Assembly: GCA_035633495.1 (NCBI GenBank)
Contig: DASQEU010000143.1
Length of the DNA stretch: 64,000 bases
Source: Mycobacterium sp.
GTDB taxonomy: Bacteria > Actinomycetota > Actinomycetes > Mycobacteriales > Mycobacteriaceae
Reading direction: 5' to 3' (one strand)
In this document: positions 1 to 64,000 of the stretch, one piece after another
How positions within the stretch are numbered: position 1 is the stretch's first letter
How the letters are laid out: each line of letters starts with the position of its first letter
Program-made: the position numbers and the translations under genes
Notes under the pieces: generated by a model
Databases searched by the model: none
What the model saw: only the letters and a program-made list of their open reading frames with translations
Told to the model about the DNA's origin: nothing

Positions 1-1
1 C

Positions 2-103
2 GCACTGCGCGTGGATCCCCGACTCACCGGGCCGCAGAAACGGGCGCTTCTCGCCGTGTACCGAAGCTATCTCGACGCCAACGGTCATGGCGCAGATGGC
101 TGA
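2..103 (+). CDS. 3' end of a probable XRE/HTH transcriptional regulator (partial, runs off left edge)
   Basis: Frame 2 reads ALRVDPRLTGPQKRALLAVYRSYLDANGHGADG* (TGA 101-103). This resembles the 'DPxLTxxQKxxLLxxYxSF' C-terminus of Rv0474-like actinobacterial regulators. The HTH itself is outside the window. Confidence 0.5.
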   Translation, partial: ALRVDPRLTGPQKRALLAVYRSYLDANGHGADG

Positions 104-222
104 TGGCAGAATATGATTGATGGTGTCAGTTCGCATGTGGGCGTGACCCGCTCCCGCGCATGTTCTTCAAAGTATTGAGCCACTAGGGGAATCGTCTTCC
201 CCGCCCAATCGAAGGAGGCCTC

Positions 223-1953
223 ATGGCCTCGTCAGACGCTCCCACCCCCTCCCCGTCACGTTCAGTTCTCGACTTGCCCGGCGTCGCCGAGAATGTCATC
301 TCCGGGGCCGACCCCGCCGCCCTGATCCGCGAGCTGCTGGCCACCGCCGCGATGACGCTGAAGCATCCAGCCGCAATCATCGCTGCCAGCGCACGTCTGG
401 CCTGGGGCTCTGCGGGGGCATTCCAAGCCGCCGCCGGACGTTCCATCGGCCATGACAATCCCGGTCCCATCGCGATCGCCCGAGGCGACAAACGGTTCTC
501 CGATCTGGCATATCAGGAAAATCCCTCATACTTCCTTCTTGCGCAACATTTCTTGTTGTTCGACCAACTCGTCGCCGAACTACTCGATGCCGCGGGAGTG
601 AGTGGATCGCGAGAAGCGAAGGCGCGCTTCGCCGCGAAATTCCTCGTCGATGCGCTCGCGCCCACGAACACCCTGCTCGGTAACCCCGCGGCGATCCGCA
701 GGGCGTTCGACACCGGCGGCAAGAGCATCGGCAGGGGCCTCAAGAATTTGGTGCACGATCTTCGTCACAACGATGGATGGCCCTCGCAAGTCGACAGCTC
801 CGAATTCGAGGTTGGCGTCAACATGGGTGCCACCCCGGGGAGCGTCGTCTACCGCAGCGATCTGATCGAGTTGATCCAATACTCGCCCCAGACGCCGGAT
901 ACGCACGCGATCCCGTTGCTCTTCTGTCCGCCCTGGATCAACAAGTTCTACATCATGGATCTTGCACCGGGCAAAAGCCTGATCGAGTGGGCGGTTCAAC
1001 ACGGACACACGTGCTTTGCCATCAGTTACCGCAATGCCGATGCGTCCATGAGCGAGCTCGGATTCCGCGACTACCTGTTCCAAGGACCGCTGGACGCCGT
1101 GCGAGTGGTTCGCGACATCACCGGTGCCCCAGCGGTAAACACGGTGTCGGTGTGCCTTGGTGGAACGCTCACCGCCATCGGGCTGGCGTACAACGCGGCA
1201 CGCGGTGACGAGTCCATCAGGACCGCAACATTTCTCAATACCCATACGGACTTCACCGAGCCAGGCTCACTCGGCACGTTCACCGACGAGGCGACGGTCG
1301 CGGGACTCGAGAAGCAGATGCTGAAGAAGGGGTTCCTGGACTCGACGACGATGGCACGGACCTTCAGTGCCCTGCGGCCAAACGACCTGATCTTCGCCTA
1401 CGTGGTGAACAATTGGCTCCTTGGTAACAAGCCGCCGTCGTTCGACCTGCTGGCCTGGAACGAAGACTCCACCCGCATGCCGGCCCGGATGCATTCGGAG
1501 TATCTGCGGTCGTGCTACGTACGCAACGAATTCGCTCGCGGCGAGTTCGAAATCGACGGCCAGTGTCTCGATCCCGGCCTCATCGACGTCGATACGTACG
1601 TGTTGTCTGCCGTGGACGACCATGTGGTGCCGTGGATCTCGGGCTACAAGACCACTCAGCTGCTGGGTGGCAAGAGCAGGTTCGTCCTGAGTACATCCGG
1701 CCACATTGCCGGTATCGTCAACCCGCCCGGCCCCAAGGCCAAGCACTGGGTGAACGCCAGCCTTCCCGCCGACCCGCGTGAATGGAAGGCGGACGCGAAA
1801 TTGGTGGACGCCACCTGGTGGCTGGACTGGACTCAGTGGATCGCCGACCGGGGCGGGGAAATGATTCCCGCACCGCAACTCCCGGGCAACGAGGACTATC
1901 CGCCGATCGAGAAGGCCCCGGGCACCTACGTCCGACCGAGCGACGCCGCGTGA
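223..1953 (+). CDS. phaC: Polyhydroxyalkanoate synthase (class I/II-type PhaC)
   Basis: 576 aa. Motifs LLFCPPWINKFYIMDL, lipase-box-like SVCLGG (catalytic Cys), WNEDSTRMPA, DDHVVPW (Asp) and SGHIAG (His). GGAGG RBS upstream. Confidence 0.93.
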   Translation: MASSDAPTPSPSRSVLDLPGVAENVISGADPAALIRELLATAAMTLKHPAAIIAASARLAWGSAGAFQAAAGRSIGHDNPGPIAIARGDKRFSDLAYQENPSYFLLAQHFLLFDQLVAELLDAAGVSGSREAKARFAAKFLVDALAPTNTLLGNPAAIRRAFDTGGKSIGRGLKNLVHDLRHNDGWPSQVDSSEFEVGVNMGATPGSVVYRSDLIELIQYSPQTPDTHAIPLLFCPPWINKFYIMDLAPGKSLIEWAVQHGHTCFAISYRNADASMSELGFRDYLFQGPLDAVRVVRDITGAPAVNTVSVCLGGTLTAIGLAYNAARGDESIRTATFLNTHTDFTEPGSLGTFTDEATVAGLEKQMLKKGFLDSTTMARTFSALRPNDLIFAYVVNNWLLGNKPPSFDLLAWNEDSTRMPARMHSEYLRSCYVRNEFARGEFEIDGQCLDPGLIDVDTYVLSAVDDHVVPWISGYKTTQLLGGKSRFVLSTSGHIAGIVNPPGPKAKHWVNASLPADPREWKADAKLVDATWWLDWTQWIADRGGEMIPAPQLPGNEDYPPIEKAPGTYVRPSDAA

Positions 1954-2684
1954 CCCATCCGCCGGAGACCATCGACTCGGAGGCATTCGTGCTGTCGATT
2001 CGTGGCCTGCGGATTGCTGCGCGAACCATCGGATCGGGTGATCCGGTGTTGTTGCTCAACGGCTTGGCCCGCCCGATGGAGAGCTGGAGGTACTTCGCCG
2101 ACGCGCTTCGCGACAGCACCGTCATCACATTGGATGGTCCTGGGGTCGGCCTGAGCGAGACCCCGATCCTTCCGCACTCGATGCCGATGTTGGCGGATGT
2201 CGCTGCACGAGTCCTCGATGCAGTTGGCGTTGAGAAGGCGGATGTCGTCGGCTTCTCGCATGGCGGCGCAGTCGCACAGCAGCTCGCGGTCGGCCACCCC
2301 GCACGCGTGAATCGGCTCGTGCTGTTGTCGACGTCGTGTGGAGTCGGGGCGGTTCCAGGCCGCAGCCGCGACGTCACGCGCAGCTGGCTTGCACCGAACC
2401 GCGGAACACGTTGGCCGCCAGCGGATCCGTTGGGCTTGCTGTGGCAGATCGCGGCCATCTCGACCTGGTCGAGCATCCCTGTGCTCGGCTGTATCGACGC
2501 ACCCACTCTGGTGATCTGCGGTGACCACGACCGTGTCGTCCCACCGGCCAACAGCAGGCTACTTGCGGCACGCATCCGCAACGCCCGCCTCGTCACGATC
2601 GAGGCCGGCCACGATCTGCAAACACCTGGTCCGGCGGCCGCTGCCGGGCAACTGGTGCAGCGGTTTCTCGATCCGGCGACCTGA
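1950..2684 (+). CDS. phaZ: Alpha/beta hydrolase resembling intracellular PHA depolymerase PhaZ
   Basis: GTG start overlaps the phaC stop (GTGA). GFSHGG nucleophile elbow, GDHDRVVP and AGH. The C-terminal half parallels Pseudomonas PhaZ (WQ...WSSI...PTLVxxGDxDxxxP...LLAxRIxNA). Confidence 0.7.
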   Translation: MTHPPETIDSEAFVLSIRGLRIAARTIGSGDPVLLLNGLARPMESWRYFADALRDSTVITLDGPGVGLSETPILPHSMPMLADVAARVLDAVGVEKADVVGFSHGGAVAQQLAVGHPARVNRLVLLSTSCGVGAVPGRSRDVTRSWLAPNRGTRWPPADPLGLLWQIAAISTWSSIPVLGCIDAPTLVICGDHDRVVPPANSRLLAARIRNARLVTIEAGHDLQTPGPAAAAGQLVQRFLDPAT

Positions 2685-2705
2685 GGTCACACGGCCGTCG
2701 GGCCC

Positions 2706-4658
2706 TCAACCGAAGGCAAGGGCCATGTCGGCTGCGGTCGGCACGGCAACCGACTCGGCAATCGCGTCCGACTCAGCAGGGGATGCCACCTGATCGTCGG
2801 GCGCGACGACGGCAGGATCGACGCGGAGAACCGCGTAGCCAGCAACCGCGCCGGCCCCGAAACCAGGAGCGAAAACCCTTGTCGGCGTGGTGATCACTTG
2901 ATCACGGACCGCGTCGTGAATGGCCAGCGGAATACTCGCCGAGGAGGCGTTGCCCACCCGTTCGATGTTGAAGTACAGCTGATCCGGCGACAGACCTGCG
3001 CCGGTCGCCAGGTCGATCACCATGGTCTTGTTCGCTTGGTGCGGGATGATCAGTTCGACGCTCGCCAGCAGCGAATCTGCGGCCCCATCCGGGTCTGGCA
3101 GGGCCCTGACGTCGTCGAGCATCTGCGTGAGGTAGCGGCCGGCCAGCGCCTTCACCTCGGGGCCGTACACCGTGATGTTGTTGCCAAACGCGGGGTTTGG
3201 CCACAGGATCGAGTTGACCTGGCTGGTCGGGCCGCTGGCATAGGTCTGGATGTACTCGATATCCGGCGGTGAACCCTCGGGTGCAGGGCCGATGACAAGG
3301 GCGGCCGCGCCGTCGCCGAAGATCATCCGGGATGGCCGGACGTTCCCGATCTTGTCGGAGAACTTCTCCGCGCAGACCACCAGCACCGGTCGTCGAACGA
3401 GTTGGAGAATTCTGACCGCCTCGGCCAGCCCATAGCTGAGGCCGGCACACGCGGCGACGAGGTCGAACGAGCAGTGCGTCTGCTGAATGCCCAACGCGCC
3501 GGAGATCCAGGTCGCGATCGACGGTATCAGCCGAGAACTGGTGCAGGTGCAGACGATAACCGCCCCGATTTGGTCTGGACTCACGCCGGCGTGAGCCAGC
3601 GCCGACCGGGCAGCCCGCAACGAGAGTTCCTCGATGCTGCCCGAGGTGTAGCGACGCTGCTCGATGCCGGTCTTGTCACGGATCTCCTCCGCAGACATGG
3701 GCGACCAGTTGTAGGCGCTGTTGCGGATGAGATCGTCGTTGGTGCACACCTGGTCGCCGTGAGCCGCGGCGATGGCCTCGATGCGAGGCTGTACCGCAAA
3801 GTCGTTGCGCACGTCGATCGCAGGGTACGGGCGGATGGGCGCAAACAATTCCGGGACAGCCGGGACAGCCTTCTTCGCCGCGTGCCCGGAGGCGATGCGG
3901 GACAGGAAGTTCGCCACCTCGGGATCACGCGGGTGGAATACCACCACGTAGTCGTCATCGTGCAGTTCACTGACCGCGACCAGGGCGGCTTCGCTGCGAC
4001 CCCACGGATACTGATTGTGCAGGACCATCGACCAGCGGCGTAGCGCCTCCAGTTCAGCCACATCCTCATTGCAGTCAATGATCTCGGCGTAGCTGTACCG
4101 GCGGAAGTCGGGGTCGAATCGATTCAGGCGGAGAGTTTGATTACCGGGGTCAGAGAGCAACTCGGCAACCGTGGGTACGACGGCCGAAAGCTTGGTCGCG
4201 TGGTTTCTACGATGGCCGAACACGTCGAAGAGGATCTCGAAGATGCTGTCCTCGACCTCGTCATCCCACTGCGCCGGAAGATTCGGGTAGGCGGAAAACA
4301 CCGCGGACACCTTGGTTTCGCTGTCCAACCACGGCGTCTGGACTGGCACGAAGACGTCGTCGCGGGTGCGCGGAACGTCGGCCCACCGGGTAGGCCGGAC
4401 ATCGAACATCGTCATCTTGAAACGATTGGCCCAGAACAGGTTGAGCGCCATGTCTCGCATCAACTCGAACTTGCTTTGGTAGGCGCCCGTCTTGATCTGC
4501 TCGAGGATGTCTGTCCCTGTGGGCGCTTTGGAATCGAAGTCACGCCGGACGACGGCATCGAGCTGCTCAAGGCTCTCGAAGGTCGAAAAGTCAAGATCGG
4601 GAAAGCAATTGGAGGGAAAGACGATCTTGCCGTGCTTGTTCAGTTCAAAAGCATCCAT
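2706..4658 (-). CDS. 3-oxoacyl-ACP/CoA synthase III (KAS III/FabH fold) with a ~260-aa N-terminal extension
   Basis: 650 aa. The C-terminal part has KTGIEQRRY, AACAG (Cys), IPHQAN (His), GNASSAS (Asn) and GFGAG. The N-terminal ~260 aa has no motif I recognise. Confidence 0.88.
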   Translation of the reverse strand: MDAFELNKHGKIVFPSNCFPDLDFSTFESLEQLDAVVRRDFDSKAPTGTDILEQIKTGAYQSKFELMRDMALNLFWANRFKMTMFDVRPTRWADVPRTRDDVFVPVQTPWLDSETKVSAVFSAYPNLPAQWDDEVEDSIFEILFDVFGHRRNHATKLSAVVPTVAELLSDPGNQTLRLNRFDPDFRRYSYAEIIDCNEDVAELEALRRWSMVLHNQYPWGRSEAALVAVSELHDDDYVVVFHPRDPEVANFLSRIASGHAAKKAVPAVPELFAPIRPYPAIDVRNDFAVQPRIEAIAAAHGDQVCTNDDLIRNSAYNWSPMSAEEIRDKTGIEQRRYTSGSIEELSLRAARSALAHAGVSPDQIGAVIVCTCTSSRLIPSIATWISGALGIQQTHCSFDLVAACAGLSYGLAEAVRILQLVRRPVLVVCAEKFSDKIGNVRPSRMIFGDGAAALVIGPAPEGSPPDIEYIQTYASGPTSQVNSILWPNPAFGNNITVYGPEVKALAGRYLTQMLDDVRALPDPDGAADSLLASVELIIPHQANKTMVIDLATGAGLSPDQLYFNIERVGNASSASIPLAIHDAVRDQVITTPTRVFAPGFGAGAVAGYAVLRVDPAVVAPDDQVASPAESDAIAESVAVPTAADMALAFG

Positions 4659-4730
4659 TGCCCATCACCTTCACTGAGAGGTTTGCGCGTTGATGTGACT
4701 CCAGGCGATGCCCAACAGGTCCCGAACCGA

Positions 4731-5576
4731 TCACATGTCCAGACCACCGTTGACTCCCCATACCTGTCCGGTGATGTACCCGGAGGCGTCGGCGGCCAGG
4801 AAGTGCACCACGCGGGCAATCTCATCCGGCCGGGCAAGGCGGCCCGCGGGGATGGTGGTCTTGATTCGGTCGAGTACCTTCTCGGGGATGGACTCGACCA
4901 TCTCGGTCGCCACGTAACCGGGTGTGACGGTGTTGACCGTGACGCCGATACCGTCTTCACTCAACTTGTCCGCGCGCGCCAGCTGGAAACACGCCTCGCG
5001 CGCCAGTGTCTTCGTCAGGCCGAACAGTCCGGCCTTGGAAGCGGCGTAGTTCGCCTGACCGATGGCGCCCGTTTCACCGATGACCGAAGAGACGATGACG
5101 ATCCGCCCGCTGCCGCGCTCGAGCATGTGCGCCAACGCCGCCTGGGCGAGGAAGAACGCCCCGGACAGGTTCACCGCGATGACCTTGTTCCATTCCTCGT
5201 CGGTCATCCTTGCCACCGTTTTGTCGATGGTGATGCCGGCGTTGTTGATCAGGATGTCGAGGCGGCCGTGACGCTCGATCACCTCGCGGACGGTCCGTCG
5301 GCAGTCATCACCGTTCGAGACGTCGCCCTGATGGACGCTGACCTCGCCGCCCTCACTGGCTTCCGACAACTCGGCGAGGAACTTTTGCGCCTCTACGGTA
5401 TTCGTGCTGTACCCCGCCGCTACCGTCGCACCCTGGTGGGCCAGGCTTTTGCTGATCGCGGCGCCGATCCCACGGGTGCCGCCCGTCACGAAGGCGACGC
5501 GCCCACGGAGCTTCCCTCCCCACGCCTCTGCGAACCGAGACTCGCCGATCTGATCAACGGACGTCGCTGTCATCAT
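4731..5576 (-). CDS. phaB: Acetoacetyl-CoA/3-oxoacyl reductase (PhaB/FabG-type SDR)
   Basis: TGGTRGIG, NNAG, YAASK and PGYVATEMV motifs. ATG at 5576 follows AAGGA. Located in the phaC cluster. Confidence 0.8.
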   Translation of the reverse strand: MMTATSVDQIGESRFAEAWGGKLRGRVAFVTGGTRGIGAAISKSLAHQGATVAAGYSTNTVEAQKFLAELSEASEGGEVSVHQGDVSNGDDCRRTVREVIERHGRLDILINNAGITIDKTVARMTDEEWNKVIAVNLSGAFFLAQAALAHMLERGSGRIVIVSSVIGETGAIGQANYAASKAGLFGLTKTLAREACFQLARADKLSEDGIGVTVNTVTPGYVATEMVESIPEKVLDRIKTTIPAGRLARPDEIARVVHFLAADASGYITGQVWGVNGGLDM

Positions 5577-6084
5577 GATCCTTATCTTTGAAGTTGTGCT
5601 TCTCGTGGTTCCTCGGCTGTCACAGCGGTGGTGGTGGTGGTGACGAGGACGGACGGGGGTCTGGCCGGTACTTCGGTCGTGACGACATCGCACTCAAGCG
5701 CGGACGCGACGAGTAGGTCGGTGGGGAACCGGGCGAGGTGGGTGACCTCGACGTACCGGGAGTGCAGTCCACAACACAACCATCCAAGCCTTTTGCCATC
5801 GCGACATACGCCGAGGGGAGGCAAATCGGGGCGAGCTTCGAGACTCTGGGTGCGGTAGACGTTGCTTGCGCGATCACGGCCGCTAAGCGGCGATCGCGTT
5901 ACCAGACCGGCATTTTCTTGCCCTGTTCAGTGCACTCTCGATGCCACCCAATGTCAAGCGATGCACCCCGGCCTTATCCTCGAGGCCACCTTCACCATCC
6001 CGAGTTTGATGCAGACTCTGATGTACCCCGGGTTGTCCGGAGTCCGTTTGCTTGACTTCTGGTCACGACGTCCACAAAGGAGCC

Positions 6085-6444
6085 GTGCCCGTGCCCATGC
6101 GTTATCCCGAAGAGTTCCTCCGCAAAGTGCTCGACGTGGTGGCCGCCGGCCGCCCGGTGGCCCAGATCGCTGCCGATCTGGAGATCAGCGACCAGACCAT
6201 CTACGACTGGCGCCGCCAGGAGCTGATCGATAAAGGACAGCTGCCGGGATTGAACCGCACTGAGCTGTCCGAGCTCAGCGCGGCCAACAAGCGCACCGAT
6301 GAACTGGAGACCGAGGTGGCCATCCTGAAAAGGGTCCGTGAGCTGCTCCGGGAGCCGCACGACCCAAAAGACGGTACGCGGGCATACCGACTATGTCCGC
6401 AGAAGGACTCCCCGTACAGAAGGCGTGTCGAAGGCTCGAGGTAG
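6085..6444 (+). CDS. IS3 OrfA (HTH DNA-binding)
   Basis: RYPEEF...VAQIAADLEISDQTIYDWRRQ. AAGGAG RBS upstream. CCCAAAAG slippery-like site near 6363-6370. Confidence 0.8.
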   Translation: MPVPMRYPEEFLRKVLDVVAAGRPVAQIAADLEISDQTIYDWRRQELIDKGQLPGLNRTELSELSAANKRTDELETEVAILKRVRELLREPHDPKDGTRAYRLCPQKDSPYRRRVEGSR

Positions 6445-7270
6445 CCGAGTCGGGCTTCTATGAGTGGCGGTCTCGGGCGCCGTCAGCACGGTCGGTCCGC
6501 CATGCCGGGCTCACCGACCAGACCCGGGCCGTGCACACCGCCTCACGTGGCACCTACGGCGGGTCCACGCCGAACTGACCCTCGGGCTGGGGCTGGCGGT
6601 CGGGCATAACCAGGTCGAGATGCTGATGACCCGAGCCGCGAGAAAGGGACTGCCGGGTAACCGGCGCCCCCGACCCCGACACGAGACCCCGACAGCCGCC
6701 GATCTGGTCGAGCGGATGCTCACCCGCGAAGCGCCAAACCGGTTGTGGGTCAACGACATCACCGAACATCGCACCTACGAAGGCAAGGTGTACTGTGCAG
6801 TCGTTCTGGAACCGTTCTCCCGACGTGTGGTCGGATGGTCGATCGACTCGAGTCAGCCGCGGCGCTAGTCGCCAACGCGCTGAGTATGGCCATCGCCAAT
6901 CGCGACCCCCAATCGGGCGGGATCATTCATTCCGACCACGGCGTGCAGTTGACCTCGTGGGCCTTTACAGATAGCGCCAAGCGCTCTGGACTGGTGCCAT
7001 CCATGGGCTCGATCGGTCAATGCTACGACAACGCGATGATCGAATCTTTCTGGGGCAGAATGCGAACGGAGCTACTCAACCGCAAGCGATGGAAGTCACG
7101 CGTAGAGCTAGGCAACGCAATATTCGACTACCTAGAAATCTTCCAAAACCGGCAACGCCGTCATTCCGCCCTCGGGATGCGCACTCCGATAGAGTTCGAA
7201 CTGCTACGCCATCCGCCCAACCCGTGGCCTGAAACCAGGTATAGCGACACCGCCGAACCAGGGGCACATC
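6393..7270 (+). pseudogene. IS3 OrfB DDE transposase, frameshifted at least twice
   Basis: The rve core is split over three frames: ACRRLEVAESGFYEW..GTYG (6393-6578), RVHAEL..WVNDIT..FSRRVVGW (to 6868), and HSDHG..YDNAMIESFW..HSALGMRTP (6745 frame). Confidence 0.88.
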
Positions 7271-7362
7271 ATTTACGGCCGGTCGACGCGCGAACGGCCC
7301 GCCCGGAGAGTGGTGACGGGCCGAACAATAGATCAGACGCGGGGAAACGTGAATCGGTTCGT

Positions 7363-7740
7363 TCAGAGTGCGACTTTGGCGCCACCTGAGAACATCGAGT
7401 CATGAAACTCCAGCTCTGCGGACTTGGTGCCAGGCGGCACGTCGAAGGCCGTCTTGACTTGAATGGAGTTGCCGGGATTGATGTCGGCCATAAGTGCGCC
7501 CTCGTCGTTCATCCACATATCTGCAGAGGAGTCCACGCCATACTCGCGACCCGACGTGTCGATGAGCTTCTGGTTTGACCCAAAATACGATTGAGTCTTG
7601 TCGCCGATGTTCCTGACGGACAGCGTCAGGATGATGAACTCGCCTTGCGCGTTTGCGATCATGTACGGATTGCTCAGGTCACCAGCCTGCGTCGGGCGCG
7701 TCATCCCGACCACGCGGAACTCGAACTTGCCGTCGCGACG
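7363..7740 (-). pseudogene. DUF4352 (MPT63-like Ig-fold) protein, 5'-truncated
   Basis: RDGKFEF...GEFIILTLSVRNIGD..QKLID..INPGNSI....FDVPPGT...LEFHDSMFSGG. No signal or TM N-terminus; the sequence upstream of 7740 belongs to the opposite-strand integrase. Confidence 0.7.
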
Positions 7741-8561
7741 TCGGCGAGGCGAACCCCGCCCGAATTGATGCGGCTCTGCGATCGATGCGAAGTGCGCACG
7801 AACCGACAACGGCGCGGCAGTCGAAAACCATCCTTCACGGCGCCCTCCAGCTGGCGGTGATGGCGAACGTGCTCGGCAGCAATCCGGTGCGGGACGTGCA
7901 GACGATCAGGTCGAAGAACCGGCCAAAGGGCGCAACCCGCTCACTGCCGACGAGCTGCGCCAGCTGGTGGCGAAGGTGCGCGCTTCTGCCTACTGCCGAC
8001 ACCACGATTTGGCCGACCCGATCACCGTGCTCGCCGCAACCGGGCTGCGGGAGTCTGAACTACTCGGACTCCTGTGGCGCGACTTCGACGCAGACGCCGG
8101 CATCCTGACGGTGACCGGAATGTTGGGCCGGGCCGCCCGGCAAGGGTTGCCACGACATGACACGGCCAAAAGCGACGCCGGCCTGCGCACCCTGCCGCCT
8201 GCCTCGCTTCGCCGTCGACGTCCTCAAGGCACGGCGCCATCTACCCTTCCTCGGCGAGCAGGAGATGATCTTCCCGTCCACGGCGGGGACGCTGCGTCAC
8301 CCTAACAATTTCAACCAGCAGTGGCGGCAGATCCGTGACGAGCTCGGCGCGTCCAACGCGAACACTCACAGCTTTCGCAAGTCCCTTGCCACGTTGATTG
8401 ACGACGAAGGCTTGTCGGCGCGCATCGGCGCCGACCACCTCGGCCACACCAACGTCTCGATGACGCAGGACGAGTACAGGAGCCGCGGACGCGTTCACAC
8501 GCAAGTGGCCGACCTGCTGGACCGAGTCATCGTTGTAATGACTCACAGAAAACGATCTTGA
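7740..8561 (+). pseudogene. Tyrosine integrase remnant (5'-truncated, frameshifted)
   Basis: Three frames: ARQSKTILHGALQLAV..NPVRDV; LAATGLRESELLGLLWRDFD; and HSFRK..LGH..TQDEY. The R, HxxR, H and Y catalytic motifs are present. Confidence 0.9.
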
Positions 8562-8599
8562 GTAGGGCGACTGGGACTTGAACCCAGGACCAACGGATT
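8562..8599. repeat. att core: 38-bp direct repeat of the tRNA(CAT) 3' half
   Basis: GTAGGGCGACTGGGACTTGAACCCAGGACCAACGGATT is identical at 8562-8599 and 11811-11848. Confidence 0.95.
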
Positions 8600-8942
8600 T
8601 CCGATCCGTGGTTCTGAATAGTTCCTAGGAAGCTCCGTTAATCGTTGCCGCACAATCCGTTTCACTGCAACTGACACAAGGGTGGCGAAGCCATCACGTG
8701 GTGACGTCGAAGACGCTCTTTACTCGACCGATCGGGAAGTCAGACACTGCCGAATGAGCTCGCACTCAGCTTAGGACTTTGGCCCCTATTTCCCGGCGTC
8801 CGGGCAAGCCAAGACTGAAACCGCACGAAAAGCCTTCTGCACCGCTGCGAGGCAAGGACCGCCGTGGCGGCCCGCGCCCGGTTTCCGGCGAGCGGCGGGT
8901 ACGCGTAGTCGAAGCACGAATGATGTCCAGAGGACTGCAGCT

Positions 8943-10343
8943 ATGACCAAACCGATTCCGCCGCTTGACCTTTTATGGCTGCTGATCGAGTCACCGGGCA
9001 GCACGACGCACGTCGGGGCGATGCTGCTGTTCAAAAAGCCCGCGGGCCGCAGGCCCGTCGTGCGCGAGATCGTGGAGGCGTACCGGGCGCAGCGGCCCGC
9101 GCCGCCGTTCACCTATGTCCCGGAGCTCCTGGGCGGCGCGCCCCATTTCCGGGAGGTGGCGAGCTGGGACCCGCGGTACCACATCCAGCATCTGTCGCTG
9201 CCCGCGGGAGCCTGCTATGACGACCTGCTGCGGCTCGTGGCCGATCTGCACGAGCCGATGATCGATCGCGACCGCCCGCTGTTTCGCTGCTGGGTGATCG
9301 ATGGGGTGCCGGGCGGCATGTTCGCGATCTACACGAAGAGCCATCACTCCATCATCGACGGCGCCTCCGGCATGAAGATCCTGTACGCAGGCCTGAGCAC
9401 GTCCGCTCAGCCCACGATCGACAGACCCGCCTTTGCGCTCGGCGTGCCGGTGCCCAAGCCGCGCCCGCCGACGCCGGTCACGCAGAGAATCGCCGACTCG
9501 ATCCGCGCGGCGGTCACGCAGGTCGAGGCGCTCAACCAGGTCTCGGTCGGCGCGCTGCGCAAGACGTTGGCCGGGCTCGTGGGCTCGCATCTCGACGGCA
9601 GCCTGCCGTTCACGGCGCAGCACGCCCCGACCAACGAGCCGCTCACAATGGGGCGCAGGTTCGCGACGCTCGCGCTGCCGCTCGAGGAGATGCACGAAAT
9701 CGGCCGGCACTTCGGGGCGACCCTCAACGACGTGGCCGTCACCGTCATCGACGCCGGGCTGCATGCCTACCTGCGCGAGACCGGCCGCGCCTTTACCCAC
9801 CCGTTCATCTCGATGTGTCCGGTGTCGCTGCGTGCCGACGGCGACACCGCGATCGGCACCCGGGTGTCGGCGATGTTCGTGCGGCTCGGCGAGCCCGACG
9901 CGACCGTGCCGCAGCGGATCCGGCAAGTGGTGGACTCGGTCGCCACGGCCAAAAAGGAGCTGCGCGGCATGTCGAAGGACGCGGCGATGACCTACGCGGT
10001 CGGAGTCGTCGCGCTCGCGGGTCTGGCCGCCTCGACGCACCTGGACCGGGTCGGGCACCCGGCCTGCAACCTGGTCATTTCCAACGTGCCGGGCGCCAGG
10101 GAGCCCCGGTATCTCAACGCTGCACGCCTCGTCGGCATCTACCCGGTCTCCGCGCTCGCCGCCTCGATCGGGCTGAACGCCACGCTCACCTCCTACCACG
10201 ACCATATGGACTTCGGGTTCGTCGCAAACGCCGCGGCGATCGACGACGTGGCCGAGCTCGCGCATCACACGCTGCAGGCCTACACGGAGCTGAAAGAAGC
10301 GGCTGGAAAGCAGCCGGCTGGTCGCAAGCGCACGCCGTCCTGA
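8943..10343 (+). CDS. Wax ester synthase/diacylglycerol acyltransferase (WS/DGAT)
   Basis: 466 aa. HHSIIDG (HHxxxDG) active-site motif, ATLNDVA, CPVSLR, NLVISNVPG. Confidence 0.93.
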   Translation: MTKPIPPLDLLWLLIESPGSTTHVGAMLLFKKPAGRRPVVREIVEAYRAQRPAPPFTYVPELLGGAPHFREVASWDPRYHIQHLSLPAGACYDDLLRLVADLHEPMIDRDRPLFRCWVIDGVPGGMFAIYTKSHHSIIDGASGMKILYAGLSTSAQPTIDRPAFALGVPVPKPRPPTPVTQRIADSIRAAVTQVEALNQVSVGALRKTLAGLVGSHLDGSLPFTAQHAPTNEPLTMGRRFATLALPLEEMHEIGRHFGATLNDVAVTVIDAGLHAYLRETGRAFTHPFISMCPVSLRADGDTAIGTRVSAMFVRLGEPDATVPQRIRQVVDSVATAKKELRGMSKDAAMTYAVGVVALAGLAASTHLDRVGHPACNLVISNVPGAREPRYLNAARLVGIYPVSALAASIGLNATLTSYHDHMDFGFVANAAAIDDVAELAHHTLQAYTELKEAAGKQPAGRKRTPS

Positions 10344-10369
10344 CCGACCGCTACCTCGAGCCTCGCGAG

Positions 10370-10397
10370 CCGACCGACCGACCGACCGACCGACCGA
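10370..10397. repeat. (CCGA)7 tetranucleotide microsatellite
   Basis: Seven perfect CCGA units followed by CGACGA. Confidence 0.95.
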
Positions 10398-10493
10398 CGA
10401 CGAAACATGTTGTGGTGAGTTTCTAGCCGTTGCGTGGGGGTTTCCCTACGTGTTCCAACTCGCTGTCCGCGGTTCCTGAGGCGTTGTACGCGG

Positions 10494-10623
10494 TCAGCCG
10501 GTGTCCAGGAACGGCACGAACTCTGTCCAGGCGTTCTCCCACAATCGAATGATGGCCGGGTATTGGGCGCCCCATTTCGCGGTGAACTCGACGAAGCGTT
10601 CCTTGGCCGCCGCCTCCGTCGAC
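10494..10623 (-). pseudogene. IS256-family transposase internal fragment
   Basis: STEAAAKERFVEFTAKWGAQYPAIIRLWENAWTEFVPFLD is a typical IS256/mutator C-terminal segment. No ends identified. Confidence 0.75.
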
Positions 10624-11542
10624 GAACTGAACCTGGCCACGACTGTGTTCGGCGTGGCTCTTTGCCTACGTCGACACCGCGCTGTGCCTGGCCGAGGAGG
10701 TGGACACCACCGAGCGAACGGTGGCTGCGCAGCGCCGCGGCGAGCCAGGCCGAGATGGTCAGCACCATCCTGTCCGGGCAATCCATCGACATCGACGTCG
10801 CCGGCCAACGCCTGCGCCACGACCTGCGCCGGGTGCACGTGGCCGCAGTCGCTTGGCTGGACGCTCACGAAGAGGGCCGCAACACCCATGCCCTGCTCGA
10901 AGCCGCCATTCCGCGACATCGCCGCGGCGATCGGCACCCAGCGACCTCTCATTCAGCCCCTCGGCACACTCTCGGTCGCCGACTGGGAGCACCAGCAGCC
11001 CGGTGCCGTCCAGGGTGCTCGACGAACTGCGGTTCCGGACGGCGACGGCACCGGGCGTCCGGGTCGCGATCGGCGAACCGGCACGCGACATCGCGGGCTT
11101 TCGTGCCAGCCATGTAGAGGCACTCGAAGCGCAGAGCATCGCGCGGTTGGCGGGGCGTCGCGAGGGAAGCATCACCCGGTACGGCGACATTTCGCTGCGC
11201 GCACTTGCGACGGCGAACATCGGCCAAGCCCGGGGCTTCGTTGCACGCGAGCTGGGCGCACTGGCGGATGGCGATGACACCACCCGCCGGCTCGCCGCGA
11301 CCGTGCGCACCAATCTCGACGAGAACGGAAGCCGCGCCAGGACAGCCAAACGACTCAGCGTTCACGAGAACACCGTGACCTACCGGCTCAGGCAAGCCGA
11401 GGAACTGTTGGGGCGGTCAGTGGACAAACGCACGCTCGAGTTGCGGGTTGCACTCGCCTTGGCCGATCTCGTCGACGAGACGCATGGAACGAGCGGGTCG
11501 ACTCCTGCCGACACTTCGGCATATGCGGGCATCCACAACTGA
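10618..11542 (+). pseudogene. PucR/CdaR-family transcriptional regulator, 5'-truncated and frameshifted
   Basis: C-terminal HTH (SRARTAKRLSVHENTVTYRLRQAEELLG) and GGDEF-like segment (RVAIGEPARDIAGFRASHVEA). The N-terminal part is spread over several frames. Confidence 0.85.
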
Positions 11543-11548
11543 GGCGCG

Positions 11549-11767
11549 CGACAGGTGCGGGACGGGGTCGGGGCCGCCAGCGTGACCACGCACAGTTTCC
11601 GCAAGACGGTCGCCGCCCTGATCGACGGCGGGGGCCTGTCCGCGCGGATCGGTGCCGACCACCTGGGACACACCAACGTGTCGATGACGCAGGACAGGTA
11701 CATGGCCCGAGGTCGGAGCCAGATCGAGGTAGCCGATCTCCTTGACCGAGCCATAAACGACGAATAA
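11549..11767 (+). pseudogene. Second tyrosine integrase remnant (C-terminal ~70 aa only)
   Basis: THSFRK..LGHTNVSMTQDRY. By my count 49/69 aa are identical to the C-terminus of the 7740-8561 remnant. Confidence 0.88.
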
Positions 11768-11811
11768 ACATCGACTCGAAAAAATCGATCTTGAAAAAAC
11801 AGCCTCTGACG

Positions 11812-11885
11812 TAGGGCGACTGGGACTTGAACCCAGGACCAACGGATTATGAGTCCGCGGCTCTAACCAACTGAGCTATCGCCCC
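11812..11885 (-). tRNA. tRNA with CAT anticodon (probably Ile2/lysidine type, often annotated Met)
   Basis: GGGGCGATAGCTCAGTTGGTTAGAGCCGCGGACTCATAATCCGTTGGTCCTGGGTTCAAGTCCCAGTCGCCCTA folds as a cloverleaf with loop CTCATAA. CCA is not encoded. Confidence 0.95.
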
Positions 11886-11989
11886 CTTGCGCGCGTGCGC
11901 GGTCCCCATGGTCGCACAACCCGTCGGTGATCCTCGCCGGCGATATCCGAACTTCATCATGATCAACCCCGCCGCATTAGGCTCCGACC

Positions 11990-12364
11990 GTGATTCGCTT
12001 TCTGTTGCGCATGGTCGTGTTCCTCGGCTCCTCGGCGATCGGACTATTGGTGGCCGCCTGGCTGATCGACGGTGTGACGGTGTCGACGTGGGGCTTCGTC
12101 ACCGCCGTCGTCATCTTCACCGTCGCGCAGGCCATCCTTTCCCCGTTCTTCCTGAAGATGGCGAGCCGTTACGCGTCGGCGTTCCTCGGCGGCATCGGCC
12201 TGGTGTCCACCCTGGCGGCCCTGATTTTGGCGTCGCTGCTCACCCACGGACTGACCATCCGTGGCATCGGTTCGTGGGTGGCGGCGACGGTGCTCGTGTG
12301 GCTCGTCACCGCCCTCGCCACTCTCCTGCTGCCGATGCTGATCCTGAAGAAGAAGGTCGCGTAG
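11990..12364 (+). CDS. Four-TM membrane protein, mycobacterial holin superfamily IV-like (DUF360)
   Basis: 124 aa with four hydrophobic segments and a basic C-terminus (KKKVA). Confidence 0.7.
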   Translation: MIRFLLRMVVFLGSSAIGLLVAAWLIDGVTVSTWGFVTAVVIFTVAQAILSPFFLKMASRYASAFLGGIGLVSTLAALILASLLTHGLTIRGIGSWVAATVLVWLVTALATLLLPMLILKKKVA

Positions 12365-12375
12365 TAACAGACGCC

Positions 12376-13124
12376 GTGAACAAGCCGCTCATCGCCGGAC
12401 TGCTGACCACGTGGTGCCTGCTGGTGGTCCTGCCGGCGTGGATCGTCTACGTGACGTTCCGCGGCGTCGACGCGGACACCCCCATCATCGGCCCCATCCT
12501 CGCCATCTGGATCGTCGGTTACCCTGCTGCAGTTCGGCGTGTTCATGGCCGCCACGCGCAAGGCCTCGCGCAACGGGATCGGCGAGTGGTTCCTCGCATC
12601 GACGATACCGTTCGTCGCGGATTGGACCGTCCCGGTCGCGCCATGGTCGCCGATCGCGGTCGCCGCAGTGGTGGGCGCCTACGCGGCGTGGTTCTACTCG
12701 CGCATCGAACGCAGCGGATCTGCAGCACAACGGTATTCGGGCGACCGGAACCGTGCTCGAGGTCAAGCAGCCACTCATGAACACCATCATCAACGACGTC
12801 TACATTCGTCGGACGATGACCTTGGGCGTGGATCGAGCCGACGGCGCGCCGCCATACGAGGCGAAGTATTCGGGCACGTTCATGCTCGGTGAGATCCCGA
12901 GCCCCGGCGATGTCTTCCATCTGAGGGTCGATCCCAAGAATCCCCACCACCTCGAGACGACCGACGGACCCGGTTACGCTGCTGAACCGGCCGCGCCTCC
13001 GCTTCTGCCGCAGCAGGGTCCGACGATCACCGAGCAGCTGCAGCAACTCGACGACATGCACCACCGGGGCGCACTCACCGACGCCGAGTTCGCGGCGGCC
13101 AAGCAACAGGTGCTTCGAGGTTAG
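12376..13124 (+). pseudogene. Membrane protein with C-terminal SHOCT domain, two frameshifts
   Basis: A hydrophobic N-terminus (VNKPLIAGLL..IVGY) shifts near 12521 into LLQFGVFMAA..WFYSRIER, then near 12712 into DLQHNGIRATGTV..EQLQQLDDMHHRGALTDAEFAAAKQQVL (SHOCT). Confidence 0.7.
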
Positions 13125-13127
13125 ACC

Positions 13128-13952
13128 TCAGCTGTAGACCGGCTGGCCGTCAAGTCCGAGGAAGTACCGCTCGGTCCCCTCCTCGACACGCGGCGCGTCT
13201 CGGCCGAGCGCCACCGCAATCTTGTTGGCGGCGTTGCGCATCACGTCGAGCGTGATCTCCATGGCCTCGGCATCGGAGAACTGCTCCCGCACCCCGGCCG
13301 CGACGTCGGCACCGATCTTCGATGGCGTCCAGATCAACGCGTCGACATAGCGCAGTGCGGCCTTCTGCCGTTCGTTCAGCAGGCTCGACGACTCATAGTG
13401 CTCGATCTCGGAATAGAGCGACTCGGTCCCACCCGCATCGAGCGCCGCGCCCTCGCGTAGCGAGCTGCAGAGCCGGCAGTTGTGCTGGACGGCGCCGCGC
13501 AACCGCACCACCTCGGTCGTCACGGGGTCCAGCGCGCGCAGCGCACCGACGGTCGGTGCGAACTGGTTGAGCAGCAGGTCGACCGGATCGGTGTCACGGT
13601 CCCAGACGACGGGGTCGACGACCGGTGCGAAGCCGAGCGCGGTCAGGCCGGCCCTGACGCGGGGAACGAAGTCGGCGATGAAGATCAGCGCGACCATCTG
13701 GAATGCCTTGTCGCCCAACGCCGCCATGAAGGCCGAGCGCTGCTCGGGGCTGAGCACCGACACGTCGACGGCGAACTGTTCGGCGAACTCGGCCAGCTGC
13801 GGGTCGTCGTCCGCAGGGACCTGCGCCACCAGCGGCGGCAACGACACGGCCTGCGCACACACCTCGCGCACCAGCGCGTTGCGGCCCGCATCGCCCTCGG
13901 GCGAGAGCGCCGTCAGCCGGGTCAACAAGCCGTACAACTGATCGTCGTCCAT
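13128..13952 (-). CDS. Carboxymuconolactone decarboxylase/AhpD-like protein (Rv2313c-like)
   Basis: [21 protein letters not shown] (CxxC) and [12 protein letters not shown]. Confidence 0.8.
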
Positions 13953-14023
13953 GACCGCGATTATGGCGTGCCGCTCGTCGCCCACACGAGGAACTCGGCG
14001 AAGTCCAACCCTCGAAGTCGTCG

Positions 14024-15717
14024 ATGACTACCGTCGCGATCATGATCAACGACTCGGCGGAGCGCATCTTCCGCGGCGGCACGATTCTCACGATGGACGA
14101 CACCCGGCCTCGTGTCGAGGCGGTCGCCATCGGCGGCGGACGCATTTTGGCCGTGGGCGACGAGGCCGAGGTCATGACGACCCGCGGCGACGACACCGAG
14201 ATCGTCGACTTGGGCGGCCTCACGCTGATGCCGTCGTTCATCGACGCCCACGGCCACTTCGCCAACGCACCGCAGATCGTCAAGTGGGCCAACGTGTCCG
14301 GCGTGCCCACGGGGCCGGTCACGTGCATCGCCGACATCCAGCGCGTGCTCGAGGAGTTCGTGACGGCCAACTCGGTGGCACCGGGTGACTGGGTGGTCGG
14401 CTACGGCTACGACGTGTCGAATCTGTCCGACGGCCGCCAGTGCACGCGCGACGACCTGGATGCCGTGCTGCCAGACCACCCGGTGATGCTGATCCACAGC
14501 TCCAACCACGGGGCGGTACTCAATTCACGGGGTTTCGCGGCGGTGGGCTACGACGCGTCCACGCCCACGCCGCCCGGTGGTCTGATCCTGCGCAAGCCGG
14601 GCGGGAACGAACCCGAGGGCCTGATCATGGAGACCGCCTTCGTGCCGATCTTCGCTGACATGCCGCAGCCGTCGGAGCAGGAAAATGCGAGACGTTCGAC
14701 GCCGCTCAGCAACTCTACGCCTGCAAGGGCACCACCACGGTCCAGGAGGGCGCGACCCACGCCAAGGATCTCGCCCTCATCCGCACGGCGGCCGACCAGG
14801 GGCGTCTCTACCTCGACGTGGTGGCCGTGCCGCTGGTGCTCGAGGTACCCAAACTCGTCAAGGAGTACTTCCCCGACTTCGCGGGTGGCCCGATGGAGCT
14901 GCCCGATACGGCGGCCGAGTCGTTCGGCTCCTATCGCAACCGGCTCAAGCTGCAGGGCATCAAGTGCATCGTCGACGGTTCGCCGCAGGGCAAGACGGCG
15001 TTCTGGACCGAGCCGCTGCTGACCCCGGGGCCCAACGGTGAGGCCGACTGGTGCGGCCAACCCGTGTTCCCCAAGCAGCTGATCGAGAAGATGGTCAAGG
15101 AGATCGCCGACGCGGGCATCCAGATCTTCTGCCACTGCAACGGCGACGCGGCGATCGACATGATGATCGACGCCTGCCGGGCGGCCGGCATGACCGCAGG
15201 CGATGACCGCCGCACCGTGATTGTCCATTCCCAGTTCATGCGCCCCGAACAACTTGACGACTACGTCGAATTGGGGCTGTCCCCAAGCTTCTTCACCGTC
15301 CACGCTTACTTCTGGGGCGACCTGCACGAGGAGAATCTGGGCCAGGAGCGGGCCTACTTCCTCAGCCCAATGGCCTCAGCCGTCGCCAAGGGGCTGCACT
15401 GCTCGAATCACAACGACTTCTCCGTGACTCCGATCGACCCCATGCGGATGGTGTGGAGCGCCGTCGCCCGCACGTCGCGCTCGGGTAAGGTCATGGGCCC
15501 GAACGAACGGGTCGACGCGTGGCAGGCGCTCAAGGCGCTCACGATCGAGGCCGCGTGGCAGATCCGCGAGGAGCACGACAAGGGTACGCTCGCCGCGGGC
15601 AAGTGGGCCGACGTGGTGATCCTCGACGGCGACCCGACGACCGTGCCCACCGACGAGATCTTGGACATCGCCGTCGTCGAGACGTTCAAGGAGGGCCGCA
15701 GCGTCTACTGTGCTTGA
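14024..15717 (+). pseudogene. Amidohydrolase_3 (YtcJ/NfdA-like) with a single frameshift at ~14685
   Basis: PSFIDAHGH in the first frame. After the shift: ETFDAAQQLYACKGTTTVQEGA..IKCIVDGSPQGKTA..HCNGD..VHSQF..HNDFSV..GTLAAGKWADVVILD. Confidence 0.85.
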
Positions 15718-17075
15718 CTCACCGAGGACATGTGGAAGTCGGGGATGCGCAGCGACGGCATCTTCGCGCGGGTCGCCCAGTCACCCCACTCCCTGGGCAG
15801 CGTGGTCTCGCTCACGCCTGCCTCGGTGGCGCGGCGCAGCAGGTCCAGCGGACTCTCGTTGAACCGGAAGTTGTTGACGGCGCCGGTGACCTGCCCATCC
15901 TCGATCAGGTACACGCCGTCGCGGGTCAGACCGGTCAGCAACAGCACGGTGGGATCGACCTCGCGCATGTACCACAGCGTCGTCAGCAACAGGCCGCGCT
16001 CGGTGCGGCGGATCATGTCCGACAGGCTCGCCCAACCGCCCGTCATCAGTAGATTGTCCGCAGGAACCGCCACGGGGACGTCGTACTCCGCCGCGGCCGC
16101 CCGCGGGTAGGCCAGCGCGTTGATCGTCCCGTCGCGAATCCACTCCACCCGGTCGATGTCCATGCCGTTGTCGAACACCGACACCCGCTCCGAGGAACTC
16201 GTCGCCGCAACGAACGGCGAGCATTCCAGACCCGTCGCAGTCGGATCGGAGTACAGCGTCAGTCCGAGATCGGTGAGCTTCTCCCCCACCCGGGTACCGC
16301 CCGGCGCCGACAGCGCGGTGCGACCCTCCTGTGCCCCTCGGCCGTCCATGGTCCAGCCGAGGTAGATCATCATGTCGGCGACCGTCGACGGTGGCATCAA
16401 CGTCTCGTAACGACCGGCGGGCAGCTCGATGCTGCGGCTGGCCCAGTCCAGTCGGGTCGACAGCTGCTCGAGCATGGAATCGGTTGGCACGTGGGCGAAG
16501 TCGGGGGTGCCGACGCCTACCCACGCGCTGGCCCCGCTGCGCTTGGCGTTGATCTCCACCGATCCGGTCGGTTGCGTGTAGCGCCGACGCAGTCCGGTCG
16601 AGGTGGCGACGAACGTCGTCTCCAGTTCGTGGCGGGCGAAGCCGTACAACCGGTCGGCGCCGCGGAACCCCCTCGCCAGGCTCTTCGCGACGCCGGCGAA
16701 GACGTCGGCAGCCGTCTCGGGCACGGGCGCGTCCCAGTCGTACGGGGTCTCGTCGCCGGCCAGCATCGGCGCACCGTCGCGGGCTTCCGGCGCCGAGCGT
16801 GCCGCGTCCTGCGACGCGGCCACCAGGCCGGCGATCGCCGAGGGGTCGACCTCGCTGGACTTCACCGAGCCGACGTGAGCGCTCTTACCCTGGCGGACAA
16901 TCGATATCACCGTCGCGTCCCGGCCGAGCGACTCGCCGTTGGTGGTCATCGAGTTGCCCGCCCAGCGCAGCGACGCCGTCGCCCGATCGGTGACCACCAC
17001 GATGGTCTCGTCGGCCATCCCACGGCGGACTGCCTCGGCGAGGGCGATCCCGACGACGTCCGATGCGGCGATCAT
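15705..17075 (-). CDS. pmbA: TldE/PmbA-family protein (Rv2314c-like)
   Basis: LRWAGNSMTTNG, GRYETLMPP, GLLLTTLWY, LTGLTRDGVYLIEDG..NNFRFNESP. Paired with tldD. Confidence 0.88.
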   Translation of the reverse strand: MIAASDVVGIALAEAVRRGMADETIVVVTDRATASLRWAGNSMTTNGESLGRDATVISIVRQGKSAHVGSVKSSEVDPSAIAGLVAASQDAARSAPEARDGAPMLAGDETPYDWDAPVPETAADVFAGVAKSLARGFRGADRLYGFARHELETTFVATSTGLRRRYTQPTGSVEINAKRSGASAWVGVGTPDFAHVPTDSMLEQLSTRLDWASRSIELPAGRYETLMPPSTVADMMIYLGWTMDGRGAQEGRTALSAPGGTRVGEKLTDLGLTLYSDPTATGLECSPFVAATSSSERVSVFDNGMDIDRVEWIRDGTINALAYPRAAAAEYDVPVAVPADNLLMTGGWASLSDMIRRTERGLLLTTLWYMREVDPTVLLLTGLTRDGVYLIEDGQVTGAVNNFRFNESPLDLLRRATEAGVSETTLPREWGDWATRAKMPSLRIPDFHMSSVSQAQ

Positions 17076-17104
17076 GCTGCCCTGTTCTTCGCGCAAGCGC
17101 TCAT
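17072..17104 (-). CDS. 10-codon bridging mini-ORF MSACAKNRAA (MIRU-like translational coupler)
   Basis: The ATG overlaps the tldD stop (TGATG) and its TGA overlaps the pmbA ATG (ATGA). Confidence 0.45.
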   Translation of the reverse strand: MSACAKNRAA

Positions 17105-18621
17105 CACCGGCCGGCCTCCTCGCGGGTGTTCAAGACGTTGATCCCCCGGAACAGCGCCGACGGGCAGCCATGGCTGACCGCCGCGACCTGCCCGGGTTGC
17201 GCCTTGCCGCAGTTGAATGCTCCGCCCAACCGCCACGTCCCCGGGCCGCCGACCGCTTCCATGGCGCCCCAGAAGTCCGTCGTGATGGCCTGATAGGCGA
17301 CGTCGCGGAGCTGGCCGTCGAGCCGTCCGTCGCGGATCCGGAAGAACCGCTGGCCGGTGAACTGAAAGTTGTAGCGCTGCATGTCGATCGACCACGACTT
17401 GTCGCCGACCACGTAGATGCCGTCCTGCACCTTGGCGATCAGGTCGTCGGTGCTCGCGTCCTCGGTACCCGGCTGAAGCGACACGTTCGCCATGCGCTGG
17501 ATCGGCACGTGATGGGGCGAATCGGCGTACGAGCATCCGTTCGACCTGGCTTCACCCAGGCGTGGCGCGAACACCCTGTCGAGTTGGTAGCCGACGAAGA
17601 CGCCGTCGCGCACCAGATCCCACTTCTGGGCGCGCACCCCCTCGTCGTCGAATCCGATCGTCGCCAGTCCGTACTCGACGGTGCGGTCGGCGGTCACATT
17701 CATCACGGGCGACCCGTACTTCATGACGCCGAGCTTGTCCGGCGTCGCGAACGACGTTCCCGCGTAAGCGGCTTCGTAGCCGATCGCCCTGTCGTACTCG
17801 GTGGCGTGGCCGATTGACTCGTGAATGGTGAGCCACAGGTTGGATGGGTCGATCACCAGGTCGGTGGGGCCCGCGACCACGGTCGGCGCCTTGGTCTTCT
17901 CGGCCAACAGGGATGGCAGTTCGGCAAGCTCGGTCGACCAGTCCCACACCTCGTCACCCGCGACGAACTCCCAGCCCCGCGCCATCGGCGGTGCCAGGGT
18001 GCGCATGCTCTCGAACGTGCCCGCCGCCGAGTCGACGGCGACTGCTTCGAACGAGGGTTGCACGCGCACTCGCTGCTGGGTGATCGACGAGCCGAACGTG
18101 TCGGCGTAGAACGTCTGTTCCTTGACGGCGTGCAGGCCGGCGGACACGTGGTCGATGCCTTCGGCGGCGAGCAGGCGCCCCGAGTACTCGACGAGCACAC
18201 CGATCTTGTCGGCGGCCGGGACGTCGAACGGGTCGACCAGATAGTCCGACACCCAGCTGACGTCGGAGTACACCGGCTCCGGTGCGAGCTCGATGCGTTC
18301 GGCATTGAGCGGGGCCAGGGTGGCGGCGACACGGACCGCGCGGCGCGCCGTCTCGGCGGCGACCACCGGGTCCAGCTCGGCGTGCGACGCGAAACCCCAG
18401 GTGCCGTCCACGATGGCCCGAACCGCAAGGCCGATCTCGCGGCTGACGACCGACGTCTCAAGCTCCCCGTCGCGCAGCTGCACCGTCTCGGTGGTGATGC
18501 GGTGAATCCGCAGGTCTGCATAGCTTGCGCCGGCTGACGTGGCCGCCGTCAGTGCGGCGTCGGCGAGCTGGTGCCGCGGCAGTTCGAGATAGTCGGCATC
18601 GACACGTCGGCGCGCTCTCAC
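17104..18621 (-). CDS. tldD: TldD-family metalloprotease (Rv2315c-like)
   Basis: LTIHESIGHATEYDR (HExxH-type), CGKAQPGQ. GTG start at 18621. Confidence 0.92.
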   Translation of the reverse strand: MRARRRVDADYLELPRHQLADAALTAATSAGASYADLRIHRITTETVQLRDGELETSVVSREIGLAVRAIVDGTWGFASHAELDPVVAAETARRAVRVAATLAPLNAERIELAPEPVYSDVSWVSDYLVDPFDVPAADKIGVLVEYSGRLLAAEGIDHVSAGLHAVKEQTFYADTFGSSITQQRVRVQPSFEAVAVDSAAGTFESMRTLAPPMARGWEFVAGDEVWDWSTELAELPSLLAEKTKAPTVVAGPTDLVIDPSNLWLTIHESIGHATEYDRAIGYEAAYAGTSFATPDKLGVMKYGSPVMNVTADRTVEYGLATIGFDDEGVRAQKWDLVRDGVFVGYQLDRVFAPRLGEARSNGCSYADSPHHVPIQRMANVSLQPGTEDASTDDLIAKVQDGIYVVGDKSWSIDMQRYNFQFTGQRFFRIRDGRLDGQLRDVAYQAITTDFWGAMEAVGGPGTWRLGGAFNCGKAQPGQVAAVSHGCPSALFRGINVLNTREEAGR

Positions 18622-19316
18622 GCCTCTACCGTAGTGGCACCATCCGCCTGGGTGACTCGGTGCCGACGGCGAACCGCATGGCTCCTCACGAGGATGACCG
18701 TGCTGATTCCGAATACCCAGGCCGGGAACACGAGCGTGATCCACAGGTTGCGAGTGACCACCAGGAGCAGGCTCACGGCCAGCAGGTAGGTGACGAACGC
18801 CAACCAGCGTGGCATCAGCCTGGTACGGATCCAGATGGTGGCCAGCGAAATCATGAACACCCCAGCGAAACGAACCCCCCACACGTTGCTGATCTGGAGC
18901 ATCAGCGACCTAGCAAAGTAGATCAATCCGTTCGAGGCCATCACCGGGATCTGAGCGACCATCAGGATCGCTCCGGCGATGGACATCGAGACGGCCACCG
19001 TTGCAAGGAACAAGAGTCCGCTGCCGAGGAAGACGGACCCGAAGAAGCGGTCCTCGAGGTTACCTAGCTGGTCCCTCACGACCCCGATGAACCACAGGAA
19101 GGCGATGCTGGCGAGCGGAGCCAACACCAACGCCGTACTGATTCTGGTTTCGCCGCGGGTCACCCACGCTGTTTGCGCGAAGGGATCGTCGGGGACCGCG
19201 CTGCGCAGCAAGACCAGGCTGGACGCGAACAGCACGGCGAAAAGAATGCCGGCGATGGCAGCGCCACGAGGCGTGCTGAGCCGCTGGACCGGTCTGGGGC
19301 GATTAACGTCGTCCAT
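18618..19316 (-). CDS. Hypothetical multi-TM membrane protein
   Basis: About six hydrophobic helices (AFLWFIGVVRDQLGNLEDRFF). The stop overlaps the tldD start. Confidence 0.75.
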   Translation of the reverse strand: MDDVNRPRPVQRLSTPRGAAIAGILFAVLFASSLVLLRSAVPDDPFAQTAWVTRGETRISTALVLAPLASIAFLWFIGVVRDQLGNLEDRFFGSVFLGSGLLFLATVAVSMSIAGAILMVAQIPVMASNGLIYFARSLMLQISNVWGVRFAGVFMISLATIWIRTRLMPRWLAFVTYLLAVSLLLVVTRNLWITLVFPAWVFGISTVILVRSHAVRRRHRVTQADGATTVEA

Positions 19317-19353
19317 GTGCTGCCTTCTTCGAAATATCATGCAATGCAAGCTG

Positions 19354-19737
19354 TTACAGCCGCAGGGTGACGCCGAGCAGCGCGATCACGCCGAGACCGA
19401 CGATCATCGCTGCGACGATCGCGGCAATCGAATAACGCATTGGTCCGAAGTCTGCCCGCAGCACCGTCAACTCCTGGCGGTGCTGAATCCAGGCAAGTAT
19501 CAGCGCCACCAGTCCGATGAGAATCATGACCACCCCGAACACCTGGGGGCTGACGTACGGGTCACGCAGCCGTTCGTTCTGCGAGAGGTACAGGAAGATC
19601 TGGTAGATGGTGAAACCGAAGGCGATCAGCGACGTGCTGGTGCGGGTCCAGGCCATCAACGTTCGTTCCAGTGCCAGGCGGTTGCGTTCAGCGGCCAGTT
19701 GAGTGTTCGTGTCCAGCTGACGCTCTGCCATGGCCAC
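19354..19737 (-). CDS. DUF202/YidH-family membrane protein
   Basis: RNRLALERTLMAWTRTSTSLIAFGF signature with three TM segments. Confidence 0.88.
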   Translation of the reverse strand: MAMAERQLDTNTQLAAERNRLALERTLMAWTRTSTSLIAFGFTIYQIFLYLSQNERLRDPYVSPQVFGVVMILIGLVALILAWIQHRQELTVLRADFGPMRYSIAAIVAAMIVGLGVIALLGVTLRL

Positions 19738-19890
19738 CTCTCGGCCGGTCCGAACCGGCTCCCAAACAGATTATCGCGCCCGCAGATATTGAGGTTACTA
19801 TGCCAATTGATTATCTCCCGAACGGCAGAAGACCATTAAGGGTTGCTCGCTCCCGTCGCGCGATCCCCAGTCGAGAAGCGAGTCGGTGCC

Positions 19891-21219
19891 GTGAGTCACT
19901 ACCCGCAGACATGTCTTATCTCGCCGGACGAAGCGAGGGCCATCGCCGCCGAAGCCTACGTCTACGCCTATGCGCCGCTATTCAATTACAAGACGCTGTT
20001 TCAGCAGACGCAGGATTTCTCGTTTCCGGGCTACATCGGCGGTTTCGGACGATTCCGCCACTATTCCCGAGGTTTCACTCCCGCCGACACCGACATCGTG
20101 ACCCCGAGCAAAGACACGCCGTACTCCTGGGCGTGGCTCGACCTGCGCGCGGAGCCCGTGGTACTCAGCGTTCCGGCGATCCGGACGCGTTACTACGTCC
20201 TGCAGTGGTTCGACATGTACACGCACAACTTCGCCTACATCGGTTCGCGGGCGACGGGCGTGGAAGCGGGCAACTACCTGTTCGCGGGGCCTGGCTGGCA
20301 CGGCGACGCGCCGAACGGCATCACCGAGGTCCTCCATTCGGAGACCGACATCATCGGCACCCTCACTCGCACTGCGCGGACCGGGCCCGAGGAGAAGGAA
20401 GCCCTGCAAAGCGTGCAGCGCCAATACCGCTTGACGCCGCTGAGCGAGTTCGCCGGCACCCGGCCGCCCGCTCCGGCGCCAGCGCTGAGTTTCCCCGCGT
20501 GGGATGAAAGTCATTCCGCGACAACCAACTTCATCTCGTATCTAAACTTCATCCTCCGGTTGTGTCCGGAACTGCCGGCGGAGAAAGAGCAACGTGCGCG
20601 CTTTGCCCGCATCGGGATCGGTGCCGGGCGCCCCTTCGACGCCGCAGCGCTGGATCCCACCGTCCGCACCGCGATCGCGGCGGGTATTGCCCAGGGCCAG
20701 AAGGCAATCGAGAAGACCGTGGCTGCCACCCGCAGTTCGACGGAGTTCTTCGGCACCCGCGAATTCCTCGGCGCGGACTTCGCCGTGAAGCGGGCGGTCG
20801 CCGCGACGATGGGCATCTACGGCAACTCCAAGGAAGAAGCGGTCTACACCCCGTGGCAGGTCGACGCGGACGGCCACCCGCTCGACGGCGCGAACCGCTA
20901 CCTGCTGCACTTCACCGCCGAACAGGTGCCACCCGTGCAGTACTTCTGGTCGCAGACGATGTACAACCTCCCGCAGCGGCTGCTCGTGGACAACCCACTC
21001 GACCGCCACGCCATCGGCGGCCGCACAACGGGATTGACCACCGAGGCCGACGGCTCAGTAACCATCTACGTTCAGGCCGAGTCGCCCGGTGAGGGAAAGG
21101 AATCCAACTGGCTGCCCTCACCCGACGGCCCGTTCTACATGGTGCTGCGCATGTATGGCCCGCAAGGGTCACTCGCCGACGGCACGTGGGTCGCCCCGCA
21201 GCCACGCCTCGTGAAGTAA
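19891..21219 (+). CDS. DUF1254/DUF1214 domain protein
   Basis: EAYVYAYAP, DIVTPSKDTPYS..WLDLRAEPVVL, DADGHPLDGANRYLLHF, FWSQTMY, NWLPSPDGPFYMVLRMYGP. Confidence 0.9.
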   Translation: MSHYPQTCLISPDEARAIAAEAYVYAYAPLFNYKTLFQQTQDFSFPGYIGGFGRFRHYSRGFTPADTDIVTPSKDTPYSWAWLDLRAEPVVLSVPAIRTRYYVLQWFDMYTHNFAYIGSRATGVEAGNYLFAGPGWHGDAPNGITEVLHSETDIIGTLTRTARTGPEEKEALQSVQRQYRLTPLSEFAGTRPPAPAPALSFPAWDESHSATTNFISYLNFILRLCPELPAEKEQRARFARIGIGAGRPFDAAALDPTVRTAIAAGIAQGQKAIEKTVAATRSSTEFFGTREFLGADFAVKRAVAATMGIYGNSKEEAVYTPWQVDADGHPLDGANRYLLHFTAEQVPPVQYFWSQTMYNLPQRLLVDNPLDRHAIGGRTTGLTTEADGSVTIYVQAESPGEGKESNWLPSPDGPFYMVLRMYGPQGSLADGTWVAPQPRLVK

Positions 21220-21256
21220 TCCGGACCCGACCGATCACTGAAAGGACCAACGAACG

Positions 21257-22699
21257 ATGGCCGCGACACCCGAACCTGGCATCGCCCTCGAAGACGCCAC
21301 CCTGCATGGCAACGAGACCATCCACACCCCCGTCGGTGACATCGAGTTGGTGCATGGCTACTTCGATGTGGATGCCTCGAATCGGTTGTTCGACGAGATG
21401 GACTATCAGCGGGCGGTCCAGGCCTACCTCTGGAGCCATCCGCTGGTGAGCGTGGCCACGTGGCGCAACCGGCAGGCAGCGGCCTTTGGCGTCACCGGGG
21501 AGACCGACTTCGTGGTGCAGCGATCGCTCAAGGAGAAGCGTGGCATCGTCACCGCCAATCTGACGACGCCGTACATCTTCAACTTCATCAGCCTTGCCGA
21601 CGGTCCGCTGGAGATCGACTACCCCGCCGGGTTGACGGCAGGTGGCGTCCTCGACTTCTGGCAGCGCCCCGTCGCCGACCTCGGTCTCACCGGACCCGAC
21701 GGCGGCAACGGCGGCAAGTACGTCATCGTCGGGCCGGATGCGGACGCGGCGACGTTCTCCAAGCCCGGCCACTTCGTGCGTCAGAGCGCGACCAACAACG
21801 TCGGTGTGCTGTTGCGCATCTTGGACGAGACTCCCTCGTACTACCAAACGTTCAAGACGACGATGAAAATGGGACGTGTCGGGCAGCCGCTGGCGACGAG
21901 TCGTTTCATCGAAGACATCGACGTCGAATGGAGCGCTACGGCGCCACGGGGCCTCGACTACTGGGAGACCCTGTCGAGCATCCTCGACGAGGAACCCGTC
22001 CGCGCGATCGACAAGGCGTGGATGGCCATGATCCGGCCTTTGGGCATCGAGCAGGGTAGACCGTTCTGCCCCAACGAGCGCCTGCAGACCATCCTGCTCA
22101 GGGGGGCGGCCATGGGTGAGCTGATGGCGCGCAACCTGCAGTGCAATCCTCGCTTCGCCGAGCCGTACTGGACCGGCACCTCTTGGTACAAGAGCTTCGA
22201 CTTCTCGCTCGCGCAGGAAACCGAGACCCGCGTGGAACTCGACGAACGCACCACCTGGTTCTACGAGGCCGTCGGGAGCAGCGAGGGCATGGTGAACCCC
22301 CAGGTCGGCACCGGGCAGGTGTACATGACGACTAAACGAGACAGCGACGGCAACACCCTGCGCGCCGACAAGACCTACCGGCTGCGAGTGCCCCATGACG
22401 TTCCCGTCGGCCAGTTCTGGGCGCTGACCCTCTACAGCGAGAACACCCGCAGGCCCTACGACAACGGCGGCGGCGGCGTCCGGAGCGCGAACCTCGACAA
22501 CACGTTGGAGGATTTGCGGTACAACGACGACGGCAGTGTCGATCTCTTCATCGGCCCGCACGCGCCGGCCGGCTACGAAAAGAACTTCATGAAGACGGTG
22601 GGCACCGACGGCTGGTTCGTCTATTTCCGCCTGTACGCACCCCTGCAGCCTTTCTTTGACAAAACCTTCGCCCTCAACGATTTCGAGATGATCGCCTGA
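21257..22699 (+). CDS. DUF1254/DUF1214 domain protein (second type)
   Basis: MDYQRAVQAYLW, TANLTTPY, GPDGGNGGKYVIVGP, FWALTLY, GWFVYFRLYAP. AAAGGA RBS. Confidence 0.9.
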   Translation: MAATPEPGIALEDATLHGNETIHTPVGDIELVHGYFDVDASNRLFDEMDYQRAVQAYLWSHPLVSVATWRNRQAAAFGVTGETDFVVQRSLKEKRGIVTANLTTPYIFNFISLADGPLEIDYPAGLTAGGVLDFWQRPVADLGLTGPDGGNGGKYVIVGPDADAATFSKPGHFVRQSATNNVGVLLRILDETPSYYQTFKTTMKMGRVGQPLATSRFIEDIDVEWSATAPRGLDYWETLSSILDEEPVRAIDKAWMAMIRPLGIEQGRPFCPNERLQTILLRGAAMGELMARNLQCNPRFAEPYWTGTSWYKSFDFSLAQETETRVELDERTTWFYEAVGSSEGMVNPQVGTGQVYMTTKRDSDGNTLRADKTYRLRVPHDVPVGQFWALTLYSENTRRPYDNGGGGVRSANLDNTLEDLRYNDDGSVDLFIGPHAPAGYEKNFMKTVGTDGWFVYFRLYAPLQPFFDKTFALNDFEMIA

Positions 22700-22745
22700 T
22701 CGAGGCGCTCACCGACGAGTGGGCACTGTCCGCGCGGGGGCGGCC

Positions 22746-23636
22746 ATGACCTTTAATGATCGGATGGGTCGCCTGCGCATTCGCAACACCGTCGTGGGCT
22801 ACGCGCTGCTCGCCCCCAGTCTCTTCGGCGTGGTGACCTTCCTGCTGCTGCCGATGCTCGTCGTGGGATGGCTGAGCCTGCACAGCTGGGACCTGCTGGG
22901 GCCGATCGACTATGTGGGGCTGACCAATTGGCGATCGGTTCTGGGTGACGAGACCTTCGGCACGTCGCTGGCCGCCACCGGCGTCTTCATACTTCTGGTC
23001 GTCCCTCTGCAAACCGTGCTCGGATTGTTCGCGGCCGCAATGCTCGCCCGCAACCTACCGGGCAGTGGATTCCTCCGGACGCTGTACGTACTGCCGTGGA
23101 TCTGCTCGCCGCTGGCGATCGCCGTGCTGTGGAAGTGGATCCTGGCGCCGAGCGACGGCGCAGTGAGCACCGTGCTTGGCTATCCCGTCGAGTGGCTCAC
23201 CGATCCCGTGCTCGCGCTGCCCGTCGTCTCGGCGGTCACGGTGTGGACCAACGTCGGCTACGTGACGTTGTTCTTCCTCGCCGGCATCCTGGCCATCCCC
23301 CGCGAGGTGCAGAACGCGGCACGCACCGACGGGGCGAATGCCTGGCAGCGGTTCAGGTACATCACGCTGCCGATGCTGCGGCCGACACTGTTCTTCGTGC
23401 TCGTCACCGGGATCGTCAGCGCTGCGCAGGTTTTCGACACCGTGTATGCCCTGACGGGTGGTGGGCCCCAGGGCCGTACCGACCTCATCGCGCACCGCAT
23501 CTACGCCGAGGCGTTCGGTGCGGCGGCGGTCGGGCGCGCCGCGGTGATGGCGGTCGTGCTGTTCGTGCTGCTGCTCGGCGTGACGCTCGTCCAGCACGTG
23601 TACTTCCGCCGAAGGATCAGCCATGACCTCGTCTGA
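22746..23636 (+). CDS. uspA: Sugar ABC transporter permease
   Basis: EAA-loop variant NAARTDGANAWQRFRYITLPMLRP. Synteny with Mtb uspABC. Confidence 0.88.
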   Translation: MTFNDRMGRLRIRNTVVGYALLAPSLFGVVTFLLLPMLVVGWLSLHSWDLLGPIDYVGLTNWRSVLGDETFGTSLAATGVFILLVVPLQTVLGLFAAAMLARNLPGSGFLRTLYVLPWICSPLAIAVLWKWILAPSDGAVSTVLGYPVEWLTDPVLALPVVSAVTVWTNVGYVTLFFLAGILAIPREVQNAARTDGANAWQRFRYITLPMLRPTLFFVLVTGIVSAAQVFDTVYALTGGGPQGRTDLIAHRIYAEAFGAAAVGRAAVMAVVLFVLLLGVTLVQHVYFRRRISHDLV

Positions 23637-24456
23637 ACGGGGCCGCGTGGTCGTCAACACCGCGATCTACCTGGTGCTCGCCGTCCTCGCGATGATCACG
23701 TTGGTGCCGTTCGGACTCGGCTTGCTGACGTCGTTCACCTCGGCACGGCAGTTCAACACCGAATCCCCCCTGTCGGTGCCGTCCCCGCCGACGCTCGCGA
23801 ACTATCTCGGCCTGGCCGACGCCGGATTCGGAAGGGCGCTGGCGGTGACGGCGCTGATGACCGCCGTCATCCTGCTCGGGCAACTCACCTTCTCGGTGTT
23901 CGCCGCATATGCCTTCGCGCGAATGGAGTTTCCCGGCCGGGACGCACTGTTCTGGGTGTACGTCGCGACACTCATGGTGCCTGCCACCGTCACCGTGGTT
24001 CCGCTCTACCTGATGATGGCCGAAGTCGGCCTGCGCAACACGTTCTGGGCCTTGGTGTTGCCGTTCATGTTCGGCTCCCCGTATGCGATCTTCTTGCTGC
24101 GGGAGTACTTCCGCACGATTCCCGCCGACCTCATCAGGGCCGCCCGGATCGACGGCGCCAACACCCTCGACGTGATCGTGCACGTGGTGCTGCCCGCGAG
24201 CCGCCCGATTCTGGTCACGCTGGCGTTGATCACCGCCGTATCGCAGTGGAACAACTTCATGTGGCCGTTGGTGATCACCAGCGGCGGCACGTGGCAGGTG
24301 CTGACCGTGGCCACCGCCGGCCTGCAACGCCGGTACGACGCACAGTGGACGCTGGTGATGGCTGCGACGACGGTGGCGATCGTCCCCCTGATCGTGCTCT
24401 TCGTGGCGTTCGGCCGCCACATCGTCCGCTCCATCGTGGTGACGGGTATCAAGTGA
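23623..24456 (+). CDS. uspB: Sugar ABC transporter permease
   Basis: RAARIDGAN motif, SQWNNFMWPL. Confidence 0.88.
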   Translation: MTSSERGRVVVNTAIYLVLAVLAMITLVPFGLGLLTSFTSARQFNTESPLSVPSPPTLANYLGLADAGFGRALAVTALMTAVILLGQLTFSVFAAYAFARMEFPGRDALFWVYVATLMVPATVTVVPLYLMMAEVGLRNTFWALVLPFMFGSPYAIFLLREYFRTIPADLIRAARIDGANTLDVIVHVVLPASRPILVTLALITAVSQWNNFMWPLVITSGGTWQVLTVATAGLQRRYDAQWTLVMAATTVAIVPLIVLFVAFGRHIVRSIVVTGIK

Positions 24457-25799
24457 CGCGCAGACCGAAGTTCTCCACGCTGTTCGTCGGGGGGCTCGCC
24501 GTCGTCCTGGCGGTGCTGCTCGGCGCCGCGGTGCTGCTGGGCGGGTCGAGCGAACGCTCCGGCAAGACGGTGGTGACGGTGCGACTCTGGGACGAACAGG
24601 TGGCCGCTGCCTACCGTCAATCGTTCGACGAGTTCACCACCGAGCACCCCGACATCGAGGTGCGCCTCAACGTCGTCGCCTACTCGTCCTACTTCGACAC
24701 ACTGCGCACCGACGTCGCGGGCGGCGGCGCAGACGACGTCTTCTGGCTCTCCAACGCCTATTTCGCCAATTACGCCGACAACGGCAGGCTGCTCGACATC
24801 GGAAAGACGCTGGGTCCGGGTGCGGCTCGGGCCTGGGAAACCCCGGTGGTGCAACAGTTCACGCGCAATGGCGTGCTGTGGGGCGTGCCTCAGCTTACCG
24901 ACGCCGGCATCGCGGTGTACTTCAACGCCGACCTGCTGGATCGGGCGGGTGTGGGCCTCGCCGAGCTGCTCGGGCTGCGGTGGTCACGGGGTGGGACCTC
25001 CGCCGGTGACACCCTGCGACCGTTGCTGGCCCGGCTGACGGTGGATGCCGACGGAAACCGCGCCAACACAACGCAATTCGATCCGACCAGGATCAAGCAG
25101 TGGGGTTACAACGCAGCCAACGACCTGCAGGGCATCTACCTCGACTACATCGGCTCGGCGGGAGGATCGTTCCAAGACGGCGACCGGTTCGCGTTCGACA
25201 ATCCTGCGGCGATCCAGGCGTTCGAGTATCTGGTCGGACTCATCAACGACGACCACGTCGCTCCCCCGGCGTCCGATACCAACGACAACGGTGACTTCTC
25301 GCGCAACCGATTCCTGCAGGGACGGATGGCCCTGTTTCAGTCCGGCACCTACAATTTGGCCGCGATCGCCGACCAGGCGCCGTTCCGCTGGGGGGTGACC
25401 ATGCTGCCGACGGGTCCGACGGGTCGCGTCAGCGTCACCAACGGAATCGCCGCCGCAGGCAATGCCGCCTCGCCGCATCCGGACGCCGTCCGCGAAGTGC
25501 TCGCCTGGATGGGCAGCACCCGCGGCAACGAATTCCTCGGGGCCTACGGCGCGGCGATCCCGGCCGTCATCGCGGCCCAGCCCGCGTACTTCGACCACTG
25601 GGCCGCGAGGGGCGTCGACGTGACCCCGTTCTTCAAGGTGCTGGACGGGCCCCGCATCGCAGCGCCGGGTGGGCCCGGTTTCGCCGCGGGGTATCAAGCC
25701 ATCAAGCCGTACTTCGACGAGATGTTCCTCGGCCGTCGCGACGTGCCGAGCAGCCTCTCCGACGCCCAGTCCGCGGCGAATGCCGCTGCAGATCGCTAG
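24453..25799 (+). CDS. uspC: Sugar ABC transporter substrate-binding protein
   Basis: GTG overlaps the uspB stop. N-terminal anchor followed by VTVRLWDEQV and VPQLTDAGIAVYFN. Confidence 0.88.
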   Translation: MTRRPKFSTLFVGGLAVVLAVLLGAAVLLGGSSERSGKTVVTVRLWDEQVAAAYRQSFDEFTTEHPDIEVRLNVVAYSSYFDTLRTDVAGGGADDVFWLSNAYFANYADNGRLLDIGKTLGPGAARAWETPVVQQFTRNGVLWGVPQLTDAGIAVYFNADLLDRAGVGLAELLGLRWSRGGTSAGDTLRPLLARLTVDADGNRANTTQFDPTRIKQWGYNAANDLQGIYLDYIGSAGGSFQDGDRFAFDNPAAIQAFEYLVGLINDDHVAPPASDTNDNGDFSRNRFLQGRMALFQSGTYNLAAIADQAPFRWGVTMLPTGPTGRVSVTNGIAAAGNAASPHPDAVREVLAWMGSTRGNEFLGAYGAAIPAVIAAQPAYFDHWAARGVDVTPFFKVLDGPRIAAPGGPGFAAGYQAIKPYFDEMFLGRRDVPSSLSDAQSAANAAADR

Positions 25800-25895
25800 C
25801 CACCTCCCCGCCGAACGTGGATTACCCCACGCCTTTCTCTTGGCGAACGTGGATCAAGTGCCCACTCGCCGGGGTGTTCGAGCGAGCAAATCTAG
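25797..25895. repeat. Two truncated REP-like palindrome units between convergent genes
   Basis: GCCGAACGTGGATTA and GGCGAACGTGGATCA are near-direct repeats, each preceded by a pyrimidine run. Confidence 0.5.
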
Positions 25896-26725
25896 CTCGT
25901 CGCCAGCGGGGTGAACAGCTCGACGTACACCGCGGCGGCACATATCCCGATGACGACCGCACCGGCCACGGCGTCAGCCCACCCCGGCCGTGACGGCAGC
26001 GCGGAGATCTGACCCGCGCCACCGCGCGCCGTGATCGCATCACCCATCTCGTCGGCGCGCCGCAGGGCCACGGTGACGGCCGCCGCGAGCAGATCGATGA
26101 TCTCCCTGGACATTCGGCGTCGCCGTTCCCTCGCCGTGGTGGCAGGCTCACGGGGCCTGAGCTTGCGGGCGGCGAACAGCACGCGGAACTCGTCGATGAG
26201 CATCGGAAAGGCCCGCAGCGCAAGCGAAAGCGTGACCGCCCAGTCGTCGACCGGAAGACGCAGCAGCCGCAGCGGTCTGCCGATCTTCGCCACCGCCGGC
26301 GCGATCTCTGCGACGTTGGTGGTCCACGAGATCAACCCGCCGAGCCCGAGCAGAACGATCGAGAGCACCGTGATCTGAAGGAACTTCAGCAGTCCACCGA
26401 GTCCGAGGTCCAGGGACGCGACGACGACGCGGGGGCTTCCGCCGGCGAACGACGCCGTCAACGCACCGAAAAACAGCAACCCCCATAGCCAGCGAGGCAC
26501 GGACGGCAACACGCCACGGGGAATGCGGGCGATCCACGCCGTGACCAGGACGAGCGCGGCGACCAGGGCGATGGGCACCCAGCCCGGATAGAGCGTGAGC
26601 AGGACACCGATGACGGCGACGACGAGGAGCTTCGTGCCCGCCCACAGCTCGTGGATGACGCTGCGGCCAGGTACCGGCCGGAGCAGCACGACGGGTCGGG
26701 ACGGGCGGCGCTGGGGCGCGGTCAC
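25892..26725 (-). CDS. ECF transporter T component (CbiQ/EcfT; Rv2325c-like)
   Basis: [35 protein letters not shown]. Confidence 0.88.
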
Positions 26726-28779
26726 GCGACACCTCCCGCCGTCGTGGGTGCGGGCATGACGGCGCCGTCGCGCAGGTGCAACGTGCGCGGGCACAGTTCC
26801 TCGAGGCCGGAGAAGTCGTGCGAGATGACGATGACCGTCAGCCCCGCGTCCCGGCGCAGGGCGGACAGCAGCCCCAGCAAGCCGCGTTGACTCGCGGCGT
26901 CCAGGCCGGCCAGTGGCTCGTCGAGGATCAGCACCCGCGGCTTGCGGGCCAGCAGTCCCGCCAGCACCACCCGACGCATCTGCCCGCCGCTGAGCTGGTC
27001 GATGCGCCGCAGCCCGATCGTCGGGTCGAGGCCGACCATGGCCAGCGCCGCGACGATCTGCGAGTGGTCGTAGTAGTCCAGTCCGGCCGCCGACGCGATC
27101 TCCATGTCGACGCGCCCGCGCATCAGCTGCAATCTCGCGGCCTGGAACGAGATCGCCACGGCGCCAGCCTGTTCCGTGACGGGGCTACCGTCCAGCAGGC
27201 AGGTCCCGGAGGTCGGCGCCAGCAGGCCCGCCATGATCCACGCCAGCGTCGACTTCCCCGACCCGTTGAGGCCGTGGATCAGGACGCCGTCACCCTCGTT
27301 GACGACGAGGTCCACGTCACGCAATGCGGTTGACGCCCAAGGGGTTCCCAGTCCGTACTCGTGCCCGATGCCCTTGAGTTCCAGCAGAGGTGACCCGCCG
27401 CGCCGGGTCTGCGCACCGGTGGGGGCCGGTGCAGGCGCGGTGCTGACCATCTCGACGTTGTCCGCGGTGCCACCGTTGCCCGTGAGGTCGATTACTCGAT
27501 CCGCCGACTCGGCCTCGTCGTTGTAGTGCGTGATGTGCACCAACGACATTCGGTGCCTCTTGGTCAGCCCCGACAGTACGGAGATGAGCGCTTCGCGGCC
27601 CTGCTGGTCGACCATGCTGGTGACCTCGTCGGCGATCAGCAACGACGGCTCCCGCGCCAGGGCCGCCGCGACTGCGAGCCGCTGCAGTTCGCCGCCCGAC
27701 AGACCGCCGGTGTCACGTTCGGCCAACCCGTCCAGCCCGACCTCCGCGAGCAGTCGGTCGACGTCCGTGGTGGCACCCGGCGGGAGGCCGAACACGACGT
27801 CGTCGGCGACGCGGCTACCCAGGACCTGACTCTCGGGGTGCTGCATGACGACCGCGGTTCCACCGACCTTGCCGAGGCCGACCGCTCCGGGCCGGTCCAC
27901 GGTGCCGGCAGTCGGGGGCCGGCCCGACAGCACGAGCATCAGGGTCGTCTTACCCGACCCGTTGGGGCCGGTGACGGCGACGTGTTCACCCTCGGCGACG
28001 AACAGGGACATCGGGCCGAGCGCATCGTGACCCGCGCCGTCGTAGCGGAAGCGGACGTCGCGGAACCGGGCGGGCACCGGACCGACGGGTTGGGCCGAGT
28101 CGACGACATCGAGCTTGTGCACGTCGGGTACGCCGGACAGGCGCACGAGCACTCGGGACAACGCCCACCATCCGATGAGGGTGACGGAGCCAATGCTGAG
28201 AATGCTGGAGCCGATGATCAGCACGGGCCAGTAGGTCAGCACCGTCGCGAAGTCGTCCCTGAGTCGCTCTGCAGCCGCCTCCAGGCCGGAGATGCGTTCG
28301 AGCACCGCGGCGATGCCATTGACGTTGGCCGTCATCGACTCGAAGACCAGGTCGCGGATCCGGTGGAAGACCATCAGGAAGGCGACGCCGAACACGCCGA
28401 ACACCGCGCCCGCGATCAATGCCGCGAAGGTGATCGTCGCAGTGCCGCGCCCACGGCGCTTGACGATCCCGGTCAGGCCGCCGATGTAGGCGCAGTTGAA
28501 GACCGTCATCAGTCCGCCGAATCCGGCGATCAGGAAGGCGACGATGCCGCCGGCGACGGTCGCCGCGATGAGTACCCGGAAGCGGTGACGGTAGGCGAGC
28601 AGCCCCATGGGGACGGTGCCGAGCACCGACAGACCTGCGGCGAAGGGGACGACGACCGCGATGATCGCGGTGGCTGCGCACAGCGCGGCCATGACGGCGG
28701 CGTGCGCCAACTCGTCGGGCTTCATCGAGCCAGCCCGTGGAGGTGCGCCGCCGCCGGTCTCGCTCCCGGTCTGGGCCAT
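26722..28779 (-). CDS. Membrane domain fused to tandem ABC ATPases (Rv2326c-like)
   Basis: N-terminal TM domain. Two Walker A motifs ([16 protein letters not shown]) and two signatures (LSGGE, LSGGQ). Confidence 0.9.
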
Positions 28780-28886
28780 TTCTCGATTCTGCCAGCTGTC
28801 CACCAAGAGCAGTCTCAGCCGGCTGTGACCATGGCCACGATCCGGTAGCGTTTGATGTACATAGAGATTCTATGTAAGCATGGGGC

Positions 28887-29345
28887 ATGGCCCTTCCGCC
28901 CACGACGCAACCCGCTGCCGACACCTCCCTCGCCGGGGATCTGTTGTCCGTGGTCGCCAGGCTCAACCGGCTCGCCACTCAGCGCGTCAAGATGGAACTG
29001 CCGTACGCACAGGCCCGGCTGTTGTCCACGATCGAGGACCAGGGCGCGGCCCGCATCTCCGACCTCGCCGCCTTCGACCACTGCTCGCAGCCGACCATGA
29101 CCACGCAGGTCCGTCGACTCGAAGACGGCGGGCTGGTGTCACGCATCACCGATCCGGCCGACGCGCGCGCCGTGCTGATCAGCATCACCCCGCGGGGCAA
29201 GGAAGTCCTGGCCCGCGTGCGCGCCGACCGTGGCGCCATCGTCGACCCCTACCTGGAACGTCTCGAGCCGGTCGACCGCGAGTCCCTCACCGAGGCCGTC
29301 CGCGTCATGCGCGCGATCCTCGAGGACGCCCGGCACGACCGCTGA
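28887..29345 (+). CDS. MarR-family transcriptional regulator (Rv2327-like)
   Basis: ARISDLAAFDHCSQPTMTTQVRRLEDGGLVSRITDPADARA. Confidence 0.92.
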   Translation: MALPPTTQPAADTSLAGDLLSVVARLNRLATQRVKMELPYAQARLLSTIEDQGAARISDLAAFDHCSQPTMTTQVRRLEDGGLVSRITDPADARAVLISITPRGKEVLARVRADRGAIVDPYLERLEPVDRESLTEAVRVMRAILEDARHDR

Positions 29346-29374
29346 ACCCCCACCAAAGAAAGGAGCAGCCGCCC

Positions 29375-30263
29375 ATGTGGCGCCAACCCAAGGCCGTCTG
29401 GGCCGTCGCCTTCGCCTCCGTCGTCGCCTTCATGGGCATCGGCCTGGTGGATCCGATCCTGAAGCCGATCGCCGACAACCTCCACGCCACGCCGTCCCAG
29501 GTGTCGCTGCTGTTCACCAGCTACATGGCCGTCATGGGCGTCGCGATGCTCATCACCGGGGTCGTGTCCAGCCGGATCGGACCCAAGCGCACCCTGCTGA
29601 TCGGGCTGGTGATCATCATCGCCGGGGCGGGACTGGCGGGCATGTCCGACTCCGTGATGGGCATCGTCGGATGGCGGGCCCTGTGGGGGCTGGGCAACGC
29701 AGTGTTCATCGCGACCGCGCTGGCCACCATCGTCAACTCGGCCCGCGGCCCGGTGGCCCAGGCGATCATCCTCTACGAGGCCAGCCTTGGCGTTCACCTC
29801 GTTGGTAGTTGCGCCGCGACTACAGCATCGGTTCGGCACCGTGCGGGTGCTGATCCTCAACCTGCTCGCATTCTCGCTGCTTCTCGCCGTGATGGCGGTC
29901 GGGACGGACAGCAAGGCACTGCTGGCGACGTGTGTGGTGATCGCAGGCCTGTTCATCGGCGTCAACAACACACTGATCACGGAGACGGTGATGAAGGCCG
30001 CGCCCGTCGAGCGCGGCGTCGCGTCGGCCGCCTACAGCTTCCTGCGATTCGGCGGCGGCGCCGTGGCACCGTGGCTCGCGGGCGTCCTCGGCGAGACGTT
30101 CAACGCGCACCTGCCGTTCTGGGTCGGGGCGGCAGCGGTCCTGCTCGGCGCGGGGGTCATGGTCGCTACCCGGCCACACCTGACCCACGTCGACGACGCC
30201 GAGGCGCCCGAGGAAGAGGCGCGCGACGAGGCCGTCGCCCTTACCGTCGGCAGCGACAGCTGA
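29375..30263 (+). pseudogene. MFS transporter with internal deletion and frameshift
   Basis: The N-half (MWRQPKAVW..SSRIGPKR..LYEASLG) jumps at ~29787 into another frame (LAFTSLVVAPRL..ERGVASAAYSFLRFGGG). Only ~297 aa in total. Confidence 0.85.
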
Positions 30264-30319
30264 ATCGAACTCGACGACAACCGCATGCGGTTCGACCAGA
30301 TCGGGCAGACTGATCCAGC

Positions 30320-30991
30320 ATGACTGTGCTGACCGTGGTCTCGACGACGCTAGTGCCGGTGGTATCCGTTCTATCGACTGCGGCCGTGGCGATTTGGACG
30401 AAGCGCATCGATGCCAGAACCAAGCGAGACGACAGGGCGCACGAACTCGTCCTGGACTACGAGAAGCGTGCCGGAGACGATAAGAAGGCCGTCCTGAAGT
30501 CGCTGATCTCAGCGACCCTGCACCTCATGCGCGGAGCAGAAAGTCTTGCAGGCACCGACGCGAGCCCGAGCGAAAGACGGGCGGAGGCCATCAGGCAGCT
30601 CTACGAATTCCGTGCACGCCTCGGGTTGGACGACGGCATCGCCGAGCTGATGATCTATGCCGCGGAACCGGTTCGCGACCTCACCGCATTGATTCTTGAC
30701 GAATGGGACCGTCAATTCCGCGAGCACGGCTACTCGCTGGCGCAGCTGGACACCTGCAAGAAGCAACTGGTGCAGGCCGCCACCGAAATCCCCGACGTCC
30801 CTGCATTCGACGATCTGAACATCGTCGAAGGACAGCAGAGGTGGACCGCGCTGAAGGACGAAGAGACCTCGTGGCTCAGGAAACTGGGCGATGAGTCGGC
30901 CCTTGACGTCGATGAGCTGGTGGCGCTGTGTGGACGCACGTTGAAGGCCGCCCACAAGGATCTTCGTGGCGGTTACGGAGTCGAGCATTGA
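30320..30991 (+). CDS. Hypothetical protein with one N-terminal TM and a helical cytoplasmic domain
   Basis: 223-aa ORF with coherent high-GC codon usage. No recognised motif. Confidence 0.7.
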   Translation: MTVLTVVSTTLVPVVSVLSTAAVAIWTKRIDARTKRDDRAHELVLDYEKRAGDDKKAVLKSLISATLHLMRGAESLAGTDASPSERRAEAIRQLYEFRARLGLDDGIAELMIYAAEPVRDLTALILDEWDRQFREHGYSLAQLDTCKKQLVQAATEIPDVPAFDDLNIVEGQQRWTALKDEETSWLRKLGDESALDVDELVALCGRTLKAAHKDLRGGYGVEH

Positions 30992-31020
30992 CGGGCGTCG
31001 GCGCGGCGACGAGCTGAGTT

Positions 31021-31752
31021 CTACCCGACGGAAGTTCCGATGAGTGTGCCGACGACATAGGTCGCCGCGATCGCAATCGCACCAAAGGCCAACTGCCGCA
31101 AGGAGCCCAGCCACACCGCCCGGCGAGTGAAGTAGGCGGCCACCCCACCCGCGACGAGCAGCCCCACGCCGCCACAGGCCAGCCCGAACCAGAGCGACGA
31201 GAAGCCCAGCAGGTACGGGATCAGCGGGACGATCGCGCCGATCGCGAACATCACGAACGACGACCCGGCCGCCACCCACGGCGACGGCTTCTCGTTCGGG
31301 TCGATGCCCAACTCCTGGACGAGGTGGAAGTTCAGCGCGCGGTTCTCGTCCTCGTGAATCTCGTGGGTGGCCGCGGTGGCCGTCGCCTCGGTGATCCCCA
31401 AAGCCACCAACATGCCGATGAGTTCGTTGCGCTCGGCTTCCGGGTTCTTCCGGAAGGATCGTCGCTCGACGCGGACCTCGGATTCGATCTGCTCGTTGGC
31501 CGTCGTCACCGAGGTGTACTCCCCCAGTGCCATCGAGAACGCGCCCGCGAGAAGGCCCGCCACGCCGGCCAGCACCACGGCGTTCGCGCCCGCGCCCGCC
31601 GCGACGCCTGCGATGAGTGCCGTGTTGCTGACCAGTCCATCCATCGCCCCGAACGTGGCGGCCCGCAGCCAGCCGCCAGTGACGTCGGCATGCCGGTGGT
31701 CGATGTCGAGGGGCAGCCCGGTCGGCGGCTGCGAGGGGTCCGGATCTGTCAT
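31021..31752 (-). CDS. VIT1/CCC1-family metal transporter
   Basis: LRAATFGAMDGLVSN, AGAFSMALGEYTSV, PWVAAGSSF. Confidence 0.92.
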   Translation of the reverse strand: MTDPDPSQPPTGLPLDIDHRHADVTGGWLRAATFGAMDGLVSNTALIAGVAAGAGANAVVLAGVAGLLAGAFSMALGEYTSVTTANEQIESEVRVERRSFRKNPEAERNELIGMLVALGITEATATAATHEIHEDENRALNFHLVQELGIDPNEKPSPWVAAGSSFVMFAIGAIVPLIPYLLGFSSLWFGLACGGVGLLVAGGVAAYFTRRAVWLGSLRQLAFGAIAIAATYVVGTLIGTSVG

Positions 31753-31854
31753 GTCGATGATTCAACGCCAGCCTGATTGGCCCGACCCACTCAGGATTGC
31801 CTGGGTTTGCCACATCACAGTTTCACGATCGCTTTCGGGGGATACCGTGGAAAG

Positions 31855-33801
31855 ATGACCACCACCGCTGATCATGTCCGCAATGCGCTCGACGGCCGCT
31901 GGCGGGACATGAAGAACCGGATGCGACAAGAACTCTCCTCCGAGGTCTTCAGGCCGCACTACACGCCGAACACCGTGATCGCCCGCACCAAGGTCACCGA
32001 GCAGATGCGGATCATGGCCGCCAATGGTGCCGCCGAGGACGGCTTCAAGAAGGAGCACGGCGGCAACGGCGACGTTGGCGCCGCGGTGACGCAGATCGAG
32101 ATGTTGGCGATGTCCGACCTGTCACTCATGGTGAAGGCCGGCGTGCAGTGGGGCCTGTTCGGCGGCGCGATCGAGAATCTCGGCACCGAGCGCCACCACG
32201 AGGCCTACGTCAAGAGGCTCATCGATCTGGACTTGCTGGGTTGCTTTGCCATGACCGAGACCGGGCACGGCAGCGACGTGCAAGCGCTCGAGACCACCGC
32301 GACGTACGACCCGGATACGCAGGAGTTCGTCATCGACTCCCCCACCCCGTCCTCGCGCAAGGACTACATCGGCGGCGCCGCGAACACGGCACGGGTGGCG
32401 GCCGTCTTCGCGCAGCTGTTCACCAAGGGAGAGAGCCACGGCGTGCACTGCCTCGTCGTGCCGATCCGAGACGACGACGGCAACGACCTGCCGGGCGTGA
32501 CGACGTCGGACTGCCAGTACAAGGGTGGTCTGCCGGGCGTCGACAACGGCCGGATCCAGTTCGACCAGGTGCGGGTCCCGCGGGAGAACCTGCTGAACAA
32601 GTACGCCGACGTCGCGGAGGACGGCACCTACAGTTCACCGATCGAGAACCAGGGCCGCCGGTTCTTCACGATGCTCGGCACACTGATCCGCGGACGGGTC
32701 ACGGTCGGCGGTAGCGCCGGTGCTGCGGCGCGGGTGGCACTCGACATCGCGACGCGATATGCGCTGGAGCGCAGGCAGTTCGAGGCACCCGGGGCCGAAG
32801 AGGAGGTGCTGATCATGGACTACCTCGTTCATCAGCGCCGACTGTTCCCGTTGATCGCGAAGTCGTACGCCCTGCAGTTCGCCCAGAACGAGCTGGTGGC
32901 CAAGTGTCACGAGCTTCAGACCTCCGACGACCCGGACGCCGAGGAGCAACGAGAACTCGAATCCCGCGCTGCCGGCCTCAAGGCCGCCAACACGTGGCAC
33001 GCCACTCGCGCCATCCAGGAGGCGCGCGAAGCCTGCGGCGGCGCAGGCTATCTGGCGGAGAACCGGCTGATCGCGCTCAAGGCCGACACCGACGTGTTCA
33101 CCACGTTCGAGGGCGACAACCACGTGCTCACGCAGCTGGTGGCGAAGGAACTGCTGACCGCGTACGCCGACGACGTCAAGAGCATGAGCCCGGCGCAGTG
33201 GGTGCGCTTCGCGGCGAACTTCGCCGGCGAGCGGGTGATCAAGCGGACCGCGGCGCAGACGATCATGCAGACGATCGTCGACTCGCGTGAGGACAACGAG
33301 GAGGAGGGCTCGCTGTTCAACCGCGGCACACAGGTGAAGATGTTCGAGGACCGCGAGGAGTACATGCTCGCGTCCGTCGCACGTCGACTGCAGGGCAAGT
33401 CCAAGGAGATGTCTCCGTTCGACGCGTTCAACGCCGTTCAGGACCACGTGTTGCACGCCGCCAAGGCGCACATCGACCGCATCACCCTGGAATCGTTCGT
33501 CGCGGGCATCGACACCTGCGAGGACGAGAAGGCACGCGAGATCCTCGGCATGGTGTGCGACCTCTACGCGCTGTCGGTGATCGAGGATGACAAGGCGTGG
33601 TTCATGGAGCACCGCTTCCTGTCCACCGAGCGCTCCAAGGCCGTCACCCGGGGCATCAACGACCGGTGCCGCAAGCTACGCCCGCACGCCGAGCTCCTGG
33701 TCGAGGGATTCGGGATTCCCGGGCAGTTGCGCTACGCCGAAATGCTGCACCCCGAGCACATCCCCGACGCCGACGAGCACCAAGAGCAGAACGCCGAATA
33801 A
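31855..33801 (+). CDS. Acyl-CoA oxidase/dehydrogenase-family protein
   Basis: GCFAMTETGHGSDV, KDYIGGA, GVDNGRIQF, EAREACGGAGY, TFEGDN. Confidence 0.9.
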   Translation: MTTTADHVRNALDGRWRDMKNRMRQELSSEVFRPHYTPNTVIARTKVTEQMRIMAANGAAEDGFKKEHGGNGDVGAAVTQIEMLAMSDLSLMVKAGVQWGLFGGAIENLGTERHHEAYVKRLIDLDLLGCFAMTETGHGSDVQALETTATYDPDTQEFVIDSPTPSSRKDYIGGAANTARVAAVFAQLFTKGESHGVHCLVVPIRDDDGNDLPGVTTSDCQYKGGLPGVDNGRIQFDQVRVPRENLLNKYADVAEDGTYSSPIENQGRRFFTMLGTLIRGRVTVGGSAGAAARVALDIATRYALERRQFEAPGAEEEVLIMDYLVHQRRLFPLIAKSYALQFAQNELVAKCHELQTSDDPDAEEQRELESRAAGLKAANTWHATRAIQEAREACGGAGYLAENRLIALKADTDVFTTFEGDNHVLTQLVAKELLTAYADDVKSMSPAQWVRFAANFAGERVIKRTAAQTIMQTIVDSREDNEEEGSLFNRGTQVKMFEDREEYMLASVARRLQGKSKEMSPFDAFNAVQDHVLHAAKAHIDRITLESFVAGIDTCEDEKAREILGMVCDLYALSVIEDDKAWFMEHRFLSTERSKAVTRGINDRCRKLRPHAELLVEGFGIPGQLRYAEMLHPEHIPDADEHQEQNAE

Positions 33802-33814
33802 CTGAAAACTGAAG

Positions 33815-33887
33815 CTCCCCCGCGTGGACTCGAACCACGAACCGTCCGATTAACAGTCGGAAGCTCTGCCAATTGAGCTACAGGGGA
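33815..33887 (-). tRNA. tRNA-Asn(GTT)
   Basis: TCCCCTGTAGCTCAATTGGCAGAGCTTCCGACTGTTAATCGGACGGTTCGTGGTTCGAGTCCACGCGGGGGAG cloverleaf. Confidence 0.97.
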
Positions 33888-34055
33888 ATGCTCGTCGGCC
33901 TGCGGGGCATGCCCGAGAACCGAACGCTGACTCTAGCGCATGGGCTCCCGAAGCCGGGTATCGGGCACGTGACGGGGGGGTGCCCGACTCCTTCCGTCAC
34001 GCCTCGCCCGCACGAGGCAGGATGGATGCATGCACCGTCGAATGAAGGGGGTTCA

Positions 34056-34298
34056 GTGATCCGGATCGCCGCCGTCATGGCTGTCGGCTACGTCTTGGGC
34101 GCGAAGGCCGGCAGGCGCCGTTACGAGCAACTCGCAGGCACGTACCGCGCGGTCACGGGCAGCCCGGCGACCAAGGCGGTACTGGATGCTGGACGACGGC
34201 GAATCGCCGACCGGGTGTCGCCCGATCCGACGATGGGGACGTTGACGCCGATAGACGCACAGACCTCGGTGTGGCAACCCGAGGCGGAGAGCCGCTAA
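34056..34298 (+). CDS. Small conserved actinobacterial membrane protein (Rv2342-like)
   Basis: VGYVLGAKAGRRRYEQL motif. Confidence 0.8.
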   Translation: MIRIAAVMAVGYVLGAKAGRRRYEQLAGTYRAVTGSPATKAVLDAGRRRIADRVSPDPTMGTLTPIDAQTSVWQPEAESR

Positions 34299-34579
34299 CC
34301 GATTCCCTGAGTCCAGGTCTGGCCGGGAAGTAGCGGGCTGGTTGAGACGCCGAACCCGCCGTTGGATCCGTTGTTGCCGAAGTTCGGCGTGCCGATATTG
34401 GTCGCATTGCCGTTCGAGTAGCCCAGGCAGATGCCGTCTTCCTTGTTGCCGTACCAGGCCAGACAGGGCGCAGCTTCGGCGTGGCCGGCGCCACCGGTCA
34501 AGGCGATCGCGAGCGGAGCGGCAGCGGCGGCGACCGCCAGGGCTCCCGCGGACACGAGTCGGCGTGCTCGGATGGTCAT
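34295..34579 (-). CDS. Small secreted protein with two Cys
   Basis: Signal peptide (MTIRARRLVSAGALAVAAA..AEA), then PCLAWYG..ICLGYSNG. Confidence 0.7.
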   Translation of the reverse strand: MTIRARRLVSAGALAVAAAAAPLAIALTGGAGHAEAAPCLAWYGNKEDGICLGYSNGNATNIGTPNFGNNGSNGGFGVSTSPLLPGQTWTQGIG

Positions 34580-34633
34580 GAGGCACCCTTCCATTGGTCT
34601 GACAGCGAACTCACCATAGCGTGACGAGGCGGT

Positions 34634-36574
34634 TCACGCATTAAGGTCGTCGCCGCTCGCCCGTTCCAACAGGCTGCGACGGTAGGTCTCCATCGCGACG
34701 AGATCGCCGAACAACGCGTTGTAATCGTCGTCGTTGTCGACGGGCGACATGCGCTGCAGCTTGGACTTCATCTCGGCGATCTGCCTGCCGACCCACACTT
34801 CCTGCAACCTGGCCAGCACGCCGCCGATGTAGCGGGCCAGGCGCTCGTCGTCGTCGACCCGGAATGCCTCCACCCCGAGTTCGTTGACTAGATTCGCCGC
34901 CTGGGGCGACGCCGTCTGCTCGCGGACCGCGTCGATCCACTGCCCTCCCGAGCCGCCGGACGACATTCCGCCCGCCGCCGCGATCGCGGTGCGCACCGCG
35001 GCATAGCCCGGATGGGTGAAGCTCTCGACCGTCAACGTGTCGAAGACGGGTCCGGCGATCGCGGGATACTGCAGCGCGGCCTTGAGCGCCTCGCGCTGCG
35101 GCCACAGGGTCGGATCCCGCGGGTCCGGGCGTGCCACGGTGACGGTGGGCCCGGCAGCCGGGTTCGCTCCCCTGCGCGCATCACGTCGAGGTGCGCCGCC
35201 ACCGGCCTTGGCGGTCTCCCGCACACGGCCGATGACCTGGGCGACGTCGTCCCAGCCGACCCAGCCCGCCAACTGACGGGCGTATTCGTCGCGCAGCGTC
35301 GGATCCTTGATCCTCGCCGCCATCGGGACGCAACGGCGTAGCGCAGAGACCCGGCCCTCCGCACTGTCGAGATCGTGATCGGCGAGCGCAGTGCGAATCA
35401 CGAACTCGAACAACGGGGTTCGTCGCGCGACGAGGTCGCGCAGCGCGCCGTCGCCGGACTTCAACCGCAGATCGCAGGGATCCATGCCCTCGTCCGCGAC
35501 CGCGACGAAGGACTGTCCGGAGAGGTTCTGTTCACCCTCGAACGCCTTGACCGCCGCGGCCCGGCCCGCCGCATCGCCGTCGAACACGTAGATCAGCTCA
35601 CCACGAAAGAAGTTGTCGTCCATCATGAGTCGCCGCAGCATCGCGAGGTGCTCCTCGCCGAATGCCGTGCCGCAGGACGCGACGGCCGTCGTCACGCCCG
35701 CCAGATGCATCGCCATGACGTCCGTGTAGCCCTCCACGACGACGGCCTGATGGCCCTTGGCGATGTCGCGCTTGGCCAGGTCGAGCCCAAAGAGGACGTT
35801 CGACTTCTTGTAGAGCACCGTCTCCGGAGTGTTGACGTACTTGGCGTCCATGTGATCGTCGTCGAACAACCGACGCGCGCCGAAGCCGATGACCTCACCG
35901 CTGGACACCCGGATGGGCCACAACAACCGTCGGTGGAAGCGGTCCATCGGGCCACGACGACCTTCCCGCGACAGGCCCGCGGCCTCCAGCTCCTTGAACT
36001 CGAAACCCTTGCGCAACAGGTGTTTCGTGAGCGTGTCCCATCCGGACGGCGCGAACCCGCAGCCGAACTGAGCGGCCGCCTCGGCATCGAAGTTGCGCCC
36101 GAGCAGATACTGCCGGGCGGGCAAGGCCTCGGCCGACTGCAGCGCCTCGGCGTAGAACGCCTGTGCCGCCGCGTTGGCGGCGATCAGCCTGCTGCGGCTG
36201 CCCCGGTCCCTCTGGACGTTGGTGGCCGAGGCGCCGGTGTATGTGACGGTGTAGCCGATGCGGTCGGCGAGCATCTCGACCGACTCGACGAAGCTGACGT
36301 GCTCGATCTTCTGCAGAAACGCGTAGACGTCACCGCCCTCGCCGCACCCGAAGCAATGGAAGTGGCCGTGGTTGGGCCGGACGTGGAACGACGGTGACTT
36401 CTCGTCGTGGAACGGGCACAACCCCTTCAGCGAGTCGGCTCCCGCGCGCCGCAACTGCACGTAGTCGCCGACCACGTCCTCGATGCGGGTGCTTTCGCGA
36501 ATGGAGGCGATGTCACGGTCGGGAATCCTCCCGCCCCGAGTCGCATCGCTCCTGCCCGCTGCCGCCACCGGCAC
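34634..36574 (-). CDS. dnaG: DNA primase
   Basis: CHC2 Zn finger (CPFHDEKSPSF..CFGC), KYVNTPET, TOPRIM VVEGYTDV and FDGD. Exact start uncertain. Confidence 0.97.
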   Translation of the reverse strand: MPVAAAGRSDATRGGRIPDRDIASIRESTRIEDVVGDYVQLRRAGADSLKGLCPFHDEKSPSFHVRPNHGHFHCFGCGEGGDVYAFLQKIEHVSFVESVEMLADRIGYTVTYTGASATNVQRDRGSRSRLIAANAAAQAFYAEALQSAEALPARQYLLGRNFDAEAAAQFGCGFAPSGWDTLTKHLLRKGFEFKELEAAGLSREGRRGPMDRFHRRLLWPIRVSSGEVIGFGARRLFDDDHMDAKYVNTPETVLYKKSNVLFGLDLAKRDIAKGHQAVVVEGYTDVMAMHLAGVTTAVASCGTAFGEEHLAMLRRLMMDDNFFRGELIYVFDGDAAGRAAAVKAFEGEQNLSGQSFVAVADEGMDPCDLRLKSGDGALRDLVARRTPLFEFVIRTALADHDLDSAEGRVSALRRCVPMAARIKDPTLRDEYARQLAGWVGWDDVAQVIGRVRETAKAGGGAPRRDARRGANPAAGPTVTVARPDPRDPTLWPQREALKAALQYPAIAGPVFDTLTVESFTHPGYAAVRTAIAAAGGMSSGGSGGQWIDAVREQTASPQAANLVNELGVEAFRVDDDERLARYIGGVLARLQEVWVGRQIAEMKSKLQRMSPVDNDDDYNALFGDLVAMETYRRSLLERASGDDLNA

Positions 36575-36611
36575 AGTCTATGCGTGCGCCACGACCCCGC
36601 CGCCCCGGTTC

Positions 36612-37868
36612 TCACACCGGTCCGAGACGCTCCACCCGCCCCTCGGTGTACGACGCGATCTGGTCGCGGATCACCCGCAGACGGGCCCCGTCGTCGGCCG
36701 CGGCGTTGAACTCCGGGACGAAGATCGGATCGAGGGTGGCAGGCGCCCTGGCCAACAGGAACCGGGCGACGGCGTGGATGCGTTCGCGTTGCCGCGCCTG
36801 CAGTTCCAGGTGTGGCGGGTCCGACATGATGAACTGCAGCGCGAGAATCTTGAGCAGGACGACCTCGGCCCGCACGGTCGCGGGGACCGACAGGTCGGCC
36901 CGATAGCGGACCAGCGGACCGGGGCCGGTCCGCTCCCGGGTGGCGGCGATGGCGGCCGACGCGAATCGCCCGACGAACTCACTGGTCAGCGTCTTCAACG
37001 CGACCGATGCGGCCAAGGTCCCGTCGTACTTGCCGACGGCGGCGACCACCGGAAGTGCCGACAGCCGCTCGGCCGCCGCGACCAGGTCGTCCGCGGCGAG
37101 CCCGCCGCCCATACCGCTGGCCTCACCGAGCCGGCCGAGCACGTCGACCGCGTCCTCGTCGGCGAGCACTCGCAGGTCGATGCGGCCGGAGACCACGCCG
37201 TCCTCGACGTCGTGCACCGAGTACGCCACGTCGTCGGCCCAGTCCATCACCTGGGCCTCCAGGCAGGGCTTGCCCTTGGGCGTTCCCTCGCGCACCCAGC
37301 TCGCCGCCACCACGTCGTCGGCGTAGAAGCCGAACTTGCCCTTCTCGGGGCCGCGGAACCACGGATACTTCGTCACCGCGTCCAGGGCGGCTCGAGTGAG
37401 GTTCAGTCCCGCGCTAACACCCTGTCCATCAAGGACTTTCGGCTCCATCTTCGTCAGGATCCTAAAGTTCTGGGCATTGCCCTCGAACCCGCCGAAGTCT
37501 CCTGCCAGCTCGTCGAGGGCCCGCTCGCCGTTGTGCCCGTAGGGCGGGTGGCCGATGTCGTGCGCCAGGCCCGCGAGGTCGACGAGGTCGGGGTCACACC
37601 CCAGCCCGACGGCCATTCCGCGGCCGATCTGGGCGACCTCCAACGAGTGCGTCAACCGCGTCCGCGGTGTCTCGCTCTGCCGCGGCCCGACGACCTGCGT
37701 CTTGTCGGCCAGCCGGCGAAAGGCGGCGCTGTGCAGGACCCTTGCGCGGTCGCGGGCGAAGTCGGTGCGGTGTTCGGTGTCGGTCCCCGGCAAGGCAGCA
37801 CCCTTCGGCGCCTCGACCACCATGCGTTGCCGGTCGAAGTCGTCGTAGAGATCCTTGGAGTGCGCCAC
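36612..37868 (-). CDS. dgt: Deoxyguanosinetriphosphate triphosphohydrolase
   Basis: [40 protein letters not shown]. The real start is well inside the listed ORF. Confidence 0.95.
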
Positions 37869-37940
37869 CGACGCACAGTCTGCCAGGACGCTCCGCCGGT
37901 CTCCGGTTCCCGTCGGGTCCGGCGCACTACATTGGCGGTC

Positions 37941-39962
37941 ATGCGCATCGCACGGGCTGCCCGCCTCCTGAGCCTGCTTCTCGCGGTACTGACCGTGGGC
38001 GCACTGCTGGCGCCGAACCTCCCGATGGCCGGCGCCGTGCCCCCGTCTCGGCTGACCGACTACGTCACCGACGACGCGGGAGTGTTGGACGCCAGTGCCC
38101 TCAGCGACGTGAGTGGAGCCGTCGACGACCTCTACACCGCCCGCCGGGTTCGGCTGTGGGTGGTCTACGTCGACAGCTTCTCCGGCCAGACGGGAACGGC
38201 CTGGGCGCAAAGGGCCATGCAGATCAACAACTTTCAGCCCGACCAGGATGCGATCCTCGCGGTCGCCACCCAGGACCGCGACTACGCCCTGCTGGCGGGC
38301 ACCGCGATCCTGAGCGACTCCGATCAGGCGAGTCTTCGCCGAAACGAGGTGGAACCGGCGTTGCGGCAAGGCGACTGGGCGGGTGCCGCGACCGCCGCTG
38401 CCACCGGGTTGAAGAACGACGGCACCTCGACCGGGAGCGTCTCCTGGGTCGGTGTCGTCATCTTCCTCGCGATCATCGCCCTGGCGGTCCTGGCGTTGGT
38501 GATGTGGCGCGGGCGCAGGCGACGCAAGCGCCGCGAGGCGGAGTTCGCCGCCGCGCAGCGGGTCGACCCGGCAGATCCCAACGCGCTGGCGTCGCTGTCC
38601 CCCGACGCACTCGACGACCTATCGAAGTCGGTCGTCGTCGAAGTCGACAATGCCGTACGCACCAGCGACAACGAGCTGACCTTGGCGGTCGAGGAGTTCG
38701 GCGAGAGAGACACCGCCCCCTTCGTCCAGGCCGTGTCAGGAGCGAAAACGGCGCTCGCGCAAGCGTTCAACGTCCGCCAGATCCTCGACGACACCGTCCC
38801 CGAGACGCCTGCGCAGCGCCGCGATCTGCTTACCCGCGTCATCGTGGCGGCCGCCAGGGCCGACGACGAACTCGAGGCGCAACGCGAGGCCTTCGGCAAG
38901 CTGCGCGACCTGATCATCAATGCGCCGGACCGACTGGACACCCTCACCCAGCAGATGGTCGACCTGACGGCGCGCATCGAACCCGCCGGGCAGACACTCG
39001 CGGCACTGCACTCGCAGTTCTCCGAGACCGCGTTGGCATCCGTGGCGGGCAACGTCGACACCGCCAAGCAGCGCTTGTCGTTCGCCGACCAGAACATCAC
39101 CAAAGGCCGCGCGCTCGTCGCCAAGCCGGCGGGTAGCCAGGGCGGGCTCGTCGACGCGATCCGGGCAGCGGAATCCGCGTTGGGCCAGGCCCGCACCTTG
39201 CTCGACTCCGTCGACAGCGCGTCCACCGACATCAACCGGGCGGTGGCCGCGCTCCCGGCGGCGATCGCCGACATCCAGAACGGCATCAACGCCGCTGCCG
39301 CCCAACTCGCGCGGGGCAACGTCAGACGCGCTTCCGAGTTGACCACGGCGCGCGACGCAGCCGCGATGGCCGTCGCGCAGGCGCAGAACGCGGGTACCTC
39401 GAATCCGCTGGGCACGTTTACGCAGCTGACGCAGGCCGACGCGCAACTCGACCGGCTGCTGGCGGACATCGGTGACGAACTCGAGACAGCGGCACGCTTG
39501 AATCGAGCGTTCGATCAGGCACTGTTCAGCGCTCAGTCGCAGGTGCGTTCGGTGTCGGACTTCATCGACACCCGCCGCGGCAGCGTCGGACCCGAGGCGC
39601 GCACCCGGCTGGCGGAGGCCGTGCGTCAGCTGGAGGCCGCGCAGGCCCTCAAGTCGACCAACCTCTCGGAAGCCATCCAGCACGCCAACGGTGCCGCGAT
39701 GCGGGCGGCGCAGGCTCAGTCCATGGCGAACGCCGACGTCACTGCGGCCCAGCGCCAGTACACCGGGCGCTACAGCGGCCCGGGTGGGTTCAGCGGCGGC
39801 GGCAACACCGGCGCCATCCTCGGCGGCATCCTCATCGGCAACATCCTGTCGGGCGCACTGCGCGGCGGGATCGGCGGCAGCGTCGGTGGCGGTGGCGGCT
39901 GGAGTCCAGGATCGTTCGGCGGCTCCGGCGGCGGCTGGGGCGGTGGCGGCGGCCGCTTCTAG
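37941..39962 (+). CDS. TPM-domain membrane protein with coiled coil and Gly-rich tail (Rv2345-like)
   Basis: Signal peptide, TPM domain ([17 protein letters not shown]), one TM, a long helical region, and a GGGRF terminus. Confidence 0.9.
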
Positions 39963-39979
39963 CCCTCCCCCCTTTTCTG

Positions 39980-40040
39980 GCGCGAGCGTGCGTGTTTGCG
40001 GCCGACACGCCGCGTCGAGATCGGAGTTCACGCACGCTCA
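39980..40040. repeat. Left 61-bp hairpin-forming inverted repeat flanking the DUF559 gene
   Basis: 53/61 identical to the reverse complement of 41015-41075. Internal stem GAGCGTGCGTG/CACGCACGCTC. Confidence 0.92.
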
Positions 40041-40925
40041 CGCCACGCGCGAACTGGCGATCTCCCACTCGATTCGCCGCACCATGTCCCACGGCCGACG
40101 CCGGACGTCATCCGACACGATTGACGTCACCGACCAGTTCATCTCCTGCAGCGCCGCGCGCTTCTGTCTGTCTCGTCGCAGGCTTTCCGGGTCGCTGTGC
40201 CAATCGAATCCGTCGTATTCGACGGCCACCCGCTGATCCGGCCAGGCGAAGTCGAGCCGCCACAACCGCCCGCTCCGGTCGATCAACTCGTACTGCAGCT
40301 CAGGCATCGGCAGTCCTCCGTCGATCATGACCAGCCGCGCCTCACTCTCCATCGGCGACTCGGCCTCACCTGCGGCGAGCTCGATCAACTCGCGAACCTT
40401 CACGATTCCTCGCCGTCCGGTCTGGTTCGCGGCGGCCCGCAACAGGCCGCGGCGCTCGCAGGTGCCGCTGCGCAACGCCGCATCCAGAGTCGCCAACGCC
40501 CGGGGACGACGGAGCCCACGGGCCACCTCGACCGCGGTCCACGCCGGCGCCGTCGCAGGCCTGCCCTCGATCTCACTCAGCGGCGCTCCGTCGCGACGGT
40601 GCACGAATAGACCGTCGGAGTTTCGCAGTTGATGCCGGGCGGGATTCAACACGTGGAGGTCGTCGACGTCTTCGGTGTCGAAGCCGTGGGCCGCCCCCGC
40701 GGTGGACAGGCAGATGGCGACGGGTTCGCCTGCTCTGAGGTCGAGACCTCGCAGCCGGATGAGCGTGTCGATCTCGTCGTGGCTGTAGACCCCGGGCCAC
40801 ACCTTGAGCACGTCGCCGCGTTGGATCCTGGTGTCGAGTTGACTGCGGCTGAAGATCGTCAGCAGTTGGGCGGATGTCGCTACGCCACCTTGCCGTTCGA
40901 AGAGAACGTCGAGATCGTTTGGCAC
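40038..40925 (-). CDS. AbiEi-like/DUF559 (Vsr-like PD-(D/E)xK) predicted endonuclease
   Basis: GGVATSAQL..WPGVY N-terminus. AESPMESEARL..PELQY..RLDFAWPDQRVAVEYDG..H..DRQK C-terminal nuclease-fold motifs. Confidence 0.85.
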   Translation of the reverse strand: MPNDLDVLFERQGGVATSAQLLTIFSRSQLDTRIQRGDVLKVWPGVYSHDEIDTLIRLRGLDLRAGEPVAICLSTAGAAHGFDTEDVDDLHVLNPARHQLRNSDGLFVHRRDGAPLSEIEGRPATAPAWTAVEVARGLRRPRALATLDAALRSGTCERRGLLRAAANQTGRRGIVKVRELIELAAGEAESPMESEARLVMIDGGLPMPELQYELIDRSGRLWRLDFAWPDQRVAVEYDGFDWHSDPESLRRDRQKRAALQEMNWSVTSIVSDDVRRRPWDMVRRIEWEIASSRVA

Positions 40926-41014
40926 GCAGACGATCGTCGGTCACTTCGTGGCCTTCAGCGGGTGCCCGCACGGCATTTGGGGATGAACAAGCGACTGTGG
41001 ACACCTCCGAGCGC

Positions 41015-41075
41015 TGAGCGTGCGCAAACTCGGATTGCGGCCCGGCATGTCGGCCGCAAACACGCACGCTCGCGC
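41015..41075. repeat. Right 61-bp hairpin-forming inverted repeat flanking the DUF559 gene
   Basis: Reverse complement begins GCGCGAGCGTGCGTGTTTGCGGCCGACA, a 28-nt exact match to 39980-40007. Confidence 0.92.
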
Positions 41076-41087
41076 AGGAGGGGAGGG

Positions 41088-42473
41088 CTAGGTGCCCTTG
41101 AGACGCACCGCCAGGTAGTCCGAGACCGCGTCGATCGCCACGCGCTCCTGCGTCATCGCGTCGCGTTCACGGATCGTCACCGCGTGGTCTTCCAGCGAGT
41201 CGAAGTCCAGCGTCACGCAGTACGGCGTGCCGATCTCGTCCTGCCTGCGGTACCGCCGCCCGATAGCGCCCGCATCGTCGAACTCGACGTTCCACGACCT
41301 GCGAAGCTCTGCCGCGAGGTCCTTGGCCTTGGGCGACAGGTCGGCGTTGCGCGACAGCGGCAGCACCGCAGCCTTGACGGGTGCGAGCCGTGGGTCGAGC
41401 TTCAGCACGGTGCGCTTGTCGACGCCACCCTTGGCGTTGGGGGCCTCGTCTTCGTGGTAAGAGTCGACGAGGAAGGCCATCAACGACCGGGTCAGGCCGG
41501 CTGCGGGCTCGATGACGTACGGCGTGTACCGGGTCTCGGTCGCCTGGTCGTAGAACGACAGGTCCGTGCCGGAATGCTTTGAGTGCGTGGACAAGTCGAA
41601 GTCGGTCCGGTTGGCCACGCCTTCGAGCTCACCCCACGGGTTGCCTTGGAAGCCGAACTTGTACTCGATGTCGACCGTGCGGTCGGCGTAGTGCGACAGC
41701 TTCGCCTTCGGGTGCTCGTACAGCCGAAGGTTGTCGGCGTTGATGCCGAGGTCGACGTACCACTGCAGTCGGGTGTCGATCCAGTACTGGTGCCATTCCG
41801 CAGCGGTGGAGGGTTCGACGAAGAACTCCATCTCCATCTGCTCGAACTCCCGGGTGCGGAAGATGAAGTTGCCGGGAGTGATCTCGTTGCGAAAGCTCTT
41901 GCCGATCTGGCCAATTCCGAACGGCGGCTTGCGTCGCGACGTGGTCACGACGTTCGCGAAGTTGACGAAGATGCCCTGCGCCGTCTCCGGGCGTAGGTAG
42001 TGCATGCCCTCTTCGGTCTCGATCGGTCCGAGGTAGGTCTTCAGCATCATGTTGAAGTCGCGCGGCTCGGTCCACTGGCCCTTGGTGCCGCAGTCCGGAC
42101 ACACGATCTCCGTCATCGGCACGGCGTCGGGGTCGTCGAGACCCTTCTTGAGCGCGTACGCCTCCTGCATGTGGTCCTGCCGATGACGCTTGTGGCAGTT
42201 CAGGCACTCGACCAGCGGGTCGTTGAACACCTCGACGTGTCCGGAGGCCACCCACACCTCGCGCGGCAGGATGATCGCGCTGTCGAGGCCGACGACGTCG
42301 TCGCGCCCAGTGACCATCGACCGCCACCATTGCCGCTTGATGTTTTCCTTGAACTCGACGCCCAGTGGGCCGTAATCCCACGCCGACTTGGTGCCGCCGT
42401 AGATCTCACCGGATTGATAGACGAGGCCACGGCGTTTCGCGAGATTGGCAACGGTGTCGATGATGGAGGCCAC
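41088..42473 (-). CDS. glyS: Glycine--tRNA ligase (alpha2 type)
   Basis: [59 protein letters not shown]. Confidence 0.97.
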
Positions 42474-42506
42474 GGGTGAACAGCGTAGCGGGCGACTGCC
42501 GCTCGA

Positions 42507-42534
42507 TTGACATGCGTACAGCTGCATGTATTCT
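42507..42534 (+). promoter_or_regulatory. smtB-zur promoter with overlapping palindromic operator
   Basis: TTGACA (42507) - 16 nt - TATTCT (42529). Inverted repeat ACATGC-n8-GCATGT (42510-42529). ATG 9 nt downstream suggests a near-leaderless mRNA. Confidence 0.7.
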
Positions 42535-42542
42535 GGCGCATA

Positions 42543-42920
42543 ATGAAAACGATTTCCAATGTGGCTGCGGAGGCACACGCCGACCACGCCCACGGTGGAG
42601 CCCCGGCCCACGAGGTGCCACCACGCCACGTGCTCGACACGGCCGGTGACCTCTTGCGAGCGCTGGCGGCCCCGGTCCGAATCGCGATCGTGCTCCAGCT
42701 TCGCGAATCGTCCCGATGCGTGCACGAACTCGTCGACGCGCTCGCCGTGCCACAGCCACTGGTGAGCCAGCACCTCCGCATTCTGAAGTCCGCAGGAGTC
42801 GTCGCCGGGGAGCGCACCGGGCGCGAAGTGCGCTACCGGCTGGTGGATCATCACCTCAGCGACATCGTGCTGGCAGCCATCGCCCACGCCGGCGAGTCCG
42901 CCGGGGACGAGTCACGATGA
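42543..42920 (+). CDS. smtB: ArsR/SmtB-family zinc-sensing repressor (Rv2358-like)
   Basis: [34 protein letters not shown]. Upstream of zur. Confidence 0.9.
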
Positions 42921-43312
42921 GCGGCACCGCGGTCCGCTCCACGCGGCAGCGCGTCGCCATCTCGGCGCTGCTGGAGAACGTGGACGAATTCCGCTCCGCC
43001 CAGGAACTTCACGACGAACTACGCCGCCGCGGCGAGGGCATCGGCCTGACCACCGTGTATCGCACGCTTCAGTCGATGGCGTCGGCCGGGCTGCTCGACA
43101 CGCTGCGCACCGACACCGGCGAATCGGTCTACCGCCGGTGTTCGCAGCACCACCACCATCACCTGGTGTGCCGGGCCTGCGGCTCCACCGTCGAGGTGGA
43201 GGGCGGCGCGGCGGAGGCCTGGGCCACCGACGTCGCCGCCCAGCATGGTTTCTCCGACGTCAGCCACACCATCGAGATCTTCGGGGTGTGCGGTGACTGC
43301 ACGGTCGGCTGA
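42917..43312 (+). CDS. zur: Zinc uptake regulator (FurB)
   Basis: GLTTVYRTL, HHHHHLVCRACG, HTIEIFGVCGDC. Confidence 0.93.
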   Translation: MSGTAVRSTRQRVAISALLENVDEFRSAQELHDELRRRGEGIGLTTVYRTLQSMASAGLLDTLRTDTGESVYRRCSQHHHHHLVCRACGSTVEVEGGAAEAWATDVAAQHGFSDVSHTIEIFGVCGDCTVG

Positions 43313-43315
43313 TCG

Positions 43316-43765
43316 TCAGCCCGTTAGTGCGGTGCGCACGTCGGCGCCCGTGGTGAGCACGAGCAGGATCAACGTGCGCAACGCGGCCTCGGTGAGACCG
43401 GCGGCGGGAAAGTTGTAGCGCAGCATCACGTCTGCGACCTTCTTGACCGCGGACTTGCGCGTCGCCCTGCCCGACGAACCGTTGGCGGGCGCGGGTGGAC
43501 CATCGGCCACCTTCTCGACGAGCGCCACGGTGCCGAGCATCGTCCGCCCCGCTTGCTCGGCGACGCGTTCGCGAATCTTGTTGTTCAGCGGCAGATCCCA
43601 CGCCAGCGGTTGCGTGAGCGACACCATCTCGAGGCCCTCGGCGATGGTGACGACCCGCAGTGACGCCACCAGACCGTCCACAGTGACCGTGAGGGCACCG
43701 TCTGACTCCTCGACGAGCGTCGTCACCTCCGCCAGCGCGGAGGTCAGTCGCTCGAGAAGTGTCAT
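43316..43765 (-). CDS. Conserved hypothetical protein (Rv2360c-like)
   Basis: 149-aa ORF coupled to the uppS stop. Conserved position. Confidence 0.8.
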   Translation of the reverse strand: MTLLERLTSALAEVTTLVEESDGALTVTVDGLVASLRVVTIAEGLEMVSLTQPLAWDLPLNNKIRERVAEQAGRTMLGTVALVEKVADGPPAPANGSSGRATRKSAVKKVADVMLRYNFPAAGLTEAALRTLILLVLTTGADVRTALTG

Positions 43766-44661
43766 CAGGCCCTACCGAAGCGACGGTTGCGGTTGACGTA
43801 CTCCACGCACGCCGCCCACAGATCGCGACGGTCGTAGTCGGGCCAAAGCTTGTCCTGAAACACGTACTCGGCGTAGGCGGCCTGCCACAGCAGGAAGTTG
43901 CTGGCCCGCTGCTCCCCCGACGTCCGGATGAACAGGTCGACGTCGGGGATGTCGTCGCGGTGCAGGTGCTTGGCGAAGGTGGCCTCGCTGATTCGGCTCG
44001 GGTTGACCTTGCCGTCGACCGCGAGCTGGGCCAGCTCCTGGGCCGCCTCGACGATCTCGGTGCGCCCGCCGTAGTTGACGCAGTAGTTGATGGTGATGAC
44101 GTCGTTGCCCACGGTCATCTTCTCGGCGATGTCGAATTCCTTGATGACGCTGCTCCACATGCGCGGCCGCGACCCGACCCACCGCATGCGCACGCCCATC
44201 GCATTGAGGTTCTCGCGGCGGCGGCGCACCACCTCGCGGTTGAAGCCCATCAGGAAGCGCACCTCTTCGGTACTGCGCTTCCAGTTCTCCGTGGAGAACG
44301 CGTACACGGTGAGGTGCTTGATGCCGAGCTCGATGGCGCCGCAGGTGATGTCGATCAGCACCGCCTCGCCCATCTTGTGGCCGTCGGTGCGGCCGAGGCC
44401 CCGCTGCGTAGCCCAGCGGCCGTTGCCGTCCATCACCACCGCGACGTGGCTGGGCACCTGGCCAGCCGGAATCAGCGGTGCCGACTCCTTCGACGTGTGC
44501 TGCGGAGGTCGCGAGAACCTCCCGTTGGTCCCGGGCGGCAGCTCGGGGAACACCACCGGCCAGGTGGACTTGTCCGGAAAGGTCGGATAGTCGTCAGGCG
44601 CCGGAGGCAGCTGGGGGTAGGTGTCCTTCTTCGCCCGCTGCCCATCCCGCTTCAACGCCAT
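43765..44661 (-). CDS. uppS: Decaprenyl/undecaprenyl diphosphate synthase
   Basis: [39 protein letters not shown]. Confidence 0.95.
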
Positions 44662-45451
44662 GCGCCTCATCCTGCCCGAACAGGGCGACTCGTCGTTCAG
44701 CGACCGTGCGATCAACCCGGTAGGCGCGCTCCACCAGCGGCAACGTCCGCAGTTGGCGCTCGAGGTGCCACTGCAGGTGCGCCGCCACCAGTCCGCTGGC
44801 CTGGCTGCGGTACGACGACGTGGACGCCTCCGCGGCGGGCCAGTCCCCGTCGTGCAGGGCGGACATCAGGTCCAGCACGCCCTGGGGCGGGGTCACCGAG
44901 CCGGACGGCCTGCAGTGCATGCACACACTGCCGCCCGCGGCGACGTGGAACGCGCGGTGCGGCCCCGGCGCCGCGCAGCGCGCGCACTCGGTGAGCGCGG
45001 GGGCCCACCCCGCAATTCCCATGGCCCGCAACAGGTATGCATCGAGTACCAGCTCACGCGGCCGGGTGCCGTCGGCTACGGCACGCAACGCCGCGACGGT
45101 GAGCCGGTGCAGGGCAGGTGACGGGGCGCGTTCCTCACCGGCCAGCCGCTCGGCCGTCTCCAGGACCGCGCACCCACAGGTATAGCGGCCGTATTCGCTG
45201 ACGATGTCACTGGCGAACGCATCGATGGCCTGCACCTGCGTGACGACGTCGAGGTTGCGGCCCGGGTACAGCTGAACGTCGATGTGGGCGAACGGCTCGA
45301 GCCGCGCCCCGAACTTGCTCCGGGTACGACGCACGCCCTTGGCCACGGCACGGACCAACCCGTGCTCGAGGGTGAGCAGAGTCACGATCCGATCCGCCTC
45401 GCCGAGCTTGTGCTGGCGCAGCACGACAGCCCGATCCCGGTACAACCGCAT
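44594..45451 (-). CDS. recO: DNA repair protein RecO
   Basis: [20 protein letters not shown]. Zn motif CARC..CMHC. Confidence 0.95.
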
Positions 45452-45515
45452 CTGCCCAGTCTCCCACCTCGTACCGACCGCGCCGCGAAGGCACGTCCGG
45501 ATATTCTCGTTTCAA

Positions 45516-46976
45516 ATGGCAGACACCTCATCCAGCGGGTCGAGCAAGCGGCCCCCCGGCACCTCGCTACCCACTGTGACCCAGTTGCAGTACCGCCTTG
45601 CCAGCGGCAAGGTCACGTCTACCGAGTTGACTACGCGCTCACTTCGCGCGATCGAGGCCAGCCAGTCCACACTCAACGCCTTCCGCGTGGTGCTGACCGA
45701 TCAGGCGTTGGCCGACGCGGCCGAAGCCGACCGCAAACACGCTGCGGGACAATACCTTCCGCTCCTGGGCATCCCGATTGCGGTCAAGGACGACGTCGAC
45801 GTGGCGGGTGTTCCCACCCGGTTCGGCACGTCCGGTGAGGTTCCGGCGACGACGGCGGACGCCGAGGTGGTGCGCAGGCTCCGCGCGGCAGGCGCCGTGA
45901 TCGTCGGCAAGACCAACACCTGCGAGCTGGGCCAGTGGCCGTTCACCAGCGGGCCGGCCTTCGGCCATACACGCAATCCCTGGTCAGCGGACCACACTCC
46001 GGGCGGCTCCTCGGGCGGGAGCGCAGCGGCGGTGGCCGCCGGGCTGGTGACCGCGGCCATCGGCTCGGACGGTGCGGGCAGCGTTCGCATTCCCGCGGCC
46101 TGGACCCATCTCGTCGGCATCAAACCCCAGCGTGGCCGGATCTCGACCTGGCCGCTGCCCGAGGCGTTCAACGGAATCACGGTCAATGGCGTGCTGGCCC
46201 GCACGGTCGCCGACGCGGCGCTGGTGCTCGACGCCGCCTCCGGCAACGCCGACGGGGACCTCCACCGGCCGCCGCCGGTGACGGTCTCCGAGTACGTCAG
46301 CCAGGCGCCGGGTCCGCTGACCGTAGCAATGTCGACGAAGTTTCCCTTCACGGGTTTCCGGGCCAAGCTCCATCCCGAGATCCTGGCCGCGATGGAGACG
46401 ATGGCCGGACAGCTCGAGGAGCTCGGGCACACCGTGCGGCCGGCCGACCCCGACTACGGCCTGCGCACCTCCTGGAACTTCTTGTCCCGCTCGATGTCCG
46501 GGCTGCTGGACTGGGCTCACCGGCTCGGACCGGGCGTGACGTTCGACGAGCGCACCAGGAGCAACATGCGGATGGGGCGGTTGCTGTCCGAGAAGATCCT
46601 GCGCGACGCCCGCCGCCGCGAGGCGGAATCCCAGCGTCGCATCGGGTGGATCTTCAACCTCGCCGACGTGGTGCTAGCTCCGACGACGGCCCTTCCGCCG
46701 CCGCAGGTCCACGACTTCGACCGGCGCGGCGGACTGTCCACCGACCGCGCGATGATCCGCGCATGTCCCGTGACCTGGCCCTGGAACCTGCTCGGCTGGC
46801 CGTCGATCAACATTCCCGCCGGCTTCACCTCCGACGGCCTGCCGATCGGCGTTCAGCTCATGGGGCCTGCGAACAGCGAACCGTTGCTCATCTCGCTTGC
46901 CGCCGAACTCGAAGCGATCGGCAACTGGTCGAACGCACAGCCCGACCCGTGGTGGGAGGAATCCGGCGCCGAGTAA
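45516..46976 (+). CDS. Amidase-signature family amidase (AmiA2-like)
   Basis: PIAVKDD, GKTN, PGGSSGGSAAAV, GSDGAGSVRIPA. Confidence 0.93.
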   Translation: MADTSSSGSSKRPPGTSLPTVTQLQYRLASGKVTSTELTTRSLRAIEASQSTLNAFRVVLTDQALADAAEADRKHAAGQYLPLLGIPIAVKDDVDVAGVPTRFGTSGEVPATTADAEVVRRLRAAGAVIVGKTNTCELGQWPFTSGPAFGHTRNPWSADHTPGGSSGGSAAAVAAGLVTAAIGSDGAGSVRIPAAWTHLVGIKPQRGRISTWPLPEAFNGITVNGVLARTVADAALVLDAASGNADGDLHRPPPVTVSEYVSQAPGPLTVAMSTKFPFTGFRAKLHPEILAAMETMAGQLEELGHTVRPADPDYGLRTSWNFLSRSMSGLLDWAHRLGPGVTFDERTRSNMRMGRLLSEKILRDARRREAESQRRIGWIFNLADVVLAPTTALPPPQVHDFDRRGGLSTDRAMIRACPVTWPWNLLGWPSINIPAGFTSDGLPIGVQLMGPANSEPLLISLAAELEAIGNWSNAQPDPWWEESGAE

Positions 46977-47012
46977 CCGCTGATCGCGCACCGGGGGTGC
47001 GCAACCCGCGTA

Positions 47013-47522
47013 ATGTCCAGCAACGTGACGATTTCTGACGCTGCGCGGTTCTGCGCACGGACGTTGCCGATATTGGCGGTCGCGGGTGGCGCTGTGGTCG
47101 CGATGCCCGCCGCGCACGCCGACAACAAGCGGCTCAACGACGGCGTCGTCGCCAATGTCTACACCATCCAGCTTCAGCACGGTTGCAGCGGCGACGTGAA
47201 GATCAACCCGCAACTGCGGCTGGCCGCGCAATGGCATGCCAACGACGTACTCAACAACCGCGCGCTCGACGGCGACGTCGGCTCGGACGGTTCGACGGTC
47301 CAGGACCGCGCCAACGCCGCGGGATTCAAGGGCATCGCATCGGAGACGGTGGCGATCAACCCGGCCCTGGCGATCAGCGGCATCGAGATCATGAACAACT
47401 GGTACTACCGCCCCGACTACATGGACATCATGTCCAACTGCGCCAACACGCAGATCGGCGTCTGGTCGGTGAACAGCCTGGACCGCTCGGTCGTCGTCGC
47501 GGTCTACGGCCAGCCCACCTGA
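47013..47522 (+). CDS. Secreted CAP (SCP-like) domain protein
   Basis: Signal peptide, then LRLAAQWHANDV..GSDGSTVQDRA..ETVA..W..I..NCANTQIGV. Confidence 0.85.
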   Translation: MSSNVTISDAARFCARTLPILAVAGGAVVAMPAAHADNKRLNDGVVANVYTIQLQHGCSGDVKINPQLRLAAQWHANDVLNNRALDGDVGSDGSTVQDRANAAGFKGIASETVAINPALAISGIEIMNNWYYRPDYMDIMSNCANTQIGVWSVNSLDRSVVVAVYGQPT

Positions 47523-47588
47523 GCGACCTTGGCGCGCACACCGCGTCATTCGTGAATCTCACGACGCGACACGCGCGTCAAGAGTCGC
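47523..47588. repeat. Imperfect ~66-nt palindrome between convergent genes (REP-like or bidirectional terminator)
   Basis: Outer arms GCGAC/GTCGC and CTTGGCGCGC vs the reverse complement CTTGACGCGC. Inner TCGTGA-atc-TCACGA. Confidence 0.6.
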
Positions 47589-47629
47589 CGGTTTCACCCT
47601 GGCGGTGCCGGTCAGCCCCTACTGCCAGA

Positions 47630-48541
47630 CTAGAAGCCCAGTCGGCCAAGCTGTTTCGGGTCCCGCTGCCAGTTCTTGGCGATCTTGACGCGGAGGTCGA
47701 GGTACACCTTGGTGCCGAGCAGCGTCTCGATCTGATGACGTGCCGCGGTGCCGACCTCTCGCAACCGGGCGCCGCCCTTGCCGATGACGATGCCCTTCTG
47801 CGAGTCCCGTTCGACGTAGAGGATCGCGTGCACGTCGATGAGGTCGTCGCGACCTTCTCGCGGTTCCACCTCGTCGATCACCACGGCCAGTGAGTGCGGC
47901 AGCTCGTCACGTACCCCCTCGAGCGCGGCCTCGCGGATCAGCTCGGCCATCAGGACTTCCTCGGGCTCGTCGGTCAGCTCCCCGTCGGGATAGAAGGCCG
48001 GGCCCGGAGGCAGCTGGGCAGCCAACACGTCGGTGAGCAGGTCGACCTGCTCTCCGGTGGTGGCCGATACGGGCACGATCTCGGCGGTGCCACCGGTGAG
48101 CTCGCTGGCGGCCATCAGCTGCGCGGCGACCTTCTCCTTGGAGACCTTGTCGATCTTGGTCACGACGACGATGAGCGTGGTGCGTGGTGCGACCGCACGG
48201 ATCTGCTCGTAGATCCACCGGTCGCCGGGCCCGATGGCCTCGTCGGCGGGGATGCACAGCCCGATGACGTCGACCTCGGAGTAGGTGGCCTTGACCAGTT
48301 CGTTGAGCCGCTCGCCCAGCAGCGTCCGGGGCCGGTGCAGCCCGGGGGTGTCGACGAGGATGATCTGGAAGTTCTCGCGGTGCACGATGCCGCGGATGGT
48401 GTGGCGGGTGGTCTGCGGACGGTTCGACGTAATCGCCACCTTCGCCCCGACGAGGGCGTTGGTGAGCGTGGACTTGCCGGTGTTCGGTCTGCCGACGAAG
48501 CAGACGAAGCCAGAGCGGTATTCGGCCACCTCGGCGCTCAC
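47630..48541 (-). CDS. era: GTPase Era
   Basis: GRPNTGKS, QTTR, DTPG, TKID, KH domain VIGKGG. Confidence 0.97.
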   Translation of the reverse strand: MSAEVAEYRSGFVCFVGRPNTGKSTLTNALVGAKVAITSNRPQTTRHTIRGIVHRENFQIILVDTPGLHRPRTLLGERLNELVKATYSEVDVIGLCIPADEAIGPGDRWIYEQIRAVAPRTTLIVVVTKIDKVSKEKVAAQLMAASELTGGTAEIVPVSATTGEQVDLLTDVLAAQLPPGPAFYPDGELTDEPEEVLMAELIREAALEGVRDELPHSLAVVIDEVEPREGRDDLIDVHAILYVERDSQKGIVIGKGGARLREVGTAARHQIETLLGTKVYLDLRVKIAKNWQRDPKQLGRLGF

Positions 48542-48855
48542 GGGATCGGGTTTCCGGCACGGTCGGTGACGATGACGGCGGCGTCGACGGTCAACTCGCG
48601 CACTGCGGCGACCCCTGCGTCATCCGTCGAGCCGGCCACCAGCACGGCGGCCTCGAGGCCCGCCGCCCCACTCGACACGGCCGCGGCCACCGCCGCCTGC
48701 AGTGCCGTCAACGTCAGCGACTCCAGCGTCACCGGAGCACCTGCGTAGGTTCGCCCGTCCACGTCACGCACTGCGGCACCGCTGCTCGCCTCCGCGCGTC
48801 CCATCGCGCCACGGGCGAGCGTGACCAGCTTGGCGTCCTCGGCGTCGAGGCTCAT
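48538..48855 (-). CDS. Cytidine deaminase-like protein (Rv2365c-like)
   Basis: [23 protein letters not shown]. No obvious zinc-binding Cys pair. Confidence 0.8.
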
Positions 48856-50138
48856 TCGGCGTCCCCTTCCTTCTGCTCGGCGGGCATGACGAGCACGGTG
48901 CCGATACGCACCCGGCCGCGATGATCGCGACCGCCCTCGGCGCGCAGCCGCAACGCATCCCAGGTGACCTCGGCGCCGGGTAGTGGCACGCGACCCAGTT
49001 CGTGGGCCAGCAGCCCGCCGACGGTGTCGACGTCCAGGTCGTCGTCGAGCTCGAGATCGTAGAGCTCCGCGAGGTCCTCCAGCGGCAACCGGGGGGACAC
49101 GCGAAAGTTCTTGTCGCCCAGATCCTCTACGGGAGCGACTTCGTCGGTGTCGTACTCGTCGGCGATCTCACCGACGATCTCCTCCAGCACGTCCTCGATG
49201 GTGACCAGACCCGCGATCGCGCCGTACTCGTCGACCAGGAGTGCCATGTGGTTGCGGTCCCTCTGCATCTCACGCAGCAGTGCGTCCAGCGGCTTGGAGT
49301 CCGGCACGAACACCGGCGGGCGCATCACCTCGCCGACCCTGGTATCGATGCCACCGTTGCTGTAATACGTCTGCTGGACGAGGTCCTTGAGATAGACGAC
49401 GCCGACGATGTCGTCGACGTTCTCGCCGACGACCGGCAGGCGGGAGTGCCCGCTGCGCACCGCGAGTGACGTGGCCTGCCCGGCGGTCTTGTCCGATTCG
49501 ATCCACACCATCTCGGTGCGCGGCACCATCACCTCGCGGGCGCCGGTGTCTCCGAGATCGAACACCGACTGGATCATCCTGCGCTCGTCGTCGGCGACGA
49601 TTCCGCGTTGCTGGGCGAGGTCGACGACCTCCCGCAGTTCGATCTCGGACGCGAATGGACCGTTGCGGAAGCCGCGGCCGGGTGTCAGCGCGTTGCCGAT
49701 CAGCACCAGCAGCCGGCTGATGGGCGTCAGCAGCACCGAGATCGCCTGCAGCGGAAGGGTTGCCCCCAACGCGATGGTGTACGCATGCTGTCTGCCGAGC
49801 GTGCGCGGCCCGACACCGATGGCGACGAAGCTGACCACGACCATGATGGCGGCCGCAGCGAGCAGTCCCCAGGTCAGGCCGAGGTCCTCGTAAAGGAAGG
49901 CCACCAACAGAACGGTCGCGGCGGTCTCACACGTGATGCGCAGCAGCACGATGAGGTTGATGTAGCGCGGTCGATCGTCGATCAGCCGGGCCAGCCGCGC
50001 AGCTCCCGGCCGCTCGTCGCGAACCAGCTCGTCGACCCTGGCGATGGAGACGGTGCTGATGGCGGCATCGACTGCCGCGAACACGCCTCCGAGCGCGATG
50101 AGCGCGACTGCGCCCAGGAGAGAAGAGATTCCGGTCAC
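48852..50138 (-). CDS. HlyC/CorC (hemolysin/CNNM) family transporter with CBS domains
   Basis: DUF21 TM region, [41 protein letters not shown]. Confidence 0.93.
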
Positions 50139-50671
50139 GGTTCGTCGAAGTACTGGGACTTGTCCAACAGTGTGCGGTCCTTCTCGCTCTGCCGGTCCTG
50201 GTGGTAGGCGGCGACCTGGTCGGCGACCCACCCCTCGAGCAGTTCGCGTTGCAGGGCGAACATCTCCCTCTCCTCGTCCGGCTCGGCGTGGTCGTAACCG
50301 AGCAGGTGCAGCACGCCGTGCACGGTCAGCAGCGCGAGTTCGTGACCGAGCGAATGCCCGGCCTTCTCAGCCTGTTTGGCCGCGAACTCGGGGCACAGCA
50401 CGATGTCGCCGAGCATCGACGGGCCCGGCTCGGGCGCGTCGGGGCGGCCACCCGGCTCGAGCTCGTCCATCGGGAAGCTCATCACGTCCGTCGGGCCGGG
50501 CAGGTCCATCCACCTCGTGTGAAGGTCGGCCATCGCCGGGGTGTCGAGCAACACCATGGACAGCTCGGCGCCCGGGTTGACGTCCATCTTCGCGATGACG
50601 AACCGCGCGACACTGATCAGTTCGTTCTCGGACACGTCGATGCCCGACTCGTTGGAGACCTCGATGCTCAC
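50135..50671 (-). CDS. ybeY: rRNA maturation endoribonuclease YbeY
   Basis: [26 protein letters not shown]. Confidence 0.96.
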
Positions 50672-51714
50672 CGGCGCGGCCTGCCGGTGCCGGATCGCCG
50701 CTCGGCCCGGTTCAGCACTGGCGCTTCGGATCTGGCGTATGCGTCGACGATCTCGGACACCAGTCGGTGCCGGACCACGTCGGCGCTGGTGAGTTCGGAG
50801 AAGTGGATGTCGTCGATGTGATCCAGGATCTCCATCGCCGCGCGAAGACCCGACTTGGCGCCGTGCAGGTCGACCTGTGTCGAGTCACCCGTCACCACGA
50901 TCTTGGACCCGAACCCCAAGCGCGTCAGGAACATCTTCATCTGTTCGGGGGTGGTGTTCTGGGCCTCGTCGAGAATGATGAAGGCGTCGTTGAGGCTGCG
51001 ACCGCGCATGTACGCCAGCGGCGCGACCTCGATGACCCCGGCGCTCATCAGCTTCGGGATCAGCTCCGGATCCATCATGTCGTGCAGAGCGTCGTACAAC
51101 GGCCGCAGATAGGGGTCGATCTTCTCGCTCACCGTGCCGGGTAGGAAGCCGAGGCGTTCGCCGGCTTCCACGGCGGGGCGGGTCAGGATGATGCGCGAGA
51201 CCTGTTTGGTCTGAAGGGCGTTGACCGCCTTGGCCATCGCAAGGTAGGTCTTGCCGGTGCCTGCCGGGCCGATGCCGAACACGATGGTGTGCGCGTCGAT
51301 CGCGTCGACGTAACGCTTCTGGTTGAGCGTCTTGGGCCGAATCGTCTTGCCGCGCCGAGACAGAATGTCCAGCGTCAGCACCTCGGCCGGTGACTCGTTG
51401 CCAATGCCGGTCAGCATGCCGACACTGCGGCGCACGGCCTCCGGCGTCAGGGCCTGTCCGCCCGCCACGACGGCGATGAGCTCGGTCATGACTCGCTCGG
51501 CCAGCGCGACGTCGGCCGGCTCGCCGGACAGGGTCACGGCGTTGCCGCGCACGTGGATGTCGGCGGTCAGCAAGCCTTCCAAGGCACGCAGATTCTCGTC
51601 AGCGGAACCGAGTAGGCCCACCACGAGGTCGGGCGGCACGTTGATGTTGCTGCGTACATTGCTGTTGCTTCGCACGGTGCTGTCCGAGGCGGCATTCGTC
51701 TCGCGGGGAGTCAC
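50668..51714 (-). CDS. phoH: PhoH-family ATPase (PhoH1)
   Basis: [36 protein letters not shown]. Confidence 0.95.
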
Positions 51715-51799
51715 GTGGTGTTCAGTGCCTGCTTTCCGTGGCTCAGGTCGTGGGTGTGCTTGCGTCAGCTTACCGCTGGTCACCGTCGCATCCCAAAGA

Positions 51800-51830
51800 A
51801 GAAGGGGCACCCGCACCGGGTGCCCCTTCT
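51800..51830 (-). terminator. Intrinsic terminator hairpin
   Basis: Perfect 14-bp stem AGAAGGGGCACCCG/CGGGTGCCCCTTCT with a 3-nt loop, followed by TCTTT on the minus strand just after the 51846 stop. Confidence 0.8.
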
Positions 51831-51845
51831 CGAGTTGAACCTGTG

Positions 51846-52073
51846 TCAGCGGCTCTGCTGCACGGTCGTGTCGACCTGCGGGACGGTGACGTCCGGGTGG
51901 ATCGTGTTGATCCACTGGTTGTGGTCGACGCCGGTGGAGTACCCGGGCAGTTCCGCGACCGGCAGGGCCTCGGCGAATGCGGTGGCCTGGATCGGAGACG
52001 CAACGCCGAGGATCCCGGCGGTGAGTCCGCTCGCAACGATGGCGGCAAATCCGAACTTCTTCATTTTCTTCAT
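51846..52073 (-). CDS. Small secreted protein
   Basis: MKKFGFAAIVASGLTAGILG signal peptide and a DHNQWINTIHP..VPQVDTTVQQSR tail. GGAAGAA RBS. Confidence 0.75.
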   Translation of the reverse strand: MKKMKKFGFAAIVASGLTAGILGVASPIQATAFAEALPVAELPGYSTGVDHNQWINTIHPDVTVPQVDTTVQQSR

Positions 52074-52206
52074 TTCTTCTTCCGTGCCCTCTGTGGTGTC
52101 TGTCGACCGGCGGTAGAGCCTTCCATCCGGCCTGACAGATCAAACGCAATGCTCAGGGGTTTGATTCCGATGGCGGTAATTGGTTGCCGAATGGCAGTAA
52201 TCAAGG

Positions 52207-52956
52207 TCAGATGCGCCAGCGGGCGGTCAGCACGCCGAGTGCGCCAAGCGTCACGGCAGCCGCCGATGTGGTCCGCAGCACACTTGGCCCGAGGCGTACG
52301 GTGATGGCGCCCGCGCCGGTCAGCAGGCCCAACTCATCGTCGCCGATGCCGCCCTCGGGACCGACGATCAGCATCACCGATTTAGCGTCGGTCAGCCCCA
52401 CCGCGGCCAGGGGCTCTGTCGCGGACTCGTGCAGCACCAGCACGACCGATCGGCTCGGGGCAGCCCCGACCCGTGCGGCCAGTTCCGTCGTGGACACCAG
52501 CGACGTGACCGGCGGGACGTACGGTCTGCGGGACTGCCTGGCCGCCGAGCGCGCCACCGCCTGCCAGCGGTGCAGGCCCTTCTCCGCCTTCGCCGAACCG
52601 TCCCAACGGGCCACGCAGCGGTCCGACTGCCAGGCCACGAACGCGTCGGCGCCCGCTTCGGTGGCAAGCTCGATCGCCAACTCGGACCGGTCGGACTTGG
52701 GCAGCGCCTGCACGACGGTGACCGTGGGAGATGGCGGCGCAACGGTGCGCCTGCTCACCACGCGGGTCATCAGGCTGCCCTTCGCGACGCCCTCGACGAC
52801 CACGTGCGCCACCGCGCCTGCGCCATCGCCGAGATCGAGCTCCTCACCGACCCGGATGCGCCGCACGCTGGCGGCGTGAAAACCCTCGTCGCCGTCGACG
52901 ACGGTGAGCTCACCGACGTCGGACAGCGCATCGACGTAGAACAGCGCGCGACTCAC
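52207..52956 (-). CDS. rsmE: 16S rRNA m3U1498 methyltransferase
   Basis: [35 protein letters not shown]. Confidence 0.93.
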
Positions 52957-52972
52957 TGCGGCCCGAGCCGAC

Positions 52973-54133
52973 CTACCGGCCGGTGAACGTCTCGCGCAGC
53001 CGGCTGAATAGCCCGCCGCCCGACGGCGCCGCGTGCGTGGACTTGACCTCGGCCACGTCGCGGACGCGATGCTCCTTGAGCTTCTGCAGTAGGTCCGCGT
53101 CCTGCTGGTCGAGACGCGACGGCACCACCACCTCGATGTGGGCGTGCAGGTTGCCGCGAACGCCGGTCCGCACGTTGGGCATCCCGTGGCCGCGCAAGGT
53201 CGTGACGGCGCCGGGTTGAGTGCCCGCGACGACGTCGACGTCGGTCGGCCCGTCGAGGATCGCGTCGACCGAGACCTTGGTGCCGAGCGCCGCGTCGACC
53301 ATCGGCACCGACACGCTGAAGTGCAGGTCGTCGCCGTCGCGAATGAAGATGTCATGGGGTTGTTCGTGGACCTCGACGTGCAGGTCGCCCGCCGGGCCGC
53401 CGCCGGGACCGACTTCGCCCTGGGCCGCCAGCCGCACCCGCATGCCGTCGCCGACACCGGGCGGGATCTTCACGCTGATCTCCCGTCGCGCCCGCACCCG
53501 TCCGTCGCCTCCGCAGCGGTGGCACGGATCGGGGATGACCTCGCCGACGCCCGCGCACACCGGGCACGGACGTGACGTCATCACCTGTCCGAGCAACGAC
53601 CGCTGCACGGACTGGACCTCGCCCCGGCCGTGGCAGGTGTCGCAGGTGGCCGGCGTGGAGTTGCCGTGGGTGCCATTGCCCTGGCACATGTCGCACAGGA
53701 TCGCGGTGTCCACGGTCACGTGCTTGGTGACACCGGTCGCGCACTCCGACAGGTCGAGCCGCATCCGCAGCAGCGAATCGGATCCCGGCCGCACCCGACC
53801 GACCGGCCCGCGGCCACCGCCACCGCCGCCGCCGAAGAACGCCTCGAACACGTCGCCGAGGCCACCGAAACCGGCGCCGCCGAACCCGCCGCTGAAGCCG
53901 TTGCCCGCGCCGGCGCCCTCCATCGGATCGCCACCGAGGTCGACGATGCGGCGCTTCTCCGGGTCGTTCAACACCTCGTAGGCGACGCTGATGTCCTTGA
54001 ACTTGGCTTGCGCCTCTTCGTCGGGGTTGACGTCGGGATGCAGTTCACGCGCGAGCTTGCGATACGCGCGCTTGATCTCCGAATCGCTCGCACCCTTGCT
54101 CACACCGAGCAGGCCGTAATAATCGCGTGCCAC
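52973..54133 (-). CDS. dnaJ: Chaperone DnaJ (DnaJ2)
   Basis: J domain with HPD and four CxxCxGxG repeats. Confidence 0.97.
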
Positions 54134-54188
54134 GCCAAAACCCTTCTTAGCCCTCTTCAAGCCGCACTTGCGGTCCGTGCCGACGCCC

Positions 54189-55220
54189 CTAGCGGGCGCC
54201 CAACACTTCGCCTATGTACAAAGCAACCGCTGCAACGTTGGCAATGGTTCCCGGATAGTCCATTCGAGTGGGCCCCACCACACCCATGCCGCCGAACACC
54301 TTGCCCGAGCTGCCGTACGCGGTGCTCACCACCGACGTCCCAGCCATCTGCTCGGCCGCGGTCTCGTGTCCGATGCGCACGGTTACCTTACCGGCCTCCT
54401 GCTGGACGGCCAGCAATCGCAGTACGACCACCTGCTCCTCCAGTGCTTCGAGCACCGATCGCAGGGAACCGCCGAAGTCAGCGGTGTTGTGGGTCAGATT
54501 GGCCGTCCCACCGTGGAGCAAACGTTCCTCGCTGTGTTCGACCAGGGTTTCGACGAGGACGGTCGCCGACCGCCCCACGGCGTTGCCAAGCCCGCCGTGA
54601 CCGACCAGCTGAGACGCCAGGTCCGAGACCGCGATCGAGGCCGTCGTGACGGGCTTGCCCTCGAGCGCCTGACCGAGTCGCTCGCGCAACTGCGCCAGTT
54701 CCACGTCGCCGATGGCGTCGCCGAGCTCGACGATCCGCTGGTCGACTCGACCGGAGTCGGTGATGACCACCAGAAGTAGTCGGGCGGGCGTGAGCGCAAC
54801 GACTTCCAGATGGCGGACCATGGACCTCGACAGCGTCGGATACTGCACGATCGCCACCTGCCGGGTGAGCTGGGCCAGCAGCTTCACCGCGCGGCGCAGT
54901 ACGTCGTCGAGGTCGACACCCGACTCCAGGAACGTGAGGATGGCGCGACGCTCGCTCGATGACATCGGCTTGACGTCGTCCAACCGGTCGACGAACTCGC
55001 GGTAACCCTTCTCGGTGGGCACCCGACCCGAGCTGGTGTGCGGTTGCGCGATGTAGCCCTCGGCTTCGAGGACGGCCATGTCGTTGCGCACGGTCGCACT
55101 CGACACGCCCAGATTGTGGCGCTCTACGAGGCTCTTCGAGCCGATGGGCTCCTTGGTGGACACGAAGTCGGCGACGATGGCGCGAAGCACCTCGAAGCGA
55201 CGGTCATCGGCAGTACCCAT
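54189..55220 (-). CDS. hrcA: Heat-inducible transcription repressor
   Basis: [37 protein letters not shown]. Confidence 0.97.
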
Positions 55221-55329
55221 GGTTCACCTCCCAGTTCGTTTCATTTTACGTTGACCAGCAGCACCGACGCCCCGCGACGCCACGCCGCGCCTCCGGATAA
55301 CCTCGGTGCATGCCCGGGACGACCAGCCG

Positions 55330-55644
55330 ATGATCTTCAAGGGCGTCCGCGATGGCAAACCGTATCCGGACCATGGTCTGTCCTACCGGCAGTGGGCTCA
55401 GATCCCGCCCCGGCAGATCCGCCTCGACGAGTTGGTGACCACGACGACGGTGCTGGCGCTCGATCGCCTGCTGTCGGAGGATTCGACGTTCTACGGCGAC
55501 CTGTTCCCGCACGCCGTGCGGTGGGAGGGCGTCATCTACCTCGAAGACGGTGTGCACCAGGCGGTCCGGGCCGCGTTGCGCAACCGGCCGGTGCTGCACG
55601 CCAGGGTCTACGACATGGACCTTCCGCTGTCCGAACAGACCTAA
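55330..55644 (+). CDS. Conserved actinobacterial protein (Rv2375-like)
   Basis: MIFKGVRDGKPYPDHG..LSEDSTFYGDLFPHAV..YLEDG. Confidence 0.85.
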   Translation: MIFKGVRDGKPYPDHGLSYRQWAQIPPRQIRLDELVTTTTVLALDRLLSEDSTFYGDLFPHAVRWEGVIYLEDGVHQAVRAALRNRPVLHARVYDMDLPLSEQT

Positions 55645-55647
55645 TCG

Positions 55648-55716
55648 CCTGCGCCGAACGGCCAGTTATTCGCCGCTTTTCGCCTCGAGGCGCGCGAAAT
55701 GTGGCCACTCGGCAGG
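55648..55716. repeat. Imperfect ~65-nt palindrome between convergent genes (REP-like)
   Basis: Arms GCCGAACGGCCA and TGGCCACTCGGC (reverse complement GCCGAGTGGCCA), followed by AGGAG. Confidence 0.55.
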
Positions 55717-55726
55717 AGTATCACAG

Positions 55727-56878
55727 CTAATCCAGTAGGTCGCGCACGACGGCGTCGGCGAGCAGGCGACCGTGGTCGGTCAGCACCAGACGGTCGGCCG
55801 AACGGTTCACCAGACCGTCGGCGATCGCGGCATCTGCCCGCGTTGCCTCGTCTGCGCTCAGTGCGTCCAGCGGCAGCCCCCGGCGCAGCCGAAGACGCAG
55901 CATGACGTCCTCGGTGTGGCGGGCCGCGTCGTCCAGACTCTCGGAATCCGCGACGGGTAGTTGTCCGTCGGCGAGGGATTGCGCATAGGCGTTGGGGTGC
56001 TTGACATTCCACCAACGCGTGGTGTCGACGTAACCGTGCGCGCCCGGCCCCGCACCCCACCACTCGCCACCGTCCCAGTAGCCGAGATTGTGTCGACACT
56101 CCCCGCCGGGCAGGCTCCAGTTGGACACCTCGTACCAGTCGAAGCCCGCGGCCGACAGTCGCGCGTCGAGCAGTTCGTAGCGCGCCGCGAGCACGTCGTC
56201 ATCGGGCGCAGGCAGCTCGCCGCGGCGCACTCGCCGGGCCAGGGCCGTGCCCTGCTCGACCACCAGCGCGTAGGCCGACACGTGGTCGACGCCGGCACCG
56301 ATCGCGGCGTCGACCGAGCGGCACAGATCGTCGTCGGTCTCCCCCGGCGTGCCGTAGATGAGATCGAGGTTGACGTGTTCGAAGCCCTCGGCGCGGGCGT
56401 CGGCGGCCGCGGCCAGCGCACGCCCCGGCGAGTGCACCCGGTCCAGCGCGGCGAGCACGTGCGGAGCAACCGACTGCATGCCCAGCGACAGGCGCGTGAA
56501 CCCCGCGCTCCGCAGCTGTCCGAGCAGCTCGGGCGACGTCGACTCGGGGTTGGCCTCCGTCGTCACCTCGGCACCGGCGGCCAGGACGAGGTTCGCGCGA
56601 ATCGCGCCCATCACGGCGGCAAGCCGTTCCCCACCCAACATCGACGGCGTACCGCCACCGACGAACACGGTCGACACCTCCGGAAGGGATCCCCGCGACG
56701 CCAGCCTTGCCGCCGCCAGCTCCAGCTCGATCCGCAGGGCCTCGAGCCAGCCGTCGGGGTTCGCGCCACCGAGTTCGGCGGCCGTGTAGGTGTTGAAGTC
56801 GCAATACCCGCAGCGGGTGGCGCAGAACGGCACGTGAACATATATGCCGAACGGCCGAGCACGGGGTCCAGCAGTCAT
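55727..56878 (-). CDS. hemW: Radical SAM heme chaperone HemW (HemN-like)
   Basis: YVHVPFCATRCGYCDF (CxxxCxxC), VFVGGGTPS, EANP, YEVSNW. Confidence 0.93.
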   Translation of the reverse strand: MTAGPRARPFGIYVHVPFCATRCGYCDFNTYTAAELGGANPDGWLEALRIELELAAARLASRGSLPEVSTVFVGGGTPSMLGGERLAAVMGAIRANLVLAAGAEVTTEANPESTSPELLGQLRSAGFTRLSLGMQSVAPHVLAALDRVHSPGRALAAAADARAEGFEHVNLDLIYGTPGETDDDLCRSVDAAIGAGVDHVSAYALVVEQGTALARRVRRGELPAPDDDVLAARYELLDARLSAAGFDWYEVSNWSLPGGECRHNLGYWDGGEWWGAGPGAHGYVDTTRWWNVKHPNAYAQSLADGQLPVADSESLDDAARHTEDVMLRLRLRRGLPLDALSADEATRADAAIADGLVNRSADRLVLTDHGRLLADAVVRDLLD

Positions 56879-56971
56879 CCGACCAGTCTTGCAGAGCGGA
56901 CTCTTGCGCACACTGAGCGAAAGAATGGCCCGATTGCGGCCGGTAGTTGCTTTCGTGGCAGAATGTCGAGC

Positions 56972-57067
56972 GTGACCGCCGTCCGCAACTCGACCACCCG
57001 CGTATCGCTCGTGGTCCGGCGGCATGTCGACTTCAAGCGCGTTTGCAGCTGTTGCTGTCTGCCTTGA
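56972..57067 (+). CDS. Cys-rich leader peptide (cysteine-responsive attenuator) upstream of sirA
   Basis: VTAVRNSTTRVSLVVRRHVDFKRVCSCCCLP*. A CAGAAT -10-like hexamer lies 7 nt before the GTG, consistent with a leaderless mRNA. Confidence 0.8.
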   Translation: MTAVRNSTTRVSLVVRRHVDFKRVCSCCCLP

Positions 57068-57181
57068 CGCCGTAGACCTGTCCACCTGTATTTTCAGCTG
57101 GCCGCCGGATCTGCGCCGCCGGACAGCCACCGGTGACCACGCGCGATCCTCACGCCGGCTTCCTCCTGAAGGGGCCATCGC

Positions 57182-58873
57182 ATGACCCAAGCAGACGCCA
57201 AGCCTGCCTCGACGCCCAAGCCCGCCAAGCGCCCCAAGGGCGAAGGCCAGTGGGCGCTCGGCTACCGCGAGCCGCTGAACGCCAACGAGCAGTCCAAGAA
57301 GGACGACAATCCGCTCAACGTGCGGGCCCGCATCGAGAACATCTACGCCAAGGGCGGTTTCGAGAGCATCGACAAGGGTGACCTCCGCGGCCGGTTCCGC
57401 TGGTGGGGGCTCTACACGCAACGCAGGCCGGGCTATGACGGCACCTGGACCGGCGACGACAACACCGACATGCTCGAGGACGAGTACTTCATGCTGCGGG
57501 TCCGTTGCGACGGTGGCGCGTTGAGCGCGGCAGCGTTGCGCACCCTCGGCGGGATCTCCACCGAGTTCGGCCGCGACACCGCCGACATCTCCGACCGCGA
57601 GAACGTCCAGTATCACTGGATTCGCATCGAGGACATGCCGGAGATCTGGAAGCGTCTGGACGCCGTCGGGCTGCAGACCACCGAGGCGTGCGGCGACTGC
57701 CCGCGCGTGGTGCTCGGGTCACCGCTGGCCGGCGACTCGCTGGACGAGGTGATCGACGGGACCCCCGCGATCGACGAGATCGTGCGCCGCTACATCGGCA
57801 AGAAGGAGTACTCCAACCTGCCGCGAAAGTTCAAGACCGCGATCTCGGGTCTGCAGGACGTCGTGCACGAGGTCAACGACGTGGCGTTCATCGGTGTCGA
57901 GCACCCCGAGCACGGCCCCGGTTTCGACGTCTGGGTCGGCGGCGGCCTGTCGACCAACCCGATGCTGGGACAGCGCCTGGGCGCCTGGGTGCCACTCGCC
58001 GAGGTGCCCGACGTGTGGGAGGCGGTGGTGTCGGCGTTCCGCGACTACGGCTACCGCAGGCTGCGCGCCAAGGCACGTTTGAAGTTCCTGATCAAGGACT
58101 GGGGCGTAGAGAAGTTTCGTGACGTTCTCGAGACGGAGTACTTGAAGCGACCGCTGATCGACGGGCCCGCACCCGAACCCGTCGCGCGTCCCATCGACCA
58201 CGTCGGCGTCCAGCGCCTCAAGAACGGCCTGAACGCCGTCGGCGTCGCGCCCATCGCCGGGCGGGTGTCCGGCACCATCCTGTCCAAGGTGGCCGACCTC
58301 GCCGAGTCGGTGGGCTCGGACCGCATCCGCTTCACCCCGTACCAGAAGCTGATCATCCTCGACGTGCCCGATGACAAGATCAGCGAGTTGACCGTGGGTC
58401 TGGACACCCTCGGCCTGCCGTCACGTCCATCGCACTGGCGGCGAAACCTGATGGCCTGCACCGGCATCGAGTTCTGCAAGCTGTCGTTCGCCGAGACCCG
58501 CAAGCGCAGCCAGACGCTGGTGCCCGAGCTGGAGCAACGGCTCGAGGACGTCAACGCGCAGCTCGACGTCCCCGTGACCGTGAACATCAACGGCTGCCCC
58601 AACTCGTGCGCGCGCATCCAGGTTGCCGACATCGGCTTCAAGGGCCAGATGATCGACGACGGCGATGGTCCGGTCGAGGGGTTTCAGGTGCACCTCGGTG
58701 GCAGCCTGGGCCTGGACAGTGGATTCGGCCGCAAACTGCGCCAGCACAAGGTGACCAGCGCGGAGCTCGGTGACTACGTCGACAGGGTCGTTCGCAACTT
58801 CGTGAAACAACGCGAGGCCGGTGAGCGTTTCGCTGTCTGGGCTCTGAGAGCAGACGAGGCGGACTTGAGGTGA
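57182..58873 (+). CDS. sirA: Ferredoxin-dependent sulfite reductase
   Basis: RFRWWGLYTQ, NLPRKFK, siroheme/FeS motifs ACTGIEFCK and NGCPNSC. Confidence 0.93.
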   Translation: MTQADAKPASTPKPAKRPKGEGQWALGYREPLNANEQSKKDDNPLNVRARIENIYAKGGFESIDKGDLRGRFRWWGLYTQRRPGYDGTWTGDDNTDMLEDEYFMLRVRCDGGALSAAALRTLGGISTEFGRDTADISDRENVQYHWIRIEDMPEIWKRLDAVGLQTTEACGDCPRVVLGSPLAGDSLDEVIDGTPAIDEIVRRYIGKKEYSNLPRKFKTAISGLQDVVHEVNDVAFIGVEHPEHGPGFDVWVGGGLSTNPMLGQRLGAWVPLAEVPDVWEAVVSAFRDYGYRRLRAKARLKFLIKDWGVEKFRDVLETEYLKRPLIDGPAPEPVARPIDHVGVQRLKNGLNAVGVAPIAGRVSGTILSKVADLAESVGSDRIRFTPYQKLIILDVPDDKISELTVGLDTLGLPSRPSHWRRNLMACTGIEFCKLSFAETRKRSQTLVPELEQRLEDVNAQLDVPVTVNINGCPNSCARIQVADIGFKGQMIDDGDGPVEGFQVHLGGSLGLDSGFGRKLRQHKVTSAELGDYVDRVVRNFVKQREAGERFAVWALRADEADLR

Positions 58874-59577
58874 CTGACGTGACGACTACCGAGCGCGATC
58901 TGATCGAACTGGCGGAGCGCGGAGCGGCCGAACTGGAGGGCGCCGACGCGGAGGAGCTGCTGCGTTGGACCGACGAGCACTTCGGCGGCGAGTACGTGGT
59001 GGCCTCCAACATGCAGGACGCGGTCCTGGTCGCCATGGCCGCCAAGGTGCGTCCCGGTGTGGACGTGCTGTTCCTCGACACCGGCTACCACTTCGCGGAG
59101 ACCATCGGCACCCGTGACGCCGTCGAGGCCGTCTACGGCGTCAACGTGGTCAACGTGCTGCCGGAGAACAGTGTCGCCAAGCAGGACGAGCTGCTCGGCA
59201 AGGACCTGTTCGCGCGCGATCCGGCGGCATGCTGCCGGATGCGCAAGGTGGAACCACTGGGGAAGGCCCTGAAGGGCTACTCGGCGTGGGTGACCGGCAT
59301 TCGGCGCGTCGAGGCGCCGACGCGCGCGAACGCACCGCTGGTCAGCTACGACAAGGCGTTCGGCCTGATGAAGATCAACCCCATCGCGGAGTGGTCCGAC
59401 GACGACATGCAGGCCTACATCGACGCGAACGACATCCTCGTCAACCCGCTCGTCTTCGAGGGTTACCCGTCGATCGGCTGCGCACCGTGCACGGCGAAGC
59501 CGATCGAAGGCGCCGACTCACGCAGCGGCCGTTGGGCCGGCCAGTCGAAGACGGAATGCGGGCTGCACGCGTCGTGA
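58870..59577 (+). CDS. cysH: APS/PAPS reductase
   Basis: FLDTGYHF, CCRMRKVEPL, GYPSIGCAPCT, SKTECGLH. Confidence 0.95.
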   Translation: MTDVTTTERDLIELAERGAAELEGADAEELLRWTDEHFGGEYVVASNMQDAVLVAMAAKVRPGVDVLFLDTGYHFAETIGTRDAVEAVYGVNVVNVLPENSVAKQDELLGKDLFARDPAACCRMRKVEPLGKALKGYSAWVTGIRRVEAPTRANAPLVSYDKAFGLMKINPIAEWSDDDMQAYIDANDILVNPLVFEGYPSIGCAPCTAKPIEGADSRSGRWAGQSKTECGLHAS

Positions 59578-60290
59578 CCTCCATGATCCTTGCGGCTCAC
59601 GGCAGCGCGGATCCCCGTTCGTCTGCGGTCGCGGAGGCCCTAGCCGGAAGGATCCGCCGGCTGCGGCCCGGACTCGACGTCCGCGCCGCATTCCTGGAGA
59701 AGTCGGCGCCATACGTGGGCGACGTGCTCGCGGACGTCGCGCGTCGGCGTGGGTCGGCCGTCGTGGTGCCGATGTTGTTGGCCGACGCTCATCACGCCAG
59801 AGTCGATCTGCCCGCGGTGATCGAGCGTTCCGGGGCGGCCGCTCTTCAGTCCGAGGTTCTCGGCGAAGATCCGTCTCTCATCACGTTGCTCGGACAACGC
59901 CTCGCGCACGCCGGGGTGTCGCCCGATCAGCGGGACGTCGGGGTCGTCGTCGTGGCGGTGGGTTCTTCGCACGAGGCGGCGAATGCGCGCACGGCCGCGT
60001 TGGCCCCCGCGCTGGTGGCCAGAACGCGGTGGGCAGGCGTGGAGGTGGCCTACGCCACCGGGCCTCACCCGACCGTCGCCGAGGCGGCAATCCGACTGCG
60101 GAGTCGAGGGGCGCGCCGGCTCGTCGTCGCCCCGTGGTTCCTGGCCCACGGCCGCATCACCGACCGGGTGGCCGCATCCGCCACTGACCTCGGCATCCCG
60201 ATGGCCGATCCGCTCGGTGCCCACAATCTGGTCGCGGCCGCGCTGCTCGACCGATTCGACGAGACGCGTTCGGCACTGATCGCTGCTTGA
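59574..60290 (+). CDS. che1: Sirohydrochlorin chelatase (CbiX/SirB; Che1-like)
   Basis: AAHGSADPRS, VPMLLADAHHARVDLP, VAPWFLAHG. Confidence 0.85.
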   Translation: MTSMILAAHGSADPRSSAVAEALAGRIRRLRPGLDVRAAFLEKSAPYVGDVLADVARRRGSAVVVPMLLADAHHARVDLPAVIERSGAAALQSEVLGEDPSLITLLGQRLAHAGVSPDQRDVGVVVVAVGSSHEAANARTAALAPALVARTRWAGVEVAYATGPHPTVAEAAIRLRSRGARRLVVAPWFLAHGRITDRVAASATDLGIPMADPLGAHNLVAAALLDRFDETRSALIAA

Positions 60291-60515
60291 CAGTAACTGG
60301 CAGATCCTCCGGCCAACATCGCACACCGTCGGTCACGCCGGAGTTGTCAAGCTTGGGGCATCTTTTTCGGATGCACAGGCCGCCAAATGAACGCCGAAGC
60401 AATTTTCTACTCTGTTTGCTCGGCGTGTGGCATGATATCGACGTCGGTGCTCGTACGGTCCGATGAACGAAATAGTCAGATTCACACCATCACGGGGATT
60501 GGATAGGACAGCATC

Positions 60516-60782
60516 ATGAAGTCAGGTCGTTTGGGTCGCCGACTGGCCTTGGTAGCCGGAGGCAGCGCGGTCATTGCCATGGCCACGTTGACCGCTGGCT
60601 GTGGCGGCAGCGAGTCACCAAGCCCGTCCAGCACTACGACAACGACGACGACGTCGGTCGCCCCGTCACCTACGGAGAAGAGCATCACCCCCGGCGGGCC
60701 GAACAGCTTCTCGCCGCCAGTGAAGGCACCGCCGGCGCCGACGGGCGAGCCGGGAACCCACCGCAACGGCGGCGGGTCGTAG
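60516..60782 (+). CDS. Small Thr/Pro-rich lipoprotein
   Basis: Signal peptide with lipobox LTAG-C, a poly-Thr linker, and TEKSITPGGPNSFSP. Confidence 0.75.
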   Translation: MKSGRLGRRLALVAGGSAVIAMATLTAGCGGSESPSPSSTTTTTTTSVAPSPTEKSITPGGPNSFSPPVKAPPAPTGEPGTHRNGGGS

Positions 60783-60861
60783 GCCACGCGGCTCACGCAC
60801 GAAGTTCGTTCGCAGGGACGCCATGTGGATGGCGTCCCTGCGAATGGGTCGGGAATCATTG

Positions 60862-64000: not shown

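Follow-up and report, generated by a model that had tools for sequence, protein, structure and literature searches.

The DNA analysed here (the window, 64,000 nucleotides) belongs to a soil mycobacterium, and near its left end lies a compact group of PHA genes (Table 1). The sequence-only reading placed a phaC and a phaZ-like gene on the plus strand, converging on a phaB-like reductase and a KAS III on the minus strand, and all four were confirmed together with their coordinates. Its rendering of the second pair as KASIII-phaB is right as to strand but not as to order: on the minus strand the SDR reductase comes first, lying upstream of the KAS III and pointing the same way. The reductase starts at the ATG at 5576, behind an AAGGA. 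Because the four ORFs are long, match known families and share 75-92% identity with their counterparts in related genomes, they are not chance ORFs. An XRE-type regulator gene, whose start lies 268 nt outside the window on its left, precedes phaC, and 5' of it, outside the window, is a 99-aa Ala-rich ORF whose below-threshold match to Phasin_2 (E 0.036) gives a faint hint of a possible phasin. Among 80 related loci the regulator gene occurs in 28 and the 99-aa ORF in 14, Nocardioidaceae and Acidimicrobiales loci included; in the loci whose coordinates were compared, the pair sits directly upstream of phaC.

Table 1. Features of the PHA gene cluster and its left border (window positions unless a contig is named)
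Feature	Position	Strand or orientation	Description	Support
XRE-type HTH regulator, 123 aa	1..103	+	3' end only	HTH_3 51.5 bits
phaC	223-1953	+	class-I-like PHA synthase, 576 aa	PhaC_N E 2e-56
alpha/beta hydrolase, 244 aa	1950-2684	+	translationally coupled to phaC	Abhydrolase_1 match
KAS III, 650 aa	2706-4658	-		ACP_syn_III + ACP_syn_III_C
KAS III (FabH-like) catalytic domain	2706..3803	-	residues 286-650	
N-terminal domain of the 650-aa KAS III	3804..4658	-	~285 aa, orphan fold	
SDR 3-ketoacyl reductase (PhaB/FabG-like), 281 aa	4731-5576	-		
Single-chain acetyl/propionyl-CoA carboxylase, 1833 aa	C143:16350-21851, just left of window	diverges from phaC		

The phaC product matches PF07167 (PhaC_N) at 191 bits and retains the conserved catalytic residues Cys311, Asp466 and His494, which places it among PhaC synthases with a Cys-Asp-His triad and upholds the earlier description of the gene as intact. 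Its score on the class I profile TIGR01838 is 576 bits, under the cut-off of 622, and on the class II profile 464 bits. An S-V-C-L-G box is common to 31 of 36 KAS-linked orthologues, and the genome has no other phaC. For the hydrolase the most likely start is a GTG at 1950, overlapping with the TGA stop codon of phaC in the form GTGA. The phaZ-like gene is thus real, and it encodes a GFSHG lipase box; its identity as PhaZ is the weaker part of the claim, the best NCBIfam match being the PHA depolymerase TIGR02240 at 124 bits, below the family cut-off of 250. Orthologues lie beside KAS or phaC in 24 of the 80 loci, and in Rhodococcus ruber a hydrolase gene converges on that of the KAS. From these features the product is a candidate PHA depolymerase or 3-hydroxyacyl thioesterase.

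The KAS III domains span residues 292-613 of the 650-aa protein and match PF08545 (ACP_syn_III, 42 bits) and PF08541 (ACP_syn_III_C, 68 bits), both above the cut-offs, so that the protein belongs to the KAS III group. Cys404, His540 and Asn570 align with the triad of E. coli FabH and are invariant in 23 family members, in agreement with the intact Cys-His-Asn triad noted from the sequence at the outset. The cut-offs for housekeeping FabH are missed (NF006829, 182 vs 249 bits; TIGR00747, 155 vs 292 bits). Its top matches in the PDB range in E value from 1e-24 to 1e-36, with V. cholerae FabH2 the closest (E 3e-36). At the positions of E. coli FabH R249, K256 and K257, which we take to be its basic ACP-docking residues, the protein has T545, T552 and G553; the adjacent Lys544 is invariant, and ACP docking could still be possible. 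The equivalent of E. coli F87 is an Ile within an 'LIP' motif, the same as in V. cholerae FabH2, which hints at primers longer than acetyl. Other KAS III-like genes in the genome could serve FAS.

The N-terminal ~285 aa of the same protein have no match in Pfam or NCBIfam. The domain is modelled by AlphaFold with a pLDDT of 84.8 and a pTM of 0.78, and a Foldseek comparison of this model with the PDB gave no fold match (best E 3.5). Across 24 sequences it has 59 invariant columns, and it precedes the KAS III domain in 7 of 7 full-length relatives scanned, drawn from 358 representative hits. By these comparisons the KAS III is a member of a conserved family whose hallmark is the orphan N-terminal domain. 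As a conjecture, this domain may tether or regulate the condensing enzyme, with PhaC, the granule or the carboxylase as possible anchoring sites.

The reductase scores 279 bits on the acetoacetyl-CoA reductase profile TIGR01829 (cut-off 302), 266 bits on TIGR01830 FabG, and 172 bits on NF042966 PhaB (cut-off 436). The carboxylase carries BC, BCCP, ACC_central and CT domains (Pfam) in that order on one chain, which identifies it as a eukaryote-type multidomain ACC. An LCC-type enzyme, with its N-terminal CT, C-terminal BC-BCCP and no ACC_central (PMC6491548), was rejected, as the order here is reversed and ACC_central is included. By analogy with SACE_4237, which has the same architecture and carboxylates acetyl- and propionyl-CoA and not palmitoyl-CoA (PMC6491548), the carboxylase would supply malonyl-CoA. 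It is not dedicated to the PHA module, since 107 of the 201 genomes sampled from the family encode ACC_central proteins, mostly ones that lack the long KAS; a eukaryote-type ACC is missing from all 11 further genomes sampled from the genus. An acetate-uptake transporter adjoins the carboxylase, and the left flank of the window also encodes an AMP-binding acyl-CoA synthetase, PRK08162-like at 641 bits, as well as an acyl-CoA dehydrogenase.

The sequence-only reading found no thiolase (phaA) in the window and advised looking to its left. That absence extends through the left flank to the whole of the 94.7-kb contig C143, and across the related loci a thiolase lies within 10 kb of KAS in only 2 of 80. 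The genome nevertheless holds about a dozen thiolases, among them an unlinked acetyl-CoA acetyltransferase and FabG pair on another contig (C24). The description 'thiolase-independent' therefore suits the locus and not necessarily the cell, and because the genome keeps these unlinked thiolases the proposed route need not be the sole one.

Linkage was counted over the 80 related loci, 47 of which, from several actinobacterial lineages, have full flanks; near means within 10 kb. The reductase orthologue is near KAS in 36 of the 47 (60 of all 80), phaC in 22 (35 of 80) and the carboxylase in 24 (39 of 80); 37 of the 47 have phaC, the carboxylase or both, and five have no partner gene nearby. There are at least eight gene orders. 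Mycolicibacterium hodleri (L016) has SDR-KAS-phaC-hydrolase-ACC, all co-directional, and a further locus (L047) SDR-KAS-ACC-phaC; in the Rhodococcus ruber group, phaC lies >1 Mb from an ACC-SDR-KAS-hydrolase unit. The acyl-CoA ligase and dehydrogenase of the left flank are not conserved with the module, ligase orthologues occurring in only 3 of 80 loci. Among 201 sampled family genomes phaC occurs in 62, and in 12 of the 12 with the long KAS (Fisher p = 3e-7 by genome, 0.04 by genus). The expectation that the long KAS III co-occurs with phaC is thus supported both at the level of the genome and by proximity.

Distant relatives extend this pattern. One (L098, N-terminal domain 37% identity) belongs to an operon of the order KAS-phaC-SDR-acyl-CoA-ligase in which genes overlap by 4 and 14 nt; KAS overlaps phaC, phaC overlaps SDR, and the operon ends in a thiolase fragment. 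In another locus (L099) an enoyl-CoA hydratase adjoins a distant homologue. A natural fusion of N-terminal domain, KAS and SDR (P0135, 881 aa) is present in three independent assemblies; its gene is separated by 1.7 kb from that of a 355-aa class-III-like PhaC and by 4.1 kb from that of a PhaR (PHB_acc_N), on a contig of 56% GC that is probably non-actinobacterial. In the host genome itself the cluster looks horizontally acquired: with 63-64% GC it is below the genome's 67%, remnants of IS elements and an integrase follow on its right, and it was found in none of 11 sampled genomes of the same genus. The observations in hand are the gene identities, the intact catalytic residues, the conserved linkage of KAS, SDR, phaC and carboxylase over different lineages and gene orders, the KAS-SDR fusion and the absence of a linked thiolase; the link of the KAS module to PHA is strong.

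We propose, with a probability of roughly 0.6, that this is a self-contained PHA cluster in which monomers would be supplied by an NphT7-like, malonyl-CoA-driven route without a thiolase. In this scheme all substrates and products, the nature of the primer, the choice of CoA over ACP and the direction of flux are inferred. The neighbouring carboxylase would convert acetyl-CoA and ATP to malonyl-CoA. The 650-aa KAS III would then condense malonyl-CoA with a short acyl-CoA primer, most likely acetyl- or propionyl-CoA, to a 3-ketoacyl-CoA with loss of CO2, a reaction of the NphT7 type that decarboxylation would render irreversible. The co-transcribed SDR would reduce this product to the (R)-3-hydroxyacyl-CoA, which PhaC would polymerise, and the coupled hydrolase would be the cognate depolymerase or a thioesterase. 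The small XRE regulator and the possible phasin lie ahead of phaC. The 'malonyl-CoA-driven' part of the sequence-only reading is strengthened because the carboxylase diverges from phaC and accompanies KAS in about half of the loci.

The same genes could instead operate on ACP. The KAS III would then be a FabH-type enzyme using malonyl-ACP (AcpM), the SDR a FabG acting on 3-ketoacyl-ACP and the hydrolase a PhaG-like 3-hydroxyacyl-ACP thioesterase or transacylase, with an acyl-CoA ligase re-activating the acid for PhaC, an arrangement that would resemble the link from fatty acid synthesis to PHA in Pseudomonas. The closest solved relatives of the KAS domain are all ACP-dependent FabH enzymes and the SDR scores nearly equally as FabG, both of which count against a CoA-level reading. 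The invariant Lys544 beside the R249 position is also consistent with ACP docking, as are, with the wider route, the retention of the hydrolase beside KAS or phaC even when phaC is distant and the AMP-binding ligases in the left flank, in a second locus (L062) and in the L098 operon. We nonetheless consider the ACP-level route unlikely: the three docking positions are Thr, Thr and Gly; the cluster has no ACP or FabD gene, and annotation of further loci likewise turned up none for ACP, FabD or PPTase; the best match of the hydrolase is a PHA depolymerase and no transacylase; ligase orthologues are rare among the loci; and the gene overlaps in L098 fit a CoA-level pathway better. A variant that leaves the chemistry unchanged has the KAS III add one C2 unit to a medium- or long-chain acyl-CoA that would derive from imported and activated fatty acids or from beta-oxidation, so that PhaC would be fed medium-chain 3-hydroxyacyl-CoA and not 3HB or 3HV. 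V. cholerae FabH2, the best PDB match, prefers medium chains and has the 'LIP' motif in common at the F87 position; the acyl-CoA synthetase and dehydrogenase of the left flank and the enoyl-CoA hydratase next to the distant homologue would also suit such a primer. The synthetase and dehydrogenase do not travel with the module, however, and PhaC scores higher as class I than as class II. The class I synthase of R. ruber uses C3-C5 monomers (PMC2667194). As the linked carboxylase type works on acetyl- and propionyl-CoA and an acetate-uptake transporter adjoins it, longer primers seem improbable here.

A third alternative has the KAS-SDR(-ACC) unit unrelated to PHA, making a 3-hydroxy acid, a lipid or a small polyketide, with phaC adjacent by accident or on a shared mobile island. 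The distant phaC of the R. ruber group, the five full-flank loci without partners and the signs of horizontal acquisition would each accord with this. Yet phaC is linked in nearly half of the full-flank loci, in several families and many gene orders, when chance alone would place a single-copy gene of a 5-Mb genome within 20 kb in ~0.4% of cases; every genome with the long KAS has phaC; the genes overlap with phaC in L098; and the fusion gene has class-III-like PhaC and PhaR genes for neighbours. An incidental association is accordingly very unlikely.

The proposed CoA-level route can be set beside known systems. NphT7 of Streptomyces sp. CL190 (EC 2.3.1.194) is a KAS III homologue that forms acetoacetyl-CoA, with acetyl-CoA and malonyl-CoA as its substrates (PMC5509993), and an engineered NphT7-PhaB-PhaC route is reported to lead to PHB. 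Both cases have a KAS III homologue in a thiolase-free cluster for a pathway that needs acetoacetyl-CoA, and a decarboxylative condensation of acyl-CoA and malonyl-CoA is what we propose for the mycobacterial enzyme. NphT7, however, is a single-domain protein of about 330 aa from mevalonate clusters, whereas the KAS III described here has 650 aa and an orphan domain, occurs in PHA clusters and, unlike NphT7, has a single-chain ACC among its partners; the two are set apart by length, domain make-up and cluster context. As in phaCAB operons, PhaC is clustered with a PhaB-like NAD(P)H reductase and short-chain PHA would be expected, but PhaA is missing from cluster and contig and the KAS III with a malonyl-CoA-forming carboxylase takes its place; each condensation by the proposed route would consume one ATP and be irreversible. 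The pairing of a class-I-like phaC with an alpha/beta hydrolase gene recalls R. ruber (PhaC with ORF4) and R. jostii RHA1 (phaC1-3 with phaZ1-3), whose loci are noted to show no clustering with genes for thiolase or reductase (PMC2667194); in the present locus, as in many relatives, the KAS-SDR-ACC module accompanies the pair, and the hydrolase falls below the PhaZ family cut-off. SACE_4237 of Saccharopolyspora erythraea shares BC, BCCP, ACC_central and CT and a mass of about 200 kDa with the carboxylase; it is an essential housekeeping ACC there, in contrast to an accessory one beside PHA genes in this genus. FabH proteins, among them the FabH of M. tuberculosis and V. cholerae FabH2, share the catalytic domain and triad, and the KAS III differs from them in scoring under the NCBIfam FabH cut-offs, in its extra 285-aa domain, in the non-basic R249, K256 and K257 equivalents and in lacking a fab cluster.

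PHA synthesis is textbook metabolism, its first step being taken as a reversible and thermodynamically unfavourable thiolase reaction, and metabolic engineers swap the thiolase for NphT7 to gain driving force. In this mycobacterium, an unusual condensing enzyme of double length probably makes the building blocks, together with a reductase and a carboxylase that yields malonyl-CoA, instead of the textbook thiolase, and many other bacteria likewise combine this gene set with PHA synthase genes. A broader proposal, which we hold tentatively and at less than even odds, is that a dedicated orphan-domain condensing family and its ketoreductase, often with a eukaryote-type ACC, form a natural and widespread way around the thiolase of PHA synthesis, powered by ATP and the release of CO2, with irreversible flux to (R)-3-hydroxyacyl-CoA and the N-terminal domain docking on PhaC, the granule or the carboxylase. 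The module is found in R. ruber, and propionyl-CoA is a substrate for the linked type of carboxylase; the module could therefore also supply the genetic basis still missing for the 3HV-rich copolymers made by the R. ruber group from unrelated carbon sources. If the module works as proposed, nature already runs the NphT7-type swap of the engineers, with a distinct enzyme family and a private malonyl-CoA supply, across many Actinomycetota and beyond. The gains would be candidate genes of monomer supply for actinobacterial PHA loci, where linked genes for thiolase and reductase are noted to be absent (PMC2667194), off-the-shelf parts for making PHA, possibly PHBV, at high flux, and a function for the orphan domain of hundreds of proteins.

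The genes of the locus were identified by ORF listing and family scans (see table), and the four genes described in the sequence-only reading, a phaC-phaZ pair convergent with a KAS III-phaB pair, proved to be placed correctly, to the base at both ends. The PhaC protein retains catalytic residues Cys311, Asp466, and His494, and scores 576 bits on the class I model TIGR01838, slightly below the cut-off of 622, and 464 bits on the class II model; its S-V-C-L-G box is common to 31 of 36 KAS-linked orthologues. The likely start codon of the neighboring alpha/beta hydrolase overlaps the phaC stop codon, which suggests that the two genes are translationally coupled. The top family of the hydrolase is the PHA depolymerase TIGR02240, yet its score is 124 bits versus a cut-off of 250, and thus the designation "phaZ-like" stands as a lead, without family membership. 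On the opposite strand, the gene for the PhaB/FabG-like reductase (SDR) lies upstream and ends 72 nt before the start of the gene for the condensing enzyme, hereafter the long KAS III. The SDR scores 279 bits on the acetoacetyl-CoA reductase model (cut-off 302) and 266 bits on the FabG model. Scanning for promoters and terminators gave no usable signal: 0 promoters, and 5 terminator-like sites versus 3.6 expected.

Features of the locus, its flanks, and related loci. Positions without a prefix are those of the window; C143 is its contig, on which it spans 22610-86609, L003 its left flank, C24 another contig of the same genome (G000), and other L numbers are related loci.
Feature	Position	Strand	Remarks
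phaC	223-1953	+	576 aa; PhaC_N E 2e-56
Alpha/beta hydrolase	longest ORF from 1782; likely start GTG at 1950		overlaps phaC stop as GTGA
Long KAS III	2706-4658	-	650 aa
SDR	4731-5576	-	ATG at 5576 preceded by AAGGA
IS3-family transposase remnants	6052-7389		three ORFs: HTH_Tnp_1, then rve, rve_3, rve_2
DUF4352 protein, phage-integrase fragment, WS/DGAT wax-ester/triacylglycerol synthase	7363-10343	- (DUF4352)	integrase 8157-8561; WS/DGAT 8943-10343
XRE-type regulator	between ACC and phaC; last 103 nt within window	as phaC	123 aa
Ala-rich ORF	L003:11386-11685 (315-614 nt left of window)	+	99 aa; Phasin_2 sub-threshold, E 0.036
Single-chain carboxylase (ACC)	C143:16350-21851 = L003:5741-11242	-	1833 aa; just left of window
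AceTr_1 acetate-uptake transporter, acyl-CoA synthetase, acyl-CoA dehydrogenase	C143:11830-16298 = L003:1221-5689	-	left of ACC
Acetyl-CoA C-acetyltransferase and adjacent FabG-type reductase	G000:C24:52859-54405		NF004853 703 bits, over cut-off; NF004198 398 bits
NTD-KAS III-SDR fusion	L095:10001-12646 (also L096, L097)		881 aa; 56% GC metagenomic contig
Two long KAS III paralogues	L039:4036-5985 and 10001-11950		one MAG
Second SDR and second XRE regulator	L062:11969-13496		equivalents in L053-L055, L058, L060, L068

No thiolase accompanies these genes in the window, and the same holds for the whole 94.7-kb contig, including the 22.6 kb read to the left. Of 80 related loci obtained by pattern-scanning ~186,000 species genomes, just two have a thiolase gene within 10 kb of that for the long KAS III. 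The genome (5.28 Mb, 192 contigs) nevertheless contains about a dozen true thiolases elsewhere, including the acetyltransferase of the pair on C24; that pair could be a conventional thiolase/reductase source of 3-hydroxybutyryl-CoA unlinked to the locus. Therefore, "thiolase-free" describes the locus and is not proof of thiolase-independent PHA synthesis in the organism; the thiolase independence first proposed applies to the locus and need not extend to the cell.

The ACC gene is divergent from phaC and encodes the domains BC, BCCP, ACC_central, and CT, in that order, an architecture that predicts a eukaryote-type acetyl/propionyl-CoA carboxylase. Bacterial enzymes of this type are already known, and the characterized SACE_4237, which has the same domain order, uses acetyl-CoA and propionyl-CoA as substrates for carboxylation and does not act on palmitoyl-CoA (PMC6491548). 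Alkylmalonyl chemistry would follow if ACC were the mycobacterial LCC, an assignment that was ruled out because the CT domain comes first in LCC and last in ACC. ACC is not exclusive to the module (KAS III and SDR, in some loci with ACC): it was found in 107 of 201 sampled genomes of the same GTDB family, and within the genus in one of 12, namely the window's genome, where the KAS is also present. The transporter (AceTr_1, 136 bits versus a cut-off of 50), synthetase, and dehydrogenase farther left may constitute an arm that feeds acetate into PHA. An AceTr paralogue lies near the module in L015-L017; otherwise, this trio is not conserved with the module. The Ala-rich ORF, a candidate granule protein, is positioned ahead of the XRE regulator and phaC, and recurs in 14 of the 80 related loci, the XRE gene in 28. 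A further left-flank candidate, "orf397", gave conserved tblastn matches, but its translation resembles an antisense artifact and it was dropped.

The KAS III domains of the long KAS III span residues 292-613, and the first ~285 residues, termed the N-terminal domain (NTD), have no match in Pfam or NCBIfam. The NTD fold is predicted with confidence (pLDDT 84.8, pTM 0.78; the full-length model has a pLDDT of 77), and a fold search of this model against the PDB gave no match (best E 3.5); as modeled, the NTD is an orphan fold. It precedes the KAS III domain in 7/7 full-length homologues scanned (622-881 aa). More than 120 proteins cover the full length at an identity of at least 78%, and an exhaustive HMMER search with the NTD alone yielded 358 representative hits (50% identity level), with numerous fragments among them. 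PLSDB plasmids contained no NTD match; one homologue is annotated as plasmid-borne. An apparent fusion of ACC-CT and NTD (P0172) was left uncounted, its C-terminal part resembling out-of-frame sequence from a frameshift or read-through artifact. Cys404, His540, and Asn570 are invariant in 23 diverse family members. The two paralogues of L039 lie 4 kb apart and are 59-63% and 78-81% identical to the window's protein, the second being followed directly by phaC. In the window's own genome, tblastn with the KAS domain detected no close paralogue, and a Pfam search found 5-6 other KAS III-like genes; thus, the long KAS III is not the sole KAS III of the genome and need not serve fatty-acid synthesis.

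The co-occurrence with phaC that the sequence-only reading set as a check was upheld across genomes. Within the 201 family genomes, all 12 that carry the NTD possess phaC, which is present in 62 overall (Fisher p 3e-7 by genome; counted by genus it is only 0.04, since a single genus contributes 7 of the 12). Carriers among the 80 loci include Mycolicibacterium hodleri, numerous Mycobacterium MAGs, the Rhodococcus ruber group, Millisia, Aldersonia, Nocardioidaceae, Nakamurella, Geodermatophilus, Actinomycetospora, Dermatophilaceae, and an Acidimicrobiales MAG. Neighborhoods were compared by tblastn with the window's own proteins, and in the 47 loci with full flanks an orthologous SDR occurs in 36, phaC in 22, ACC in 24, and either phaC or ACC in 37; five have none of the three. 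Gene order ranges from the window's type, SDR-KAS >< hydrolase-phaC with ACC beyond (>< denoting convergence), to the co-directional SDR-KAS-phaC-hydrolase-ACC of M. hodleri (L016), SDR-KAS-ACC-phaC (L047), phaC-SDR-KAS (L040), KAS >< phaC-SDR (L064, L066), KAS-ACC (L061, L063, L065, L086), and ACC-KAS >< SDR2-HTH-hydrolase-phaC-SDR in Nocardioidaceae. That linkage is kept through such extensive rearrangement argues for a shared function. The R. ruber group (ACC-x-SDR-KAS >< hydrolase) is a counter-example to physical linkage, with phaC more than 1 Mb from the module, yet present in each such genome. In Rhodococcus, phaC-hydrolase pairs to which no thiolase or reductase gene is linked have been described before (PMC2667194). 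In loci of the Nocardioidaceae type, the second SDR, a distant one (~31% identical), and the second XRE regulator lie between KAS III and the hydrolase-phaC pair.

Strong independent support for the proposal that the KAS product would be reduced directly, and that the KAS-SDR pair would serve PHA synthesis, is provided by a natural fusion of NTD, KAS III, and SDR that sits beside a different PHA synthase class and a PHA-specific regulator. The identical fusion was called on three assemblies of different sources, and its SDR portion shares 47% identity with the window's SDR. At a distance of 1.7 kb is a phaC whose 355-aa product has the size of class III synthases; the small genes after this phaC bear a faint resemblance to PhaE and phasin genes, and a gene for PHB_acc_N (PhaR) is situated 4.1 kb from the fusion gene. 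Another distant relative, a 643-aa homologue with 37% NTD identity (L098), belongs to a KAS-phaC-SDR-acyl-CoA-ligase run with gene overlaps of 4 and 14 nt, in which a thiolase fragment comes last, at the contig edge.

Horizontal acquisition of the cluster is suggested by its GC content (63-64% versus 67% for the genome), by its absence from the 11 other genomes of the genus that were sampled, and by its right-hand border, which consists of IS3-family and integrase fragments and an island linked to a tRNA. The IS3-family element, directly right of the reductase gene, looks decayed or frameshifted. The distance from the PHA cluster to the neutral-lipid storage gene WS/DGAT is 3.4 kb.

The most economical reading of the observed gene content, intact catalytic residues, conserved linkage, and KAS-SDR fusion is a four-step scheme, with every substrate putative. 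ACC would supply malonyl-CoA, the long KAS III would condense it with an acyl-CoA under decarboxylation, the SDR would form the (R)-3-hydroxyacyl-CoA, and PhaC would polymerize it. A live rival is a route at the level of ACP, in which the hydrolase would play the part of a PhaG-like thioesterase and a ligase would act after it; the top PDB relatives of the KAS domain are ACP-dependent FabH enzymes, V. cholerae FabH2 first. In the alignment with E. coli FabH, R249, K256, and K257, which are ACP-docking residues, correspond to Thr545, Thr552, and Gly553, with an invariant Lys544 alongside. Because these residues are altered, no ACP or FabD gene is seen in any annotated locus, the coupling of the genes to PhaC is direct, and NphT7 offers a precedent for KAS III-type decarboxylative condensation of acyl-CoA and malonyl-CoA (PMC5509993), we favor CoA over ACP for the long KAS III, with a probability of roughly 0.55-0.6. 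Its primer could also exceed acetyl or propionyl in chain length; the position of E. coli FabH F87 is occupied by Ile.

Searches of the open-access literature turned up no description of the long KAS III family, of its NTD, or of PHA made naturally by way of a KAS III; for thiolase-independent PHA synthesis they recovered engineered NphT7 routes only, the use of NphT7 for PHB among them. As judged from the sequences, the proposed KAS III-based route to PHA is well supported by genomic context.

What the first reader, a model, noticed from the sequence alone, without database searches (positions are those of the whole stretch)
39960..41090. DUF559/AbiEi-like nuclease gene precisely framed by 61-bp hairpin inverted repeats: candidate mobile or REP-spreading cassette
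Seen: 39980-40040 and the reverse complement of 41015-41075 align without gaps at 53/61, with the outer 28 nt identical. Each repeat is itself a hairpin. The gene's TGA stop is the inner foot of the left repeat. Outside them, a second 11-nt inverted repeat TAGCCCTCCCC (39960-39970 and 41080-41090) includes the stop codons of both convergent neighbours, the TPM gene and glyS. Known: REP/REPIN repeats in proteobacteria are spread by a flanked RAYT transposase, and DUF559 has a Vsr-like nuclease fold. Inference: this looks like a nuclease-plus-terminal-hairpin unit with no DDE or HUH transposase, possibly an unrecognised self-propagating element or the enzyme that spreads mycobacterial REP-like palindromes.
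Basis: partly seen in the sequence, partly recalled or inferred. Interest (0 to 1): 0.75.

Follow-up and report, generated by a model that had tools for sequence, protein, structure and literature searches.

The report
Nuclease gene framed by cognate hairpins
A small DNA-binding nuclease gene sits between two inverted copies of a hairpin repeat that is also scattered at gene ends across the genome; related genes carry their own matching hairpins (including the TRIT-type motif), so this enzyme family may be what spreads these repeats.

Summary
Two 61-nt hairpins (39980-40040, 41015-41075; 53/61 as inverted repeats) frame a 295-aa gene, and an outer 12-nt inverted repeat holds the TPM and glyS stop codons.

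- **The hairpins:** they belong to a 47-copy family in this genome, all intergenic, mostly just after stop codons.
- **A unit, not chance:** relatives lacking the gene at this junction, and at a second site, also lack both hairpins.
- **Fixed geometry:** in 60 of 75 named genomes the upstream hairpin lies at -152 to -92 from the start codon, and the downstream hairpin overlaps the gene's TGA.
- **Matching partners:** the unit occupies more than 10 sites. Protein clades track hairpin types: clade I carries this hairpin, clade II a TRIT-type hairpin, and other genera carry their own dispersed hairpins.
- **Copy number follows the gene:** TRIT-type Fisher p=3e-14 in 71 genomes. This replicated in 343 more (odds ratio 9.9), but many TRIT-rich genomes had no strict hit.
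- **The protein:** an AbiEi-like DNA-binding module fused to a Vsr/homing-endonuclease-like nuclease. The active site is conserved, dN/dS is 0.07-0.20, and the genome has no Y1 (RAYT) transposase.

Best reading: a RAYT/REP-like partnership built on a different enzyme. Mobilisation is inferred, not shown.

The parts
37971..39962 (+). Left neighbour: TPM-domain membrane protein gene with a Gly-rich C-terminal tail. Its TAG stop is at 39960-39962.
   Evidence: Pfam PF04536, E=3e-18. ORF list. The start coordinate is approximate.
39959..39979 (+). Outer left tract: CTAG followed by a pyrimidine-rich tract (CCCTCCCCCCTTTTCTG). It forms the left arm of the 12-nt outer inverted repeat and is part of the inserted block.
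   Evidence: Inverted repeat I18. Absent from empty sites such as L020, which reads CTTCTAGGCGCC. Other copies have similar tracts.
39980..40040 (+). Left type-I hairpin repeat in + orientation. Its 3' foot supplies the TGA stop of the framed gene.
   Evidence: nhmmer 59.0 bits, among the best of the 47 copies.
40038..40925 (-). 295-aa gene. Residues 1 to about 190 form an AbiEi-like DNA-binding module. The C-terminal ~100 residues form a Vsr/DUF559/MTES_1575-type PD-(D/E)xK nuclease.
   Evidence: Pfam PF18741 E=1.3e-7 and PF04480 E=0.05, both below their cut-offs. Precomputed PF09407+PF18741 on homologues. AlphaFold2 pLDDT 94.9. Foldseek hits 6Y8Q, 3R3P, 1CW0, 3HRL. Invariant E193, Q211, D225, E236. 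dN/dS 0.07-0.20.
40977..40984 (-). Proximal upstream box ATCCCCAA, a variant of ATCCACAG, about -59 from the start codon.
   Evidence: Box positions peak at -59 and -77 in 80 named loci. The same boxes occur in clade II and in other genera.
40995..41002 (-). Distal upstream box GTCCACAG, about -77 from the start codon.
41015..41075 (-). Right type-I hairpin repeat in - orientation, about 90 nt upstream of the gene's start codon.
   Evidence: nhmmer 55.5 bits. The conserved position is -152 to -92 from the start in 60 of 75 named loci.
41076..41091 (+). Outer right tract: a purine-rich mirror of the left tract (AGGAGGGGAGGG) followed by CTAG. The glyS stop lies at 41088-41090.
   Evidence: Inverted repeat I18. 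The outer tracts mirror each other within each element.
41088..42500 (-). Right neighbour: glyS (class II glycyl-tRNA synthetase).
   Evidence: Pfam PF00587 and PF03129.

Best explanation
The block at about 39963-41087 is one conserved genetic unit. Its order is: pyrimidine tract, hairpin, two ATCCACAG boxes, a gene for an AbiEi-like DNA-binding domain fused to a Vsr-like PD-(D/E)xK nuclease, then a second inverted hairpin whose foot supplies the gene's TGA, then a purine tract. It is inserted between the TPM gene and glyS.

It belongs to a large actinobacterial family of such units. In each lineage the nuclease is paired with its own hairpin sequence, and that hairpin is also dispersed through the genome as solo copies and inverted doublets, mostly just after stop codons.

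The most likely working model resembles the RAYT/REP (REPtron) partnership but uses a different enzyme. The protein recognises its cognate hairpin through the AbiEi-like module. It then nicks or cuts DNA with the Vsr-like domain. This promotes copying of hairpins, and occasionally of the whole unit, into gene-end sites. The gene itself is kept as a single, mostly vertically inherited copy under purifying selection. The conserved ATCCACAG boxes are probably its promoter or operator.

**Shown here:** the anatomy, presence or absence of the block as a whole, co-variation of protein clade with hairpin type, co-occurrence of gene and hairpin abundance, the fold and conserved active site, and the absence of a Y1 transposase.

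**Inferred:** binding, cleavage, and the copying mechanism.
For: 1. **Dispersed family.** There are 47 copies, all intergenic. Convergent gaps hold 23 of 47 against a 17% background (p=7e-7). In tandem contexts 16 of 19 are co-oriented with the upstream gene.

2. **All-or-none block.** At TPM-glyS, every genome with the gene has both hairpins and every directly adjoining TPM-glyS junction has none. The same holds at a second site, locus B.

3. **Fixed geometry relative to the gene.** In 60 of 75 named loci the hairpins lie at -152 to -92 from the start and at -1 from the stop, while the distance to the neighbours' stop codons varies.

4. **Many independent sites.** There are more than 10 sites for clade I and at least 7 for clade II, and both orientations occur at TPM-glyS.

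5. **Co-variation.** Clade I and clade II split with 100/99 support. Clade I carries only type-I variants and clade II only TRIT-type hairpins. A subclade has a third variant. Distant paralogues in this genome have their own hairpins. Homologues in other genera have unrelated hairpins that are dispersed in their own genomes.

6. **Co-occurrence.** For type-I hairpins the median is 24.5 hits with a close clade-I gene against 1 without (p=1.4e-6). For TRIT-type, 11 or more hits occur in 37 of 39 genomes with a clade-II gene against 3 of 32 without (p=3e-14). There is also double dissociation: G001 has one pair only and G002 the other. The result replicated in 343 further genomes, with medians 29 against 8, p=5e-19, and 0 of 74 TRIT-poor genomes carrying the gene.

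7. **The protein.** The model is confident. It matches AbiEi (6Y8Q) plus the I-Bth0305I, Vsr and DUF559 folds, and the acidic and histidine residues are conserved. dN/dS is 0.07-0.20 and 78 of 80 ORFs are intact.

8. **No RAYT.** PF01797 is not found in the genome.
Against: - No biochemical or read-level evidence shows binding, cleavage or movement.
- In the large replication, 45 of 101 TRIT-rich genomes had no clade-II hit at the strict 1e-110 cut-off. That cut-off misses 6 of 33 carriers in the overlap set, so part of this is artefact. Even so, hairpins may persist or spread without the gene.
- G092 has 10 type-I hits and no clade-I gene. G091 has the gene but only its two flanking hairpins.
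- The CTAG duplication seen in this window is not reproduced in other genomes at the same site, where the stops are TAA, TAG or TGA and the tracts vary. There is therefore no consistent target-site duplication.
- The genomes are related, so the co-occurrence tests are not phylogenetically independent.
- Hairpin pairs also frame other genes: an Mrr-like nuclease on C125, and dtd plus a membrane protein on C58. Framing is therefore not exclusive to this family.
- No PD-(D/E)xK-only mobilising enzyme is known in bacteria (my own knowledge).
Confidence: 0.6

Rival explanations
1. Passenger cassette. The hairpins are mobilised, as inverted pairs, by some other factor such as a host enzyme or an unrecognised transposase. 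The nuclease gene is simply the commonest cargo caught between two hairpins, like a mobile insertion cassette or a cargo-bearing MITE.
For: Pairs of the same hairpin also frame an Mrr-like nuclease gene (C125) and dtd plus a membrane protein (C58). Empty inverted doublets of about 153 bp also exist. Many TRIT-rich genomes lack a strict clade-II hit.
Against: Random cargo capture would not give the same gene family with fixed geometry. Here the stop codon is embedded in the hairpin foot and the upstream spacer is a constant ~91 nt, across more than 10 sites and several genera. It also would not give strict pairing of protein clade with hairpin type down to about 30% identity. No candidate alternative mobiliser was found, and there is no Y1 transposase.
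Confidence: 0.2
2. Independent gene-end RNA elements. The hairpins are 3'-end RNA structures, either terminator-like or RNase III sites as proposed for TRIT. They belong to the neighbouring genes (TPM and glyS), and the nuclease gene merely lies between two of them.
For: Each hairpin is co-oriented with the outer neighbour and starts 12-17 nt after its stop codon. Across the genome, 39 of 47 copies have a gene end on their 5' side. TRIT has been linked to RNA 3'-end processing (PMC13714241).
Against: Where the gene is absent, TPM and glyS have no hairpin, and the same holds at locus B. Hairpin positions are fixed relative to the framed gene, not to the neighbours. The chance that both neighbours carry a copy is about 1e-4 per gene, yet the arrangement recurs at many sites. 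An RNA role for dispersed copies is not excluded and could coexist with the main model.
Confidence: 0.08
3. A defence or toxin-antitoxin-type gene. This would be an AbiEi-like regulator fused to a nuclease effector, with the flanking hairpins and boxes acting only as its operators or insulators. The genome-wide copies would be unrelated by function.
For: The N-terminal module matches AbiEi by fold and by PADLOC models. AbiEi proteins autoregulate through inverted repeats (my own knowledge). A second framed gene is Mrr-like, which is a defence-type nuclease.
Against: There is no AbiEii partner next to the gene; its neighbours are TPM and glyS. This reading does not explain why the same hairpin is dispersed at dozens of gene ends, or why its abundance follows the gene. 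The conserved candidate operator is the ATCCACAG box pair, not the lineage-specific hairpins.
Confidence: 0.07

Closest known systems
REP/REPIN-RAYT systems (REPtrons) of proteobacteria
   Same: A single-copy, mostly vertically inherited gene is flanked by inverted copies of a hairpin repeat. That repeat is dispersed through the genome as singlets and inverted doublets. Each gene lineage is paired with its own repeat sequence, and repeat abundance follows presence of the gene.
   Different: RAYTs are HUH Y1 transposases (PF01797). This protein is an AbiEi-like module plus a Vsr-like PD-(D/E)xK nuclease, and the genome has no Y1 gene. The hairpins here sit tightly against stop codons with a polar pyrimidine tract. 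Copy numbers are tens rather than hundreds.
TRIT (Tuberculosis Rho-independent terminator motif; Gardner et al. 2011, PMC3152330)
   Same: A conserved hairpin repeat at gene ends, restricted to Mycobacterium. The window's type-I hairpin shares the GCGAGC...GCTCGC foot and the gene-end position. The GCGAGCAGACGCAAA hairpin that frames clade-II genes has TRIT's properties.
   Different: TRIT was described only as an RNA terminator and later as an RNase III substrate. The literature I could search describes no associated gene and no spreading mechanism. I could not check the published TRIT logo, so equating the clade-II hairpin with TRIT rests on matching properties and on my memory of the motif.
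I-Bth0305I (PDB 3R3P) and the Vsr-like homing endonucleases; Vsr (1CW0)
   Same: The C-terminal catalytic domain has the same fold (TM-score on the target 0.67-0.77). This is the closest solved structure by sequence as well. It is precedent for a Vsr-like nuclease serving a selfish mobile element.
   Different: I-Bth0305I is intron-encoded and has no flanking hairpins. Here the domain is fused to an AbiEi-like module, stands free between host genes, and is framed by repeats.
AbiEi antitoxin (PDB 6Y8Q) of type IV toxin-antitoxin systems
   Same: The fold of the first ~190 residues matches, and PADLOC AbiEi models hit residues 10-170.
   Different: There is no AbiEii nucleotidyltransferase partner, and the module is fused to a nuclease domain.
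IS elements with MITEs, and mobile insertion cassettes
   Same: A single-gene unit bounded by long terminal inverted repeats. There are gene-less inverted doublets of about 153 bp and pairs carrying other cargo. Occupied and empty alleles both exist.
   Different: There is no DDE, HUH, serine or tyrosine transposase. There is no consistent target-site duplication. Each genome holds one copy per clade, with old, largely vertical inheritance.

Membership tests
REP/RAYT (REPtron) | The enzyme is a Y1 HUH transposase (PF01797) | tested here: not met
   The protein has no such domain. The whole genome has no PF01797 match, while the control genomes gave hits.
REP/RAYT (REPtron) | The gene is flanked by inverted copies of a repeat that is dispersed in the same genome, including inverted doublets | tested here: met
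   The doublets are C44 66521/66613, C58 26183/26275 and C135 6337/6430.
REP/RAYT (REPtron) | Gene lineage and repeat sequence co-vary, and repeat abundance depends on the gene | tested here: met
   with the caveat about TRIT-rich genomes that lack a strict hit.
TRIT repeat family | A conserved hairpin placed at or next to stop codons, restricted to Mycobacterium | tested here: met
   Median distance after a stop codon is 22 nt. The GCGAGCAGACGCAAA pattern is essentially absent from the other 33 genera of the family.
TRIT repeat family | Match to the published TRIT covariance model or logo | not testable with these tools
   Rfam has no such family, and nothing matched the window hairpins. The logo appears only in a figure, and no supplements are held.
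Vsr/DUF559/MTES_1575 PD-(D/E)xK nucleases | Pfam match above the gathering score | tested here: not met
   PF18741 scores 32.0 bits against a cut-off of 38.2. PF04480 scores 13.9 against 20.6. Homologues do carry precomputed PF18741 hits.
Vsr/DUF559/MTES_1575 PD-(D/E)xK nucleases | Vsr-like fold with conserved catalytic acidic and histidine residues | tested here: met
   Foldseek hits 3R3P, 1CW0, 1VSR and 3HRL. E193, D225 and E236 are invariant. D238, H243 and D252 are at least 90% conserved.
AbiEi/AbiEii type IV toxin-antitoxin system | AbiEi-like DNA-binding antitoxin module | tested here: met
   6Y8Q is the top Foldseek hit. PADLOC AbiEi E=6e-8.
AbiEi/AbiEii type IV toxin-antitoxin system | An adjacent AbiEii nucleotidyltransferase toxin gene | tested here: not met
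   The only neighbours are the TPM gene and glyS.
Insertion sequence / MITE | A transposase of a known class | tested here: not met
   Pfam, NCBIfam and fold searches show only AbiEi-like and Vsr-like domains.
Insertion sequence / MITE | A target-site duplication of constant length | tested here: inconclusive
   CTAG lies on both sides in the window, against a single shared CTAG in the empty site L020. Other genomes at the same site show mixed stop codons and variable tracts.
Homing endonuclease gene | Occupied and precisely empty alleles of the same site, with a nuclease from a known homing-endonuclease fold | tested here: met
Homing endonuclease gene | The nuclease cleaves the empty allele | not testable with these tools
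   This needs biochemistry.

The most novel reading that the evidence does not exclude
AbiEi-Vsr (DUF559/MTES_1575) proteins are the engines of a previously unrecognised class of bacterial mobile or repeat-spreading element. In this reading a PD-(D/E)xK nuclease, not a DDE or HUH enzyme, recognises its own lineage-specific hairpin. It then drives copying of that hairpin into gene-end sites. That would make it the agent that generated TRIT in Mycobacterium and analogous gene-end hairpin families across Actinobacteria. It would also give a function to a family of about 18,000 protein clusters at 50% identity.
Probability: 0.45. Interest if true: 0.92.

Novelty: new variant of a known kind. Interest (0 to 1): 0.85.

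Why it matters
Gene-end hairpin repeats such as TRIT have been known in mycobacteria since 2011. In the literature I could search, their origin and spread are unexplained, and their proposed role has moved from terminator to RNase III substrate. The AbiEi/DUF559 proteins are among the most numerous uncharacterised paralogues in actinobacterial genomes.

The evidence here links the two. Each hairpin family has a cognate nuclease gene that it frames, and its abundance follows that gene. If the nuclease does mobilise the hairpins, this would be a REP/RAYT-like system with an unrelated enzyme, and it would add a PD-(D/E)xK nuclease to the short list of enzymes that spread DNA repeats.

The idea is directly testable with one small protein and a 60-nt DNA substrate. 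It would also explain assembly breaks and variable junctions at gene ends in these genomes.

Tried and rejected
1. **Hairpins belong to the neighbours.** My first working idea was that the two hairpins are 3'-end elements of TPM and glyS and that the framing is incidental. I rejected it after the empty-site comparisons and the fixed geometry relative to the gene.

2. **Paralogues are unflanked.** I first judged this by looking only for the type-I hairpin. That was wrong: they carry different hairpins. The C108 clade-II gene scored as having no inverted repeat only because its 3' TRIT copy has decayed.

3. **Rfam.** No family matched the hairpins.

4. **Hairpin covariation.** The outer stem is too conserved to show compensatory changes, so this test was uninformative.

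5. **Locus B in this genome as an empty site.** It falls at a contig break, the C86 start and the C133 end.

6. **Target-site duplication.** It is clear in this window but does not generalise.

7. **Horizontal transfer at TPM-glyS.** I found no near-identical nucleases in distant hosts. The correlation with GlyRS distance is weak (Spearman 0.22), which does not settle the question either way.

8. **Verifying the TRIT sequence.** The papers held show the logo only in figures, and no supplements are held.

9. **Clade-II gene in the M. tuberculosis complex.** It was not among the 120 best hits, so this is untested.

Full report
**1. The observation**

The window holds two 61-nt arms, 39980-40040 and 41015-41075. 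They are reverse complements at 53 of 61 positions, and the outer 28 nt are identical. Each arm folds as a stable hairpin on its own.

Between them lies a 295-aa ORF on the minus strand (40038-40925). Its TGA is the last triplet of the left arm.

Outside the arms, a perfect 12-nt inverted repeat, CTAGCCCTCCCC (39959-39970 and 41080-41091), contains the stop codons of the TPM-domain gene and of glyS.

As a control I scored 400 random genes of similar size in the same genome. Only two had a flanking inverted repeat of 30 bits or more. One was this gene. The other was a gene framed by the same repeat family.

**2. What the repeats are**

The genome assembly is 5.28 Mb in 192 contigs, and the window is C143:22610-86609. 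Iterated nhmmer finds 47 copies of the roughly 60-nt element.

- The 5' half is strongly conserved: CGCGAGCGTGCGTGTCTGCGGSCGACACGCCG.
- A variable segment follows.
- The closing foot is conserved: GCGCACGCTCGCG.

All 47 copies are intergenic.

- 23 of 47 lie between convergent genes, against a 17% background (p=7e-7).
- In tandem gene contexts, 16 of 19 point the same way as the upstream gene (p=0.004).
- 39 of 47 have a gene end on their 5' side, at a median of 22 nt, separated by a pyrimidine-rich tract.
- TAA stops are over-represented upstream: 12 of 36, against 9% genome-wide.

Rfam has no matching family.

Three inverted doublets of about 153 bp contain no gene (C44, C58, C135). Other inverted pairs frame an Mrr-like nuclease gene (C125) and dtd plus a membrane protein (C58).

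**3. A first reading, later overturned**

The left copy is co-oriented with TPM and starts 17 nt after its stop codon. The right copy is co-oriented with glyS and starts 12 nt after its stop. I therefore first thought the hairpins belonged to the neighbours. Comparative data refuted this.

- Among same-genus genomes, every TPM-glyS junction that holds the gene has both hairpins.
- Every junction where TPM adjoins glyS directly has neither.
- In several empty sites the two stop codons overlap in a single CTAG or CTAA, for example L020, which reads CTTCTAGGCGCC.
- In the window, CTAG stands on both sides of the block, so the pyrimidine and purine tracts are part of the insertion.
- A second site (locus B) behaves the same way. 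Six occupied genomes have both hairpins. Empty genomes have none, apart from one solo copy and one half-hairpin scar.

**4. The unit recurs with fixed geometry at many sites**

I examined 80 loci from named Mycolicibacterium, Mycobacterium and Mycolicibacter genomes.

- 60 of the 75 loci with both flanks available have type-I hairpins on both sides.
- The upstream hairpin lies at -152 to -92 from the start codon.
- The downstream hairpin begins on the last base of the stop codon.

The distance to the neighbours' stop codons varies from 8 to 45 nt, and the outer tracts differ between genomes. Within one element, however, the two outer tracts mirror each other.

Clustering the flanks gives more than 10 distinct sites for clade I. 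TPM-glyS is occupied in both orientations, 39 loci one way and 8 the other. The minority orientation forms one clade. Clade II occupies at least 7 sites.

Two boxes resembling ATCCACAG sit at about -77 and -59 from the start codon. In the window they are at 40995-41002 and 40977-40984. They are conserved in clade II and in homologues from other genera, whose hairpins are entirely different.

**5. Protein clade and hairpin type co-vary**

A maximum-likelihood tree separates clade I from clade II with 100/99 support.

- Clade I members are 59-83% identical to the window protein. They are framed only by type-I variants, or by nothing.
- Clade II members are 50-57% identical. They are framed only by the hairpin GCGAGCAGACGCAAAA...TTTTGCGTCTGCTCGC, or by nothing.
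- This genome's own clade-II gene (C108:17416-18324) has an intact copy upstream and a decayed copy at its stop.
- A subclade carries a third variant, GCGAGCGCTCA...TTGTACG.
- Of 15 paralogues in this genome, 5 have flanking hairpin inverted repeats of 40 bits or more, all with different sequences. One of those hairpins is itself a dispersed family.
- Homologues in five other genera (42-50% identity) are framed by unrelated hairpins that are also dispersed in their own genomes.

The clade-II hairpin has the published properties of TRIT. It is a palindromic hairpin at gene ends. It is confined to this genus (PMC3152330). It is present in M. tuberculosis intergenic DNA, as shown by primer 1219PrF3 in PMC4155686. 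I could not see the published logo, so this identification is probable rather than verified.

**6. Copy number follows the gene**

In 71 same-genus genomes:

- Type-I pattern hits have a median of 24.5 where a close clade-I gene exists and 1 elsewhere (p=1.4e-6).
- TRIT-type half-sites reach 11 or more in 37 of 39 genomes with a clade-II gene and in 3 of 32 without (Fisher p=3e-14).
- There is double dissociation. G001 has 36 type-I and 0 TRIT-type hits with clade I only. G002 has 0 type-I and 52 TRIT-type hits with clade II only.

I replicated the TRIT-type test on 343 further genomes.

- The median is 29 half-sites with the gene against 8 without (p=5e-19; odds ratio 9.9 at the threshold of 11).
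- None of the 74 TRIT-poor genomes carries the gene.

The replication also shows a weakness. Of 101 TRIT-rich genomes, 45 have no hit at the strict 1e-110 cut-off I had chosen. That cut-off misses 6 of 33 known carriers in the overlap set. I had no searches left to repeat it permissively.

These tests are also not corrected for relatedness between the genomes.

**7. The protein**

Databases name it only as DUF559, PDDEXK, AbiEi-domain or hypothetical.

- Pfam finds MTES_1575 and DUF559 just below their thresholds.
- The family is very large: 17,955 clusters at 50% identity with E<=0.001.
- The AlphaFold2 model is confident, with pLDDT 94.9 and pTM 0.90.
- The first ~190 residues match the AbiEi antitoxin 6Y8Q.
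- The last ~100 residues match the I-Bth0305I homing-endonuclease catalytic domain, Vsr, and a DUF559 structure.
- E193, Q211, D225 and E236 are invariant. D238, H243 and D252 are nearly so, down to 27% identity.
- dN/dS is 0.07-0.20, and 78 of 80 ORFs are intact.
- There is no AbiEii partner gene, and the genome has no Y1 transposase.

**8. How it most likely works**

The organisation parallels RAYT genes and their REP/REPIN repeats:

- one gene per lineage;
- old and mostly vertical inheritance at a few sites;
- flanking cognate hairpins;
- dispersed solo and doublet copies;
- co-diversification of gene and hairpin;
- hairpin abundance that depends on the gene.

The enzyme, however, is unrelated. 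I infer that the AbiEi-like module recognises the lineage-specific hairpin, and that the Vsr-like domain nicks or cuts. Repair or replication would then copy the hairpin to gene-end sites. The excess of TAA stops and the CTAG or CTAA junctions hint at a TA-containing target. The ATCCACAG boxes probably serve expression control.

None of these steps is demonstrated. The rival readings (passenger cassette, independent RNA elements, defence gene) are set out separately with their evidence.

**9. Prior knowledge**

Full-text searches found no paper that links DUF559, AbiEi or MTES_1575 proteins with TRIT or with flanking hairpins. TRIT papers discuss only RNA roles.

Earlier unchecked notes in this scan describe similar hairpin-bracketed AbiEi/DUF559 genes in other genomes. 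They agree with this report but are not independent evidence.

**10. Verdict**

The mechanism remains an inference that simple experiments could test.

Noticed in passing
L194 350-1077 (G000 contig C125:9149-9876), outside the window: A second single-gene cassette is framed by the same type-I hairpins between convergent genes. It encodes a 182-aa protein with an N-terminal membrane segment and an Mrr-like restriction-endonuclease domain (PADLOC ZorD/mREase_IV-like hits).
   Followed up: partly
L195 246-1270 (G000 contig C1:55945-56969), outside the window: A distant paralogue (27% identity) is framed by a different 66-nt hairpin, TAGCGATTTCGGCGCG...CGCGCCGAAA. That hairpin is itself dispersed, with more than 20 partial or full copies in the genome. 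The sister paralogue on C147 carries a related inverted repeat.
   Followed up: partly
L016 and L036 (TPM-glyS junctions of G080 and G015): In two genomes that lack the unit at this junction, a solo TRIT-type hairpin occupies the same gap between the TPM and glyS stop codons. The junction therefore attracts hairpins of both families.
   Followed up: no
G000 contigs C134:10675-10720, C76:1014-1060, C44:66673-66720, C56:53950-53992: The pyrimidine tracts 5' of many hairpin copies contain short tandem duplications. Some include partial copies of the hairpin's own first bases (TCCGCGAGC), as if the 5' end had been re-copied.
   Followed up: no
L090, L097, L100, L104, L116, L120, L123 (downstream of the unit): In seven named genomes another conserved short element, CATATTCCTTGACGGGAATA(C/T)GT, lies between the unit and the TPM gene.
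   Followed up: no
L037 (G013, downstream of glyS): There are three or more tandem copies of a unit of about 60 nt, each beginning with CTAGCGGTGATCGCGAGGGCGGCTGAAAGCC, next to the glyS stop codon.
   Followed up: no
G000 contigs C86 (start), C133 (end), C192 (end), C171 (start), C110 (end): Several contig ends of this draft assembly fall in or beside AbiEi-nuclease paralogues, or at locus B. Many public Logan contigs that hold these proteins are only 1.03-1.15 kb long. This suggests assemblies break at the flanking repeats.
   Followed up: no
L188 (G016, locus B): An empty locus B retains half a hairpin plus the purine tract and a TTA (GCGCACGCTCGCGGGGGTGGGTTA). It looks like a scar left by a lost unit.
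   Followed up: no
window 39860-39960: The TPM-domain protein ends in a long Gly-rich tail encoded by GGC/GGT repeats. This produced a spurious weak Rfam hit to the prion pseudoknot.
   Followed up: no
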